A DNA stretch of 64,000 nt from Eledone cirrhosa (Eukaryota), in assembly GCA_964016885.1 (NCBI GenBank), contig OZ024741.1:354826001-354890000 (forward strand), read 5' to 3'. How positions within the stretch are numbered: the first letter of the stretch is position 1; every line of letters starts with the position of its first letter. This document shows, one piece after another, positions 1 to 64,000 of the stretch. The translations under genes were made by a program, and so were the position numbers. The notes under the pieces were generated by a model. That model was not told the origin of the DNA and did not search any database. It saw only the letters and a list, made by a program, of their open reading frames with translations.

Positions 1-215
1 CCAGCTTAATAATGAGAAAGTTGGTTATATTACTAAATCTCTTGAAATTCTTGATAATTTTCAAAATTATTTGAAAATCATAGGCAGTGTCTCTCATTAG
101 AAATATGGTAACAAAAGGATTAATGATTACAAATTGTAAATTATTATTTAATTGGTTTTAACTGGTTAGTAGTAAGTATATAATTAAAATTATATTCTTA
201 CTTTACTTTTTTCAG

Positions 216-359
216 GCTGTTTTCAAGCTGGAGAACAAGGAACAATTCTGAAGAAGCTGAATACAAATGAACAAAAATGCTATAAGGTCCTGGAAGATGA
301 CAATTTGAATGATTTTATTCCTGCAGCTCGTGGTGAAGTGGTCAAAGATAATGGTGAAA
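216..359 (+). CDS. ITPK: Inositol-1,4,5-trisphosphate 3-kinase (ITPKA/B/C family), internal coding exon; the gene begins upstream of the window
   Basis: tttttcag acceptor and A|gttagt donor, phase 1-1. Translates (G)CFQAGEQGTILKKLNTNEQKCYKVLEDDNLNDFIPAARGEVVKDNGE, matching the IP3K GSFKA..GRILKK..EQRC..FVPAYHGDVVKDGE region. Confidence 0.93.
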
Positions 360-984
360 GTTAGTATAGCTACTACTCAATTCTTTTTCATTAACTCATT
401 GGTTAATAAATCTTTTTATAAGGGCAATGAATTGGTTGAACTGTTATTGTCTAAGGTTATTATTTTTTTTTATTTACTATTTAGTCAGGCATATGCAGCG
501 TACTGGCAGAGTTCTTAGAATATCAGACAAAATACTTTGCAGCATTCATTCTGGCTCTGTGCTCTGAGGTCAGCTTTGCCTTTCATCCTTCTGAGATTAA
601 TAAAATTGCTTTGCTGGGTTTTAACTCCTAATGTCCTGTACCACATGAAACCACATTAGCAAGACATTCTGGAAAAATTCAAATCAGCATCATGACTGCA
701 TCACGTTAAAAATTAAGACTATATTTTCGTTTATTGCATATTTTCACAATAATATATCTACTAGTAAAGACACTATAAATATTTGAATTAAAAAAAGCCA
801 GTTTTAGATATTTTCTGCTAAATCGTTACTGAATATTAAGAGTTAACTTTGTGATGGACTGGCATCTTGTCCAGGAGAGAGTTTGGTACTCTCATTTACT
901 TAATACCTCATTGAAACTGATAAGTTCTAGACTGATGAGCCTCTAGGTTTGATAAAGATTTATATCTATGGTAACTAGATTTTA

Positions 985-1297
985 AAAAGTGAGCATACTG
1001 GTGTCACAATAAAATGGACCCAGCCTATACTGTAAAGTAGTAGTGCTGGTACTATGAAAAAAGCAATCAATCCACCCTGTCAGATGGTAGTGGTAGTGCC
1101 ACATGAAAACAAACCTGGTATATGCCATGAAGTGGCTGGCATTAGGAAAGGCATCCAGCTGTAGAAAGCATGCCAAAATGGACTGAATGTGCAAGACTCA
1201 GTTGTCTGACCTCCCATGTCTAGTGTCAAAATGTGATAACCCATCTAACCCATGCAAGCTTAGAAAATAGGTATAAAATAGTGATGATGATGATGAT
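985..1297 (+). mobile_element. RTE-LINE 3'-UTR-derived fragment
   Basis: Contains the ttaggaa(a/g)ggcatccagctgtagaaa core and ends catgcaag...(gat)n, as in the 3' UTR of the RTE at 41-42 kb. Similar pieces lie at about 2270-2580, 2640-2730(-), 11990-12200(-), 12570-12680(-), 22760-22950 and 25025-25143. Confidence 0.7.
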
Positions 1298-1423
1298 ACA
1301 TAGCTCTTTTAGTTTTCAATGTTGAACTATAGATGAAAGGCATAAACCTATAACATATTTTCCTGAGAAATTCATATTTATTAACCAATGAATAGTTATA
1401 TATTGTTTTCTTTGTTTCACTAG

Positions 1424-1551
1424 AATTTCTTCAGTTGGAAGATTTACTTGCTTCTTTTGACTCACCTTGTGTGATGGATGTAAAGATGGGAATTCGGACA
1501 TATTTAGAAGATGAGTTAAAGAAAGCCAGAGAAAACCCTAAACTCCGTGCT
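1424..1551 (+). CDS. ITPK: IP3 3-kinase coding exon with the PxxxDxKxG inositol-binding motif
   Basis: ttcactag acceptor and gtatgt donor, phase 1-0. (K)[42 protein letters not shown]. Confidence 0.96.
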
Positions 1552-2796
1552 GTATGTACCATTTCAATAGACAATACTGTTTTACGATACATAGAATGTT
1601 ACGATACATTCCATGTTTTGCCTATTTACCACTAGATTTAGATTGATTATTGTTATATTTGGGAAGGGTCATGTTATAATATTGCCAGAAATATATAGTA
1701 AAACACACTCACTCTTTGGTTTGTGTTGGTTTTCATTTCAGTATATTTTATATTTCTATAATAACAACATGACCCTTTCCAAATATAACATTATTTATTT
1801 CAACACGCGATTTCATATAAAAAACATTGCAAAACAAATTCATTAGATTGATTAGTTTTCTATAAATAAAGATTTTACTATTTTACATTTTGTTAGTGTT
1901 TTAAGGCCATTTTTCGTTGCTAAAGCAGGCCCATGACAAACTTCATACTCATCATGGGGTCCTTTTTGAGGCAGTGTTTTACAGCTGTATGCCTTTTAAG
2001 TGCCTTTTACAAAATGCGGAAATACAGTATACCTGCTTGTTGTAAGAGAGGACTAAAAGAGCTAACATCACTATCTTAATATATTTGGATAAATACATTA
2101 AAATATTTCATCTTATTCTCATTTTCAAGACCTGGGCTACTGAATCAATTTTATTTTAATATCATATAGAATATCCTGAATATTTCACTGTCTGGTTCAG
2201 TGTATAGGTCTGTTGATCAATACTTACAGTATTTGCATCTACAAGTACTTTGTGTTGTAATGAGGTTGTGCATGAGCCCATTGTGGTACCACAATAAAAA
2301 ACACCCATTTCTCACCGTAACACAGTAGTACTGGTGCAAAAACAAGAAACACCAGTCAACCTTGTAAAGAGGTAATGTTGGTGCAACAACAAAAAGCACT
2401 ACTGTGTAAAGTGGCAGTGCTGGAATCATGATAACATGCTTCCTGTATGTGTATATGCTATAAAATGGTTGACCAAAAACAGAGCATATAAGCAAGACTT
2501 AGTCAGCTGACCAGTCTAGCCTCAGTATGTGGTAATCCATCTGACTCACCCAAGCATGGAAATAGATGTTAAACAGTGATGGTTTGGGAAAGATTTCCAC
2601 AGATTAATGAGGGTGGTTGGCTTGGGATAATATGACCATTTTTATGACCACATTCCCATACTGGCATGGGTTGCATGAAACTTTTTGAAGCAGCATTTTA
2701 TGGCTGGATGCCCTTCTTGATGCCAACCCATACTTCATTTTCAAGAATGGTACTTATGCACCCGAACTCCATTGTCATCATTTGCTTTTTTAAACA

Positions 2797-2798
<2 letters not shown>

Positions 2799-2874
<76 letters not shown>
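2799..2874. repeat. (CA)n microsatellite
   Basis: Direct reading; lies in an ITPK intron. Confidence 0.97.
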
Positions 2875-2878
<4 letters not shown>

Positions 2879-3258
2879 AGTAAGAGAGAGAGTAGAGAGG
2901 ATACTTCAGTTGTGTCAAGGGCACATCAATCTTTCTAGTGTTGCTGACATGCTATAGTGCACTCAGAATACTGTAAAATGGTTGGTGATAGGAAGAGCAT
3001 CCAGCTGCAGGAAACCTGCCAAACAAAAGTTCAAGAGGACTTTTCAGCTCTACTAAAGGTTTGACAACCTCCCTATTGCTGGGGCCGTGTTAATTTGCAC
3101 TCTGTGCTCTCTGCTGAGTGTGAGAATGTATCTAAGTATGGAATGGGCCTACTGCTCATTTGGGAGGTCAGTAATTTCAATTAAGTACTGTCTTGTGATT
3201 ATCATTACTATTATTATTATTATTACCATCTGCACTGTAACTTGTTTTACTGTTGCAG

Positions 3259-3408
3259 GATATGTATGAAAAAATGATTGACATTGATCCCACTGCACCC
3301 ACTGATGAGGAACGACAACTGAAAGCAATTTCCAAACCCCGCTACATGCAATGGCGTGAAAACATAAGTTCATCGTCTTCACTAGGATTCCGAATCGAAG
3401 GAGTCAAG
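3259..3408 (+). CDS. ITPK: IP3 3-kinase coding exon (IP-binding lobe)
   Basis: ttgcag acceptor and gtagat donor, 150 nt, phase 0-0. [50 protein letters not shown]. Confidence 0.96.
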
Positions 3409-3619
3409 GTAGATTGGTTGTTTTTTTTTCTATTTCAACACATTTTTGACCACTTATTAATCTATCAGTTACCTGATTTAACCATTTCATTACCATATTT
3501 CTAATAAAATACACTGTATTTCAATTAATGGAAGAAGAATTTGGAGGGATTTCCTAAACTTATTTCTGTATTAATATGGCATTTAGGGTGGTGGATTGGC
3601 AGAATCGTTAGAACATTAG

Positions 3620-3871
3620 TGTAGGTGTCACGACAAAAAAACACACAGTCCACACTGTAATGTGGCCGTGTAGGTAACACGGTAAAAAGTTCCCAGTTCC
3701 ACACTGTAAATGTGGTTGGTGTTAGGAAGGGCATCCAGCTGTAGAAAACCTGCCAGATAGTCCTATACGAGTGAGACACGGTCACCCGACCAACCTTGCC
3801 TCAAGTGGGCAACTCCCATCTAACCCATGCTAGCGTGGAAGATAGGCGTTAAATGAAGATGATGATGATGA
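3620..3871 (+). mobile_element. RTE 3'-UTR fragment inserted into a Deu/Nin-type SINE
   Basis: Closely matches 41930-42283 and ends in (gat)n. It splits a SINE whose head is at about 3585-3620 and whose body resumes at about 3875-4025. Confidence 0.75.
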
Positions 3872-4229
3872 GATGATTGGATAAAATGCTTTTGTGGCAT
3901 TTGTTCTTGCTCTTTACATTCCGAGTTCAATTCCTACCGAGGTCAGCTTTGCTTTTTATCCTTCCAGGGTTGATATAATTGACTTTCCCTTCCCTAGAAA
4001 TTGCAGGCCTTGTGCCTAAATTATAAGTCATTATTAATAGGGTTATTTCATAAAATTGTGTTGGAAGATTTTTATTATATAGGTGGTTTTTATTCTATAG
4101 AACCTGAGGGCGTTAGAGTGCTTTTAGTGGAAACCTCTCTATTCAAAACATTTGAATCTGGTTTCTTGTTTGGGAGTATCTTTCCGTTATTGTTGTAATC
4201 ATACTCATCAAGAAGATGTTTCAGTGGAG

Positions 4230-4680
4230 TACCACAGAGAGAGAGAGGAGGACAAACAACGAATTGCAGAAGATAAGAATAGAACCGGTGATGCATGTTT
4301 GGAAGAGAAATGGAATGAGATGGTTGAGCCATATGTTAAGGAAGGATGAAAGTGACTGAGTGAGAGGAATAGAGCCAGTGATGAATGTTGTGAAGAGAAA
4401 TTGCATGAGGTAGCTTGGTCATGTGTTGAGGAAGGGTGAAAGGAGTGATGGAAATAAGAGTCAGAGATGAAAGTTATGAAGAGAAATGAAATGAGATGGT
4501 TGGGTCATATGTTAAGGAAAGTTAAAAAGGACCAGGTGAAAAGAGTGATGGAAATGAATGTGTAAGGTAATAGAAGAAAGAGAAAACCAAGAAAGACCCA
4601 GTTAAAGATGATAGAGGAGGAAATGAAAGCCAGGGAGTTTGGTGAGGATGGATGCAGAGGATAGGGCAAAATGGAGAAAT
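4230..4680 (+). mobile_element. Old RTE ORF C-terminal remnant with a three-fold tandem ~85-bp duplication
   Basis: Three copies of gatgaatgttgtgaagagaaat..atgagatggttgggtcatatgttaaggaa, encoding ..KRN.MRWLGHMLRK.., followed by VKRVMEMNV.GNRRK.KPRKT. Confidence 0.6.
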
Positions 4681-6105
4681 TGTTTTAGCAGGGGAAATGG
4701 CCTTAAAGCATTTGTTATTGTACTGTACGCTATGCATATTTTCCAATTGTTTTATTCATAGCAACTGTATGCACTGAAGATGAACAGTGATCCAGTCCTA
4801 AGTGTACAAAATAATAGTGATCGATTCCAGGGGTGGTTGATAAGAGATACCAATGCTTTTGTCTGTTTGTTCTTTGTTTTATGCTTTTTTAAAACTTTTT
4901 CTGTGTGCAATTCTTTCAGATATGTATATTTCATGTAACCCCATGCAAGATCCATTTGTTAAACTTGTTGTTCTGTGTATATATAGTATTAGTGCCATGA
5001 TAAAATCCACACAGTATTCTCTGTACAGTACAAGAACATATGTAAATGAACTGCTCTCTCTGGCCTGTTGAGGGGGTCAGTGACTCCAACTGGATACTGA
5101 CTTGATCTATGATGACCCATCCCACCCTTGCTAGCAAGGAAAATTTATGTTATATAATAATGATGAGGATGGTGATTATATATATAAATATATCATAATG
5201 GTGCTTGGCAGTGGGATTTAAATAGAGCTTGAAGGAGATTCAATATAAAAGATTTTGTCATTTTTGTCCATTAAAAATTCAGGGTAGTTGAACATTAAAT
5301 TCTTCGCATTAACAATCGCATTGTAAAAGCACCATAAATATCTCCTAGCAGACCTAACCATGTGACCTTTAATGATTTTAGCCCCACCATCTAAGGATAA
5401 TTATTAACTGTGCTATCGGATACTGGAGTTGAAGACACTAAGAAATGTGAATTCATTTATAATAATTCACCTGACCTTTTTACAACTGGAGCTAGTTTGT
5501 TGGTTGGAGGTTATCAGTGAAAAGAGGCTGAATTGTGAATGGGGTATGTGTTTTAAAGTGAAGGCTGGATACAATTTATCAAGAAAACACAATACGTTAA
5601 TCCTTTTGTTATATATTCTAATAAAAAAAAAACTGCCTGATTTTCAAATCATTTTGAAAATATTTGGAAATTTGGAAGGATTTAGTAATATAAATAATTT
5701 GTTATTAATAAGCTGGTGTTTGGAGCATAACTTAACAAAGTTTCTGACAGAAAATTATTACAGAATGTTTTAGATAACTATAACAAGTTTAAATTAAACA
5801 GTTCTGTATCATAGTACAAGATATGGTTTCAAAAGGATTAGAACACAAGGTAGAGCAGCAAAATTATATTTATATAACTTCAACAATGAAAATGAAATTG
5901 ATCACACAGCAGGGAAAGTAGATGTTAAATGATGGTGATGAATGACAACAGTGATGACTGTCATCATCGTCATCGTCAAGTAAGCAAGAAAGTTCACAGG
6001 AATGAATGTTCAACAGTTCCAGTTTATGTTTGCGTGGCATATTACATTCATTCCCAGATTTTAGTAAAATTAATTCTACTACCATTTTCCTCTCTCTCCT
6101 AACAG

Positions 6106-6207
6106 AAATCTAATGGTGACTCCAGCAAGGATTTCAAACGTACTCGCACTCCTGAACAGGTGAAATCAGTCTTTCTGGAATTTGCCGACCGTGATAAAAA
6201 TATCCTG
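6106..6207 (+). CDS. ITPK: IP3 3-kinase coding exon
   Basis: Polypyrimidine tract with ctaacag acceptor and gtaagt donor, 102 nt. KSNGDSSKDFKRTRTPEQVKSVFLEFADRDKNIL (compare KEDGTVNRDFKKTKTREQV..F.EF..NIL). Confidence 0.94.
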
Positions 6208-6496
6208 GTAAGTATACTTGTGACCGAGATAATGAGTGATAAAAGTTGGTCAGGCAATGCCATATCTTGAGGAGGATGCAAAATGAAGTTAATTGTTCTG
6301 GTGGCTTTCTTTGTTATACTATTAAATAACATTTGCGTCATCAATGACATATTTCTCTCTGTTCTTGCTCTCTTACTCTCTATCTCTCTCCCTCTTATCT
6401 GTTTCCTTGGGAAACAATAATAACAGGCATAGCCATATACATATGTATGTATATATATACACACTTAAAATACACACACACACATATATATGTATA

Positions 6497-6563
<67 letters not shown>

Positions 6564-6789
6564 ATACATACATATATGGTGCTGTCATGTTAATATAATT
6601 AAGTTGATATGGTGTTCATACAATATACTACATATCAAAGCAGAGGAGGTTGCTTATTTGGTATTTATTAACAATTGGGAGAGCTGCTCATATTCTAAAT
6701 GTCATTACAGAAAAACATAAAAACAAAAACGAAGACAGATATTTTCAGATTCTATTATCAAATTGAACATCAAAACCATTGCTAAAAAA

Positions 6790-7240
6790 AGTAGTGGTAC
6801 TTGTGCTATGAAAATTGGCATCTAGTATACTCAGTAAAGTGGTGTCACAAAATAAATACGCACCTAGTACACTCAGTAAAGTGATAGTGATGGAGCCTTG
6901 AAAAAATACACCTAGTACTCCCTGTAAAATGTTAGGGGTGATGCCACAGAAAGAAAAATGTGCTCAGTTCACTCTGTAGAGTGATAGTAATGGTGTCACA
7001 AAAAAATACACCCAGTACACTCTGTAAATCCTTAATATTTGTACCATGAAAAAAAAAGACTCAAAATACACCCTGTAAAGTCGTTGGTGTTAGGCAGGGC
7101 ATCCAGCTAGAGAAACCATGCCAAATATAGAACACGGAACATATGCGCAATATTGGGTTGCCCTGACCCATCTGGTCTCAGACCAAGACAACCCATCCAA
7201 CCCTCAACAGCATGGAAAGTGAGTACAAAAAGATGATGAT
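6790..7240 (+). mobile_element. RTE 3'-UTR fragment with an expanded ~45-bp subrepeat
   Basis: About six degenerate copies of aaaaatacacc(c/t)agtacactc.gtaaagtg, then the ggcatccagct core and (gat)n. Confidence 0.65.
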
Positions 7241-7951
7241 TAGATATCACTCTGAATCTGTAATTCTATTTTATTCTCCTATTCTTTATTCATTAGACTG
7301 TGGCCATGCTGGGGCACCGCCCTGAAGGATTTTATTTGATCATTATCTTTCCCTAGTTCTTATTTTTTAAAAGTCTGGTGTTTATATTATTGATCACTTT
7401 TTGTTGAACTGCATAAACAAACAGTAAATATAAACATGGTCACACGTACATGTACACACTCAATCACATACTCACACACACATATACAGTTATTTGAATG
7501 TGATTTCATATTACGAAAGAATGAGCCCTGAATATGTAAACATAGAGGTAATTTATATATTTTGATACATGGTATTAGTAATACACTAAAATAACTGCTA
7601 ATTTCATCAATGTTATAGGCAAAATCAAATATTCCCAATTATCAGAACTAGTACATGCATTTTGTCATGTCTGATCATCAGTTCTGAATGCCTGAGAAGA
7701 CACACGTACAAGTTCTGATAATTGAGAATATGTGCTTTTGCCAATAATGTCTTTGAAACTGGCAGTTTTTTAGTGTTCTACTGGGTTCTGATGCAGTTGT
7801 ATCTCAACTCTACTACAGTCATGTCTAGATTCTTCTACAGTCATATCTTGATTCTACTGCAGTCATGTCTAGATTCTTCTACACTCATATTTAAACTCTG
7901 CTACAGTCATGCCAGGCCACTACTTAACAAGTTATGCAACAAGCATTTTAA

Positions 7952-8172
7952 CCCTTTAACATTTACATTATTCTATTTTTACTATTCTATTTTCACAGAA
8001 AAGGCTTTATCTTACATAATTATCTCACAGAATATCGAATTTATGAGATTTTGATATTATTTATTTTGAGAACAATACCTTAACATAAGTATGAGTGGCC
8101 AGTTACAGCCGGTTTGAACAGAAAGCGGTGAGAGAATTCTGGCCGGATATGGCTGGTTTAAATGCTAAAGGG
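7952..8172. mobile_element. piggyBac-type MITE with TTAA target duplication
   Basis: TTAA|CCCTTTAACATTTA ... TAAATGCTAAAGGG|TTAA. A close second copy lies at 27848-28067. Confidence 0.85.
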
Positions 8173-8375
8173 TTAAGGCTATTTTTTCTACAAAAGCAGG
8201 GATTTGCCTTGAGGATTTCATGGGTTATTTTTTAAATGTTTTATAACTGGATGCACTTCATAGTACCAACTTTTTTAGTTGCTTCACACAACCTACAGGG
8301 ATATATAAATGTATGTTTGTTTCTGTATGTTCCTTAATGTATGTTCAATCGTATTATCTTCTTATCTCTTTGCAG

Positions 8376-8447
8376 TCTCAGTATGTTAGTCGCCTGAAGG
8401 AAATACGGCCAGCTGTTGAAAATTCCAAGTTATTTAAATGTCATGAG
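8376..8447 (+). CDS. ITPK: IP3 3-kinase coding exon
   Basis: tttgcag acceptor and gtatgg donor, 72 nt. SQYVSRLKEIRPAVENSKLFKCHE. Confidence 0.93.
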
Positions 8448-8458
8448 GTATGGAAAGT

Positions 8459-8562
<104 letters not shown>

Positions 8563-8736
8563 GGAACAAGTAAGACCCCGACGGCTTGAGCTCAGCCGTC
8601 GGGCTCTTACTTGTTCCTATTACCCACTCTACTACCCTAAGTATTGAGTACTTTGGTGCGTTATGGTCCACCTGGTTCCTTACCACATTTCCTTCGTTAT
8701 ATATATATCTGATGTTTATTTTTATTTTATTTTCAG

Positions 8737-8937
8737 ACTATTGGCAGTTCGTTGCTTTTTGTTCACAATAGTCTTGGCAAAACCGGAATCTGGCTCATCG
8801 ACTTTGGTAAAACAACGCCACTTCCTCAAAATATTGTGACAAATCATCGCAACAAATGGGTTGAAGGGAACCATGAAGATGGCTACTTGTTTGGTTTGGA
8901 CAACCTGATCTCACTGATGCAGGAACTTCTACTCTAA
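8737..8937 (+). CDS. ITPK: IP3 3-kinase terminal coding exon with SSLL and IDFG motifs, ending in TAA
   Basis: ttttcag acceptor. TIGSSLLFVHNSLGKTGIWLIDFGKTTPLPQNIVTNHRNKWVEGNHEDGYLFGLDNLISLMQELLL*. Confidence 0.96.
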   Translation, partial: TIGSSLLFVHNSLGKTGIWLIDFGKTTPLPQNIVTNHRNKWVEGNHEDGYLFGLDNLISLMQELLL

Positions 8938-9123
8938 CAGATGCTTTTGTTGTTATTTGTTTTTGAGCAAGAGAAATCTGAACAGCCATACACTCCCAGT
9001 GAACACATATTCTTTGATTCTCTGTCTACCTCCTATGGACTACCTCTTCTTTCAGTTACTTCTTCACTATTTCTCACATCAGATTTGCCTCCATTCCTGT
9101 TATAGGACAATGTATTTTATATA

Positions 9124-9168
<45 letters not shown>

Positions 9169-9703
9169 CATACAATTTACATCTTTCTATTTTTGCTAAG
9201 ATGTTAAAATTATAAAGCCCAGTGCCTAGAAATATGTGTTGTACAGTTGTAGCTTTGTACACTATATTGTGATAGTGTTCAAAGAAGTTTCTGTACATTT
9301 TGAATGTGCAACATCGAATTACTCTCTTTCTCTCCCTCTCTCTCAATGTTATATATATACACACATATATCATCGTCATTTAAAGTCCATTCTCTTTTAT
9401 AAGATAAAATGCCCGATGGTCAAGCTTGGCCAGCAGTCCTACTATACTATAATAATATCTGCACTATATTTTCCTTAAGTATTGAGTACTAATTTGAATA
9501 ATGGTCTTATGAATCTTCACTAGTAACATCTCATTCATATATATATATACAGATACACACATAAATACATATAAGTATACAAATATATATATATATATAT
9601 ATATTTATTAAAATAATAGATTAAAGTTTAAGCAAAGAATCGCTGCTTATTTATCCTTATCGAGCCCTCTTTGGATTTTAGTCTTCAAATTTATTATTAT
9701 TAC

Positions 9704-9736
<33 letters not shown>

Positions 9737-10939
9737 GGTATAATATGATTGAAATCATTTTTATTTTAATCTATTTTTATAATATATATATATATAATAT
9801 ATTGAAATAGAAATAGAAGCTTCACTGTAATATTTTTTACTATAATATTGTCTAATAATGAGGCATATAAACCCACTGAACAGAAAAAAGATGGGTATCA
9901 GCACACATATTATAGTCAAAAATATCACAGCAAAGCTTCTATTTTTATTTCAATTCTAAATTTCGCTTGCTGCGTTCCAAACATACTTCCATATATATAT
10001 GTATGCATGTGTGTGTATCTACAGTTGACACCAACATAAAGACAGATTCCTTTTTTTGTGAATATACACTTTTTCTCTAATGAAGTTTGTTTATATTTCA
10101 CTTGATCTGTATTTTATCACTTCATCTCATTTACATCTAACTGGACAACATACTATGAAATTCCCCCAAATTTTCCTATATGGAAACATTTTTTAATATA
10201 AATTTTATATTAACATTTTTCCTCTATCTCTCTACACATATATTTTTGCACACATTCACTTCACACACATATGCATACATTTGCACAAAGGCAGGTCTGC
10301 AGACACATGCATGTACACCATTCAACAGAGGTGCCAGATGAATTTGATAAAAATAAGCTCATTTTTAAAAAGTAGTAGATTATGTCAGAAAGTTACCCAA
10401 AAGGAAGATTTTGTGATTTGTTTGTTTGTTTGTATGTGTGTATATATGTATGTACATATATATGTATGTATGTATATTCTGGTTTTATAATTTTATAAAT
10501 TTTTACCAATAGAGAGAGAATTGGTTTCTAATATAGATACAAGACTCATTGGAATTTACACATCAACTAGGTAGATATGTATGCATGTCTGCATGCATGT
10601 GTGGATATGGATGTTTTGAGTTATGTGTGCATGTGCATATGCTTTGTATCTGTACATGTGTATATGCAATTATTAGATGCAGAATTTTTGGAATGTTTTA
10701 CATATTTTTACTGTTCCATTAATGTATGTATGTGTGAGTGTGTGTGTAAGTACATATGTATGTTACTGGCAACATTTTTCTTTTGGGATCTATTCTTAAT
10801 GTGTTATATATTTATCCTCAGCCAATATTTTGTATCATAATATAGTATTTTATATAGTTTCATGAACGTTTAAATATTTTTTCCATTAAGTGGCATGTCT
10901 CAGGATTATTTAAGAAACTGGGTTATCTTAAGTATTTTC

Positions 10940-11225
10940 CAGATATATTGTTTTGTAAATTTTAATATAACTTTTCACTGAAAAGAAAATATATTTTAGT
11001 CATTAAAAAAATTAATTTTCTGAAAAGAAAATATTCTTCAATCATTACAAAAATTAATTTTCTCAACAGAAAATATATTTTAGTCATGATGGAAATTAAT
11101 TTTTTGAAAAGAAAATATATTTTAGTTTTGCCAAAATTAATTTATATAAAAAATGTATTAGTTATTACAAAAATTAATTTTCTCTCCAGAAATTTATATT
11201 TTAGTCATTATGAAAATTAAATTTA
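10940..11225. repeat. AT-rich ~42-bp minisatellite, about 6-7 copies
   Basis: Approximate unit: aaaagaaaatatattttagtcattacaaaaattaattttct. Confidence 0.8.
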
Positions 11226-11623
11226 ATTTTGCTTGTACTTTAAGACTTAATGGATACTAATTTTTAACTAAGAAAGTAACACTTCAACATTTAAAAAGAT
11301 TTAATTTTCTTGAGTTTTCTGTTGAACAGACACTTTCTTTAATAAATTTTCACTTATGTACCTAAACCTTTGAGAAAAAATAGAATTTTTAATCTTAAAC
11401 TAAAATTTTGAAGTTCTTAGAGGTGTGGTGACAATGAAGTTGTAATAGTAATTAGTGATATGAAGGGCATCAAGTTGTAAAATCAATTGTACTAATGTTT
11501 GACGGGTGAGTACAGTTTAGTTTGGCAGGAGTTATGGGTACAGGTTGGCATTCAGTTTAGGGTGTTTGCTGAGTGTTAGTAAACTGATTATAGCAATAAC
11601 GGTCTTATTTACCCACACGCACG

Positions 11624-11658
<35 letters not shown>

Positions 11659-13134
11659 CAGTGATGTATCATGAAAGGAATACTAGGGTAAGCAAGTGGA
11701 ATGTTGTGTATTTGTGGAACAGTAGCCTCACACTGTGATACCATCTCTTTTTAAACAAAATCTAACAGATTTGAAAAGAGTTTATACCATTATTAATATA
11801 TTATATTATTCCAAAATGCTATTGTAAGTCATTATTCAAATACTATGGCAAGGAGTCTAGTAGTCCATGAAACAATGAAACAGAAAAGAGAAAGTTTAAA
11901 TAATTAAATAAATGGTAAATTTTTTAGAAGGTAAACAATGCTTACCTTGCTTCTTAGGAACACATATCACTGATATATATGTTTATAATCATCCGCATTA
12001 TCATCATATTTTCATGTCTTTTTTTCTATGCTTAGATGGGTTGCCACATAAAAAAGGCCAGACTAAGCCAGGTGACCACGTCTTGCTTGTATGTTCCGTT
12101 TGGGATTTGGTTTCTACTGCTAGATATCCCTCCTAATGCCAACCACTTTACAACATGTACTGGGAGCATTTTATCATGTCTCTGGCACTACCACCTTACA
12201 GATTGTCAGGTGCTTTTGGTCATGGCACCAGCACCACCACTTTATGTATATACTTTTAAATTTAGTTACCCTTTCATTACCACATTTCTAAATAAACACA
12301 CTGTACTGCCTACAATTTTCAAATTGAGGGATTTAGTAATATAAGTAATTTTGTTGTAATTAAGCTGATGTTTGGAAGATAGTTTAACAACGGTTCTTAC
12401 ATAAAATTGTTTTGGAAGGTTTTTATATTAAAATAAATACTTTGAAATAAACAGCCTAATATGATAAAACCAGCATCACTTTTAAGTGGTTTGGTGTTGA
12501 AAGGATTCAGGTTGATCCAGTGGCATATTACTCTGTGTCTTTGACACAGCTAAAGAGTCCTCATAAATTGTTATTTGGCAGGTTTTTTTATGGATGGATG
12601 CCATTTCTATCACCAACAACCTTACAGAATTTACTGAGTGTGTTTATAGTGGAGAAAACCAACACTAGAGAGGTTGTAATGTCTATGGCAATGTATATTT
12701 GGAATTTTAGACAAACTTGGAAGCCTTTAAACAATGTTTGATTTTAAAACATAATTTTATTGGATTTTTTTAAACTTAATTTTCAACCGTGTCGATTCTT
12801 CTCAAAATATATTGTAAATTTCAAATTTATTTCAATGCTTCAACTTCACCTCAGATATCTCCAGATTTGCCTAAGAATATATATATATATATTTATACAC
12901 ACACACCACACACACACACCCATATATACACATATGGTTAACAAATAAATTTTGTGATCTGTTTTTACATATAATTAATCTATATATTTTCACTTTTTTT
13001 CAAATGCTTTGAGGATATCTGTAGTTCATTATATCACTGTTAATTTGAATTCCATCAGTGAATAGTTTCACCCAAACTCTTTCTGCCATATTGCTTTGTT
13101 CAGTTTACTACTTTATTATTATTATTATTTGAAA

Positions 13135-13575
13135 TGGCGGTGAATTGGCAGTATCGGTAGAGGGTTGGACGCCATGCTTTCTAGCATAGTTACGTCCCTT
13201 TACAATCTGAGTTCAAATCCCGCGAAGGTTAACTTTGCCTTTCATCCTTACGGGGTCGATAAAATAAAGTACCAGTAATGTACTGAGTAATTGCTGGCCT
13301 TGTGCCTAAAGTAGAAACAATTATTATTTGAAAGTTCCTTTGAATTCGGCTTCTTTGCCAAATCATGATGAGTGTCAACCTGACACAGGGGATTGGCAGT
13401 ATCGGTAGAGAGTCGGACACCATGCTTTGAAGCATAGAGTTACGTCCCTTTATGATCTGAGTTCAAATCCCGCCGAGGTTAACTTTGCTTTTCATCCTTA
13501 CGGGGTCGATAAAATAAAGTACCAGTAATGTACTGGGTGTTTGCTGGCCTTGTGCCTAAAATAGAAACAATTATT
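13135..13575 (+). mobile_element. Tandem pair of tRNA-derived SINEs with a Deu/Nin-like core
   Basis: A-box-like tggcagtatcggtag, B-box gagttcaaatccc, core ctttcatccttacggggtcgataaaataaagtaccag and tail ccttgtgcctaaa.tagaaacaa(tta)n. Other copies at about 490-605, 17782-17920, 24290-24430, 33530-33650(-), 34270-34405(-), 39655-39817, 40520-40712 and 52356-52517. Confidence 0.85.
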
Positions 13576-13889
13576 ATTATTATTATTAAATATATTTATA
13601 TTCCAAATATTAATTCTTTCTCACCATCTTACCAATTTATATATATTTTCTGATAAAAAGATAAATGAAAACCAACTTGCTGATATTTATATATTTTCAT
13701 TTGATTTCTCTCTCTCCCCTTCCCTCCTCTCTCCCTCTTTATTTTCTATTTTACCAGTCTCCAAAGAGATGTTTTCTTATGTCTACTTCCACTTCTGAGG
13801 AATCACTATCTTATAATTAGCTTTAGATTTAGCTTCTTCAGTTGAATCCGGTGGCAATCTCAGCAACTTAAGCTGCAGCGGTTGTTACT

Positions 13890-14250
13890 CTCTGCTGTAG
13901 TATTTACTGTGAAACTATGTGCAATGCTGCAGTTAATGCAGCAGTATTTACTTTGAAACAACATACATTGCATGCAGCATATTTGCTATGGATAACATGC
14001 AATGCATACAGCAGTCTCTACTGTGAAACAACGTGCAATGCTGCCATGCAAAGCTGCTATTAATGTAGCAGTATTTACTGTGAAACAATGTGCAGTGCTG
14101 CAGTTAATGCAGCAGTATTTACTGTAAAACAATATGCAATGCAGCCATGCAATACTGCTGTTAATGCAGCAGTGTTTACTGTGAAACAATGTGCAATCTG
14201 CAGTTAATGCAGCAGCATTTACTGTGAAACAACATGCAATGCTGCAGTTA
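13890..14250. repeat. Degenerate 44-55-bp minisatellite
   Basis: About seven units of gcagtatttactgtgaaacaatgtgcaatgctgcagttaatgca. Confidence 0.85.
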
Positions 14251-14602
14251 AGTAACAGAGCCGAGTGCAAACTCTTTTTCTCTCTTTTTGTCTGTCTTTC
14301 TCAAATACACATATATAGATATGTACACACACACACACACAAGAAAGTGCATAGCATACTGATTAGAGTGTTGAGCTCATAATCATAAGGTTGTGGGTTT
14401 GATTCTTGCACTGAACGTCATATTGTGTCCTTGAGCAAGTCACTTCATTTCATGTTTCTCCAGCCAACACAGCTGGAGTCAACCTTGTGATGGACTTGTG
14501 TCTTGTAGTCTCGGTTACTTAATGCCAATGAAACTGAGATATACACTTAGTTTGATGAGCCTCTGTTAGGGGTCTTGGGGCAGGCTTTAACCCTTTCATC
14601 AC

Positions 14603-15835
14603 CATCATCATCATCATCATCATCACCGTTTTACGTCCGTTCTTCCACGCTAGCATGGGTTAGACGGGTTGTCCTGTTGTGGGCAGTGTCTGGTCGGCTG
14701 ACCATGCCTTGCTCATACAGGAACTGATTTGGCTTGATTTCTACAGCTGGATGCCCTTCCTAACACCAACCTCATTTACAGTGTGGGCTGGGTGCTTTTT
14801 TACCGTGGCACCTCCACGACCACCTTGCGGTGGGGGGTGTGGGGGCATATTGTCTATATGCTTCAGCTTGTACCCATGGGAGGTCGGGTACTCTGTATTA
14901 CTGCGTGACGCCAGAAGTCACGGTCGTATGTCATTGCCTTCGAGAGGTGTAATTGGGTAAGGTCGGCTTTTATCACCTCATCCCAGGTCATCTTGGGTCT
15001 CCCCACTCCGCGGTTTCCATCAACTTCTAGTGCTCTGCACCTTTTTATGCAGCTGTCATCCTTCATACGCATCACATGTCCATACCAGCGCAACCGCCTC
15101 TCCTGCACGCAGCATTTGATTTCTCTTATAATAATAATAATAATAATGAAATTATTATGCTCAGTCTCTCTCTCAATTCATTTATGCTTTGTCGTTCACG
15201 TATATTACTGTTACACATCCATCGGAGCATGCAGGCTTCGTTTCTCTCTAATCTACGTAAGTCTTCCACCTTCAGCGCCCAGGTCTCACTACCATGCAAC
15301 ATTGCTGTTCGGATACACGCATCATACAGTCTGCCTTTCATTCTGAGGGAGAAGCCTTTTGCAGCTAGCAGTGGTAGTGGTTCCCTAAACTTCTTCCATC
15401 CCGTTCTTACCCTAGTTATTGTACTTTCTGAACACCCACCTCCGCTGCTAATTCGGTCACCTAGGTAGCAGAAGCTGTCTACTGTTTCTACAGAGCCCTC
15501 CCAGAGATTGGTGGTACTTGTTTCCTGTGGCTGTTTGCTGCTTGCTGTCTCAGCACAGCTACTGCATGTGAAGCCTACATTCTTAATTAAGCTTCCTGAG
15601 ATCCCGCTACATCTCTTGTGTACCCATTGTTTGCATTTGGGGCAGAGAATGGAGTTCCTACCTACACCTTTCCTACATACTGAGCAAGGCCATTTCCCTG
15701 AGAGGATCTGGGTTCTGTTTTCTCGTCTACTTACAAGGACCTTAGTCTTTGTCATGTTGACTTTGAGACCCTTTCTTTCTAGTCCCTGCTTCCAAGTTTG
15801 GAATTTATTCTCTAGTTCTACCATAGATTCAGCTA
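14603..15835 (-). mobile_element. 5'-truncated RTE LINE inserted into a TTAA-type MITE
   Basis: ORF pieces (15126-15835, 14863-15108) are nearly identical to the C-terminal half of the 60.5-62.5 kb RTE (PHD-like finger, RTAMLHGSETW, RLRWYGHVMR) and there is an (ATG)n tail. The frame is broken by a (TAA)n insertion at about 15128-15156. The flanks rejoin as ttaaccctttcat.acca|tatttctaataaaatacac, a repeat also seen at about 3478 and 12265. Confidence 0.93.
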
Positions 15836-16419
15836 TATTTCTAATAAAATACACTACCTTTGGTTTTTCAAAAGCTCAAGAATTTTGGAGAGATTTAGTA
15901 ATATAACCAACATTCTTATTATTAAGCTGGAAATAACTTAATGAAGATTTTTACATAAAATTTTTGTGGAAGGTTTTTAGATAAACATAAACACTTTCAA
16001 ATAAACAGTATAGGTATCATAAATCCAAGGATAGTTATGGGCAGTTTGGTGTCAAAAAAATTAAATTTAAGTTTAACACCCCCACCCACTTACACACATG
16101 CACACAAACATGCCCCCACACGGAAGGTTTTTGAATATATATAAACATACACATGCATGTGCATGTGTACAGATACACGCAAATATGCTCACACACATCC
16201 ACACACAATTTACATATGTATATAGGGTTTTAAGTTATTTCATTCAAACTTGTTCTGAATCCAAAGAGTTGTTGTCAAACCTGCTTTTTTATTTTATTTG
16301 TTTGAAGGTTCTTTTTTTGTAGTTTTACAGTTGTTGACTCCCTAAATATTTGTGATGGAGAAAATAGCAAGGAATGTTTGTTTTATTCTGTCTATTTAAG
16401 AAGCTAACTTGTCTCTGCT

Positions 16420-16735
16420 AGAATCATGAAGCTTCTTGCACCTGAGGTTCTTTCTGGATGCCAGAGAGCATTCTCCCACATTGTCTAAGAATTGAGAGAC
16501 TGATAATATAGGTTGCTGATTTTCATGTTCACACACACACACACACTCACCATACATTTTATATATGGCAGGGAGCAAGTCACTTTCTTTCTATTTATAT
16601 ATATGTCCACTGGAACCATGAAGCAGCTTGTGGCTGGGGTTCTACATACCAGAGAGCATTCTTCCACATTGTCCAGGTATATATCATTGAGGTGATGATA
16701 TAGGCTGCTGATAGTCATGTTTACACAGACATACA
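16420..16735. repeat. Degenerate tandem duplication, ~190-bp period
   Basis: gaatcatgaagc...ccagagagcattct.ccacattgtc...gatataggttgctgat...catgtt occurs twice. Confidence 0.7.
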
Positions 16736-19662
16736 CACATACACATGCACATACACACACACACACATACATACACATATTCAAACTAACATTAAATGTA
16801 AAACTTGTCTGTGATGTTTCTATTTTTATTGCCACCTTAACAAGGTGTTGACACACTGTATGATGACAGGTCCAAAGATTGGTGTGGAGTGGCGTTCATC
16901 TTAATATAAAGGCCACAACATTTTTTTCTCTGCTCCCTATTACAATTAGTGAAGGTATGTGGCCTAGTAGTTAGAGTGTTGGACTCACAATCATAAGATC
17001 ATGGGTTCAATTCCTGGACAAGGTGACACATTGTGTTCTTGAGCAAGACATTTCATTTCATGTTGCTCTAATCCATTCAATTGGAAAAAAAGTATCAGCT
17101 GCAACTAGCGGCCACAGACTGGCATCTGCTCCAGAGTGGAGGGAGGAAGTTTTTTTTTCATGAGAAAACAGGAGGACCCTATTATTAATAAACACCCAAG
17201 AAACTGCCTATGTGACAACTTCATAGATGAATAGCTAAACCTAAATAAGTGTGAATTGTATCAACAACTGCTACTACTACTACTACTACTACTACTATGT
17301 CCACCTGACCCTATCTACCTTCTTCAGATTGACAAATTTAACATTCCAAATATTGCAACACATTGTAATTGTTGTCATTTGTGTAGGTGTGTGTGTATTT
17401 ACTAGATTGTGTGTAGCTGTGTGTGTATTTTCTACATTGTATGAGTGTATGTATTTACAAAATTGTGTGAAAGGGCATAAGAAACGGTAAATTGATTGTG
17501 TAATATATGTAATTTTTGTAGTGCACCTGAGCACTGTACACAATAATTTCATTATTATTATTATATTACCTAACACATGTTGATGTAAATGTTTCAACTA
17601 TTTCTTTACTATTTTTAATAAAAGACACTGCCTATGATATTCTATTGTTTTAAATAAATAATAATTTGGAAGGATTTAGTAATATAACTAACTTTCTCAT
17701 TATTTATCTGTTGTGTAGAGAATAACTTGATAAAATTATGATGGAATAATTTAAATAAATATAAACACTGTAAAATAAACAGGGAATTGGCAGAGTTATT
17801 AGAACGTTGCATAGAATGATTCATCATATTAATTCCAGTTCTCTGTGCTCTGAGTTCAACTTTGCCTTTCATCCTTTCGAGGTTGATAAATAAAGTACCA
17901 GTCCAGTACTGTGGTCAATTCTTCCTCCACATCTCTTTTTTACTTTCTCTCTCTCTCCCCATCTCTGGAAAATATCGGCTGTGTTCAGATCTGGATAAGA
18001 ATGGACTTCATGAGGTTTAAATGACAAAGACATGCCATATATGCAATCCTACAACTCAGTGAGGGGTTATGGGCCCATGCATGATTTGCATTGTAGAACT
18101 AGGGATAGTTTCAGGAGGTTTAGTATCAAAAGAGTTAGGCTTCATACACGCACACACACACGTAAATATACCATCACATAGTTCATGGTAACACTCCATG
18201 CACGAAGACAGTATCTCATTAGTACTCACTGTTACCATCATCATCATCATCATATTAAAGTTAGATACACACACACATATATACACTTGTGGACACACAC
18301 ACACACATGTGCATGCACACACACATACAAAATAAGCATAAGAAATCTTCTAAACATCCTTATGATAAGAGATTATCTTGAGTATAGACTTCCTGTGGAA
18401 AACTATTGAAAAAGGGAGATAAGAAGCTTTTCGATTAGGTTTAATTTATCAAGTAGAATATTGCTGCTGGTACTTCAGAAGGTCACACACACATGCATTT
18501 ACACGTATGTACACACATGTACTTACACATACAACAGCAGCATTTAAATAGGGAGGTATTTAAAGATATTCTATACTTGAAAACAGGACAAAGATACAGG
18601 ATACTATACATGCACACTATCTTTTCCCTACTTAATATTACCATAATTTATCAATATTGTTATTTAACTGTATTTTAGAATGTTATGTGTATGTGTAAAG
18701 CAGCCTGGGTCAATATTCCATGGGCTACTGTCCTTTATCCTAGTGAATTTAGGTATTCTCAGATCCCAAATAATAGAGATGGGGGAATAAGGTTGGAATA
18801 AGTGGGGAAAGGGATCAGTAATCTTTCTAGGTTGTCTCAGTCGATTTTTTTTTTTAAACTAGAATTAGTTGTTTAATTTACATATTGAGACCCTACTCCA
18901 TCCTATTTATTTTATAACATGTGGGATTTCTAGTTATGTACTTTTTTGTCATGTATAATGTTTTTTAATGTATAAAGAAAATGAATTGCCATAGGAATGC
19001 TATGCTACCACTTAAAATAAAATTTTGCCAGAGATAATTAGCAAAATGTAATGGGGGAGGGAGGTGTTTGAGACCCAAGAGTAGATGGCAATTATTTGAA
19101 AGCTTGTCAGATGGACTGTACCTGTAATTCAAAGGGCCTGCCTTGTCACACTCCATGTCATGCTGAATTCCCCTAAGAATTATGTTAAAAGTACCCATCT
19201 GTGGAATGCTCAAACACTTACGTGTTAAGTTCATAAGTAGGCTGTTCCATAACTCAAACAACTGCAACACTGTCTACTTATAAAGATACTGTTAACATTT
19301 GAATTTACAAACCACGTAAGCATGACATTCTTGAAAAATACAAAACACTATGACAACATCATATTAAAATATAAGTATTTACCCTAATACTGCAAATGTT
19401 CTCCACTAGTAAAGATACTATAAACTTTTGAATGAACAAATTTGGATATTTTCTGCAAAAATTATTATAGGATGTTATGAGTTAAATATCTCTATTAATC
19501 CTTTTTTGTTATCTTATGTTATGATGCCCTCCAGGTGTTTTGTTTTTGCAATGTCTGGCTTACTTCTGTTGTTATGGCTTTCTATGATTGTTTAGATGCT
19601 CTGTTCATTGTTTTCAACAATCTTGTCCATGGTAATTCCTTTACCACCAATACTCTTCTCTC

Positions 19663-19699
<37 letters not shown>

Positions 19700-19700
<1 letters not shown>

Positions 19701-20570
19701 TTGGCAGTCATTGCAGTGTCACACAAATGCTTACGAGTATTTGTTCCAGCTCTCTACATTCCGAGTTCAAATTCCGCTGAGGTCAACTTCGCCTTTCATC
19801 CTTCCAGGGTTGATAAAATAAAGTACCAGTCAAGTACTGAGGTTGATATAATCAACTTTCTCCTTCCCACAAATTGCAGGCCTTGTGCCTAGATAAGAAA
19901 TAATTAGTAATGTTTGAAATAATAATAATGGTTTCTGATTTCGGCACAAGGCCAACAATTTTGAAGGAGGGGAAAATTGATTAAATGAACTCCAGTGTGT
20001 TACTGGTACTTTATTTTATAAATCTGGTAAGGATAAACAGCAAAGCTAACCTCAGTAGGATTTGAACTCAGAACATAAAGAGACATAACTATATGCCACA
20101 AATTATGTCCAATGCTCTACCGATACTGCCAATCCCCTGCCCTTATAATAATTGTTTCTACTTTAGGCACAAGGCCAGCAATTATCCAGTGTATTACTGG
20201 TACTTTATTTTATCAACCCCCGTAAGGATGAAAGGCAAAGTTAACCTCGGCAGGATTTGAACTCAGAATGGCAAGGGCCGTAACTCTATACTGCAAAGCA
20301 TGGCATCCGACCCTCTACCGGTACTGCCAATCCACCGCCCTTATATAATTTATTATTATATAACAATATAACAAAGGACTGTGAATTGGCAGTATCGGTG
20401 GATGGTCAGACGCCATGCTTTCCAGCATAGTTACATCCCTTTACGGTCTGAGTTCAAATCTCGTTGAGGTTAATTTTGCCTTTCTTCCTTACAGGGTCGA
20501 TAAAATAAAGTACCAGTAACGTACTGTGTAATTGCTGGCCTTGTGCCAAAAGTAGAAACAATTATTATAT
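19700..20570. mobile_element. Cluster of four Deu/Nin-type SINEs in +,-,-,+ orientation
   Basis: Copies at about 19700-19892(+), 19930-20145(-), 20150-20342(-) and 20380-20565(+). Confidence 0.8.
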
Positions 20571-21459
20571 AACAAATGAAGCAGAGATTTAAATTAGATT
20601 TTGTTCCGTAGATCATTATTCCACATTCAAAGTTATGCCAGGCTAAACCTTGCCGTTTTATGTCTCTAAAAAATAAAACTTGATTATAAAAGAATCATAA
20701 TTTTTCTCAACCCCCCTCCCCATTATCCCTGTTCTCCTATGGAATTGATTTTGTTCTTAGTCAACTGTTCCTTCCTCTTTGGAATAGTCCTTTGTCTATT
20801 TCAACACTGTGTGCTGGTTGTCCAATCAAGGAAACAGCCTGCTCATTCCACAGACATGTATACTCTTAACGTAATTCTCAGGGAGATTCAGCATGACACA
20901 GTGTGTGACAAGGCTGACCCCTTTCAATTACAGATACAGTCTATCCAACAGGCTTCCAAAAAGTTTCCATCTACCCAATTTCACTCACAAGGCATGGATT
21001 GACCCAAAGTTATGGTAAATATCACATGACCAAGATGCCACACATTTGGATCAAACCCAATACCTAATAATTGCAAAGTGAAATTCTTAACCATTCAGCC
21101 ATGATGCTAGTGTGTATCTACTAACAAAAATTATAATGGTCTTATCTCATGATGTCTTTACATCTCCAAATTTTGTAAATATTTATTTAAAGTTTCTTCT
21201 AGAATTTTTCTTTTGGGGAGACAGATCTTTTCGAAGAATACTTTTTCTTTTTAATAAATGACAATAAATAACAATAAAAATGAATAAAATTAATTGTGTT
21301 AATTATTGTAATTGAAATTCACTGTGGTCCAATACATATAATTTGTATGTGTCTCATGTCTGTCTCTAATTTAAGACACATTTTCATTTTATAACAATAA
21401 TCTTACACTTGTAAAGTGTTTTGTTAATGTTGCTTCGGTTGGTGTTGTTACTGGTGCTG

Positions 21460-21512
<53 letters not shown>

Positions 21513-22234
21513 ACAAATGTTTTATAAATATCCAAGGGCTTAGAGCACTCAGTCCATAGGACAAGTTAAGTATGATTAGTTACAACAGTGACATATAGAG
21601 GTACATATAGAGATTTCATTGGGCTGTTTACCCCAACAAAACATTTATATATATCTATATAGTTTTTATTATTATTCTCTATATAAGGATTAGTTCTACA
21701 GGAACATCAGTGAATTATCAACAAATTTGTGCTTACAAAACAAATGCACAATATGTATATATATATATATATACTTGAATATAAGTTGATCCATTTATAA
21801 GCTGACCCTGTAGTTTATGTATGAGAAATAGGTAAAACTCCTCCAAATCAATAATAATTTAGGACTTCTTTTACATAGAATTTTGAAGTTAGTGAAGATT
21901 GTCAAAATATTCATTTCAAATATAAGACAAATCCCCATATTACCATCAATTTTTTTTGTCATATTTCTTGGCTTATATATGAGTATATACAATATATGTA
22001 TGTGAAAAGTATATGGAAAACCACAACAGATGATGAGGTTCAATAAAGATATATATTAGTTTCATGCTTAATATAGTAGACACTATTTTTTGGACACTAA
22101 TCCTTCATCAGAATATAGAATGAGAAATTAAAGAAGAAATAGGAAGATAGAGGAGAGTGAGCAGGGGCAAAAACGAAAAAGCAGGTCTGTTCATTTTGCC
22201 ATCTCTATATGTATGTATATATGTATATGTATAA

Positions 22235-22570
22235 GTAAGGTAAAGAGCCCCTTTCAGTCATGAATGACCATGGGATTTGCACCTAGAACGATCCCCTCAG
22301 AGGCACAAGTCCAGGCAGAGTTGTTTGTGGAAGACCAGTAGTCGCCCATGCATACCATCCTTCTCTTTCCACACCACCGATGTTTTCCAAGGGAAAGGCA
22401 ATAGCCGATACAGCTTGACATCGCAATTCATTTCTACAGCTGAGTAAACTGGAGCAACGTGAAATAAAGTGACTTGTTGAAGGACATAACGCATCACCCA
22501 GTCCGAGAATCAAACTCACAACCTCCCGATTGCAAGCCTAATTATCTAACCACTAAGCCATGCGCCTTCA
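22235..22570 (-). mobile_element. tRNA-derived SINE, second family
   Basis: Minus strand reads gaaggcgcatggcttagtggttaga...gagtttgattctcggac...tgtccttcaac..cactttatttcacgttgctccagtttactcagctg. Related copies at about 14345-14565(+), 16950-17130(+), 23420-23745(-) and 34925-35190(+). Confidence 0.75.
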
Positions 22571-25222
22571 CATATATAAAAGTAACAGGACATAGTGTGC
22601 TGTGTGAGCTATGAGTGGGGTAAGTATTAGCGGGTTGTGTCACTGTGTGATGTAATGTCCAGGGAGTATATAACTGCAATCTGAACACTCGGCAACCCCG
22701 AAGATTTTATTTGCTTCAATGAGAGAACTCTTTTTCATATCTTGTCCTAGTGCAATGAAAAAGTACACTTGTATATTCTGCAATGTGGTTGACGATAATA
22801 AGGGAATCAAGCTGTAGAAAACTTGCCAAAAATGAAATGTATTGTTCAAAACGTAGCACTCCATTCTGTCTGGAAGGAAGCTGTAATCTCTGATTTAGTA
22901 CTGACTTGAGCTGTATCAACCTATCTAACCCATGGCAACAATGATGATGATGTTTGACTTAACTCTCACTTAGAAGATATATGACTGAGTTGATTGCTTG
23001 TCAGATCACCAGCTTGTAACCAAAGTGACAACACCATTCTCTCTCTCTCTCTCTTCAGCCCACTCTCCCTACAGCCAGCTCTCCTACATCAATCATACCC
23101 AATCATGACTTCCGTCTCTTCTCCTATCTTCCTGCCTAGCCTGTCATCATCTCTAAAACTCCACTGTTTCCCAGTGTCTCTACAGACATTTTTCTATTAA
23201 ATAGATAACACACTGGTTCTCCTGCCTTCTTGTCTAGCCTGTCACCATCTCTACAACTCCAGCATTTCCTTTGCTTCCACAGACATCCCTCCATTACACA
23301 GACAATCCTCTGACACTTCAAATGTCACAGCCACTCCTGGCAGTCACCATTTCCTCTAAGAGTACTTGTTGCTGATAAGTAGTTCATGAGAAAAAAGGGA
23401 ATACACTATTGTGTATATGTATGTTGGACCTCCAGCTGTTTTGACGATGAGTGCTCAAGTTGATTTAATCAATGGAACAGCTTGCTCATAAAATTTACTT
23501 GCAAGTGTCTGAGCATCCCACAGACACATGCACCCTTAACATAGTTCTCAGAGTGATTCAACATGACAATGGGTGTGACAAAGCAGGTCCTTTAAATTAC
23601 AGGTACAACTTAATTTTGTTAGCTCAATGGGCTGGAGCAACATGAAACAAAGTATCTTGCTCAAGAGCACAACTTGCTGTTGGGAATTGAACTGATGACC
23701 TTATGATAATGAGCTAATTACCCTAATAACTAAACTATGCCCTTTCACATATATGCTATCAAGTTTTTGCAAACTTCCAGGTTATTGGTTTTGATTTCAA
23801 ATACTCTACAAGTATTATATTGTTGGATAACAATTGATTCAAGAATATGCTAACTGAGTTACCTTTGGGATCACAAAGATTGATATGACCTGAGCTTATC
23901 TCCAGTTACATGGCATTAAGCAGTTGAGTGATTATTCTCTTGGATAGGATACTGGTTTATGAGAGCTAGTTTTCCTACAGGAGGAATTGAACTCAACACT
24001 GTAAATCAACAGCACTGCTATTGCATGAAATAGTAAGTTGTTTCTATCATGTACCTATTAATAAGCTAGACATACCAATTTTAAAATGTTAGTCTCCTGG
24101 CCACTGACACAATACAGTGTTGAGGACATGATATGAATTGCTGACCTCTCAGCTAGTTGATCTGGAGCTAAACAATAATTTGTATGTTATTGGTACTGGA
24201 GGGATGAGAAACAAAATTAGTTTTAGTTGGAGTTGAACTCCAGAATTTAATAGATGTAACTAAATGTTGTTTTCTAATATAGACATAAAGTCAGTGAATT
24301 GGTAGAGTCGTTAGAACAGTGGATAGAATAATTTGTGGTATTTATTCTGGCTCTCTGACCTAAGGGTTCAAATTCACTGAAGGCAACTTAATCTTTCATC
24401 TTTTCAAGGTCAATAAAAAAGTGCCAGTCCAGGGATAGACTCCCCCCCACTCTCTCTCTGGAAGAAATCAGCTATGTTTACACCTGGAGAGGAAGGTAGG
24501 GTCAGTCAGGTTTAAAATGCCCAAGATGCAGTATGACATTTTGGTGTTCATACAACTCAATCAGGAGTTACATGTCAATATATATAATACCGACACAATA
24601 TCCTGAATTTGAAGTTAATTAAGTGTAGTTAATTAGATCAACTAGTACTTCTTTTATCGATTTGGGAGAATGAAAAGCAAAGTTGCAAACTGTACAATTT
24701 CTACTAATCTCATTCCCTTCTTTTACAGTTTAGTCAGGGTGGGAAGATCAGTGCTCTTGATACTTTACAAGACCTCTGAGACAGATGGAAGGTATGGATG
24801 GATGAAAATATCCTTAAACTGGAGACCGGACCCAAATACTTGCCATAGAGTGGCTTCTTCTAAAGGCTCCCCAGAGCCAAATGGTGGTGTTTTAAACTCA
24901 GTGACAGATTAAGTCTACCACAAAATTTGAGGAAGAAGGATGTATAGAATGTTATATTGATTTTCAGCATGTGGCCCTTTAGAATAGCTGCATCATATTC
25001 TTGCATGTTGTAAGAAACACCTAAATGGATTGGTGTCAGGAAGTGCATCCAGCTGTAAAATATTACCTTAAAAAGTCCTGTCCAACTCATGCCAGCATGG
25101 AAAACTCGATATAAAAACGATGTTGATGATGATGATGATGATGTTGAACAATTTTACACCATTTGAGGGAATGGTTATAATCACTATATCGATTTACAAC
25201 ATATGTGCAACACATCAAGTCT

Positions 25223-25266
<44 letters not shown>

Positions 25267-26099
25267 AGAGTAGGAATTTTATGGAACTCTGTTATCTACT
25301 TATAAATGTGTACTACATAATTACATGGTTTTTGTTAAATTTCATTCCCTAGAATGATTGGTGCTATGATGTAGTGGAGAGAATGACATTACTATTGATA
25401 CACATGCCACTGTTAGCAGTAAATATTGCATTGTATACAATATATATATTACTTGACCTTCTAGGTGATCTTTCAACTTGCTAGAAATAGCGACTAAATA
25501 TATCTCTAATCAAACATTACTATTTTATAAAAGTACATATTGGATAAAGGAGTCTGAGGTATACTATGCTTGAAAAGAAAAGAAAAAGGGTGTACAGCCT
25601 ACAGTTGTCCCAACAACCTTTGCTTCTGTTAAGGCAGAGTAGGAAGGGAATATTCATGACACTTTTCAGGGTCTCTAAGACTGGTGGGAGAGAGGAAGGA
25701 AGGTATCCTCAAACTGAAGTCTTGGTCGAAATGCTTGCAACAGGGTAAACTCTGCAAAATCTGTAATTTTTCTAGGCTGTCTCCCTTGACTTTTTTTTTT
25801 TTTAAACAGAATTAGTCGTTTAGTTTACATATTGAAATCCCCAACCCATCCTATTTATTTTATAACGTATCTTGTAATGTTTTTTTTTTCTTTTTTTTTG
25901 TCGTGTATATTTTTTAATGTCTTAAAAAAAATTAATTATCGCAGGAATACTAGCACTCAAAATAAAATTTTGCCGGAGATAGATTAGCAAAATTTAATAA
26001 GCAGAGGTGGGGTGTCTGAAAAATTAATAGGGTTGGGAGGACGATTAGTTATTAAAAACATCTGCGATTTTTATTACAAGGTAGACAACTCTATTTAAA

Positions 26100-26614
26100 T
26101 TAAGTTGGACAGAAAGTTCTCGCCGTTTTTTAATTTTTTTATTTTCTTATTGCAAGTAAATGATTGAGGTTGATTGTTTTCAATGCTCCAAGCGCTTCGG
26201 AGAGTTGGCATGACGTCTGGCGTGGGTAGGCTTCCACCAGCTCCCACAGTTGCTCGTCATTAAAGTCGGATGGACGTCCAACGCGAGGTAGAACTTCAAG
26301 TCTGTAATCACTGGAATGGAAGCGGCAAACCAGTATCTGGCACTGCGTTCAAACACGGTGTGTGACCCAAATGCATTGTTAATGCGATAACTCCATGCTG
26401 CTGTGCTTAGGCAAGATTTGAAGTCATAAAGTAAACAGGTAGGAATAAATGATTTGGATAGATCCAAGTTGCTTCCTCTTAAGTGACATAACAGAAAAAG
26501 AGAAATACACATAGTCACTTCTTAAATATATTCGCATATGTAGCCTTCAACATTTCTAGAAAACTACCAAAATACATCCTTTTAAAAACCGCTGCAATTT
26601 TCTGTCCAGCCCAA
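26100..26614 (-). mobile_element. Internally deleted mariner (Tc1/mariner) element with an N-terminal transposase remnant
   Basis: Imperfect TIRs ttaagttggacagaaag..gccgttttt / aaaaaccgc..ttttctgtccagcccaa|ta. The minus strand encodes LLYDFKS..INNAFGSHTVFERSARYWF, then after a frameshift PRVGRPSDFNDEQLWELVEAYPRQTSCQLSEALG (Mos1-type HTH region). Confidence 0.85.
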
Positions 26615-27449
26615 TAGTTCAAGGGAGACAACTTCCGAATATTTGCAGGTGAGGTTACTGCATCCGTAGCCGAACGGAATAGAATTCTAAAATATATTTT
26701 TCAGGCTGCGGCATTCAAGATATTTGGGGGTGAGAGGGAAGCTAATAAAGAAGTTTTTATTATTGTTGGTGGTTCGCCTTACTGATATATCAAATGCTGT
26801 CCTCAAAGGTGGTCGGTTATTCTAGCGTCGTAGCTTGGCTATCATCCGCAGTAATGATGCATGTGTGTTGGTTAGTCTAAAAAAGTATTAAAGGGAAACT
26901 CCAGCTCCCTTTATTGTGAGTGTGAGGGTCTTCCCTCTTCATTTTTGTTGTTGTTCTTTTTCAATACTGTACGTATATGTGAAAGAACGACAACGATGAC
27001 GCCGCCGACGACAGTGACGATGACGGCAATGATGAGGACGACAACGACGTTGTTGGTGAGGGTGATGACATTTAACCCTTTGACTAACATAACTATTATC
27101 TGTAGTTCAGCCATGACCAACAATCTTTCGGCAAGGAACGGTCTTTTTAGTTTGGGTTTTTGGTTTTTTTTAGACTGTAGTGCATGAGAAAGATTGACTG
27201 TTTTTTCTAGTGGTGTAGGATGTCGTATACACTGCTTTACTTACTGCCAATACTGTGTATTGGAGAGGGGCATTATTTCCATTACATCACGATACCAAAT
27301 GGTATATTTGTTTATTAGATATGGAGATATATTGAATTATCTGCTTATAATCTATAAATTGTGATTCGTGGCAGGCAGTTTGTAAGTGTGTAAAGCTAGT
27401 TATAGACCCAGACTAGATGTAAAATATATTTGCACCCCCCATCCCCACT

Positions 27450-27720
27450 CTAAGTTGGTAATAGATTAAAGCCAGATATGAAATACAAGCATCCACATCT
27501 GTTAATAGGCATTGGCCAGATGTGAAATGTAGGATTCCAAGGCTCATAATAGGTTCAAGCCAGATGAAAAATGGGAGCACACAAAGCTGGCAATAGGACT
27601 AGTAAAGAATGTGAAATGTAAGCTCCCAAAGCTGGTAATAGGACCAGGAAAGAATGTGAATTGAACGCTCTTGAAACTGGTAATAGGCTCTGATAAGATG
27701 TAAAATGTATGCCCCATTTC
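27450..27720. repeat. Degenerate ~44-bp minisatellite, about 6 copies
   Basis: Recurring gctggtaataggac.ag..agaatgtgaaatgtaagc.cccaaa. Confidence 0.7.
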
Positions 27721-27847
27721 AAACAGTGCATTAAGTATTTTTTTGTAATCAACACTAAATACATATGATTTATGTGTGGGCTAATGTACAGGATGTACTC
27801 ATAACTAACAGAACAGAATAATGCTATTTAATGTAATTATGAATTAA

Positions 27848-28067
27848 CCCTTTAGCATTCACATTATTTTATATATACTATTATATTTTCATGGTAAAGG
27901 CTTTACCTCACATAATTATCTCGCATAATATTGAATCTATGAGATTTTGAAAGTATTTATTTTGAGAACAATACCTTAACATCAGTTTGAGCGACCAGTT
28001 ACAGCCAGTTTCAACAGAAAGAGGTAGAGAATTCTGGCCGGTTTTGGCCGGTTTGAACATTAAAGGG
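27848..28067. mobile_element. piggyBac-type MITE (TTAA), same family as 7952-8172
   Basis: TTAA|CCCTTTAGCATTCA ... TGAACATTAAAGGG|TTAA. Confidence 0.85.
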
Positions 28068-28632
28068 TTAAATAATTAACTCTCAGAATGCATATAAAAA
28101 TGAGAAACTTATCGCTAGAACAGCCATTAAAACTGCTAAATTCTGTCAAAGACAGTGATAAGCAAAAATGCCTCAGAGGACAGAGCTCAGCAGCAAGTGG
28201 TCAACAAAGAGATAATCCACAACGTGAGCGACAGGCATACGAAAAGATTGAAAGAGGAGGAGGAGAAGAAGGAGAAGTGTGTTGGCACACAGAAGTGACC
28301 AGAAGAGGGAGGAAATAAAGAAAAGCAATATACAAAACAAGTTTACACACACTCATCTTCACTCTCAAACCAGCAAAATGGTTTCACACAATGAGAGTGA
28401 AGATGTGTGTAAACTTGACTTGTACATCACCTTTCTTTATTTCCTCTTGCAGATACCATGCATGGTCTGGGATATTGGATGTATTAATATCATACCAACA
28501 CAAAGTCATTGGAATTCATATATTTCTCTTGATAGTTATTCACCTGTCTGTTCTATATAGGTGAAGCTTTCCTATCAACGAATCAATATGATGTGCTCTG
28601 TAGTATGTTCTCACCGACATGACTTAACTTAC

Positions 28633-30810
28633 GTATGTATGTATGTTCTTCTGGTTCATTATTTTATAAATTTTTCCCAATAGAGAGAGAGCTGCTATCT
28701 AACACACACACAAGACCCTTTCTTGGGGATTTAGACATGTGTGTGCATGTGTGCTGGTATGGATGTTATTGTATGTGTGAATCTGAATTCTTTGAGTTAT
28801 ATGTGTACACGTGCATATGTTTTATGTGTATATACAGTTATTACATGTAACATTTTTGAAATGTTTTACTTATTTTAACAGTTCTAACTAGTCATGTCCT
28901 TTTTGTTTCTGTGACGCCCAGCTTCTCAAGATTTGTACTAAGGTAGTTACTAACACATCCCAGTGCCCCAATGATCACATATATAAATCTGAAGGCATAG
29001 TCGGGATGAAGTATCTGCAAATTCCTCCTCAGTTCTGCATAGATGTTTTCCTTTTCGCTAATCTTTAAAATTATATTGGCATCTGACTTCCACTACTGTG
29101 CCTAGCCTTCTTGTTCCATATCATTATATCTTGTCTGTTATGCTTACATTTTATTGGCATTTTGACTGGGACATTCCTCCACATAGCTGAAACTTTTAAT
29201 ATATTTATTATCGGGGCTAACTTTTCTACAGATTGCATTGTAAAGTGTTTTGGCCACTACATCATTCCTCATAGGTAGATAGTACTGTAATGATATCTTT
29301 GTTATATACCTCTGCAATATTCTATTTTAACAGTGAAAATAGAGTCCTCCTTCTCTGTATTTAACTTTAGGATAGTAGCCTAAGAAGAAGATAGGTTCTC
29401 TATGGCTCTGATAATAGTGTCTAGGACTTTAGCAAGTTAAAGGGCCTCTATCATCCAAGAGTAGGCAACAAAATGGAATGCTTTCCTGTAGTCTAGCCAG
29501 ACTAACCATATTCCTCCGCACCTATGACATCATGCTTTTGTTAATTAGGAGTTGTTCAGCACACCCCAAACACCTTTTTTCCCAGCTGCTTGCTCATCAG
29601 TGATGATGTTATTATTGTCACAGTGATCTAGGAGTAATAGATGCAGGCAGCCTGTATACATGTTATACATTAATTTCTGGCATGTAATGGGTCGGTAATT
29701 TTTTGCCAAGTGCATGTCTTTGTTCTTGGGGACCAATATTTCTGCTAATGTCAACCACCCTGGTATATGTGCATCTCCTTTGAGAGCTTGCTGGTAGAGA
29801 TTGATAAAACACATCCAATAGAATGTCAGTTTTTGGTACCAGTAACAGACAATCAAGTCTCTTCCTGGTGTTTTCTATCTTGGAGTTTTCCTATCACAGT
29901 CTCAAGGGTATCATTATTGATGCTGTATGTTTTTGTTGTAGTGTAGAAGTAGTTCTTTTGTATCTCTTTCAGCCACACTGCATCTTGATTGAATTTCTTC
30001 TCTTCATTCCATAGAAGGAATCTATGTCTTTCTATGATGGGTCTTCAGTGATATTTATGACTTTTCCTTTCATATCTCTATAGACTGATGTTTGGTTTCT
30101 GTTGAATCTTTTATTGATTATTTTTCTTACAGCCATCTTCGTCTGGTATTGAAGTTTCTTACTGACACTTCTCAATCGTTTCTATTTCATTTTTTACTCT
30201 TTGTTGGTGAAGAATGTAGTTTTTTTGTTTGCATGTGGAGAACATTGTCACATATCCTATAGCATGTATGTCTGCATGTGTGTGATGCAGGTATGGATGT
30301 TATTGTATGTGTGGATCTGTATGTTTTGAATTATATGTGCATGCATGCATATGTTTTCTATGTGTATATGCAGTTATTACAGGCAGAATCTTTGGAATGT
30401 TTTACATATTTTTACAGTTCCATTAATGGATTGTACTTCTAACTTCCTAACTAGTCGTGTTCTTTCTGGTTCTGTGAAGCCCAACTTCTCAGGATTTGTA
30501 CTGAGACTGTTAGTAACATATCCCAGATCCCCAACGATCATGGGTATAAATCTGATGTATGTATGTATGTTCTTCTGGTTTTATAATTTTATACATGTTT
30601 GCCAATAGAGAGAGAGAGTCGGTTTCTAACATAGACACAAGACTCTTTCATTGGAATTTAGACATCAACTAGGTAGATATGTATGCATGCATGCATGCAG
30701 ATATGGATGTTATTGCATGTGTGGATGTGTATGTTTTGATGTGAGTTATGTGTGCATGAGCATATATTTTATATCTGTACATGTGTACATGCAGTTGTTA
30801 TATGTATGTA
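28633..30810 (-). mobile_element. Degraded R4/Dong-like LINE (RT plus restriction-like endonuclease) with tandem extra 3'-end fragments
   Basis: Minus-strand peptides IPGWLT...LVPKNKD.HLAKNYRPITC...IITDEQAAGKKGVWG, YYLPMRNDVVAKTLY and EKENIYAELRRNLQILHPDY..IIGALGCVSNYLSTNLEKLG, with many frameshifts. The 3' UTR ends in (CATA)n and is repeated at 30250-30810 and about 10430-10730. Confidence 0.8.
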
Positions 30811-31945
30811 TATGCGCGGGGACATAGAAATAGTTGGGCTGGACACCCGATCACGCGGTTAAACCACTGGGAGTGAAGGACTCCTAGCCTTTGTCAGGGC
30901 ATTCTTCTAGGAGAAGGCAACTCAAGAAACTGAGATAACTACGATATAAAACCTGCGGCTCAGTAGTTACCGATGATATTGATCTTTTCTTCTTTTCGGG
31001 TTATAGCTACTGTCGCCCAGAGAGTGGGACTGGCTCAGTGCACAGTTTTTCCTCACTTTAAAAAATATCTTCGCGCACAGGCATTGCACGATAGAATTAA
31101 TTATTATTAATAATGGTATATACTCGATAACGAGGGGGCAGCCATCATCATGTGTGTATGTACGTATGTATATATGTATGTATTGTGTGTGTGTGTGTGT
31201 GTGTAAAAGAAAAGAAAGAAATATTAATTTGTTTTATAAAACATATGATGTAACAAAAATAACGCGAAGGTTTCACTTTCAGCATGGGAGTCTGAGTTAC
31301 TGGCCTCCATTGAAAAATACCTAACCAGGAACGTGAAACAGGAACTACAACGTAGTGTGTGTGTGTCGATGCACCTCCGTCGGTTTCGACGACGAGTGTT
31401 TCGGTTGTTCGATCAACGAAACAACCTCGACGGAATTTGAACTCAGAATGGCAAGGGCCGTAGCTCTATGCGTCAAAGCATGGCGTCCGACCCTCTACTG
31501 ATACTGCCAATCCACCGCATTGTGTGATAACGCCGTTCCTTTGGATTACAGTTACAGTCCATTTGACGAGCTTCCAAACAGTTTTCACCTCCATAATTTC
31601 ACTCACAAGTCATGGACCGAACAAAAGCTATGGTACAGGCATATGTTCAAGATGCCACGTTGTATGATCGAACTTGGGACCTCGTGATTCCGAAGCGATC
31701 TTCTTAACCATTTGGCCATGCTGCGACAATGTAGTGTGTGTATTGTAAAAATGAAATCACTGAAGGAAAATTGTGTGTGAGGGAACGAGATATTACTTTT
31801 GATAAGGACGATGAGAGTAATGTACAATTAGTCTACCGTTTTTTAAACGTAATTATTTTAGTAATCTCAGAAAAATGAATATTGTTGGTTTTGGCTAGGT
31901 TTGAACTCATACCAAAGAGGTACTAGACAAGATGCCGTGATAAGC

Positions 31946-32016
<71 letters not shown>

Positions 32017-32280
32017 CACACACACACGTATATGTATGCATTATATAATTTCTGTGTGTGTGTATGTGTGGGTTAGAGAGCTAGAGAAACTGGGGTTAAA
32101 TTTAGAATTAAAGGGAGGTAATCTTGTTTGATTTAAAGTGTGTGATCAATAAAGGTATTTGTCGTTGCAGTTTTATATTCACACTCTCACGTTCTTTGAC
32201 TAACTGGGAATAGTCTGTATTGAAGTCCTCGGCTCTTGTCCACAGTTGCTTTTTCTTCAGTGCCATAACCTTCTTTCTCC

Positions 32281-32406
32281 ATGGCAGTGTCTTCAAAAGC
32301 CCCATTAATTATGCGACTGATGTCAGCCTCTGTGACTGCCTCACTCAAGGCTGGAACCACCATCAGAGATATCTTAAAATCTGGGGATCTAGGTATCAAG
32401 GACAAG
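32281..32406 (+). CDS. BPNT1: 3'(2'),5'-bisphosphate nucleotidase 1, first coding exon
   Basis: MAVSSKAPLIMRLMSASVTASLKAGTTIRDILKSGDLGIKDK|gtaaat matches BPNT1 N-termini (M.S....LMR..AS....A.KAG.I.R.....GDLGI..K), with a phase-0 donor. Upstream acceptor candidates lie at 32245 and 32260. The next exon was not found in the window. Confidence 0.88.
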
Positions 32407-33954
32407 GTAAATTTTGTTCTTCCTTTGTGTTTTATTTCTGTTATGTTCTTTTACTTTCCAAGTTCAAATGTCGCCGGGCACTGGTTTTGTATTTCCCCCT
32501 ATTACGTAGTGTGGTAAAATAAGTACCAGCTAAATAGTTCGATGTGATCTATTGTCTATTACGCTCTTCTCCTTAGCCGTTAAGGTCCTAAACACTTAAA
32601 AGATGACGGTGCCCCTCCCTCATGTATAATGTCTGCGAACAATTTTTTTTATTACATTTAATTTTATCAATATGGTGCACGTCTTCTCTTGATCCCCCAA
32701 GCTCATGTTTATTTTGCTTAGTTGTTTATTCAACTCTGTCCTCCCCAAATTTGTGGCCTGTCTCAGTAATGAAAACTTTTGTTGTTGTTACTAATCTCAC
32801 CTACTTTCATGAGAAAGTTTACCTCTTCCTTAACCTCAGTGGTCACCTAAGGTGAATCGCATCACAGATGTTGACATTTTACGATATTTCCTGTTGCTAA
32901 GTAGACTGTAAATTTGCAGCCGTGAGAACATAGCGGTGTTTATTCCATCTCTCTTCACACTCTGAGTTTAAATCCCATTAACTTCAACTTTACCTTCTGG
33001 GTCGAAATCAGCTGTATTCAGATCTAGAGATGAGATCTATGCACAAGATGCTCTTATGATTTAATCGGGAGTTACGGATCCATCCATACATACTGTAACC
33101 AAGTAATTTGTCGTTCGTGGTAAGCGGGCCTCTCTCAACGAAGTTGGTAGCTCGCCTTACTGAAGTATTTGGTTATGCTCGCATGGGAGCCTGTCTGTTC
33201 TAGCGCCTCAGCCTCATTTTCTCCAATAATCCCGTGAGTGTCTTGGCCTGCCTCAACGTATTTTAGCGAGAAACACCAGCATTTCCTACTGTAGTGTAAC
33301 GGAGTGTGCATGCCAATTCGTTTTTTTCTCTTCATTCTTTCTGGCTCATTAAAAAAATTATTATAATCTATTTATTTGCGTTGTTGATTGTATGTGTATG
33401 TATGGTCCTGTAACTCTTGAGGGAGTCGTAGGGGTATTGACATACGGCGTTCCTAGGGCATGTTTATTCCTGGTGAAGCCCGTCTCCTCTCCAGGTCTGA
33501 ATCCAGCAGATTTCTTTAGCGAATGGGAATGAGAAAGAGATATAAAGGAAAGTTGACCTCGGCGGGATTTGAATTCAGAGAGTAGAGGGCTGAAATGAAT
33601 ACCGCAAAATATTCTATCCGTCGTTGTAAGGACTCTGCCAATTCGCTGCCTATCATATAATGAAAGTATAATGACTTTGTCTTCATCCAATAACACTTGT
33701 TTAGTAATTTAAAAAAAAACAAAAAAACTTAAAACTCATAAAGAAATTTTTTTTTTACACTCAAATGTGAGAAAACATTTCCTCACTAAATCTAAAATTG
33801 CTGAAAAAAAACAAAAACAAAAAACAATTTATTGGACGTGCGAGCTGGACGTTCTACGATTTGTTGACAAAACATTTTGTTAGTGATCTTAGATCTTATA
33901 TAAATAAAATGAAAATATTACGTCTGGTTCACCGGATTCATTTTGCATGTTTTG

Positions 33955-34040
<86 letters not shown>

Positions 34041-36002
34041 TGAATTAATCAGACGATATATTTCGTTTAGTCAACGATATTCAACAAATTGTGTGTACAT
34101 TCGTGTATAAGTTCCGATTTTCCATTTGTCGTGTATGGACAAGTTATTTTTGATGGAATCGCAGGGGCGTCAGAGTGACATACGTCTTGGGCAATTTAAA
34201 TCCCTCTCCAAATCTGAACATAGCTGATTTTTTTCTCCAGAGGAGAGAAATAGGTGTGCTGGAGTGGCTTTTTTTTTATCGACCTCGAAAAGATGAAAGG
34301 CAAAGTTGGCCTCTGCGTGTTTTGAACTTAGAACATAGAGAACCAGAACAAATACCGCAAATCATTCTATCTGACGTTCTGATGATTTTGCCAATTCGCC
34401 GCCTACATTTGTCACTCTACTGGAATGTATTTACGCCACCCACAAAAGTGAAAGTGCTTGTTTTTCCCAACATCCACAATTATACTGCTTTCAGTTTCTT
34501 TGAGTTCACGTTATTGTTTACTAAGGCTTCAGATATTTAAAGCAAAATAAGAAAAATGTTTCACGCTTGAGAAAAGAATGAGATTTACGTAATCTTGATT
34601 CATTAATACAGAAAACAAGATTTGCAGGGAGTTACTGAATGTCATTTCAGTTTCTCTCTGTAAATCTTGTTTCCTGTTTTCCGTGTTGCCGGTCCATCGT
34701 GAGGGTTTGGTGGGTGGGGGAAGGGGTTCTTCATAAATTCTGGGTGAGTACTCTAATTTGCAATGTCGTTAAGTCGGAGCTTCGGAACAAGTTGGAGAAT
34801 GGAGTTTGGGGGCCATGAAACTAAAGTCCTCCATTGGTTGGTTCAGGTTATGTAATGGTGTTGATGATTCAGCATGAGAAAGTTTGTATTTTAGTAACAC
34901 CATTATTTTTAGTAGTATCCGGTGAAGGCATATGGCTTTGTGGTTAGAGTATTGGGCTTACAATCATGAGGGGGTGAGTTCAGATCCCAGACAGAGTAAT
35001 GCAATGTGTCCTTGAGCAAAACACTTTATTTCACATTGTGCCAGTTTACTCAGCTGTAAAAATGAGTTGTGATGTCACTGGTGCCTTACTGTACCAGCCA
35101 TTGCCTTTCCTTTGGACAACATCAGTGGCATGGAGAAGGGAGAGTGATATACATTGGCAACTGATGGTCTTCCACATACAACCTTGCCCAGAGTTTGAAA
35201 GAGTATAAATTAATTTAAAGATTAAACTAAGGGTATATAATTAGAGGATATAATTAAATTAAATAAGTTTATAGTTTAAAAAGAATATAAATTAGTAAAT
35301 ATAGAAGTTAATGGAGCTATAAGGTGTCTAGGCCACAGGTTCTCGACCCATTTAGGCCAAACGCCCCCTTTTGTCCCTCGAAATCACGAAACGCCCCCCC
35401 CCCCCCCTTATTTTTCCATTTTTCAATATACTAAAGATTTTGATATCAGTCGATTACTAAAAAATTGGTTAACAATATTTCAAAGATACCATTGCAGGCA
35501 GCTGAGAGTATAAATACATTCCTTGAAAGGAAATATATAAATTTCAAAAAAAGGAACATAAATATTCTTTTTTATGAATAAGTACCAGTTGAATTTGTTA
35601 TATTCCCACCTGTCGATACCAGCTATTTTGAATATTTATACAAGAGCAACTCTGTCTATCCCAAGAATGCTCTTATCTGGAAGAAAGTGGCAATTATATC
35701 ATTTCAAAGCTTTCCTATTTTCCCTTTAATGAAACGGACAGAATAAATGTTGATATCTAACTTGATGCGCCCTCCGCTTTGTGAGCTTAGAGACCATGGA
35801 AGAGGGTTTTCACGACCATATAAGAGGGTATATTTATTAGTAAATCGTAAAATATATTCAACAAATGAGTAAGTGAATTGTGGTAGATGGTTTTCGGTCC
35901 AGTCAGACTGCAACTAAAAATAAAATAATTGTTAGTTTGCTTTATAACAATAGCATATCCAAGTTTTCGGATAAATCAACTTACTTTAACTTTGACCACA
36001 TT

Positions 36003-36459
36003 TCAATAGGACCCTTGAGCTTCGTGGAGTCTAGCTAACTCTTTGACGTGAGGCTGAATTTTCGTAAGATGTAGCCAGAGATCTCCACATGTAATTACAT
36101 TGTAGTGGTTGCTAGCCTTACTGTGCAGTCTGGAAACAGCACCAAACCTCCTCTCGACTAAGTATGAACTTGGGAAAGGCAGAGCAAATCAAAAGGTCAA
36201 CAAACCGTTCTCTCATGTTGTCTTGTAGCGCACGGAGGTGAGCGGTATAAATTTGGAGTTGGTCATCGCTTACAATGTTTTGAACATTGGCGACACTAGC
36301 AAAATTATAGAATTCCTGTTAACTAAGATTCCTTTCGATGACATTCAATTTGGCCAGGAATGTTTTCACAGCATTCCTTGCTTTAAGCAAGGTGATCTTC
36401 TTCCCCTGCAAAGCCATAATGACGCTATTGCATTTGTCGAAGATGTCGGCGAGGTAGGC
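36003..36459 (-). pseudogene. Buster/Charlie-type hAT transposase C-terminal remnant
   Basis: AYLADIFDKCNSVIMALQGKKITLLKAR...(in-frame TAA)...HLRALQDNMRERFVDL, then after a deletion FALPFPSSYLVERRFGAV...GDLWLHLTKIQPHVKELARLHEAQGSY*. Confidence 0.88.
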
Positions 36460-36480
36460 GTCCATAGCACATGATACAAT

Positions 36481-37462
36481 GTGTGTTGTATGTGGTCCTA
36501 GATGTGTGTATTACCTGCTTATGTGTTGTATGTGGTCCTAGATGTGTGTGCTATCTGATTATGTGTTGTATGTGGTCCTAGATGTATGTGCTATCTGATT
36601 ATGTGTTGTATGTGGTCCTAGATGTATGTATTACCTGCTTGTGTGTTGTATGTGGTCCCAGATGTGTGTGCTACCACTTTGTGTGTTGCATGTGGTCATA
36701 GATGTGTGTATTACCTGCTTATGTGTTGTATGTGGTCCTAGATGTGTGTATTACCTGCTTATGTGTTGTAAGTGGTCCTAGATGTGTGTATTACCTGCTT
36801 ATGTGTTGTATGTGGTACTAGATGTGTGCATTACCTGCCTGTGTGTTGTATGTGGTCCTAGATGTGTGTGCTACCTCCTTATGTGTTGTATGTGGTCCTA
36901 GATGTGTGTATTACCTGCTTATGTGTTGTATGTGGTCCTAGATGTGTGTATTACCTGCCTGTGTGTTGTATGTGGTCCTAGATGTGTGTATTACCTGCCT
37001 GTGTGTTGTATGTGGTCCTAGATGTGTGTGCTACCTCCTTATGTGTTGCATGTGGTCCTAGATGTGTGTATTACCTGCTTATGTGTTGTATGTGGTCCTA
37101 GATGTGTGTGCTACCACCTTGTGTGTTGCATGTGGTCATAGATGTGTGTATTACCTGCTTATGTGTTGTATGTGGTCCTAGATGTGTGTATTACCTGCTT
37201 ATGTGTAGTATGTGGTCCTAGATGTGTGTATTACCTGCTTATGTGTTGTATGTGGTCCTAGATGTGTGTATTACCTGCTTATGTGTTGAATGTGGTCCTA
37301 GATGTATGTATTACATGCTTATGTGTTGTATGTGGTCCTAGATGTGTGTATTAGCTCCTTATGTGTTGTATGTGTGTATTATCTGCTTATGTGTAGTATG
37401 TGGTCCTAGATGTGTGTATTACCTGCTTATGTGTTGAATGTGGTCCTAGATGAGTGTGCTAC
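36481..37462. repeat. 40-bp tandem satellite, about 24.5 copies, inside the hAT element
   Basis: Unit atgtgttgtatgtggtcctagatgtgtgtattacctgctt, with one internally shortened unit near 37370. Confidence 0.97.
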
Positions 37463-38462
37463 CCACTTTTGTTTTTTCTTTTCTTTTTTATTTGTAATAT
37501 TATTTATACAATAGGGAATAAAATAGATCTACATAGTGTTAACTTGTTACGGTTGAGTCAATAGTTTCAGGCATGAAATACATTGTTATCGGTGAAGGAA
37601 AGATAAGATTCTAACTGGCTGCGCTCAAAGTGTCCTTGACTCAGTTGACTGCGGGTTTTTTAATTTTTAGGATCTCAATTGTCGGTTAATGTCTTGACAC
37701 GCCTGCACACCTGTGGTCAGACCATAGTTATGCTGTCTGCATGTTCATTCAAATGCATTCACACTGGCTGTCTCAGAGACATACAAATATGGCTTATAAA
37801 ACTTACCAAAGTAAAGAGCCTTCCAGCGACCCCTAAGCTCCAAATGCCTCCCTAACGCCCCCTGCAAGTGCATATGCCCCCCCCCCTCCCCCGTTGAGAA
37901 CCTTTGGTCTAGGCAAAGGATACAGAGGCTTTTTTCACAACGTCTGGTCTATGTCATAATGCAGCTTCATGGAGGTAAATTCCTAGGATAAGGAGAGATT
38001 AAAGATTTTCAGACATTCTCCTCATGACTTTAACTTGCTAAATTATTGATATCCAATGGAAGTGGTGCGAGGTGAACTCCCACATCCACCCTAGTGTTTA
38101 AGATGGGTAAAAATCATACAGAGGTTGGCCTGCTTAATGCCAACAAGCTAAATGCTGCCCCCTCGTATGAAAAAACTTTGAAGTTGTTTGTTTAAATATC
38201 TATTGCTATCTGATGAACTCTGGCTGATAGATTTGGTAGGAATCACACTATCTAATCATCAACCCCAGTGAAATATATATGATGGCTAAACAAATAAACA
38301 TATACACAACTGCATATGGCCTTTGCCATATTAAATGTTCTGTATGTTCCTAATTGTACTATCAATACAAAAGTAGATTTATGCATGTCGTCGAGCGCTT
38401 TATTTTATTTGCAACACCATTGAATTGAACAACCATGGTCGGTTAACTCCCTTTTAAAATTA

Positions 38463-39120
38463 TCTACTTATATATATAACCAGCAATTTCTCTGTCTGTC
38501 TGTCCGACAGTGGAAACACGTGCGTAGAGAGAGAGAGTGAGAGTGAAAGAAAGAGACAGACTACGAGAGGGGGATAGCGGGAGGGAGAGAGAGAGAGTGA
38601 ATAGACGCTAAAACACGTGCTACAGAAACATTACCTTCCCCTCTCCACTGACTTTGGTCACTGAGGCCAAGGGAATCGCGCTGAGCGCGTCATAATGACG
38701 TAATGCAGACAGCCAGACATACAGACAGATATTATAAGGGCGCAACGTTATATCTATGTATCTATCCAAAAAGAAAGACTAAGAATTATATAGAGAGAAC
38801 GCCTAATGCGGTCCCTAGGGCATTGGAAATTTGAAATAATTTTTGCTCAAAACTCTCACAGGACCATAAGTATTACATGTCTAAAGTTTGAAAACAATCG
38901 GTTGGATGGTTCTCAAGTTTTAGTGAGCTGACAGACAGACAGACATTCTCTGTTTTAGATATATAGACAAGCAGAACCCCCCCCCCCCCCCTCCGGGTGG
39001 TATTCTGCTAGTCTATATATATAAAACATAGGAGGTCTGTCTGTGTAAATCCCTAAAACTCCAGATGTAATCGACTGACATTTTTCAAACTTTACACATG
39101 CGTTATTTATGATACTTGAA
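38463..39120. mobile_element. Composite non-autonomous Helitron fragments
   Basis: A|TCTACTTATATATATAACCAGC 5' end followed by (tctg)n. An inverted piece of the 62.5-kb Helitron lies at about 38690-38965, and there is a CTAG|TC junction at 39008-39013. Confidence 0.7.
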
Positions 39121-39501
39121 GTGCAATAGGCTAATAGAAATTTAACTTTTTATGTTATTTTTTCATGTTCAAATATGCAGCATCACGTGACCTTCATTTG
39201 AACATGTCTGTCGCTATAGTCAATTGACATAATCACACAATTGGTCGTTAAAGTTGAACAACTTGAATATCGTGCAGGAGGATTTGAACCAAATATGTTT
39301 TATAAAAGCAAACTCTCACAATGGAAAATACATAGAAATCGAATCAGTCTAAAAAAATACATATCAAACTTACGATCATTGTCAAATCTGTTAGTAGGGA
39401 AAATTCAGTATTAATTTTAACTAACCAGTCAAATCGTATTGGTCAAAGAACTCCGTATGTCATTCACTATATAGATGTATATAATTGTTTGGTTCTCGCG
39501 A

Positions 39502-39574
39502 GAGGAATTAGCTCAGATGGTAGAGCGCTCGCTTTGCATGCGAGAGGTACCGGGATCGACGTCCGGATTCTCCA
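39502..39574 (+). tRNA. trnA-TGC: tRNA-Ala, anticodon TGC (variant or possible pseudogene)
   Basis: 73-nt cloverleaf with G3:U70, anticodon arm CTCGC-TT TGC AT-GCGAG and A/B boxes. There is an A2:C71 mismatch in the acceptor stem. A T5 tract lies ~25 nt downstream. Confidence 0.8.
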
Positions 39575-40001
39575 AATGTAGGACTTATATTACTATAATT
39601 TTTGATGTTTCTACTTTTTAGATCTTGCTATTATTGTTGTTGTTTCTGCTGTTGAATGCGATGGATTGGCAGTATCTGTAATCATCAGACAACATGCTTT
39701 ACAACATAGAGTTATGGCCCTTTACGTTCCGAGTTCAAATCCCGCCCATGTTAACTTAAAATAAATTAACAATAATGCACTGGGTATTTCACGGCATTGT
39801 GCCAAAAGTAGAAACAATTGTTGTTGTTGTTGTTGTTGTTGTTGTTCTTCTTCTTCTTCACACCAGCAAAATCACGTGACCTACCTGTGATTAGGGCCGT
39901 CAGCAATAGTAATCATAAAACATATAGAATCCGTCCGAGGCCGCCCTTATTATTTACTATATATGTATATATATATATTGTAGAGAAACAGACTCATGTG
40001 A

Positions 40002-40074
40002 GGGGAATTAGCTCAGATGGTAGAGCGCTCGCTTAGCATGTGAGAGGTACCGGGATCGATGCCCGGATTCTCCA
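40002..40074 (+). tRNA. trnA-AGC: tRNA-Ala, anticodon AGC
   Basis: GGGGAATTAGCTCAGATGGTAGAGCGCTCGCTTAGCATGTGAGAGGTACCGGGATCGATGCCCGGATTCTCCA: intact cloverleaf with G3:U70, and oligo-T terminators from ~15 nt downstream. Confidence 0.96.
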
Positions 40075-40932
40075 TGTGTTAAGATTTCTTTTCAAATATT
40101 TTTTCTTCTTCAAGACTATAGCATGTGACCTTCTTTTCAGGTTGGCTGTCAGTCGTAATCGATAGAAGTAGTAACACAATTGGCCCTTAATTTCATACAG
40201 CCTGAAAATCGCACCAGACTATTTCAACCATATATCTCCTTATAATATATAACCAGCAATTTCTCTGTCTGTCTGTCCGACAGTGGAAACACGTGCGCGC
40301 GTGGTTGCTATCTCTCTCTCTCTCTCCAGCTATCCCTCTCTTTTAGTCTGTCTGTTTCTCTCACTCTCACTCTTTCTCTTTGTAACACACTAACATTCCT
40401 CCCCTCTATCGCTGTGACGAATGGGGAGATGGAGGAGGAGGAGGAGGAGAGAGTCACTTCGTCACTTCACCTCTACCTTTCTTTCTCTCCCCTCTCACTC
40501 CCTCATTACGTACAGACATTAGGGCGGTGGATTGGCAGAATCTGTAGAGAGTCGGACACCATGCTTCATAGCATGGAGTTACGTCCCTTTACGGTCTGAG
40601 TTCAAATACCGCCGAGGTTAACTTTGCCTTTCATCCTCACGGGGTCGATAAAATAAAGTACCAGTAATGTACTGGGTAATTGCTGGCCTTGTGCCAAAAG
40701 TAGAAACAATTATTAGAAACATTGCTTCATTTTTACATATCTAAGCATTAGTAAAATAACTAATAATTTCAAAAGTAATTTTTCAATTCCAATTGTTATG
40801 AACAGCAAAACATTAATAATAATTTTGTTCTAAGAAATCTATATACATTTCTGTGTGTGTAATATATATATATATACACACACAGAAATATATATATATA
40901 CACACAGAAATATATATACATTTCTGTGTGTG

Positions 40933-40975
<43 letters not shown>

Positions 40976-41003
40976 GAAATATATATACATTTCTGTGTGT
41001 GTA

Positions 41004-41032
<29 letters not shown>

Positions 41033-41035
<3 letters not shown>

Positions 41036-42283
41036 GTGTCCCAAATGCAAAGTATGGGTGCATAAAAGATGTAGTGGGATCACAGGTAAGCTAACTAAGA
41101 ACATAGATTTTACATGTGGCCGGTGCTCTGGTGCAATAAGTAGCAGCAAGTGCTCACAAAATACTAGCTCTTTCAACTGCGCAGAGGGTTCTATAGAAAT
41201 AGTGGACAGCTTCCGTTACCTGGGTGACAAAAATCAGCAGTGGGGGAGGGTGCTCTGAAAGTACAGTAGCTAGAGTCAGAACTGGATGGAAAAAGTTCAG
41301 AGAGCTTATACCACTATTAGCCGCTAAAGGGTTCTCCCTAAAAATGAAAAGCAGGTTGTACGATGCCTGCATACGAACAGCAATGTTGCATGGCAGTGAG
41401 ACCTGGGCATTGTGTGCAGAGGATATACGCAGACTAGAGAGAAACGAAGCTTGCATGCTCCGCTGGATGTGTAAAAGTAATATACGTGAACGGCAAAGCA
41501 TAAGCGAACTAAGGAAAAAATTAGAAATAAGAGGGATCAGATGTTGTTTACTCGAGAGAAGACTACGTTGGTATGGTCACGTGATGCGCATGAAGGACGA
41601 TAGCTGTATAACAAAGTGCAGGGCAATAAAGATAGACGGTAGCCACGGAATAGGCAGACCCAGAAAAACCTGGGACGAGCTGATAAATTCCGACCTCACA
41701 CACTTACACCTCACCAAGACAATGTCACTGGACCGAGACCTTTGGCGGTACTCAGTAATAGAGAAGACCCGCCTTACCTGAATACAAAGTAAAACCTACT
41801 ACAGTCAGTAGGCATCTCTAACAAAATACACCCCCCGTCCCACCCACCCCCACCCCATCCACACCGCCCCTTTCAATGTAAAGTTATGTTGGTGCCACAA
41901 CATCCAGGCCGAAACAAATGAGATCGTGTAGTGTCACATAAAAAAAAACACACAGTTCACGCTGTAATGTGGCCGTGTAGGCAACACGGTAAAAACCTCC
42001 CAGCCCCACACTGTAAATGTGGTTGGTGTTAGGAAGGGCATCCAGCTGTAGAAAACCCGCCAGACAGTCCACGCTGTAATGTGGCCGTGTAGGCAACACG
42101 GTAAAAACCTCCCAGACCCACACTGTAAATGTGGTTGGTGTTAGGAAGGGCATCCAGCTGTAGAAAACCCGCCAGATAGTCCTATGCGAGCAAGATAATC
42201 ACTCTTGCCTCAAGTGGGAAAACCCCCGTCCAAACCCATGCAAGCGTGGAACACGGACGTTAAACGTTGATGATGATGATGAT
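41033..42283 (+). mobile_element. 5'-truncated RTE LINE of a second, diverged subfamily, inserted in the Helitron (TA)n(CA)n minisatellite
   Basis: [16 protein letters not shown], frameshift at ~41228, then RVRTGWKKFRELIPLL..HGSETW..RLRWYGHVMR, stop at 41781. The 3' UTR has a ~110-bp duplication and a (GAT)n tail. Confidence 0.92.
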
Positions 42284-42708
42284 ACACACACACACACAGA
42301 AATATATGGGCATTTCTCTGTTTGTCTGTCTGTCTGTCTGTCCTTCCCTAAAACTCAAATGTAGGTGCTACAGAAATATTACCTTCCCCTTCCTTTCTCC
42401 ACTTTGGTACTACCAAGAGAAACACTATCGCTATAGAAACATTACCTTCCCCTCTCCACTGACTTTGGTCACTGAGGCCGAGGGATTGCTGGTTGCTATA
42501 GAGACACCTTGCACAAGCCAGAAATAACTAGTTCGAGGCGGTTCTGACTTGACACCATGCCAAGTCTACTTATAATATATAATGGGCATTTCTCTGTTTG
42601 TTTGTCTGTCTGTCCGTCTGTAAAAAATGCCAAGGAAAGAAATAGACGCGGTTTCAAATCTCTATGCTTTTCAAATTCATTACATTAATCTTTATTTATA
42701 CGTTTCGC

Positions 42709-42777
42709 TTTACGAGTGTTTCGACTTACGAGTGTTTCGACTTACGAGTGTTTCGGCTTACGAGTGTTTCGGCTTAT
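42709..42777. repeat. 16-bp tandem repeat, about 4 copies
   Basis: ttacgagtgtttcg(a/g)c repeated. Confidence 0.85.
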
Positions 42778-43994
42778 CATAATATATAAACGTTTCTATT
42801 TCCATCGTTTTATCGTAAACGTTTATATATTTCCATCGTTATATCATAACATTTATGTATCATAACGTTTATATTTCCGTCACTAATCTCCTTTTCTCCT
42901 TTTTCGTTTTAACATATATTTATTTCAAAGATTTCACCGTATAGATAACATATATATTTATACATGCATAAAAGACGCACCGAGATACGGTGAACATGTG
43001 GTGCCGAAAACATTTCTCATCCAAATTTCAACAATATCAGTATATACACTAGATTTGCTAGCAGAAAACCGCCCACCGGGTGGTTTTCTGCTAGTCTATA
43101 TATATAAAACTGAGGATGTCTGTCTGTGTGTGTGTGAGTTCGAATCCCTAAAACTCGAGAACCACCCTACCGACTGTTTTCAAACTTGACACATGTAATA
43201 CTTATGTTTCAGGGAGTGTTCTGAGCAAAAAAAAATTTCAAATTTTCAATGCCCTAGGGACCACATTAGGCGATTTAGCGATCTCGCTCTATAATTCTTA
43301 GTCTTTCTCATTTTAGATAGATACATACTTATAACGTCGCGCTCTTATAATATATGTCTGTATGTCTGACTGTCTACATTACGTCACTTCCCTGAGGATG
43401 TCTGTGTGTGTGTGTGTGTGTCTGTCTGTGAGTTTGAATCCCTAAAACTCGAGAAGTACCCAAGCGATTCTTTTCAGGGAGTGTTATGCACATAAAAAAA
43501 ATTCAACTTTTTTTATCTTCTAGGGCCCGCATTAGGTGAAAACCTTTATTTTTCCTGCTTCATCGAGGAAAATCTTAAAGATTATCCAACCATCAGAGTA
43601 TTCGGTTTATTTTCTTTACATATTGTCCAGGTATGCAGTTTTTCCACGATTAGGTCTGTTGGCGGCCCGTGTTCCAAAATACCTTATCCCGTGCAACGCC
43701 GGGTACCACTGCTAGAATATATATATATATATATATGTGAGATAATATGTTGAAGTTTTTGTTCATAAATTGATTGATTTTGATAAATCCCAATAAGGGA
43801 CGAAACAATTGTAAATCAATATTTGATGTGAAACTGTATTTGGTAATGCTTTAATGAATAATTTGCTTCACGTGTAATTAGTTTTAACACAATAGGATCT
43901 TGTACACATGCTTGTTTGAAAATATTTTAAAGGAAGTATGATACATAGGCTTATACACTGTTTATTTTAATAAATTTCCATATATTTGAGCTGT

Positions 43995-45059
43995 TATATA
44001 TATAAACTTGTAGTTCCTGTCCGTTTTTTTTTTTTTTTTTTTTTTGTTTGTTCACGAACTCCTCCTATGGTTTTGGAGATAGACCCCCATAACCTTATAT
44101 ATTCTGAAACTATATTGCCCAGGGTACTTGGATAAGTATATTTCATTTTAATCAAAGGGTTCCCCAGGGGCACAAACCCCTGCTGAAACATTTTCCCCTT
44201 TGATTTATATGAAATTTAAACCATAGGTAAATGACAAGATATGATGCCTATTCACAAAATTTCAGCAAATTTCAATAATATTAAGACACCCTAATGGTGG
44301 TTAAACCCCCTATAGTGAAGATTTTGGCCAATAAATGGAACACGATGTGTTGTAACAAGATGTGTTGTAACAAGATTGCATGATAACTTGATTGAAGCAA
44401 CCATTATATTCGGGGCTTACAAAAGACAAGCTCTTCTCATTCCGAGGATTCCACTTATACCAAGTGATAGTGAGTTGCTTTTTACATTTAAGAGGCTGCA
44501 GTTCCCAGTGAGGCCACGCTTTGCCATGAGCATCAATAAGAGTTAAGGTCAAACTTTCAAAGCTATTGGTATAGATCTGACAAATCCATGTTTCAGTCAT
44601 GGCATGTTTTATGTGGCTATTTCAAGGACTGGAACTTCAAAAAATCTCTACATTTTAGCCAACCAAAGAAAGACAAGAAATGTTGCTTACCCTGAAGTTC
44701 TTCATTAGGACAAAGTATGAAATATATTTTCATGTATTTGATTATTATGTTAAAAATAAATAATTAAACTTTGAATTTCTAATTTGAAAATAATGCTTTA
44801 CACAAAAATGAAATGATCAAGATTTGAATTGATATTTAAAAAAATATATATTTACAAGAAACAATTTAATAATGTAATTTTGATTTGATATATTACTAAA
44901 AAATAATGTTTTCCAATTTTTCATGCATTACATTTTACATTGAGTAATATTGAAATGCAGAGTTTTTCTCCACAAATTATATCACTGATTTAAAATCAAT
45001 CATCATTTTCTTACAAAAAAAATGTGTGAAACGCAGCAAGGTGCGGGTAATTCGGCTAG
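43995..45059 (+). mobile_element. Probable Helitron-like non-autonomous element of a different family
   Basis: Starts tatatatataaacttgtagttcctgtccg and ends acgcagcaaggtgcgggtaattcggCTAG|T (GC hairpin plus CTAG|T). The 5' TC is not preserved. Confidence 0.5.
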
Positions 45060-45071
45060 TATATATATATA

Positions 45072-45872
45072 TTGGTAAACGGAATAGAAAATGCTGACAA
45101 ATTGTTCACAGTTGAAAAATGGTTTAATTAGGAATAAAAGAGTATTAGTGATTGTATGGGTTAGTATTCAGTTGTGGTTTTAAGTTTTTAAGTTTTTACC
45201 GGTTGCGCATTTCTAAATGCTTTTCAAAAATCAGCAAGGAATCTTACTTCATTAACAAATACGGACCCCGTCTAAACACTTCTCCCTAAGACGAACCCAC
45301 AACATACACACGTCAACATACATACCTACATCAGCACACATCTCTACCCACATATAAACACAATGACACACGTAAACACACATGCTCTATGGTGCAATAC
45401 AAAAATTATATGTGCATATATATGTATGTATATATGTATATATATATATATATGTAGTGAATATATGTATGTGTATATATATATAGTGAATATCATTTCA
45501 CACCTTTTATTGTTAAGATTTTTGATGTTCTATTAAGAGAACCGATTTTACTGAAAAAATCGAATAATGTACACCATTTTACCAGGGGGAAAAAAATACT
45601 GGTCCACCCACACACACACACACACACACATATATACACAAACACATACACACGCATACATCAACATACAAAGAGACTTATACACACACACGCACATGCT
45701 AAAATACCCCCCATTGCTTTCAGACACATTCTAACTGACCATCGAATTACTCTGCTACACACACACACACACACACACACTTATCTTAATAGCCATTTGA
45801 CACACATCGCTGCTGGCCATTGTCGCAGCATCGAACACCTTACTACTACTACTACACACACACACACACACA

Positions 45873-45911
<39 letters not shown>

Positions 45912-46406
45912 ACACACACACACACATATTTGTTGTGAAAGAGTCATTTCTCAATCTTGGCGCAAAACCAATTTTTTATCCACATGACCTCTACCGACCA
46001 ATCAAAATTGTTTTGACCAAGAATTTTTGCTGGAGCCACTTTTTTAACATAAAAACAGTCTTGGCGCAAAATCAACTTTTTACATTCACATGACCTCTAC
46101 CGACCAATCAAAATTGTTTTGACCACAAGCATTTTTGCAACACAAAAATAACGCTGGAGCCACTTTTTTTAACATAAAAACAGGTAGAATTCCCAAAACT
46201 AATCAGATCAGAGCAAACAGCACGGACACTCTATCTCAAAATTATTTTTGAAAAGCATTTAGAAATGCGCAACCGGTAAAAACTTAAAAAACTTAAAACC
46301 ACAACTGAATACTAACCCATACAATCACTAATACTCTTTTATTCCTTATTAAACCATTTTTTTCAACTGTGAACAATTTGTCAGCATTTTCTATTCCGTT
46401 TACCAA
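45072..46406. mobile_element. Non-autonomous DNA transposon (MITE/foldback type) with ~160-bp TIRs flanked by TA
   Basis: 45072-45231 is the near-perfect reverse complement of 46245-46406 (TA|TTGGTAAACGGAATAG ... CTATTCCGTTTACCAA|TA). It contains (CA)n tracts and a ~104-bp-period direct duplication at about 45955-46165. No transposase was seen. Confidence 0.85.
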
Positions 46407-46813
46407 TATATAATAACTTGTGTGTTACACCTCTATTCTTTTAACTATATATATATATATATATAAATGAAAAGTATAGAAATTATTGTAGCAAGAAGCC
46501 AACAGTATTCCATAATATATAAGTGACTATAGCGTCAAAATGGAAAAATAGTTAATGTAAGATGTGGGAAAATAATTCAAACTAAATTCAAAAAGAATCA
46601 GGATATAGATTCATCCAGAGTTTAAAATACTCATCCTTCAATTTGGAAAAACTACAATGCTCTGTATAGTCTTAAAGACTATTTCACAAAACTTTCAGTG
46701 GGGATGGTCACGGTTGGAATCGATCATCAGCAGAGCTCAAAGACATATACCTAACTCGTCCCATGGACTGAGTGCTCTACCACTACAGATATTACCTTCC
46801 AGTGTTCTACCAC

Positions 46814-46844
<31 letters not shown>

Positions 46845-46983
46845 TAATAATAACAGTATTGTTATTATTGGGTAGAAACTTTACCAAAGCTCGATGCAAT
46901 GGGATTCACGCAGAGCTGATAGGTAATGTTTATAAAAAGCACCAAAGAATCAATATGTATTGATTCTTTGGTGCTTTTTATAA

Positions 46984-47028
<45 letters not shown>

Positions 47029-47454
47029 ATTAAGTGATATAGGTAAAATTTGGCTTCGTTTATTATCAGTGACGCCAAGGTTGCCAGTTTTTCTATTGCG
47101 ACTTAAGTCCGCTACTGTTTGAAGCGCTCAACACGTGGTGGAGCTAGATAAATTTTGAGTATATGTTGGTTGTTTACCGACAGCTCAGTATGCAGATTGG
47201 AGCACTCGATGAAGTACGCAGGGGTTATATATATATATCATATATCATATATATTGAAATTTACACTCTTTTATATTTATTTATTCATATATTTTTTTGC
47301 GTCAATAAGTTCATTGTTAACTTTATCTACAGAATAACCCTTGTTCCTATTGTCTGCACAGAGAATCAAATAAACAAAGAGAAAACTGATTCTGCTGTAA
47401 GAAATGTAGATAACAATGATATAATTTGTTGTTTTATAACAACAATAAAGCTAT

Positions 47455-47733
47455 TATTATGATTGGGTTATTTCACTTGGTTCTGTTTTGTTTCTCTGTT
47501 GCCAGTTTGCCTTGAACCCAGGGCAATAGAAGTTTGCATTGTAGTAACAGAGCTCATCTGAGAATGTGTGTTGTTCCTAATAGTCCAATGTTCTGTAACT
47601 CATATTTGCTGATTCTGCATGGAAGGGTCCCAAGGTGTAGGTCTGATGATTTGGGAATTTGTCCTAGTGCTCCTATTACGACAGGAATAGTGTTTGTGGT
47701 CAACCTCTAGATGCAGTTGATCCCTATTTCTAG
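47455..47733 (-). mobile_element. R4/Dong-like LINE 3' fragment
   Basis: Minus strand LEIGINCI*RLTTNTIPVVIGALGQIPKSSDLHLGTLPCRISKYELQNIGLLGTTHILR*AL (RLE C-terminus), then a UTR ending in short taa repeats. Confidence 0.8.
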
Positions 47734-47734
47734 A

Positions 47735-48415
47735 GCAGTGGATTGGGAGAATCGGTAGAGCGTCCGAGAACATACCCTTTACATTCCAATTTCAAATCCC
47801 GCCGAGGTTAGCTTTGCTTTTCATCCTTACGGGGTCAATAAAATAAAGCACCAGTAATGCACTGGGGTCGATTTAATCGACATCCCCCCCCCCCTCAATA
47901 TTGCTGGCCTTGTGCCTAAATCAGAAATTATTATTATTAGTAATTAATCATTTTATTATCTATGTAAAAGCCACACTGTCCTTGTGGTGCTTCATTCAAT
48001 GTCCATGTAGATTGGCAGGGGCGTTAGAGTGACAGACAAAATCCTTTTTAGTTTTTGGTGCTCCTCTTTAGATTTCATCTTTCCGGGGTCGATAAAATAA
48101 AGTATCGGTCACGTACTGAGGTCGATATAATTGACTCTCCTCTCTCTCAAAACTACTGGCCTTGTGCCTAAAGTATAATTAATTATTATTATACTTTAAC
48201 ACAAAAGCAGTAGATTAAGAGAGTCATTAGAGTGTTGAACAAATGCCTAGCAGTATTTGTTCCAACTCTTTGCATTTTCAGTTCAAATTCTGCTATGGTC
48301 AACTTTGTCTTTCATACATTCATAGTCAATAAAATGAAGAACCAGTTAAGTATAGGATCAATTTAATTGACTTTCCTATCCCCCCAAATTGCAGGCCTTG
48401 TGCCTAAATAAAAAA
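47735..48415 (+). mobile_element. Three tandem Deu/Nin-type SINE copies
   Basis: Copies at about 47735-47930, 48008-48175 and 48210-48410, each ending ggccttgtgcctaaa...(att)n. Confidence 0.8.
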
Positions 48416-49429
48416 ACATTATTATACTCTATTATCCTATTGTTTTCAAATTTTTATTGAATAAGTATTTTCACTAATTATTTATTTCCTCTCATAAGAA
48501 TATTTAATAAAAAAAAAATTAAAACTTTTCTGCCCCTTTAAATTGAGACAGACAGACTGACAACGTGTGTGTGTGTCTGTGTGTTTATATGTTTGTCTGT
48601 GTGTTTATGTGTGTCTGTGTGTTTCATGAAATTCAACGTACAATAATTATATTTTTCTCCCCAAACTACTAAAACACACAACTATTTGTATATGCCCTAC
48701 AATTTATGTACATATGTTTATCGCATATCGAAGTTTTTTTTATATCTTGGTTGATATTTGATAACAAGTAAACTAATCACTACAACTGAATTGACCCCCC
48801 CCCCTCCCCTCACCAATTCAGAAATTCCCCCCCCCGATGTAATTTGCTACTCAGAGTTTCTTAGTGGGGATGCTCATATCAAGAAACTCTTAGTTGGAAA
48901 TGAACATTCAATTTATTTAACGCACACAACCACACTATTAATATTTATGCTAGAACATTGTTTATGTTTGAAGATTTATTATAAACTTAACTACACGTTT
49001 TTAATTAGAATCCTTAGCTGTGAAAACAATGAAATCTGAATTGTAAATACTTTTGATTATTCCTCTGTACACAGAAAAACAGAAGAGAGTATATTTATAT
49101 TTGTATTTCAGTGGTTATTGCACCTTCTATGGTGTATGAAGGTATATTACTATAGCAATGCTATATCCTAAACGGACGGTAGTCCGTTTAGTTAGTAATA
49201 TTGTTGTGGTCGTGTTTTCGTTGGCAATCGTCTGTTTACGACAGTACAGCGCAGCTCTACTTTATTTAACTGAGATAAAACTTATATGAGCATGAACAGT
49301 AGATCATTACGCATCTTTTGGTTTAAAAATCTAGAAATTTGGTCCAGCGGGAAAAAGTTTATAATCAAAGTTTGCTGATAAATCTTGTGTTCAAGTGAGT
49401 GAGTAGTAAGCGTGACGCTAGGGGAGGTA

Positions 49430-49627
49430 ATCCAGAAATGACGATGTTTGGAAAAGTTTAATTACTGCATGAAAGAAATGATTCAAAAATTGAACTTGCC
49501 CAATCTTCACAACATTGAAAATTGGTCAAAATTTGACAAATCTGACTTCAAACCAGATATGATTCATTTGAACAATGTTGGAAATCTTAAATTGACACAA
49601 ATTTTTGCCAATGTTTTTGCCACCTGA
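49430..49627 (+). pseudogene. SGNH/GDSL-hydrolase C-terminal fragment
   Basis: SRNDDV/(frameshift)LEKFNYCMKEMIQKLNLPNLHNIENWSKFDKSDFKPDMIHLNNVGNLKLTQIFANVFAT*. It carries the block-V DxxHLNxxG motif. AATAAA at 49665-49670. The N-terminal GDS block was not found. Confidence 0.6.
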
Positions 49628-49804
49628 TCCTTGTTCTATGGCTGACTGACTAATTTTGTGACTTAATAAAATGTCATCATACTAGTAATGCACAATGGTC
49701 ATTTTTAAATTTAAATTTTATTAAATAGTTGTTGCTTGCATTGCCTTCAAATAGTAACAAGAATATACACATACTTTTTAAAAATACATTATCAGTCAAA
49801 TCAG

Positions 49805-50164
49805 TCAAATGTCACTAAAAGCCAGGTGGTCGATAACAACTTCTATAAGATTAGTTACATGCTCACACATTGGATCACCTCTCATCAATGGCATTGGGTG
49901 TCTGAGATAATCGTGGAGATAACTGATGAAGTCACAAATGAAGTGATGGTCTTCCAGTGTGAACAACTCCCTATATCCATTGATATATGTGATGGCTTCC
50001 GATTCATAGGTGCATTTTATGAGGAATTCCATGCATCCGATTTTCAGTGATTCAATGGGCATTTTATCAGAGATGATAAGGTATTTGACCACGTTTTGCT
50101 TTGTAAGTAAATTGGAGAGAATCACTGCAGTCAAAGACATTTCTTTGCATGGGTTTTTGTCCAT
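49805..50164 (-). CDS. Intact 119-aa ORF resembling the SPOP C-terminal/BACK-like helical domain, without a BTB domain
   Basis: LSNLLTKQNVVKYLIISDKMPIESLKIGCMEFL...INGYRELF..HHFICD aligns by eye with SPOP [33 protein letters not shown]...SGWKSM..HPHLVAE. The ATG is in agaATGG context, a candidate 5'-UTR intron spans 50166-50208, and there is a minus-strand AATAAA at ~49717-49722. Confidence 0.6.
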   Translation of the reverse strand: MDKNPCKEMSLTAVILSNLLTKQNVVKYLIISDKMPIESLKIGCMEFLIKCTYESEAITYINGYRELFTLEDHHFICDFISYLHDYLRHPMPLMRGDPMCEHVTNLIEVVIDHLAFSDI

Positions 50165-50437
50165 TCTAAAAAGTTAAAATGATAAAGTATTACTACTATA
50201 TAACTTACATCTATTGTTGTAACACCATTGAAATGCACAAGTTTCACCAATTCACTATTATGCACTAATCATCTCAAATGCATTCATGATTTACTAGCTT
50301 TGTCATTAAGCCAGTTGCCTCAACTAGATTGCAATTATACTCAAAAGAACTTTAAAATGTCAATCACTTGTCAGTAATTCACTATGATCATTTAATTATT
50401 AGATAGTTGTTGCTTGCATTGCCTTAAAAAATAGTAG

Positions 50438-51531
50438 ACCAGATAGAAAAATGCGTACAGCAAAAAAAAGTAATATTGTTGGAATATAAACCTTTAAAAA
50501 TACAGGACAAGAAACTAAAATAAAACTTTAAAAGAATAGGACAAGAAACTAAGATAAAACTTTAAAAGAATAGGACAAGAAACTAAGATAAAACTTTAAA
50601 GAATTGGACAAGAAATAAAAAATTTTACAATAATATTAGTGGCAACATTTTTTTATTCGTTTCCTGTGCTATGCCCCAGTATCTTCTTGATTAGTGCATA
50701 ATAATTGTCATGCTCTCATTGTGCGTTGCCCCTGAGCGGTTGGTTCTGGTTGGGGTTGGTTGGCTGAGCAGTTCTGCTCCGTCAGAATGACCATTGCAAG
50801 AAGAATTGGCCGATGCAGTTGCAGGTCTCCTCCAAGAATGCACTTCTGGTCCCGCAACACCAGACGAAGATGGAGAAGACGACCGGGACAAGATGTCGAC
50901 TCTGACCACCGACTACGGCACCTCCCTCAATCACCGGTCCTCCCTCCCTCTGTCCCGTCATCCCTCCAGTCCTCCTGCTCCCCCTTCCTGTACCAGAAAG
51001 CTGTGGCACGCATTCATCTGGACTGCCGGACTTGAACTCAAGGACAAGATGCAAGGAGAAGATGGACGGGTTGGTCAAGATCAAGGATGAGCGGGACGAC
51101 AAGATCGTCCGCTGCTGCTCAACATCTGTGCTTATGGGCCCATGGGTCCATTCACATTATGCATGACACATGAGGTGTGTTGCCGAATGATGAAATAGGG
51201 GTATGGTTATGGCCCAATTGGTGTTCAAACCAGGATCAAATGATCCCCTGGTCTGACGACGACCTCTGAATGTGGAACCCAGAGCCTATGAATGTGGAAC
51301 TCAATTTTTTACCAATAAAAATGTTGCCACTAATATTATTGTAAAATTTTTTATTTCTTGTCCAATTCTTTAAAGTTTTATCTTAGTTTCTTGTCCTATT
51401 CTTTTAAAGTTTTATCTTAGTTTCTTGTCCTATTCTTTTAAAGTTTTATTTTAGTTTCTTGTCCTGTATTTTTAAAGGTTTACATTCCAACAATATTACT
51501 TTTTTTTGGTGTACGCATTTTTCTATCTGGT
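50438..51531. mobile_element. Foldback-like cassette: ~220-bp inverted repeats with internal 34-bp tandem subrepeats around a 656-bp GC-rich core
   Basis: 50438-50657 is the near-perfect reverse complement of 51314-51531. Subrepeat ggacaagaaactaagataaaactttaaaagaata. No TSD was recognised. Confidence 0.75.
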
Positions 51532-51619
51532 ATATATATATATCATAAAGAGTATAGAAAGTACCTTGAAAGATCAGTCTAATTTGCATGACATGTATAC
51601 ATTTGGCAATGTAACTTAA

Positions 51620-53613
51620 TCTCCTTATAATATATAACCAGCAATTTCTCTGTTTGTCTGTCTGTCCGACAGTGGAAACACGTGCGCGCGTTTTTTGCGC
51701 ACGCGTAGAGAGAGTGAGAGTGAAAGAAAGAGACAGACTACGAGAGGGGGATAGCGGGAGGGAGAGAGAGAGAGAGAGAGAGTGAATAGACGCTAAAACA
51801 CGTGCGCGCGTGTGAATGTTTTTTGCGCACGCGTAGAGAGAGAGTGAGAGTGAAAGAAAGAGACAGACTACAAGAGGGGGATAGCGGGAGGGAGAGAGGG
51901 GGAATTGAGGAGTGCTACAGAAACATATATACATTTCTGTGTGTGTGTAATATATATATATATACACACACAGAAATATATATATATATACACACAGAAA
52001 TATATATACATTTCTGTGTGTGTAATATATATATATATATATATACACACACAGAAATATATATATATATTTCCGTGTGTGTGTATATATATATATATAT
52101 TACACACACAGAAATATATATACATCCCTTAGCTACTGTTCTGTATCTGTTGCTATATCTCTCTCTCTTTCCAGCTATCCCTCTCTTTTAGTCTGTCTGT
52201 TTCTCTCACTCTCACTCTTTCTCTTTGTAACACTCTAACATTCCTCCCCTCTATCGCTGTGACGAATGGGGAGATGGAGGAGGAGGAGAGAGTCACTTCG
52301 TCACTTCACCTCTGCCTTTCTCTCCCCTCTCACTCCCTCATTATGTACAGACATTAGGGCGGTGGATTGGCAGAATCTGTAGAGAGTCGGACACCATGCT
52401 TCATAGCATGGAGTTACGTCCCTTTACGGTCTGAGTTCAAATACCGCCGAGGTTAACTTTGCCTTTCATCCTCATGGGGTCGATAAAATAAAGTACCAGT
52501 AATGTACTGGGTAATTGCCAGAGAATGTCTGTCTGTCTGTCCAATCACTAAAACTCAACCACCCAACCGATTGTTTTCAAGATGGTTGGATAACAGTCAT
52601 GAGCTTGGCTGGTCACGCTTTGGGATCCAGCTGGATCAGTTAGAGATGTTTGCTACTGATAGACTGGAAGGAGTGTTTGAGAAGGACTCTGCCCCCACAA
52701 CCCTCTCAGAAATAAGTGGGTGAAGAAGAAGATATTTTCAATTTACTTTTCAATTTGCATATATCTATATGCATATATATTTGCGTATAACACCAATATG
52801 CACACTACATATGCTAGCAGAAAACTGCACGAAGGGCGGTTTTTCTGCTAGTCTATATATATAAAACTGAGGATGTCTGTCTGTATGTGTGTGAGTTTGA
52901 ATCCCTAGAACTAGAGAAGCACCCAACCGACTGTTTTCAAACTTTACACATGTAATACTTATGTTTCAATGCCCTAGGGACCGCATTAAGCGATTTAGTG
53001 ATAATTCTTAGTCTTTCTCTTTTTAGATAGATACATACATATAACGTCGTGCCCTTATAATATGTCTGTATGTCTGGCTGTCTGCTGCCTCCGGTTATTC
53101 TGCCACCCGTGCTCAAGACAAATCTCACACTCATTCCCCAAACAGTTAGTAAGTGCACACAACTTCTTCCTCGTGTTATAAGCCACAGTGTTGCTTACTT
53201 ACGTACCACCAGACCCTTACTTCTTTGCCAGCCGTGGTTGTGGCAATACTAAGCTTAGCTAAGGCGGTTATATATTTCACAATACCTTATCCTGTGCAAC
53301 GCCGGGTACCACTGCTAGTCTCCTTATAATATATAACCAGCAATTTCTCTGTTTGTCTATCTGTCTGTCCGACAGTGGAAACACGAGAGAGTGAGAGTGA
53401 AAGAAAGAGACAGACTACGAGAGGGGGATAGCGAGAGGGAGAGAGAGAGAGAGTGAATAGACGCTAAAACACGTGCGCGCGTGCGAATGTTTTTTGCGCA
53501 CGCGTAGAGAGAGAGTGAAAGAAAGAGACAGACTACAAGAGGGGGATAGTGGGAGGGAGAGAGGGGGGAATTGAGGAGTGCTACAGAAACATATATACAT
53601 TTCTGTGTGTGTG

Positions 53614-53656
<43 letters not shown>

Positions 53657-54738
53657 AATATATATATATTTCTGTGTGTGTGTATATATATATGTATATA
53701 TATTTCTGTGTGTGTATATATATATATATATTACACACACATATATATATATATTACACACACAGAAATGTATATATATTTCTGTGTGTGTATATATATA
53801 TATATATATTACACACACAGAAATGTATATATATTTCTGTGTGTATATATATATATTTCTGTGTGTGTATATATATATATATATTACACACACACAGAAA
53901 TGTATATATGTTTCTGTAGCACTCCTCAATTCCCCCCTCTCTCCCTCCTGCTATCCCCCTCCTGTAGTCTGTCTCTTTCTTTCACTCTCTCTCTACGCGT
54001 GTGCAAAAAACATTCGCACGCGCGCACGTGTTTTAGCGTCTATTCACTCTCTCCCTCTCTCGCTCCCGCTATCCCCCTCTCGTCTATATATATAAAACAG
54101 AGGATGTCTGTCTGTTTGTGTGTGTGTGTGTGTGTGTCTATGAATTTGAATCCCGAAAACTCGAGAAGTACTCAACCGATTCTTTTTTTAATTTACATGT
54201 GTATTACTTATGTTTCAGGGAGTGTTATGCACATAAAATTCAACTTTTTGATCCCCCAGGGCCCGCATTAGGTCAAAAATTCCTTTTTTTTTCAGCTTTT
54301 TAGGGGTTTTTTGAGGCGTTATGTCAGACCGATGTCCTTGAAATTGTAACTATGTATTAGTCAGTTTCTTCTTCATACCGTGAGCAAAGAAAATCCAACT
54401 TTTTTATGGCCTAGGGCCTGCATTAGGTCAAAAACTTCATTTTTTCAGCTTTTTAGGGCTGTTTTGAGGCGTTAAGTCTAGTCGATTTTCCCGAAATTTC
54501 AAGGCATGTTATGCACATAAAAAAATTCATTTTCTTGATCCTCTAGGGCCCGCATTAGGTGAAAACCTTCATTTTTCCTGCTTCATCGAGGAAAATCTTA
54601 AAGATTATCCAGCCATCAGAGTATTCGGTTTATTTTCTTTACATATTGTCCAGGCATGCAGTTTTTCCACGATTAGGTCTGTTGGCGGCCCACATTCCAA
54701 AATACCTTATCCCGTGCAACGCCGGGTACTACTGCTAG
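51620..54738 (+). mobile_element. Composite, concatenated non-autonomous Helitron
   Basis: A|TCTCCTTATAAT...ccgtgcaacgccgggtactactgCTAG|T, with internal CTAG|TC junctions at 52848-52853 and 53315-53320. It shares blocks with 38463, 40235-43715 and 62547. Confidence 0.85.
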
Positions 54739-55509
54739 TAAATAATAAATATCTATACTAAAACACAGCACATATTTGAACGTTTAGGGTAAATTTATTG
54801 TACATATAAATATCTTTATAATAAAACACAGGTGTTAAGTAACAACCACTTTGTCCTAGATTTGTTTGAGGAATGGTAATTTGCTATCTCCTTGCGTACC
54901 CCTCTATCTTTCACATAGTGTTGACAAGATGGTCAGTTGTAAAAGCAGCAGCTATCTATAGCCATCTGCCTATGTACCATATTTGATGGCTTATAAGGCA
55001 GGCATTTAAAAATATATAATAAATGGGTTTAAACAATGGGTTTAAAATGTCAGGTGAAGGGTTTGTACATTGTATTTTTTTTTATTATCATTCTACAACA
55101 TAATTTTAGTTCTAATATTTTAGTATTTTTTGTTGAAATATTTAGTACATTTTTAAAATAAAAGAAAGTGAAAATAAATTTATTTTATTCATCATAAAAT
55201 TTATTAAAATTATAGCTGTTTTCAGAAAAGAGTTGCCATTTTGGGGGTAGAAGCAATCGCCACCTTGTTTACATTTGCAGGCATGTTTGTGGCTTAATTT
55301 AAGGCTCACTGCAGCACTAGAACTCCACTAGCCAGTAATCCAAACTCACTCTTGCCCTTATAAAACACAAGGTGACTTTCTGGGTAAAAAAAGTGCATAA
55401 TATAAACCGTCAAATACAGTATTTATTTATCTTCAGGCAATAAAAACATCTATCTGCCTGCCTGTCAAACCATTTGATCTATCTACCTATCTAACTGTCT
55501 ATCTATCTA

Positions 55510-56117
55510 CTTCGAGACAAGATCTACAGGCACGGATGCCCCAGCAGGGATCCTTCCAAGAGGACGTGTCCAAGATGCGAGCAGGACATTGAAACCGTCT
55601 TGTACACTGCCTAGGCGTAACCGACCTGTGGAGCTACGCAGAACAACTGCTGTCACGTATGGGACAAATCCAGTTGACTGCCAAGTCCATAGTAAGGATC
55701 AAACCGCGGACAGAAGCCTTTCTCTCCGGACAACAACTCATTCCCTTCTTTAGGTACCACTTTAGAAGGAGAATCAGAGTGGAGAGAGGTACTGCACCCC
55801 AGTAAATTTACTGAAAGGTGGGTGAATGTAGCAAAAATGGCCCGAGTGATTGGGCCTTCTCTGTATATAAACCTGTAGGCTGAAGATGAGAGCAAAAGGA
55901 GGAAAGGAGCACTTGCACAATGCGCTCCTGGAGTTGAGGGCTGTTCTATCTACGGGGTATTAAACAACCCATTTGTAATGCCTCCCCCCTTTTGGGGATT
56001 TCAATTGTTGAATTTGTTTGTTTAAACATTTTTTTTTACACGATTGTATGTAAAATCCCCAGCATAAATCCTTGTATTGTCCCCTTTTCTTGTGCGCCCT
56101 TGTGGCAAATAAAGAAA
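55510..56117 (+). mobile_element. L1/Tx1-clade LINE 3' end (zf-RVT region) inserted in a (TATC)n/(TACC)n tract
   Basis: LRDKIYRHG..CPRCEQDIETVL..DLWSYAEQLLSR..FRYHFRRRIRVER..FTERWVNVA..INL* (stop 55876-55878). AATAAA at 56108. Microsatellite on both sides. Confidence 0.8.
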
Positions 56118-56589
56118 TATATCTACTTATCTATCTACCTACCTACCTACCTACCTACCTACCTACCTACCTACCTACCTACCTATCTATCTATTTATCT
56201 ATCTATCTATCTGTCTGTCTGGACTGATTATCAATCTACAGTTATCTAGTTATGTGTATTTATTTACCATTGTATCTATTTTTAGACAAAAACAGCAATA
56301 ACAACAAAGCATAAATCCAAATAGCAGTCTGAAGACGAGTTGATAGATAAGTAGAACAGAGTTATCGTAATTTAGGGCATATACGTTTGATAACAATTAA
56401 AGAAAATATGGAAGAAAATTATTGTAACTTATTTAAATGAATGTAAAATGAAATTCAGTGATGGCCAAGGTGACAAGAGGACGGAGGTCAAGGAATATTG
56501 AGGGTTTAAACATCTTCACATAGAATATTGTAATCAGGTCTTTCTAGATAGTAGCTTCAAAGACAAGATTAAGTACATACTCAACCAAC

Positions 56590-57540
56590 TCTTACCTAAA
56601 AATAGTAGAAAAATAATCTGGTTCATTAAACATGAATACTAATGCAAGTAGGAAGTTCTTAGGTCTGATAGATAAGCATTTTCCCCCATAACGTAAGTAC
56701 AGTAAAATATTCAGTAGGTGCTCCATGAAAATAAGCTATTCCTGCAGGCCCTCCATGAGATCGAAAATACCTGTTAAAAAAAAAACCTAATGTAGATCCA
56801 AACTGCCCTCCGTAGCAGAGCTGTAAAATCAAGTTGCATACGAGACCAAAGTTACACCTACCACCAACAACCATACAGAGAAGAGTGACAGATATATTGC
56901 TATGGTACAAGATAATTTTAAACAATGATACTACTTGCTTTAGGCACCCTGAGTTGAAGGTCAACTTGGCCGTGGCAAAAATAAAGTCTGGTAGTTAAAA
57001 GATAAAGGAGTTCCCCCATAATATAAAATGGAGAATCCTAGGGAGGTCCAGACCATACATTAATGGAATAAAGAAATGCTTCCTCTGCCTTAGGATTTTA
57101 CAGGACTTGAACTCATCGAAAAAATACCTGAACTCTAAGAACGAGATGTTAAGGACTATTACCACCTCAAGACACCCAGGCAGCACAAACAGAAGTACTA
57201 CATCTGCAATAATTCCAACACATTAATACTCTTTTCTGCATGTCACATTTTTCCAAAACATACACCTCACTATCAACTGAACAATCACAGAGACACAGTA
57301 ACACACATACATCACAATCATGCACATTATTAAACAAAATTCACCTCTCTTGGAAAATGGAACGTTCCTTTGGGGTTGTGACCCCTTTTAATGCATGACT
57401 TTTTAACTAGATCTTGGTCTGACATTAACTGTGCCTGATGAAAAAGGCCTTAGCATTGCACATACATTCTGTACCACTGTGTGAAACCTGCTGTTGCCAC
57501 CACACCAATGCTTTGAAACCTAAGATAGCACAATACATGT
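56590..57540 (+). mobile_element. Penelope-like element remnant (linker, GIY-YIG endonuclease and 3' terminal repeat region)
   Basis: Frameshifted RKIIWF, NTNASRKFLGLIDKHFP, SKIFSR.SMKISYSC, YIAMVQDNFKQ, VW.LKDKG, IKWRILGRSRPYINGIKKCFLCL and LNSKNEM, all typical of EN+ PLEs. Confidence 0.82.
57430..57532 (+). ncRNA. Degenerate type-I hammerhead ribozyme at the Penelope terminus
   Basis: TGTGC-CTGATGA-[stem II incl. AGCATTG/CAATGCT]-GAAA-CCTAAGA-TA-GCACA. Stem III has a C:A mismatch. Confidence 0.5.
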
Positions 57541-59694
57541 TACATGTATGAATCATAATAATTATATATATATCAACACTGTTTAACGTCCATGTTTCCA
57601 CACTGGCATGAGTTAGATGAGTTATCCTGTTGTAAGCAATGCCAGGTCAGGTGACCATGTCTTTCTCATACAGAACTGATTTTGGCTTGGTTTCTACAGC
57701 TAGATGCCCTTCCTAGCACCAACCTCATTTACAGTGAGTGCTGGGTGCTTTTTGTCATGACACCTACACAGCCACTTTACAGTGTGGACTGGGGCTTTTT
57801 ATCGTAATACCTCCACAACTACTTTACAGTGAATACTGGCCTATCATCATCGTCATCATTTTACGTCCGCTTTTTTTGCCTGAGATTAAAGTAAATTGCA
57901 AAATACATCAAGCTAAAGGTATAAATAACAGAAAAGGTTGAGAATAATTAACATAGATGATTCTTTGTTGACTGGAAACATTTGTTGTTGATGTTCATTT
58001 GCCTCAAGTGACTCTTGATTAAGCAAACCTAAAGTCAATACCATCTCCAGCTGAGCTGAGCCATCTTTTTATGTATCAGAAACAAGATTCTCTAATGTAT
58101 CACTCCTTTTTGGAGGCAGTTGTGGATTCTGCTAAAGTTACTCAAGGGCCAGTTTGCAGTTTTAAACAGGGCAATGATTAAATTTACCATCCAAGAACAT
58201 GTACAGTCTGTTTCATGGGTTTCTACACCATTTTTGTCAACCTAATTTCACTGTCATGGTTGGGTCAACCTGTGGCTATAATAAAATACACCTGCCCATG
58301 GTGCTGGGGAGCCATATAATTATAATTAGAATACTATCTATATCACCTAATTAGCAATGAGTGAGTTTGCTTTGAAAGCATACTTACAAAATAGGAATAG
58401 AGTGGAAAAAGTTTAGGGAACTACTACCTTTGTTGGCAATGAAAGGATTCTATCTCCAAGTAAAGGGTAGATTGTATGATGCCTGTATACATAGTGCAGG
58501 GAGAAAGGAACATGACAGTTGGAGAGAAGCTGTACTAGAAAATACCTTTCCAACCCATGAAAGTATGGAAAATGGACATAAAAATGATGATGATGATGAT
58601 GATGATGTCCCTAGTTTTTGTTTGTGAACTTTTTAACTACATGGCTATGTTCACAGAAGATATTTGCATAAGTGATTGTCACTAATATAAATTGGCCATC
58701 TCTTTAAAGATAAAAGTGTATTAACAAAAAAAGATTCAATTAGATATTAGATATTATGGAATCTATCTTTGCTTTCAACTTGTCCTGTTAACCACAGATC
58801 TAACTTGAAGGCAGCTATTCAGCAGTTTTCCATTGATCTGTCACAACGTAATTGGAAATTCTGAAGAGCACAGCCACTTATATATAGAAAGTCGAAGTAT
58901 TGCTATGCTGCTTACAATAAATTCAGTGAGTGAGTGAGTGAGTGAGTGTGTGTGCATGTGTATGTGCAAATCTAGTAATCAAAAAAGGCTTCCATAGATT
59001 TTATGCATTCTCCAAGACAACATAGCATTCTGTCAAACACAGGAAGACTATGGCTGATATACAAAAGAGATTTAATTCTAAAATTATATTGTATTAGATT
59101 CTAACGGCATAAATAATATACAGTTGACATCATTAACTAACTGAATATAGTATATATATATATAGGCTTAAAAATAAGAATAAGAATACGCAAGAAGGGG
59201 GGGGGGGGTCCTCATCAGTTGTCTACTGGGGGTCTCGGATATTTCAACACTTTAAAGACAATATATCTACCCCCAGCACGTTCAATAACTAGGTAAGTTA
59301 TTGGGAAAACGGAGGGGGGAGGGAAGGAAAATAGAAGGAAAAAGGGAAGAAAAGAGAAAACCTGAAAAAAAACAACTTGAAGAAAGAAAATCCAAGTCCA
59401 CGTCGGTGGCTGAACATAAGTTCTAGAGCGTGTGGACGAACGAAAAGACACGTCTGATCCGAGCAAGTGTAAGTGAGAAAAGAACTGTTAGAGGGTCAGG
59501 CAGGGGAAACAATAAGGTGGCTGGTGGAGAGAGGGTGAGTGAAAGCGAGAGGGAGAAAGAGAGAGAAAGAAAGAGGGGGAAGAGTAGATAGCAACGAAAT
59601 AGGTAGGTAGAAGGAGAGAGAAGACGGGTCACAGCAAAAATGATAAAATATATGGAGAATAGGATGGCTATATAATATATAGTATATAGTATGC

Positions 59695-60060
59695 ATCATC
59701 ATCATCGATTAAAGTCTATCCTCCAGACTAGCATGGATTAGACGGGTTTGTCCCATTTAGAGGCAAGTTGGGTTGAGTGTTTCTGGCTGGTTTTCTATGG
59801 CTGGATGGCCTTCCTAACACCAACCACATTGACAGTGTGTGCTAGGTGCTTTTTGCCATGTCTTTTACAGTAGTATATCATCATCATCATCATCATCATC
59901 ATCATTTTACGTCCGCTTTTACCTGCTTGCAAGGGTGGGACAGGAACTGATTCTGGCTTGATTTCTACAGCTCGATGCCCTTCCTAACACCAACCTCATT
60001 TACAGTGAGTGCTGGGTGCTTTTTTGCTGTGGCACCTCCACGAACACTTTACAGTGGAAT
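59695..60060 (-). mobile_element. Stacked RTE 3'-UTR fragments
   Basis: Two ttctacagctggatgcccttcctaacaccaacc cores, each preceded by (cat)n. A similar piece lies at 57580-57800. Confidence 0.7.
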
Positions 60061-60215
60061 GATAGGGACCCAGTCCCTATCATCTCATTTCTACAGCTGA
60101 GTAAACTGGAGCAATGTGAAATAAAGTGTCTTGATATATATATACTATATTCAGTTAGTTAATGATGTCAACTGGATATTATTTATATGGTTAGAATCTA
60201 ACACAATATATATAT

Positions 60216-62468
60216 CATCATCATCATCATCATCATCACCGTTTTACGTCCGTTCTTCCACGCTAGCATGGGTTAGACGGGTTGTCCTGTTGTGGGCAGT
60301 GTCTGGTCGGCTGACCATGCCTTGCTCATACAGGAACTGATCTGGCTTGATTTCTACAGCTGGATGCCCTTCCTAACACCAACCTCATTTACAGTGAGTG
60401 CTGGGTGCTTTTTCGTGGCGCCTACACGTCCACTTTACAGTGTGGGCTGGGTGCTTTTTTGCCGTGGCACCTCCACGACCACCTTGCGGTGGGGGGAGTG
60501 GGGGCATATTGTTTATATGCTTCAGCATGTACCCATGGGAGGTCGGGTACCCTGTATTACTGCGTGACGCCAGAAGTCACGGTCGTGTGTCATTGACTTT
60601 GAGAGGTGTAGTTGGGTAAGGTCGGCTTTTATCACCTCATCCCAAGTCATCTTGGGTCTCCCCACTCCGCGGTTTCCATCAACTTCTAGTGCTCTGCACC
60701 TTTTTATGCAGCTGTCATCCTTCATACGCATCACATGTCCATACCAGCGTAACCGCCTCTCCTGCATGCAGCATTTGATTCCTCTTATGCTCAGTCTCTC
60801 TCTCAATTCCTTTATGCTTTGTCGTTCACGTATATTACTGTTACACATCCATCGGACCATGCAGGCTTCGTTTCTCTCTAATCTACGTAAGTCTTCCACC
60901 TTCAGCGCCCAGGTCTCACTACCATGCAACATCGCTGTTCGGATACACGCATCATACAGTCTGCCTTTCATTCTGAGGGAGAAGCCTTTTGCAGCTAGCA
61001 GTGGTAGTAGTTCCCTAAACTTCTTCCATCCCGTTCTTACCCTAGTTATTGTACTTTCTGAGCACCCACCTCCGTTGCTAATTCGGTCACCTAGGTAGCA
61101 GAAGCTGTCTACTGTTTCTACAGGGCCCTCCCAGAGATTGGTGGTACTTGTTTCCTGTGGCTGTTTGCTTGCTGTTTCAGCACAGCTGCTGCATGTGAAT
61201 CCTACATTCTTAATTAAGCTTCCTGAGATCCCGCTACATCTCTTGTGTACCCATTGTTTGCATTTGGGGCAGAGAATGGAGTTTCTACCTACACCTTTCC
61301 TACATACTGAGCAAGGCCATTTCCCTGAGGGGATCTGGGTTCTGTTTTCTCGTCTACTTACAAGGACCTTAGTCTTTGTCATGTTGACTTTGAGGCCCTT
61401 TCTCTCTAGTCCCTGCTTCCAGGTTTGGAATTTATTCTCTAGTTCTACCATAGATTCAGCTATGAGTGCGAGGTCATCAGCATACAGGAGTTCCCATGGG
61501 CATCCGGTCTTAAACTCCTCCGTTATTGCCTGCAGGACTATGATGAACAGGAGAGGGCTAAGAACAGAGCCCTGGTGGACCCCAACCTGTACGCTAAATT
61601 CCTCGCTATACTCATTGCCAATCCTAACTTTGCTGACTGCTCCCCTATACATGGCTTGTACCGCTTTCACAAGCCATTCATCTACTCCTAGTTTTCTAAG
61701 AGCCCACCAGATTACTGCACGTGGAACTCTGTCAAAGGCTTTCTCAAGGTCGACAAATGCCAAGTAGAGTGGCTTACTTTTAGCTAGGTACTTTTCCTGT
61801 AATTGCCTCACAAGGAAGAGGGCATCAGTGGTGCCTTTCCCTGGTACAAACCCAAATTGCATCTCGTCTATATTCACCCGGTCCCTAATCAGCTGTGCTA
61901 TAACTCTTTCTGTTACTTTCATGACCTGGTCCATCAACTTTATACCTCTATAGTTTCCTCTATCTAGTGCATCGCCTTTACCTTTGTAGCAGTTGACAAT
62001 GATGCTACTGCACCAATCTTTTGGTATGGCCCCCTCTAGTATTACCTGGTTAACGATACGTGTGGTTATAGTGTGACCTACAGACCCAGATGCCTTCAGC
62101 ATCTCGGCAGCTATACCCGATGGACCGGTTGCCTTCCCTATCTTCATATCTCTGATTGCCTTACTTACTACGCTGCCGCTGACTTGTACTGCTGGTCCCT
62201 CTATAGGGTCTACGTGGGGTAGGGTCTCTTCTTTCCATGCATTCTCCTCATTTAGTAATCTATCATAATGACTCTTCCATGCATCTTTCTTCTCAGCACT
62301 TGTGAGGGCAAGCTCACCTTTATCATTCCGGATACACTTCTCTCCAATGACATCACAACTATCTCTGACACACTGCCTCGCAATCTTGAATACCTCCTGT
62401 TTCTGGTCCTCACGTTGTAAAACATGCTTGAATTTTCTATCCTCTGCTTCCCTCCTAGCTAAGTATAC
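60216..62468 (-). mobile_element. Young 5'-truncated RTE LINE inserted in (TA)n
   Basis: (ATG)n tail at 60216-60237, a 3' UTR, then an uninterrupted ORF up to the truncation point beside a (TA)n run. Confidence 0.96.
60522..62468 (-). CDS. RTE reverse transcriptase ORF, 5'-truncated (APE endonuclease domain missing)
   Basis: The frame is open from 62468 (VYLARREAEDRKFK...) through NYRGIKL, QFGF, FVDLEKAFD, GVHQGSVLSPLLF and LLYADD, then a C4HC3 finger and RLRWYGHVMR, to the stop at 60522. Confidence 0.9.
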   Translation of the reverse strand, partial: VYLARREAEDRKFKHVLQREDQKQEVFKIARQCVRDSCDVIGEKCIRNDKGELALTSAEKKDAWKSHYDRLLNEENAWKEETLPHVDPIEGPAVQVSGSVVSKAIRDMKIGKATGPSGIAAEMLKASGSVGHTITTRIVNQVILEGAIPKDWCSSIIVNCYKGKGDALDRGNYRGIKLMDQVMKVTERVIAQLIRDRVNIDEMQFGFVPGKGTTDALFLVRQLQEKYLAKSKPLYLAFVDLEKAFDRVPRAVIWWALRKLGVDEWLVKAVQAMYRGAVSKVRIGNEYSEEFSVQVGVHQGSVLSPLLFIIVLQAITEEFKTGCPWELLYADDLALIAESMVELENKFQTWKQGLERKGLKVNMTKTKVLVSRRENRTQIPSGKWPCSVCRKGVGRNSILCPKCKQWVHKRCSGISGSLIKNVGFTCSSCAETASKQPQETSTTNLWEGPVETVDSFCYLGDRISNGGGCSESTITRVRTGWKKFRELLPLLAAKGFSLRMKGRLYDACIRTAMLHGSETWALKVEDLRRLERNEACMVRWMCNSNIRERQSIKELRERLSIRGIKCCMQERRLRWYGHVMRMKDDSCIKRCRALEVDGNRGVGRPKMTWDEVIKADLTQLHLSKSMTHDRDFWRHAVIQGTRPPMGTC

Positions 62469-62546
62469 TTATATATATATATATATATATAATATTCAAA
62501 ATATTAATAAATGAGAAATATTTTCATAACCAAAGTATATATTTTA

Positions 62547-63401
62547 TCTATATATCTAAAACAGAGAATGTCTGTCTGTCTGACTCCCTAAAACTCAAGA
62601 ACCACCCAACCAATTTTTTTCAAACTTTACACATGTAATACTTATGGCCGTGTGAGTGTTTTGAGCAAAAAATATTTTAAATTTTCAATGCCCTAGGGAC
62701 CGCATTAGGCGCCGTTTAGCGATCTCTCTATAATTTTTAGTCTGTCTTTTCAGATAGATACATAGCTACAACGTCGCGCCCTTATAATATCTGTCCGTAT
62801 GTCTGGCTGTCTGCATTACGACATTATGACGCTATATGTGTGTGTGTGTATATATATATATAGTGTGTAACGTTTTTCGAAATATTTACTTCTGCGTTCA
62901 CAGATTGATTTTTTTTAGTTTCAGAAGATCGCTTAAACTTTAAATTTTAATATATATATATATATATATTCGTGTACAGATATTTTTGCATACACAATAA
63001 CAAAATATAAACAAACGTATTTATTTCACAAGGCTCGATAAGGATAAATATATATCAAATATATAAGAACTCTAAAGCAAATATTGTTCTCATTGCTGAC
63101 AAGGCAGAATGGGATATACACGATTGGCTGAAGAAGGACGAGACTGTGTTAGTAGTACGACCAACGGCCGCTATCACACCAACAGCAGCAAAAACAACAA
63201 CAAAAAAAGAGAGGGAAAACAATTACATGCTTTTGAAAAATCTTAATGGAAAATTATTTGCCTCTTCACCCAAGGCGACTTCACTTCTTATTAGGACTTT
63301 TGCATCAATTGGTGAACATACAACGAAACTATTTCAGAAAGGAGGGATAAACATGCCAATCTATGTTTAGAATACCGAGCAACGCCGCGCCATTCTGCTA
63401 G
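62547..63401 (+). mobile_element. Non-autonomous Helitron, complete unit
   Basis: A|TCTATATATCTAAAACAGAG(tctg)n ... ccgagcaacgccgcgccattctgCTAG|T, inserted between A and T with no TSD. Confidence 0.85.
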
Positions 63402-64000
63402 TTATACATATTTCAAGGGTACAATGGTTTTGAGTACGTTTTCGTCAGATGAAACATAAGAGATTGGTTATTTGACATACCCCTAAGGTCTTGAACCTTC
63501 AATCCACAAATACTATGTAAACTTTTGGTTATATCATCATCATCATCTTCGTTTAACGTCCATCTTCCATGCTAGCATGGGTTAGTGTGTGTGTATGTTT
63601 TTGCATGCGTATAGTTATTAATTTATGTGTGCATATGTAACTCTATATAGATATGTATAGGTGAGTATTTCATAGGGTGTATAAGAAAGTATATACAATA
63701 GGTTTATGTATAATAAACATACGAGAGTCTCACTATGAACTCTTCTTTAAAGCAGTGATGATGTCACAGCTATCTCTGTAGTGATGAGAATGCCAAATAT
63801 TTATTTCTGGATTTTTACCCATCATCAGTCTCATTGCTTCTGAGACAAAGGTTTAAACACCTGTATGGATTTGAAACATCGGCTGGAAATGATCATTTGC
63901 ATATAGTGTGAACCTGACTGGTGAAATGTAAGTATTCATTTAGATATATATGTATATATATATATATATACATATATATGAAAAAAGTCAGAACCCCGAC

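Follow-up and report, generated by a model that had tools for sequence, protein, structure and literature searches.

A probable non-autonomous Helitron with a long inverted repeat at its 3' end in the genome of Eledone cirrhosa

Results

A mobile element and its copies

The window analysed here is a stretch of 64,000 nucleotides from Eledone cirrhosa (GenBank assembly GCA_964016885.1, contig OZ024741.1, positions 354,826,001 to 354,890,000 of the forward strand), and its coordinates below count from its first letter. An earlier note, made from the letters alone, had singled out 49430..51531 as a compact, foreign-looking module of several genes. The unit is real, although its true bounds are 49166-51530, and the flagged 2.1 kb makes up the greater part of a single mobile element with the following features.

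49166..51530, + strand: the whole element, very probably a non-autonomous HLE2 Helitron copy, 2365 bp; bounds from many dispersed copies
49166..49191, + strand: 5' TC, then a hairpin with a 10-bp stem and a 4-nt loop
49194..49206, + strand: left 13-bp subterminal inverted repeat (asymmetric TIR)
49445..49446, no strand: internal deletion junction; lost with the deletion are the transposase and the greater part of the NADAR-SGNH gene
49446..49627, + strand: remnant of the putative NADAR-SGNH gene, the last 60 codons of its terminal exon, with the SGNH block containing D-x-x-H
49665 (+) and 49717 (-), span 49665..49722, no single strand: convergent AATAAA pair, 52 bp apart
49667..49756, + strand: degenerate (75%) direct copy of the sequence before the inner arm (50353-50436)
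49805..50173, - strand: orphan open frame of 122 codons (119 if counted from its first Met); weakly like the BTB C-terminal/BACK helical hairpin over about 50 residues (23-74)
50406..50438, + strand: sequence on the body side of the inner arm; conserved across families A, B and C
50439..50652, - strand: inner arm, an inverted copy of the 214-bp 3' terminus; holds a copy of the subterminal repeat at 50469-50481
50653..51316, no strand: loop, 664 bp, 52% GC
51317..51530, + strand: terminal arm, ending in CTGG (CTRR)
51488-51500, inverted: right 13-bp subterminal repeat, 30-43 nt before the 3' end

Two queries, 49100-50434 and the loop, were searched against the 3.0-Gb genome to which the window belongs; they gave 814 and 509 candidate copies, respectively, at 98-99% identity in the 40 copies scored per search, except for one 76-bp piece at 94%. 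In these copies, the parts of the module do move as one unit. Exact pattern searches located 311 left (5') ends (304 plus 7 with a flipped hairpin loop) and 845 arm tips in the genome, and we infer a copy number of roughly 450-550, allowing for about 1% divergence. The mean substitution distance to the window copy is 0.9% (55 copies). The deletion at 49445/49446 amounts to ~1.27 kb relative to a common 3.6-kb form and to about 10.3 kb relative to a 12.6-kb form described below; the ~1.27-kb deletion is common to many copies, and several other deletion classes are present.

Left ends start with TC in 67 of 70 cases and are preceded by A in 68 of 70, while every one of 64 right ends is followed by T (TATA in 38 of those). 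The window copy itself has A ahead, T behind and no target duplication. For 5 of 37 complete copies, the two flanks abut at A^T, with gap 0, in an empty paralogous site, and therefore insertion leaves no target duplication; one further copy sits in a TA run and is uninformative, and the others have no paralogous site among the examined loci. Two copies of different deletion classes (L078 and L092) occupy the identical A|T position in one host repeat, possibly an insertion hot spot. At another locus (L044), two short copies stand head-to-head with a TA run between them, and at L040 a copy is flanked by an inverted partial left end.

In the window, SINE-like repeated units and AG/AT-rich repeats flank the element in inverted arrangement (47775-48425, 52350-52520 and 51617-54100), and a survey of its open reading frames found no recognisable host exon. 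Frames at 60525-62468, 15129-15875 (minus) and 41203-41778 (plus), the longest of 648 codons, look like fragments of RTE-type LINE reverse transcriptases.

Architecture of the two ends

The 5' hairpin has a z score of -5.1, and none of 200 shuffles was as stable. Its small loop is inverted in 7 of the 311 exact matches, over at least three deletion classes that also occur unflipped. The right end is of a different kind. The earlier note had described a GC-rich, coding-like segment within inverted repeats: the GC-rich loop and the repeats stand, with a raw inverted match (50435-50652 / 51317-51534) of 218 nt and 99% complementarity, but none of the four loop frames matches Pfam. The arm repeat closes exactly at the 3' terminus. 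Contrary to the note's statement that no microsatellites interrupt the module, a minisatellite of 34 bp, with about 3.9 units, lies within the arms. The inner arm tip forms an A|C junction that resembles a normal insertion site and carries the 3' cleavage motif on the other strand. A strong short 3' hairpin was not seen (the region from the right repeat to the terminus was inspected by eye), nor was a palindrome of 16-20 nt some 11 nt upstream of the 3' end.

Remnants of cargo genes

The left part of the module had been read as the C terminus of an SGNH hydrolase. The full last exon of a longer copy upholds this, matching Pfam Lipase_GDSL_3 with E=0.0035, below the curated cut-off, and giving a first match of 0.95 in an Atlas search, with GDSL clusters among the matches; the window's remnant (61 aa), truncated by the deletion, has no Pfam match alone. 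A word-based protein search among longer proteins returned nothing for the SGNH exon, and a PDB sequence search nothing meaningful. In long copies, the cargo gene lies downstream of the transposase, is divided by GT-AG introns and has putative NADAR exons followed by SGNH. Successive exons carry the motifs GDS, PGA, GSND and DMIH in order, which we take to be the SGNH catalytic blocks; the window retains only the last of them. The S, G, N and H blocks of SGNH hydrolases are described in PMC4021074.

Two cargo exons match Pfam NADAR, at profile positions 4-67 and 118-162 with E values of 0.005 and 0.001, each below the cut-off, and TIGR02464 gave E 0.11, all in scans run exon by exon. Copies that bear this part number seven. 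One intron of the NADAR part holds a short, internally repeated insert that looks MITE-like by eye (L112:4026-4190). NADAR has been described in Gypsy and Tx1 retrotransposons (PMC12477816).

The convergent minus-strand frame of 119 amino acids is present as the earlier note had it, and so are the plus-strand AATAAA and its minus-strand partner some 50 bp away; the pair may serve as poly(A) signals. The proposed BACK identity of the frame fared less well. Pfam searches of seven window frames gave a chance SID match only and no BACK, the window's copy is absent from the 37 BACK matches in the genome, and no PF07707 match over about 100 residues was found for the frame. A custom profile built from 23 host BACK domains did score 14.7 bits over residues 26-74 (49 residues), with control maxima of 6.7 in shuffles (477 of 500 scored) and 9.1 in 2024 unrelated natural windows. 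The frame had 0 matches among 1.84 billion representatives, none in a word-based protein search among proteins of near length and nothing meaningful in a PDB sequence search; the Atlas gave values under 0.9, a low recognition, and a single-sequence structure model had a pLDDT of 41. The profile score hints, at most, at a diverged BTB-end/BACK helical hairpin, and the frame may be one exon of a spliced gene.

In short copies, rough counts of pN/pS gave 0.60 for the SGNH exon (28 of 32 copies) and 0.88 for the 122-codon frame (44 of 54 copies; 10 with indels dropped). Both pieces appear to be passengers there, close to neutral. The degenerate copy at 49667..49756 is likely a scar of stepwise cargo gain beside the arm.

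A full-length partner carries Rep-helicase domains

A rarer exon at 7 loci led to 12.6-kb copies with the two ends of the short form (L108/L107). Their frames match Helitron_like_N (E 7.7e-24), DUF6570 (1.9e-14), PIF1 (9.5e-26) and UCH (6e-07) in Pfam; for DUF6570, the corresponding values are 9.2e-18 and 1.6e-17 in two sister families, B and C, the family of the window copy being denoted A. An HUH motif was found in the Rep; RepHel (HUH Rep plus Pif1 helicase) is present in long copies with the same ends. The longer copies that the earlier note had proposed to look for exist, and they single out Helitron among its candidates. No AP endonuclease match was obtained in the transposase frames, whose C-terminal domain is UCH. 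The window copy is very probably an internally deleted, non-autonomous derivative of this 12.6-kb HLE2-group Helitron in the same genome, and it is a dead passenger.

About 22 family-A loci contain the Rep region. No whole transposase frame was found among family-A copies, the longest open frame around the Rep match being 1174 aa. Relatives with these domains occur widely: databases hold 552 related proteins, the best of them 32-42% identical and with the identical domain set. Among 80 metagenome loci, 9 match the Rep region and none matched the NADAR, SGNH or 122-aa queries; the cargo queries likewise had no match among the 120 transposase relatives listed. No long inverted repeat was seen in five related metagenome contigs, which may not reach the element ends.

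At two loci, a composite has two left ends and one right end, the inner left end being positioned at A|T within the transposase gene. This arrangement fits a start of copying at the left end and a stop at the first right end; it is also consistent with copying that begins at the right end and reads through the first hairpin. Among the examined loci, no junction of head-to-tail type was found. One family-A long copy has a family-B element nested in its NADAR gene region (L113:4176-8740).

Two sister families share the long terminal repeat

The Rep of family B is 90% identical to that of family A, and the Rep of family C 61-62%. Common to all three families are the 5' hairpin, the TC start, the CTRR end and the long terminal inverted repeat. 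Family-B elements are 11.2 kb long, with 190-bp arms and a CTAG end followed by T; their 5' hairpin carries a compensatory base-pair change and is followed by a 13-bp subterminal motif, and both the NADAR-SGNH gene and the 122-codon frame are absent. The family-B loop holds a 205-codon Cys/His-rich frame, open in 46 loop matches (L154:2471-3085), that has no Pfam match and whose Cys/His pattern recalls, we presume, a PHD finger. No donor of this loop was found, all 46 matches being family-B-like copies (91-100%).

Family C is represented by 21 full Rep matches, 7 of them with open RepHel-UCH frames of 2230-2245 aa. Its copies are about 99% identical to each other in DNA (L157-L166, L283-L299; for example, G000:C5:5366550-5379370), and the family has likely been active recently. 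They start with TC and a 19-bp 5' hairpin, and have 212-bp arms around an AT-rich 531-bp loop; CTAG followed by T stands at 15 of the 16 unflipped right ends read, and a 10-bp equivalent of the subterminal repeat was read by eye.

No similarity is detectable among the loops of the three families. The loop is inverted in 1 of 44 copies of family A, 1 of 15 of family B and 1 of 17 of family C, or 3 of 76 across the three. Within one copy, the arms differ at 2 of 214 positions (A), 3 of 188 (B) and 1 of 212 (C); between families, arm differences come to 16-18 of 179 for A versus B and to about 35% for A versus C. Changes specific to A or B stand in both arms. Together with the near-identity of arms within copies, this indicates that the arms evolve in concert. 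Moreover, A, B and C share a conserved sequence immediately inward of the inner arm, and the repeat is therefore ancestral to them.

Relation to described Helitrons

Judged by domain markers and motifs, the lineage would be an HLE2 Helitron with an unusual end structure. In the HELIANO classification (PMC11417382), HLE1 elements have TC, a 3' hairpin, CTRR and A|T insertion, and HLE2 elements short inverted repeats and T|T insertion; DUF6570 marks HLE2, and UCH is typical of HLE2 subgroups c/d. The transposase here contains DUF6570 and the ends bear short asymmetric inverted repeats (13 bp in family A, also in B), but insertion is at A|T instead of the usual, non-strict T|T. Canonical HLE1 Helitrons share the 5' TC, the 3' CTRR, the A|T site and the absence of target duplication; they differ in their strong short 3' hairpin, or palindrome, and in lacking DUF6570 and asymmetric inverted repeats. 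Helitron2 in the sense of Bao and Jurka (features in PMC3627910; variants also in PMC8788227 and PMC13085455) has short hairpins at both ends and, at the 3' end, an ATIR placed directly upstream of the hairpin; of the two hairpins the present element has the 5' one, with the 214-bp stem in place of the other. The AP endonuclease fused to RepHel in Helentrons was not found here. The DUF6570-Rep-Pif1-UCH set, with no endonuclease seen, is that of subgroups c/d, a likeness of domains; the HELIANO sections covered do not give the end structure of c/d. Readings of the locus as DIRS/Ngaro, Penelope or Tc1/mariner were dropped in view of RepHel and the A|T rule without target duplication.

The closest described forms appear to be HLE2-reverse (FoHeli3-5 of Fusarium oxysporum; PMC5148889, PMC11417382) and the proto-Helentron of Phytophthora infestans (PMC4067079, PMC11417382), both listed with a 5' stem-loop in HELIANO. 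FoHeli3-5 share with the present element a DUF6570 HLE2 transposase, a 5' hairpin without a short 3' hairpin, an asymmetric inverted repeat of 13-16 bp and, at 9-11 kb, a similar length. The present element differs in its TC...CTRR ends, its strict A|T target, the 190-214-bp inverted repeat at the 3' end, the UCH domain and its animal host. The proto-Helentron (5' TT, 3' CTAG, A|T target) has an HLE2-type RepHel without AP endonuclease, a CTAG/CTRR-type 3' end, no target duplication and extra cargo open reading frames, as here; in contrast, the present element starts with TC and carries the long terminal inverted repeat, and its short repeat directly adjoins the 5' hairpin instead of lying 3.6 kb from it. 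None of 404 other genomes yielded a proto-Helentron-like element in the HELIANO work, which lists a few HLE2 insertions in cephalopods (PMC11417382); eight recently active Helitron families have been reported in an octopus (PMC13282606).

Fish Helitrons, too, have been described with SGNH genes (PMC4021074; via PMC12273014): the texim genes, likened here by description, are intron-containing SGNH hydrolases beside Helitrons; the present SGNH domain differs in being fused behind NADAR, downstream of RepHel. The words NADAR and GDSL have 0 occurrences in the text of the HELIANO supplement (PMC11417382), and the available parts of PMC6431247 and PMC13282606 add no end structure. In the paper listings and passages covered, no Helitron is described as carrying NADAR or a terminal inverted repeat of 200 bp, and in the available parts of their descriptions long arms are given for neither of the two closest forms. 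As a whole, the element is thus not the undescribed system that the earlier note had suspected, but its long 3' inverted-repeat end and its NADAR-SGNH cargo seem to be undescribed as far as our searches reach. The supplementary figures of HELIANO, or the octopus repeat library behind PMC13282606, may hold these families already.

Discussion

A model for the long repeat

By analogy with other Helitrons, Rep would nick the 5' A|TC end, the helicase would peel off one strand and cleavage at the 3' CTRR|T would free this strand for insertion. Short copies are likely copied in trans, in rolling-circle transposition, by the Rep-helicase of a full-length relative. Because a strong short 3' hairpin is lacking, we propose a terminator role for the 214-bp repeat: folding back on the displaced strand, with its stem complete at the last base, it would likely act as the stop. 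That the long repeat stands in for the missing hairpin seems to us somewhat better than an even proposition. Strand switching or gene conversion in the fold-back would likely keep the arms identical, occasionally invert the loop and allow its replacement.

Alternative explanations

Several other accounts of the locus can be weighed against these observations. Seen in the window alone, the cassette resembles a 1.1-kb TIR element, and it could be a separate MITE or foldback element inserted at the end of some other repeat. However, 407 of the 845 arm tips lie in the inner, body-side context, and the cassette therefore does not spread alone; in all 44 copies with both arm tips the body is on one side, with no solo arm-loop-arm insertion among them, and each family has its own matching arms. 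A separate origin is accordingly very unlikely, and from these contexts the cassette reads as the right end of the Helitron and not as an independent element. The convergent genes with their close AATAAA signals had suggested an endogenised DNA virus or Polinton, of which this would be the accessory region, and three cargo exons match the phage family phrog_1017 colinearly. Yet the full-length copies are bounded Helitrons with RepHel whose ends follow Helitron rules, neither forming a TIR pair nor being flanked by a duplicated target; GT-AG introns interrupt the cargo gene, and the nine frames scanned in full-length copies gave no above-threshold match to a polymerase, capsid or integrase domain. 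We give a viral or Polinton origin hardly any credence.

Two further accounts accept the Helitron and concern its long repeat. The repeat could be accidental: the right end would long ago have inserted into the element itself in inverted orientation, and ordinary host recombination would have kept the two arms uniform although they are useless in transposition. The A|C junction at the inner tip would mimic a normal insertion site on this account, self-insertion occurs in family A and has also been described for FoHelis (PMC5148889), and loop flips are rare. It sits poorly with the similar repeat length and the body-side context kept in three families whose arms have diverged by ~10% and ~35% and whose loops are unrelated, and with the standard layout of 43 of the 44 family-A copies with a full loop, despite many different body deletions; we regard an accident as possible but doubtful. 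Alternatively, copying might pass through a parvovirus-like rolling hairpin, in which Rep nicks the inner arm tip and the terminal hairpin is transferred and recopied, giving flip and flop ends. Flipped loops do occur at both ends, in the small hairpins as in the long loops of A, B and C, and the inner tip repeats the 3' cleavage motif on the other strand. As an obligate step, this process predicts about half of the ends flipped, whereas 2-7% are observed. In a flipped family-C copy, moreover, a difference in A-run length between inner and outer arm is unswapped, which, for this one copy and one homopolymer, points to a crossover inside the arms. A rolling hairpin thus appears improbable, and we retain the fold-back terminator as the preferred reading.

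Implications

How copying by HLE2 elements starts and stops has so far, in the sources covered, been proposed from sequence rather than shown. The lineage described here combines an HLE2 enzyme with ends of HLE1 type, as those sources report for Phytophthora alone, and has in addition a long fold-back at its terminus that all three families conserve. With its seven near-identical open-frame copies, family C makes the role of the fold-back directly testable.

NADAR enzymes can remove ADP-ribose from DNA. A wider reading, which we offer tentatively and think rather unlikely as a whole, is that in the A/B/C lineage the 200-bp fold-back is part of the transposition machinery, at once a terminator that is re-homogenised and a swappable capture slot, and that NADAR-SGNH is a dedicated accessory, with NADAR perhaps reversing ADP-ribosylation of the single-stranded intermediate.

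Annotation tools that seek a 3' hairpin or a TT target are likely to miss or mislabel such elements, and fragments of their cargo look like orphan genes. If the fold-back is indeed both terminator and capture slot, it would provide a route to sequence capture distinct from end-bypass.

What the first reader, a model, noticed from the sequence alone, without database searches (positions are those of the whole stretch)
49805..50208. Intact stand-alone SPOP-C/BACK-like protein: possible Cullin3-adaptor decoy
Seen: an uninterrupted ORF with ATG, stop, poly(A) signal and a candidate 5'-UTR mini-intron (GTAAGT..tttaac..ttttAG). Its hydrophobic pattern matches the 3-box/BACK helices that follow BTB in SPOP-like proteins, but there is no BTB or MATH domain. 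Known: this region supports CUL3 binding and SPOP oligomerisation, and poxviruses encode BTB-BACK CUL3 modulators. Inference: a mobile-element-borne dominant-negative modulator of host ubiquitin ligases.
Basis: partly seen in the sequence, partly recalled or inferred. Interest (0 to 1): 0.7.

Follow-up and report, generated by a model that had tools for sequence, protein, structure and literature searches.

The report
Helitron-borne BTB-like protein fragment
The small reading frame is real, but it rides as cargo in a young rolling-circle jumping gene with hundreds of copies, and it is likely a worn piece of a BTB/BACK-type protein that the element carries as a passenger rather than a working blocker of ubiquitin ligases.

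Summary
The ORF (50164-49805, minus strand, 119 aa) is real. It lies in a 2,365-bp dispersed repeat (49166-51530): at least 150 ORF copies at 96-100% identity, 285 exact copies of one end. The repeat is a non-autonomous Helitron-like element of group HLE2. It inserts at A|T without target duplication, and longer family members encode DUF6570-Rep-PIF1-UCH, with this ORF downstream and antisense. BACK likeness is weak but above chance in directed tests (10.9 bits, 0 of 2,000 shuffles) and confined to residues ~17-69. Pfam, PDB and large protein searches found nothing; the BTB core that holds most CUL3 contacts is absent. Copies decay neutrally (omega 1.06; 10 of 37 broken), but so does the Rep gene, so this does not exclude a role for the element. 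29 of 80 copies lack the ORF, and three related families show no homologue. Best reading: captured 3-box/BACK-like passenger (0.55). Accessory gene of the element: 0.22; a CUL3/SPOP decoy specifically about 0.08. Expression, fold and binding remain untested. The scan held no earlier look-alike of this sequence.

The parts
49166..51530 (+). Non-autonomous HLE2 (Helitron-like) copy, 2,365 bp, A|TC ... CTGG|T; strand given is that of the family's Rep/helicase gene
   Evidence: Shared boundaries in copies; flanking bases; empty sites; coordinates
49168..49191 (+). 5'-terminal hairpin, 10-bp stem and 4-nt loop; the sister family has a compensatory change in the stem
49194..49206 (+). 5' asymmetric terminal inverted repeat, 13 bp
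   Evidence: Sequence; complement at 51488-51500
49667..49756 (.). Far copy of a ~90-bp motif duplicated around the ORF cassette; holds the AATAAA (49722-49717, minus)
49805..50164 (-). 119-aa ORF; residues ~17-69 weakly resemble the BTB-end/3-box/BACK helix pair; antisense to Rep/helicase
50166..50208 (-). Candidate 43-nt GT-AG mini-intron upstream of the ATG (splicing unshown)
50353..50436 (.). Near copy of the duplicated motif; related families keep a similar motif beside their inner inverted repeat
50435..50652 (.). Internal inverted copy of the element's 3' end, 218 bp, 99% complementary, with 34-bp tandem units
50653..51316 (.). 664-bp GC-richer spacer between the inverted repeats; no Pfam match in the frames tested
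51317..51530 (+). 3'-terminal arm of the inverted repeat, with the 3' asymmetric repeat (51488-51500) and terminal CTGG (51527-51530)

Best explanation
The ORF is cargo of a young non-autonomous Helitron-like element (HLE2), and it is likely a diverged 3-box/BACK-type fragment carried as a passenger with no present role in ubiquitin control. Shown: the element has fixed ends, inserts between A and T without duplication, and belongs to a family whose long members encode DUF6570-Rep-PIF1-UCH with this ORF downstream on the opposite strand. Inferred from known Helitron biology: the Rep/helicase of a long copy nicks the TC end, displaces the strand to the CTGG end and pastes it elsewhere, copying whatever lies between. 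Inferred: the cassette entered after this family split from its sister (Rep dS 0.56), beside a duplicated ~90-bp motif, and was multiplied in a burst about 0.8% divergence ago. The frame looks intact mainly because the burst is recent.
For: 150 of 150 scored matches at 96-100% identity, of 302 candidates; 285 exact end matches, control 0. A before TC in 26 of 26 copies; T after CTGG in 25 of 25 and 53 of 54. Empty sites for 9 of 54 complete copies; 33 of 43 rows join the flanks with no gap and no duplication. DUF6570, Helitron_like_N, PIF1, UvrD_C_2 and UCH in long copies; UCH and the ORF in one copy. Neutral decay: 25 synonymous of 104 rare changes, 25.8 expected, omega 1.06; 10 of 37 frames broken. 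29 of 80 copies lack the ORF but keep the far side, in at least three amplified deletion classes. No homologue in 26 loci of three related families. Weak BTB/BACK signal.
Against: Private changes in the Rep gene are just as neutral (39 non-synonymous, 2 nonsense, 10 synonymous in 6 copies), so neutrality among copies does not show lack of function. If the cassette is as old as its flanking duplication (JC 0.12), a neutral frame would have stayed open with probability 0.13 (range 0.02-0.47). The ORF has an ATG, gene-like codon usage, a candidate intron and AATAAA, as a kept small gene would. A protein acting in trans need not be carried by every copy. No parent gene was found, and 152 of 302 candidates were not scored.
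Confidence: 0.55

Rival explanations
1. The ORF is a kept accessory gene of the element. It is spliced, translated and acts in trans on the ubiquitin system, for example by capping SPOP-type oligomers or competing weakly for CUL3, alongside the UCH deubiquitinase domain of the Rep/helicase.
For: Open frame despite no detectable parent; survival estimate 0.13 under neutrality; gene-like signals; UCH in the same element. HLEs carry several protein-degradation domains (PMC11417382, passages).
Against: No BTB core, which holds two of the three groups of CUL3 contacts and the phi-x-E motif; the 3-box touches only CUL3 helix 5 (PMC11074293, passages). SPOP BACK-BACK binding is weak (KD 36 uM) and rests on N326/Y353 and E334/R354 (PMC4910529, passages); N326 and E334 align to I49 and Y60 (gap placement uncertain). 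Not found in three related families; lost in amplified subfamilies.
Confidence: 0.22
2. The ORF is a chance frame, or comes from an unrelated helical protein, and the BACK likeness is a short amphipathic helix pattern.
For: 6% of shuffled elements give such a frame. No Pfam BTB/BACK match at E<=1, none in PDB sequences at E<=10, none among 1.84 billion representatives at E<=0.001. hhalign probabilities only 5% and 32%. Atlas recognition 2295 is just under its 2300 mark. The register differs between profiles.
Against: Beats 2,000 of 2,000 shuffles and 321 of 321 natural decoys on the host BTB-BACK profile, 1,999 of 2,000 on the SPOP profile, and 100 of 100 shuffles in both hhalign tests, narrowly for SPOP (22.0 vs 21.8). 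10 of the 10 best Atlas hits with a family share a family or clan with the best (BTB) hit. Best of six frames for codon usage.
Confidence: 0.18
3. At this locus the ORF is the last exon of an ordinary host BTB gene spliced from upstream.
For: A splice-acceptor-like sequence precedes the ATG; host SPOP has a small exon covering the same region.
Against: Upstream lie only the element's own repeats. The same context recurs in 30 of 30 fetched copies over the 120 nt before the ATG. Using the adjacent donor puts a stop codon in frame just before the joint (sequence). No BTB-coding frame among window frames of 90-130 aa or more (read by eye, short exons not covered). Similarity to the host SPOP exon is 6 bits.
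Confidence: 0.03

Closest known systems
HLE2 elements with UCH (subgroups c and d) in HELIANO, PMC11417382 (section 24 whole; passages of 4, 13, 22, 23; supplement searched for five terms)
   Same: DUF6570 marker, Rep, PIF1, UvrD_C_2, UCH; short asymmetric inverted repeats; non-autonomous derivatives sharing both ends.
   Different: Inserts at A|T with TC...CTGG ends, not T|T; the strong hairpin is at the 5' end; a 218-bp inverted copy of the 3' end lies inside. 'BTB' has 0 hits in the main text; 'BTB' and 'BACK' have 0 hits in the supplement.
proto-Helentron and HLE2-reverse (FoHeli3-5): PMC4067079 section 11; PMC11417382 section 24; PMC5148889 passages
   Same: HLE2-type transposase with a 5' stem-loop before the left inverted repeat; proto-Helentron ends in CTAG and inserts between A and T.
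   Different: Here the hairpin starts at base 3 and adjoins the repeat; animal host; UCH domain; long internal inverted repeat; different cargo.
Captured genes and gene fragments in Helentrons: histone fragments in Culex (PMC4067079, passages); texim SGNH genes of fish (PMC4021074, passages)
   Same: A host-like coding piece carried and multiplied by a rolling-circle element, not needed by most family members.
   Different: texim genes are whole, multi-exon and shown to be expressed; the histone fragments have identifiable parents at 83-84% identity. This ORF has no parent found and no expression data.
SPOP 3-box/BACK region (PF24570; PDB 4hs2, 4j8z listed)
   Same: Weak match of residues ~17-69 to the helix pair after the BTB core.
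   Different: 5.7 bits only; no BTB, no MATH; dimer residues N326 and E334 not kept in the alignment; residues 70-119 unmatched.
Vaccinia A55 and other poxvirus BTB-BACK proteins (seen only as citations in PMC11074293)
   Same: The idea of a parasite-encoded CUL3 adaptor mimic.
   Different: The A55 structure cited is of a BTB-BACK unit bound to CUL3; this ORF lacks the BTB.

Membership tests
HLE2 (Helitron2/Helentron group) | Rep (Helitron_like_N) and PIF1 helicase in autonomous members sharing the ends | tested here: met
   Pfam E 1.6e-26 and 1.3e-8 in L102 and L105; the same hairpin end. The copies read are broken into several frames.
HLE2 (Helitron2/Helentron group) | DUF6570, marker of HLE2 | tested here: met
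   E 1.9e-14; marker status from PMC11417382
HLE2 (Helitron2/Helentron group) | Short asymmetric terminal inverted repeats plus a terminal hairpin | tested here: met
   13-bp repeats at 49194-49206 and 51488-51500; hairpin 49168-49191
HLE2 (Helitron2/Helentron group) | No target-site duplication | tested here: met
   33 of 43 empty-site rows, from 4 of the 9 copies with hits, join with gap 0; the others are -8 to +4
HLE2 (Helitron2/Helentron group) | Usual T|T target (not universal: proto-Helentron uses A|T) | tested here: not met
   A|T in 26 of 26 and 25 of 25, 53 of 54 ends
HLE2 (Helitron2/Helentron group) | Rep/helicase groups in the HLE2 clade of a tree | not tested
   No reference HLE sequences were fetched; placement rests on domains and ends
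Helentron in the strict sense | AP endonuclease fused after the helicase | tested here: not met
   UCH, not Exo_endo_phos, follows the helicase in L105
BACK / BACK_BPM_SPOP domain | Pfam match over the curated cut-off (PF07707, PF24570) | tested here: not met
   No such match at E<=1
BACK / BACK_BPM_SPOP domain | Sequence pattern of the 3-box/BACK helix pair | tested here: inconclusive
   10.9 and 5.7 bits, above shuffles, residues ~17-69 only; hhalign 32% and 5%
BACK / BACK_BPM_SPOP domain | All-helical BACK fold | tested here: inconclusive
   Single-sequence model pLDDT 39; its Foldseek search is uninformative
CUL3 adaptor (BTB-3-box) | BTB core with the phi-x-E motif | tested here: not met
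   No BTB match in the ORF; no BTB-like upstream frame in the element (read by eye)
CUL3 adaptor (BTB-3-box) | Binding to the CUL3 N-terminal domain | not testable with these tools
   Host cullin genes came only as short exons; needs a pull-down

The most novel reading that the evidence does not exclude
A rolling-circle transposon carries a two-part kit against host protein degradation: a deubiquitinase (UCH) on its Rep/helicase and, on the opposite strand, a spliced BTB-less 3-box/BACK microprotein that caps SPOP-type oligomers or competes for CUL3 and so protects the transposase; hundreds of non-autonomous copies raise its dose.
Probability: 0.08. Interest if true: 0.75.

Novelty: new member of a known kind. 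Interest (0 to 1): 0.33.

Why it matters
As a passenger it is one more case of gene-fragment capture by a Helitron-like element, with a cargo type not listed in the HELIANO survey. It also marks out a young, high-copy HLE2 family with an unusual end structure shared by related families in this genome. If it were a kept accessory gene, it would be a transposon-encoded mimic of a CUL3 adaptor part, and would offer a test of why HLE2 elements collect ubiquitin-pathway domains.

Tried and rejected
Homologue searches that found nothing: 5.8-billion-protein search, near lengths (1 candidate, none scored) and longer (78 candidates, none at E<=1); phmmer on 1.84 billion representatives; PDB sequences; viral contigs. 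The metagenome scan gave one 19-residue match at 58% (L231), rejected as too short and not followed up.

Structure: AlphaFold without alignment gave pLDDT 39 and Foldseek on it nothing at E<=0.001; both uninformative. I did not fold with a forced BACK alignment, because the result would be circular.

Complex of the ORF with residues 262-362 of a limpet SPOP (stand-in; alignment not used by the tool): no answer, scores 0.13 and 0.01 against a mark of 0.34, controls not folded. A CUL3 job was not sent because host cullins came as short exons.

Expression: no RNA holder listed. The five runs are contigs of unrecorded kind; four were laid (X1, X2, X5; X1, X2, X4, X5). No joint at the candidate intron. 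In the deep runs 0 of 35 and 1 of 41 contigs fit only partly, so no parent gene at 80% identity or more showed; contigs cannot show absence. Run X5 (organism B) holds short near-identical pieces at depth about 3; not interpreted.

Parent gene in the own genome: the protein search is saturated by copies (150 of 302 scored). PF24570, PF07707 and PF00651 searches gave host-like genes; against 37 such frames the best phmmer score was 12.2 bits.

Rejected identities: Penelope or DIRS retroelement, and Polinton-like element (two facing copies L017/L018 each end at their own hairpin). Rfam gave one sub-threshold match. dN/dS between subfamilies was not possible: one shared change only. PMC2847577 was not held.

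Full report
Observation. The frame runs 50164-49805 on the minus strand, 119 codons from ATG to TGA. A 43-nt GT-AG stretch ends one base before the ATG, and one AATAAA lies 83 nt after the stop. Such a frame arose in 127 of 2,000 shuffled elements. Its codon usage is the best of its six frames under a transposon-trained and a host-trained model and matches real genes, but 23 of 212 and 16 of 212 non-coding windows score as high. The genome is 3.0 Gb and its SPOP exon finds mollusc SPOPs among the best named hits; I take it to be an octopus-like mollusc, which is inference.

It is a high-copy repeat. The protein search scored 150 of 302 candidates, all at 96-100% identity, 5 with an inner stop; this set is selected on score. 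Thirty fetched copies share boundaries near window 49166 or 49446 and 51530. Those breaking at 49446 carry about 1.3-1.8 kb more and, in 12 of the 13 followed, end in the same hairpin motif. That end occurs 285 times exactly, control 0. I fetched 80 of the 91 listed places not already held, in contig order.

The element is an HLE2. Read on the window's plus strand it starts TC, forms a 10-bp hairpin at once, has a 13-bp asymmetric repeat whose partner lies 30 nt before the end, and ends CTGG. A precedes it in 26 of 26 protein-selected ends; T follows it in 25 of 25 and 53 of 54. Flanks of 9 of 54 complete copies were found as empty sites; 33 of 43 rows, from 4 copies, join with no gap or duplication, the rest differ by -8 to +4. 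Long members carry frames with DUF6570, Helitron_like_N, PIF1, UvrD_C_2 and UCH. DUF6570 marks HLE2 and UCH is enriched in its subgroups c and d (PMC11417382). One copy (L134-L135) holds Rep/helicase-UCH and the intact ORF about 3.7 kb into the downstream stretch, antisense; its hairpin was not in the stretch fetched. The long copies read are broken into several frames. [quoted passage not shown]

Related families. A UCH search found a sister family and two more distant ones. All have a 140-220-bp inverted copy of the 3' end, a similar short motif beside its inner arm, and end in CTAG|T. The sister's hairpin has a compensatory change. None of 26 loci from these families shows the ORF (tblastn none at E<=1; best phmmer E 0.43 among 4,768 frames); the sister is represented by two near-identical copies only. 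In our family the motif is present twice, on both sides of the ORF, and the two copies align with each other over a longer stretch than either does with the sister's. I infer that the cassette entered after the split (Rep dS 0.56, omega 0.11).

Selection. Of the 80 end-selected loci, 38 have the full ORF region, 2 a part, 29 lack it but keep the far side, and 11 are truncated or long. The ORF-less copies fall into at least three amplified deletion classes of about 15, 7 and 3. After dropping one duplicate (L095), 37 copies gave 24 intact, 3 in-frame indels, 7 frameshifts and 3 stops. Rare substitutions were 25 synonymous, 76 non-synonymous and 3 nonsense, against 25.8 synonymous expected from flank rates (omega 1.06, p 0.91); divergence was 0.82% per copy against 0.68% and 0.70% in the adjacent flanks and 1.45% in the hairpin-end piece. 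The control matters: private changes in 410 codons of Rep among 6 copies were 39 non-synonymous, 2 nonsense and 10 synonymous, although Rep is under strong constraint between families. Neutrality among copies therefore explains why the frame looks intact but does not show that it is useless. Against my reading, the flanking duplicates differ by JC 0.12 in 35 copies; a neutral frame of that age would stay open with probability 0.13 (0.02-0.47). That estimate assumes the duplication dates the capture, and the ORF was picked for being open.

BACK likeness. Pfam, PDB sequences and the large protein searches give nothing. The Atlas lists BTB and BACK clusters at 0.90-0.93, with recognition just under its mark and an unnamed, half-viral cluster first in the whole-protein search. 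A profile of 29 host BTB-BACK segments scores the ORF 10.9 bits, above 2,000 of 2,000 shuffles and 321 of 321 natural decoys, at residues 26-67. A profile of 50 SPOP tails scores 5.7 bits, reached by 1 of 2,000 shuffles, at residues 17-69; hhalign probabilities are 32% and 5%. The first profile places the match on the last BTB helices, the second on the 3-box, because the helix pair is repeated. I put descent from a BTB/BACK protein at about 0.75-0.8 and assignment to SPOP in particular as unshown.

Decoy idea. CUL3 binds adaptors through three groups of contacts, two from the BTB domain and one from the 3-box to helix 5, with a phi-x-E motif in the BTB (PMC11074293, passages). The ORF lacks the BTB core. 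SPOP BACK dimers are weak (36 uM) and use N326/Y353 and E334/R354 (PMC4910529, passages); N326 and E334 align to I49 and Y60. A decoy is thus possible but not favoured. In its favour, the element also carries a UCH domain, and HLEs collect protein-degradation domains.

How it most likely works. Shown: ends, target, family link, copy number, decay, loss in subfamilies. Inferred: Rep/helicase from a long copy mobilises the short copies by rolling-circle transposition; the cassette came in by a capture or recombination beside the inner inverted repeat; the ORF is copied along without being needed. On the calibration quoted in PMC13282606 (JC 0.09 for 25 million years; passages), 0.8% would be about 2 million years, a rough figure from other octopus species.

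Literature and novelty. Searches: Helentron/subTIR/HINE, HLE2/HELIANO, SPOP/3-box, Helitron+BTB+captured+transposon (8 papers), Helitron+octopus+cephalopod, Helitron/2A, transposon-encoded BTB Cullin3. No listing described a BTB or BACK piece as Helitron cargo; of those lists I read passages only of the papers cited here and of PMC12062965 and PMC13167761, which do not report it in the passages seen. The HELIANO text and supplement have no BTB; its supplement lists HLE2 in an octopus genome. Subscription papers and Repbase were not searchable. Fragment capture by Helentrons is known, so this is a new member of a known kind with a new cargo. Earlier notes of this scan report other small intron-bearing genes in Helitrons of this genome, unchecked here, and none for this sequence.

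Noticed in passing
L102:1419 region and L152:3338 region: The Rep/helicase frame of this family and its sister has a 2A-like motif (GxExNPGP) near its start; not seen in the distant family L140. A paper search listed no Helitron case; listings only.
   Followed up: partly
window 50435-51534; L136, L139, L143, L144 and relatives: Four related HLE2 families all have a 140-220-bp inverted copy of the 3' end around a 0.5-0.9-kb spacer, and a conserved short motif beside the inner arm. It could fold the displaced strand into a large terminal stem; untested.
   Followed up: partly
G000 C1:200491926, C2:253901735, C5:5374252, C13:18827946, C14:27662475, C3:72988351: A distant family has several copies with open frames of 2,230-2,245 aa around the UCH match, 99-100% alike where compared, so it may still be active.
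   Followed up: partly
L136:3047-3661 (+): The sister family's spacer holds a 205-aa Cys/His-rich frame with no Pfam match; it recalls a LINE ORF1 start (from memory, untested).
   Followed up: partly
L084: A copy of this family sits inside the 3' region of the distant family; empty sites in L143, L191, L194, L202.
   Followed up: yes
L139:5373-10000 and L140:1-1527: One copy of the distant family is inserted in a long array of a ~38-bp satellite.
   Followed up: no
window 60522-62468 (-); fragments at 15126-15875 (-) and 41203-41781 (+): 648-aa open frame with a reverse-transcriptase-like YADD motif, a LINE by appearance; label from memory, the long frame was not scanned.
   Followed up: no
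window 36482-37457: 40-bp tandem array, 24.7 copies, 88% matches.
   Followed up: no
window 45115-46361: 83-bp inverted repeats, 95% complementary, 1,081 nt apart; possibly a MITE.
   Followed up: no
L156 and L159 (G000 C1:213.58 Mb): Exons of the host SPOP gene, used as comparison.
   Followed up: yes
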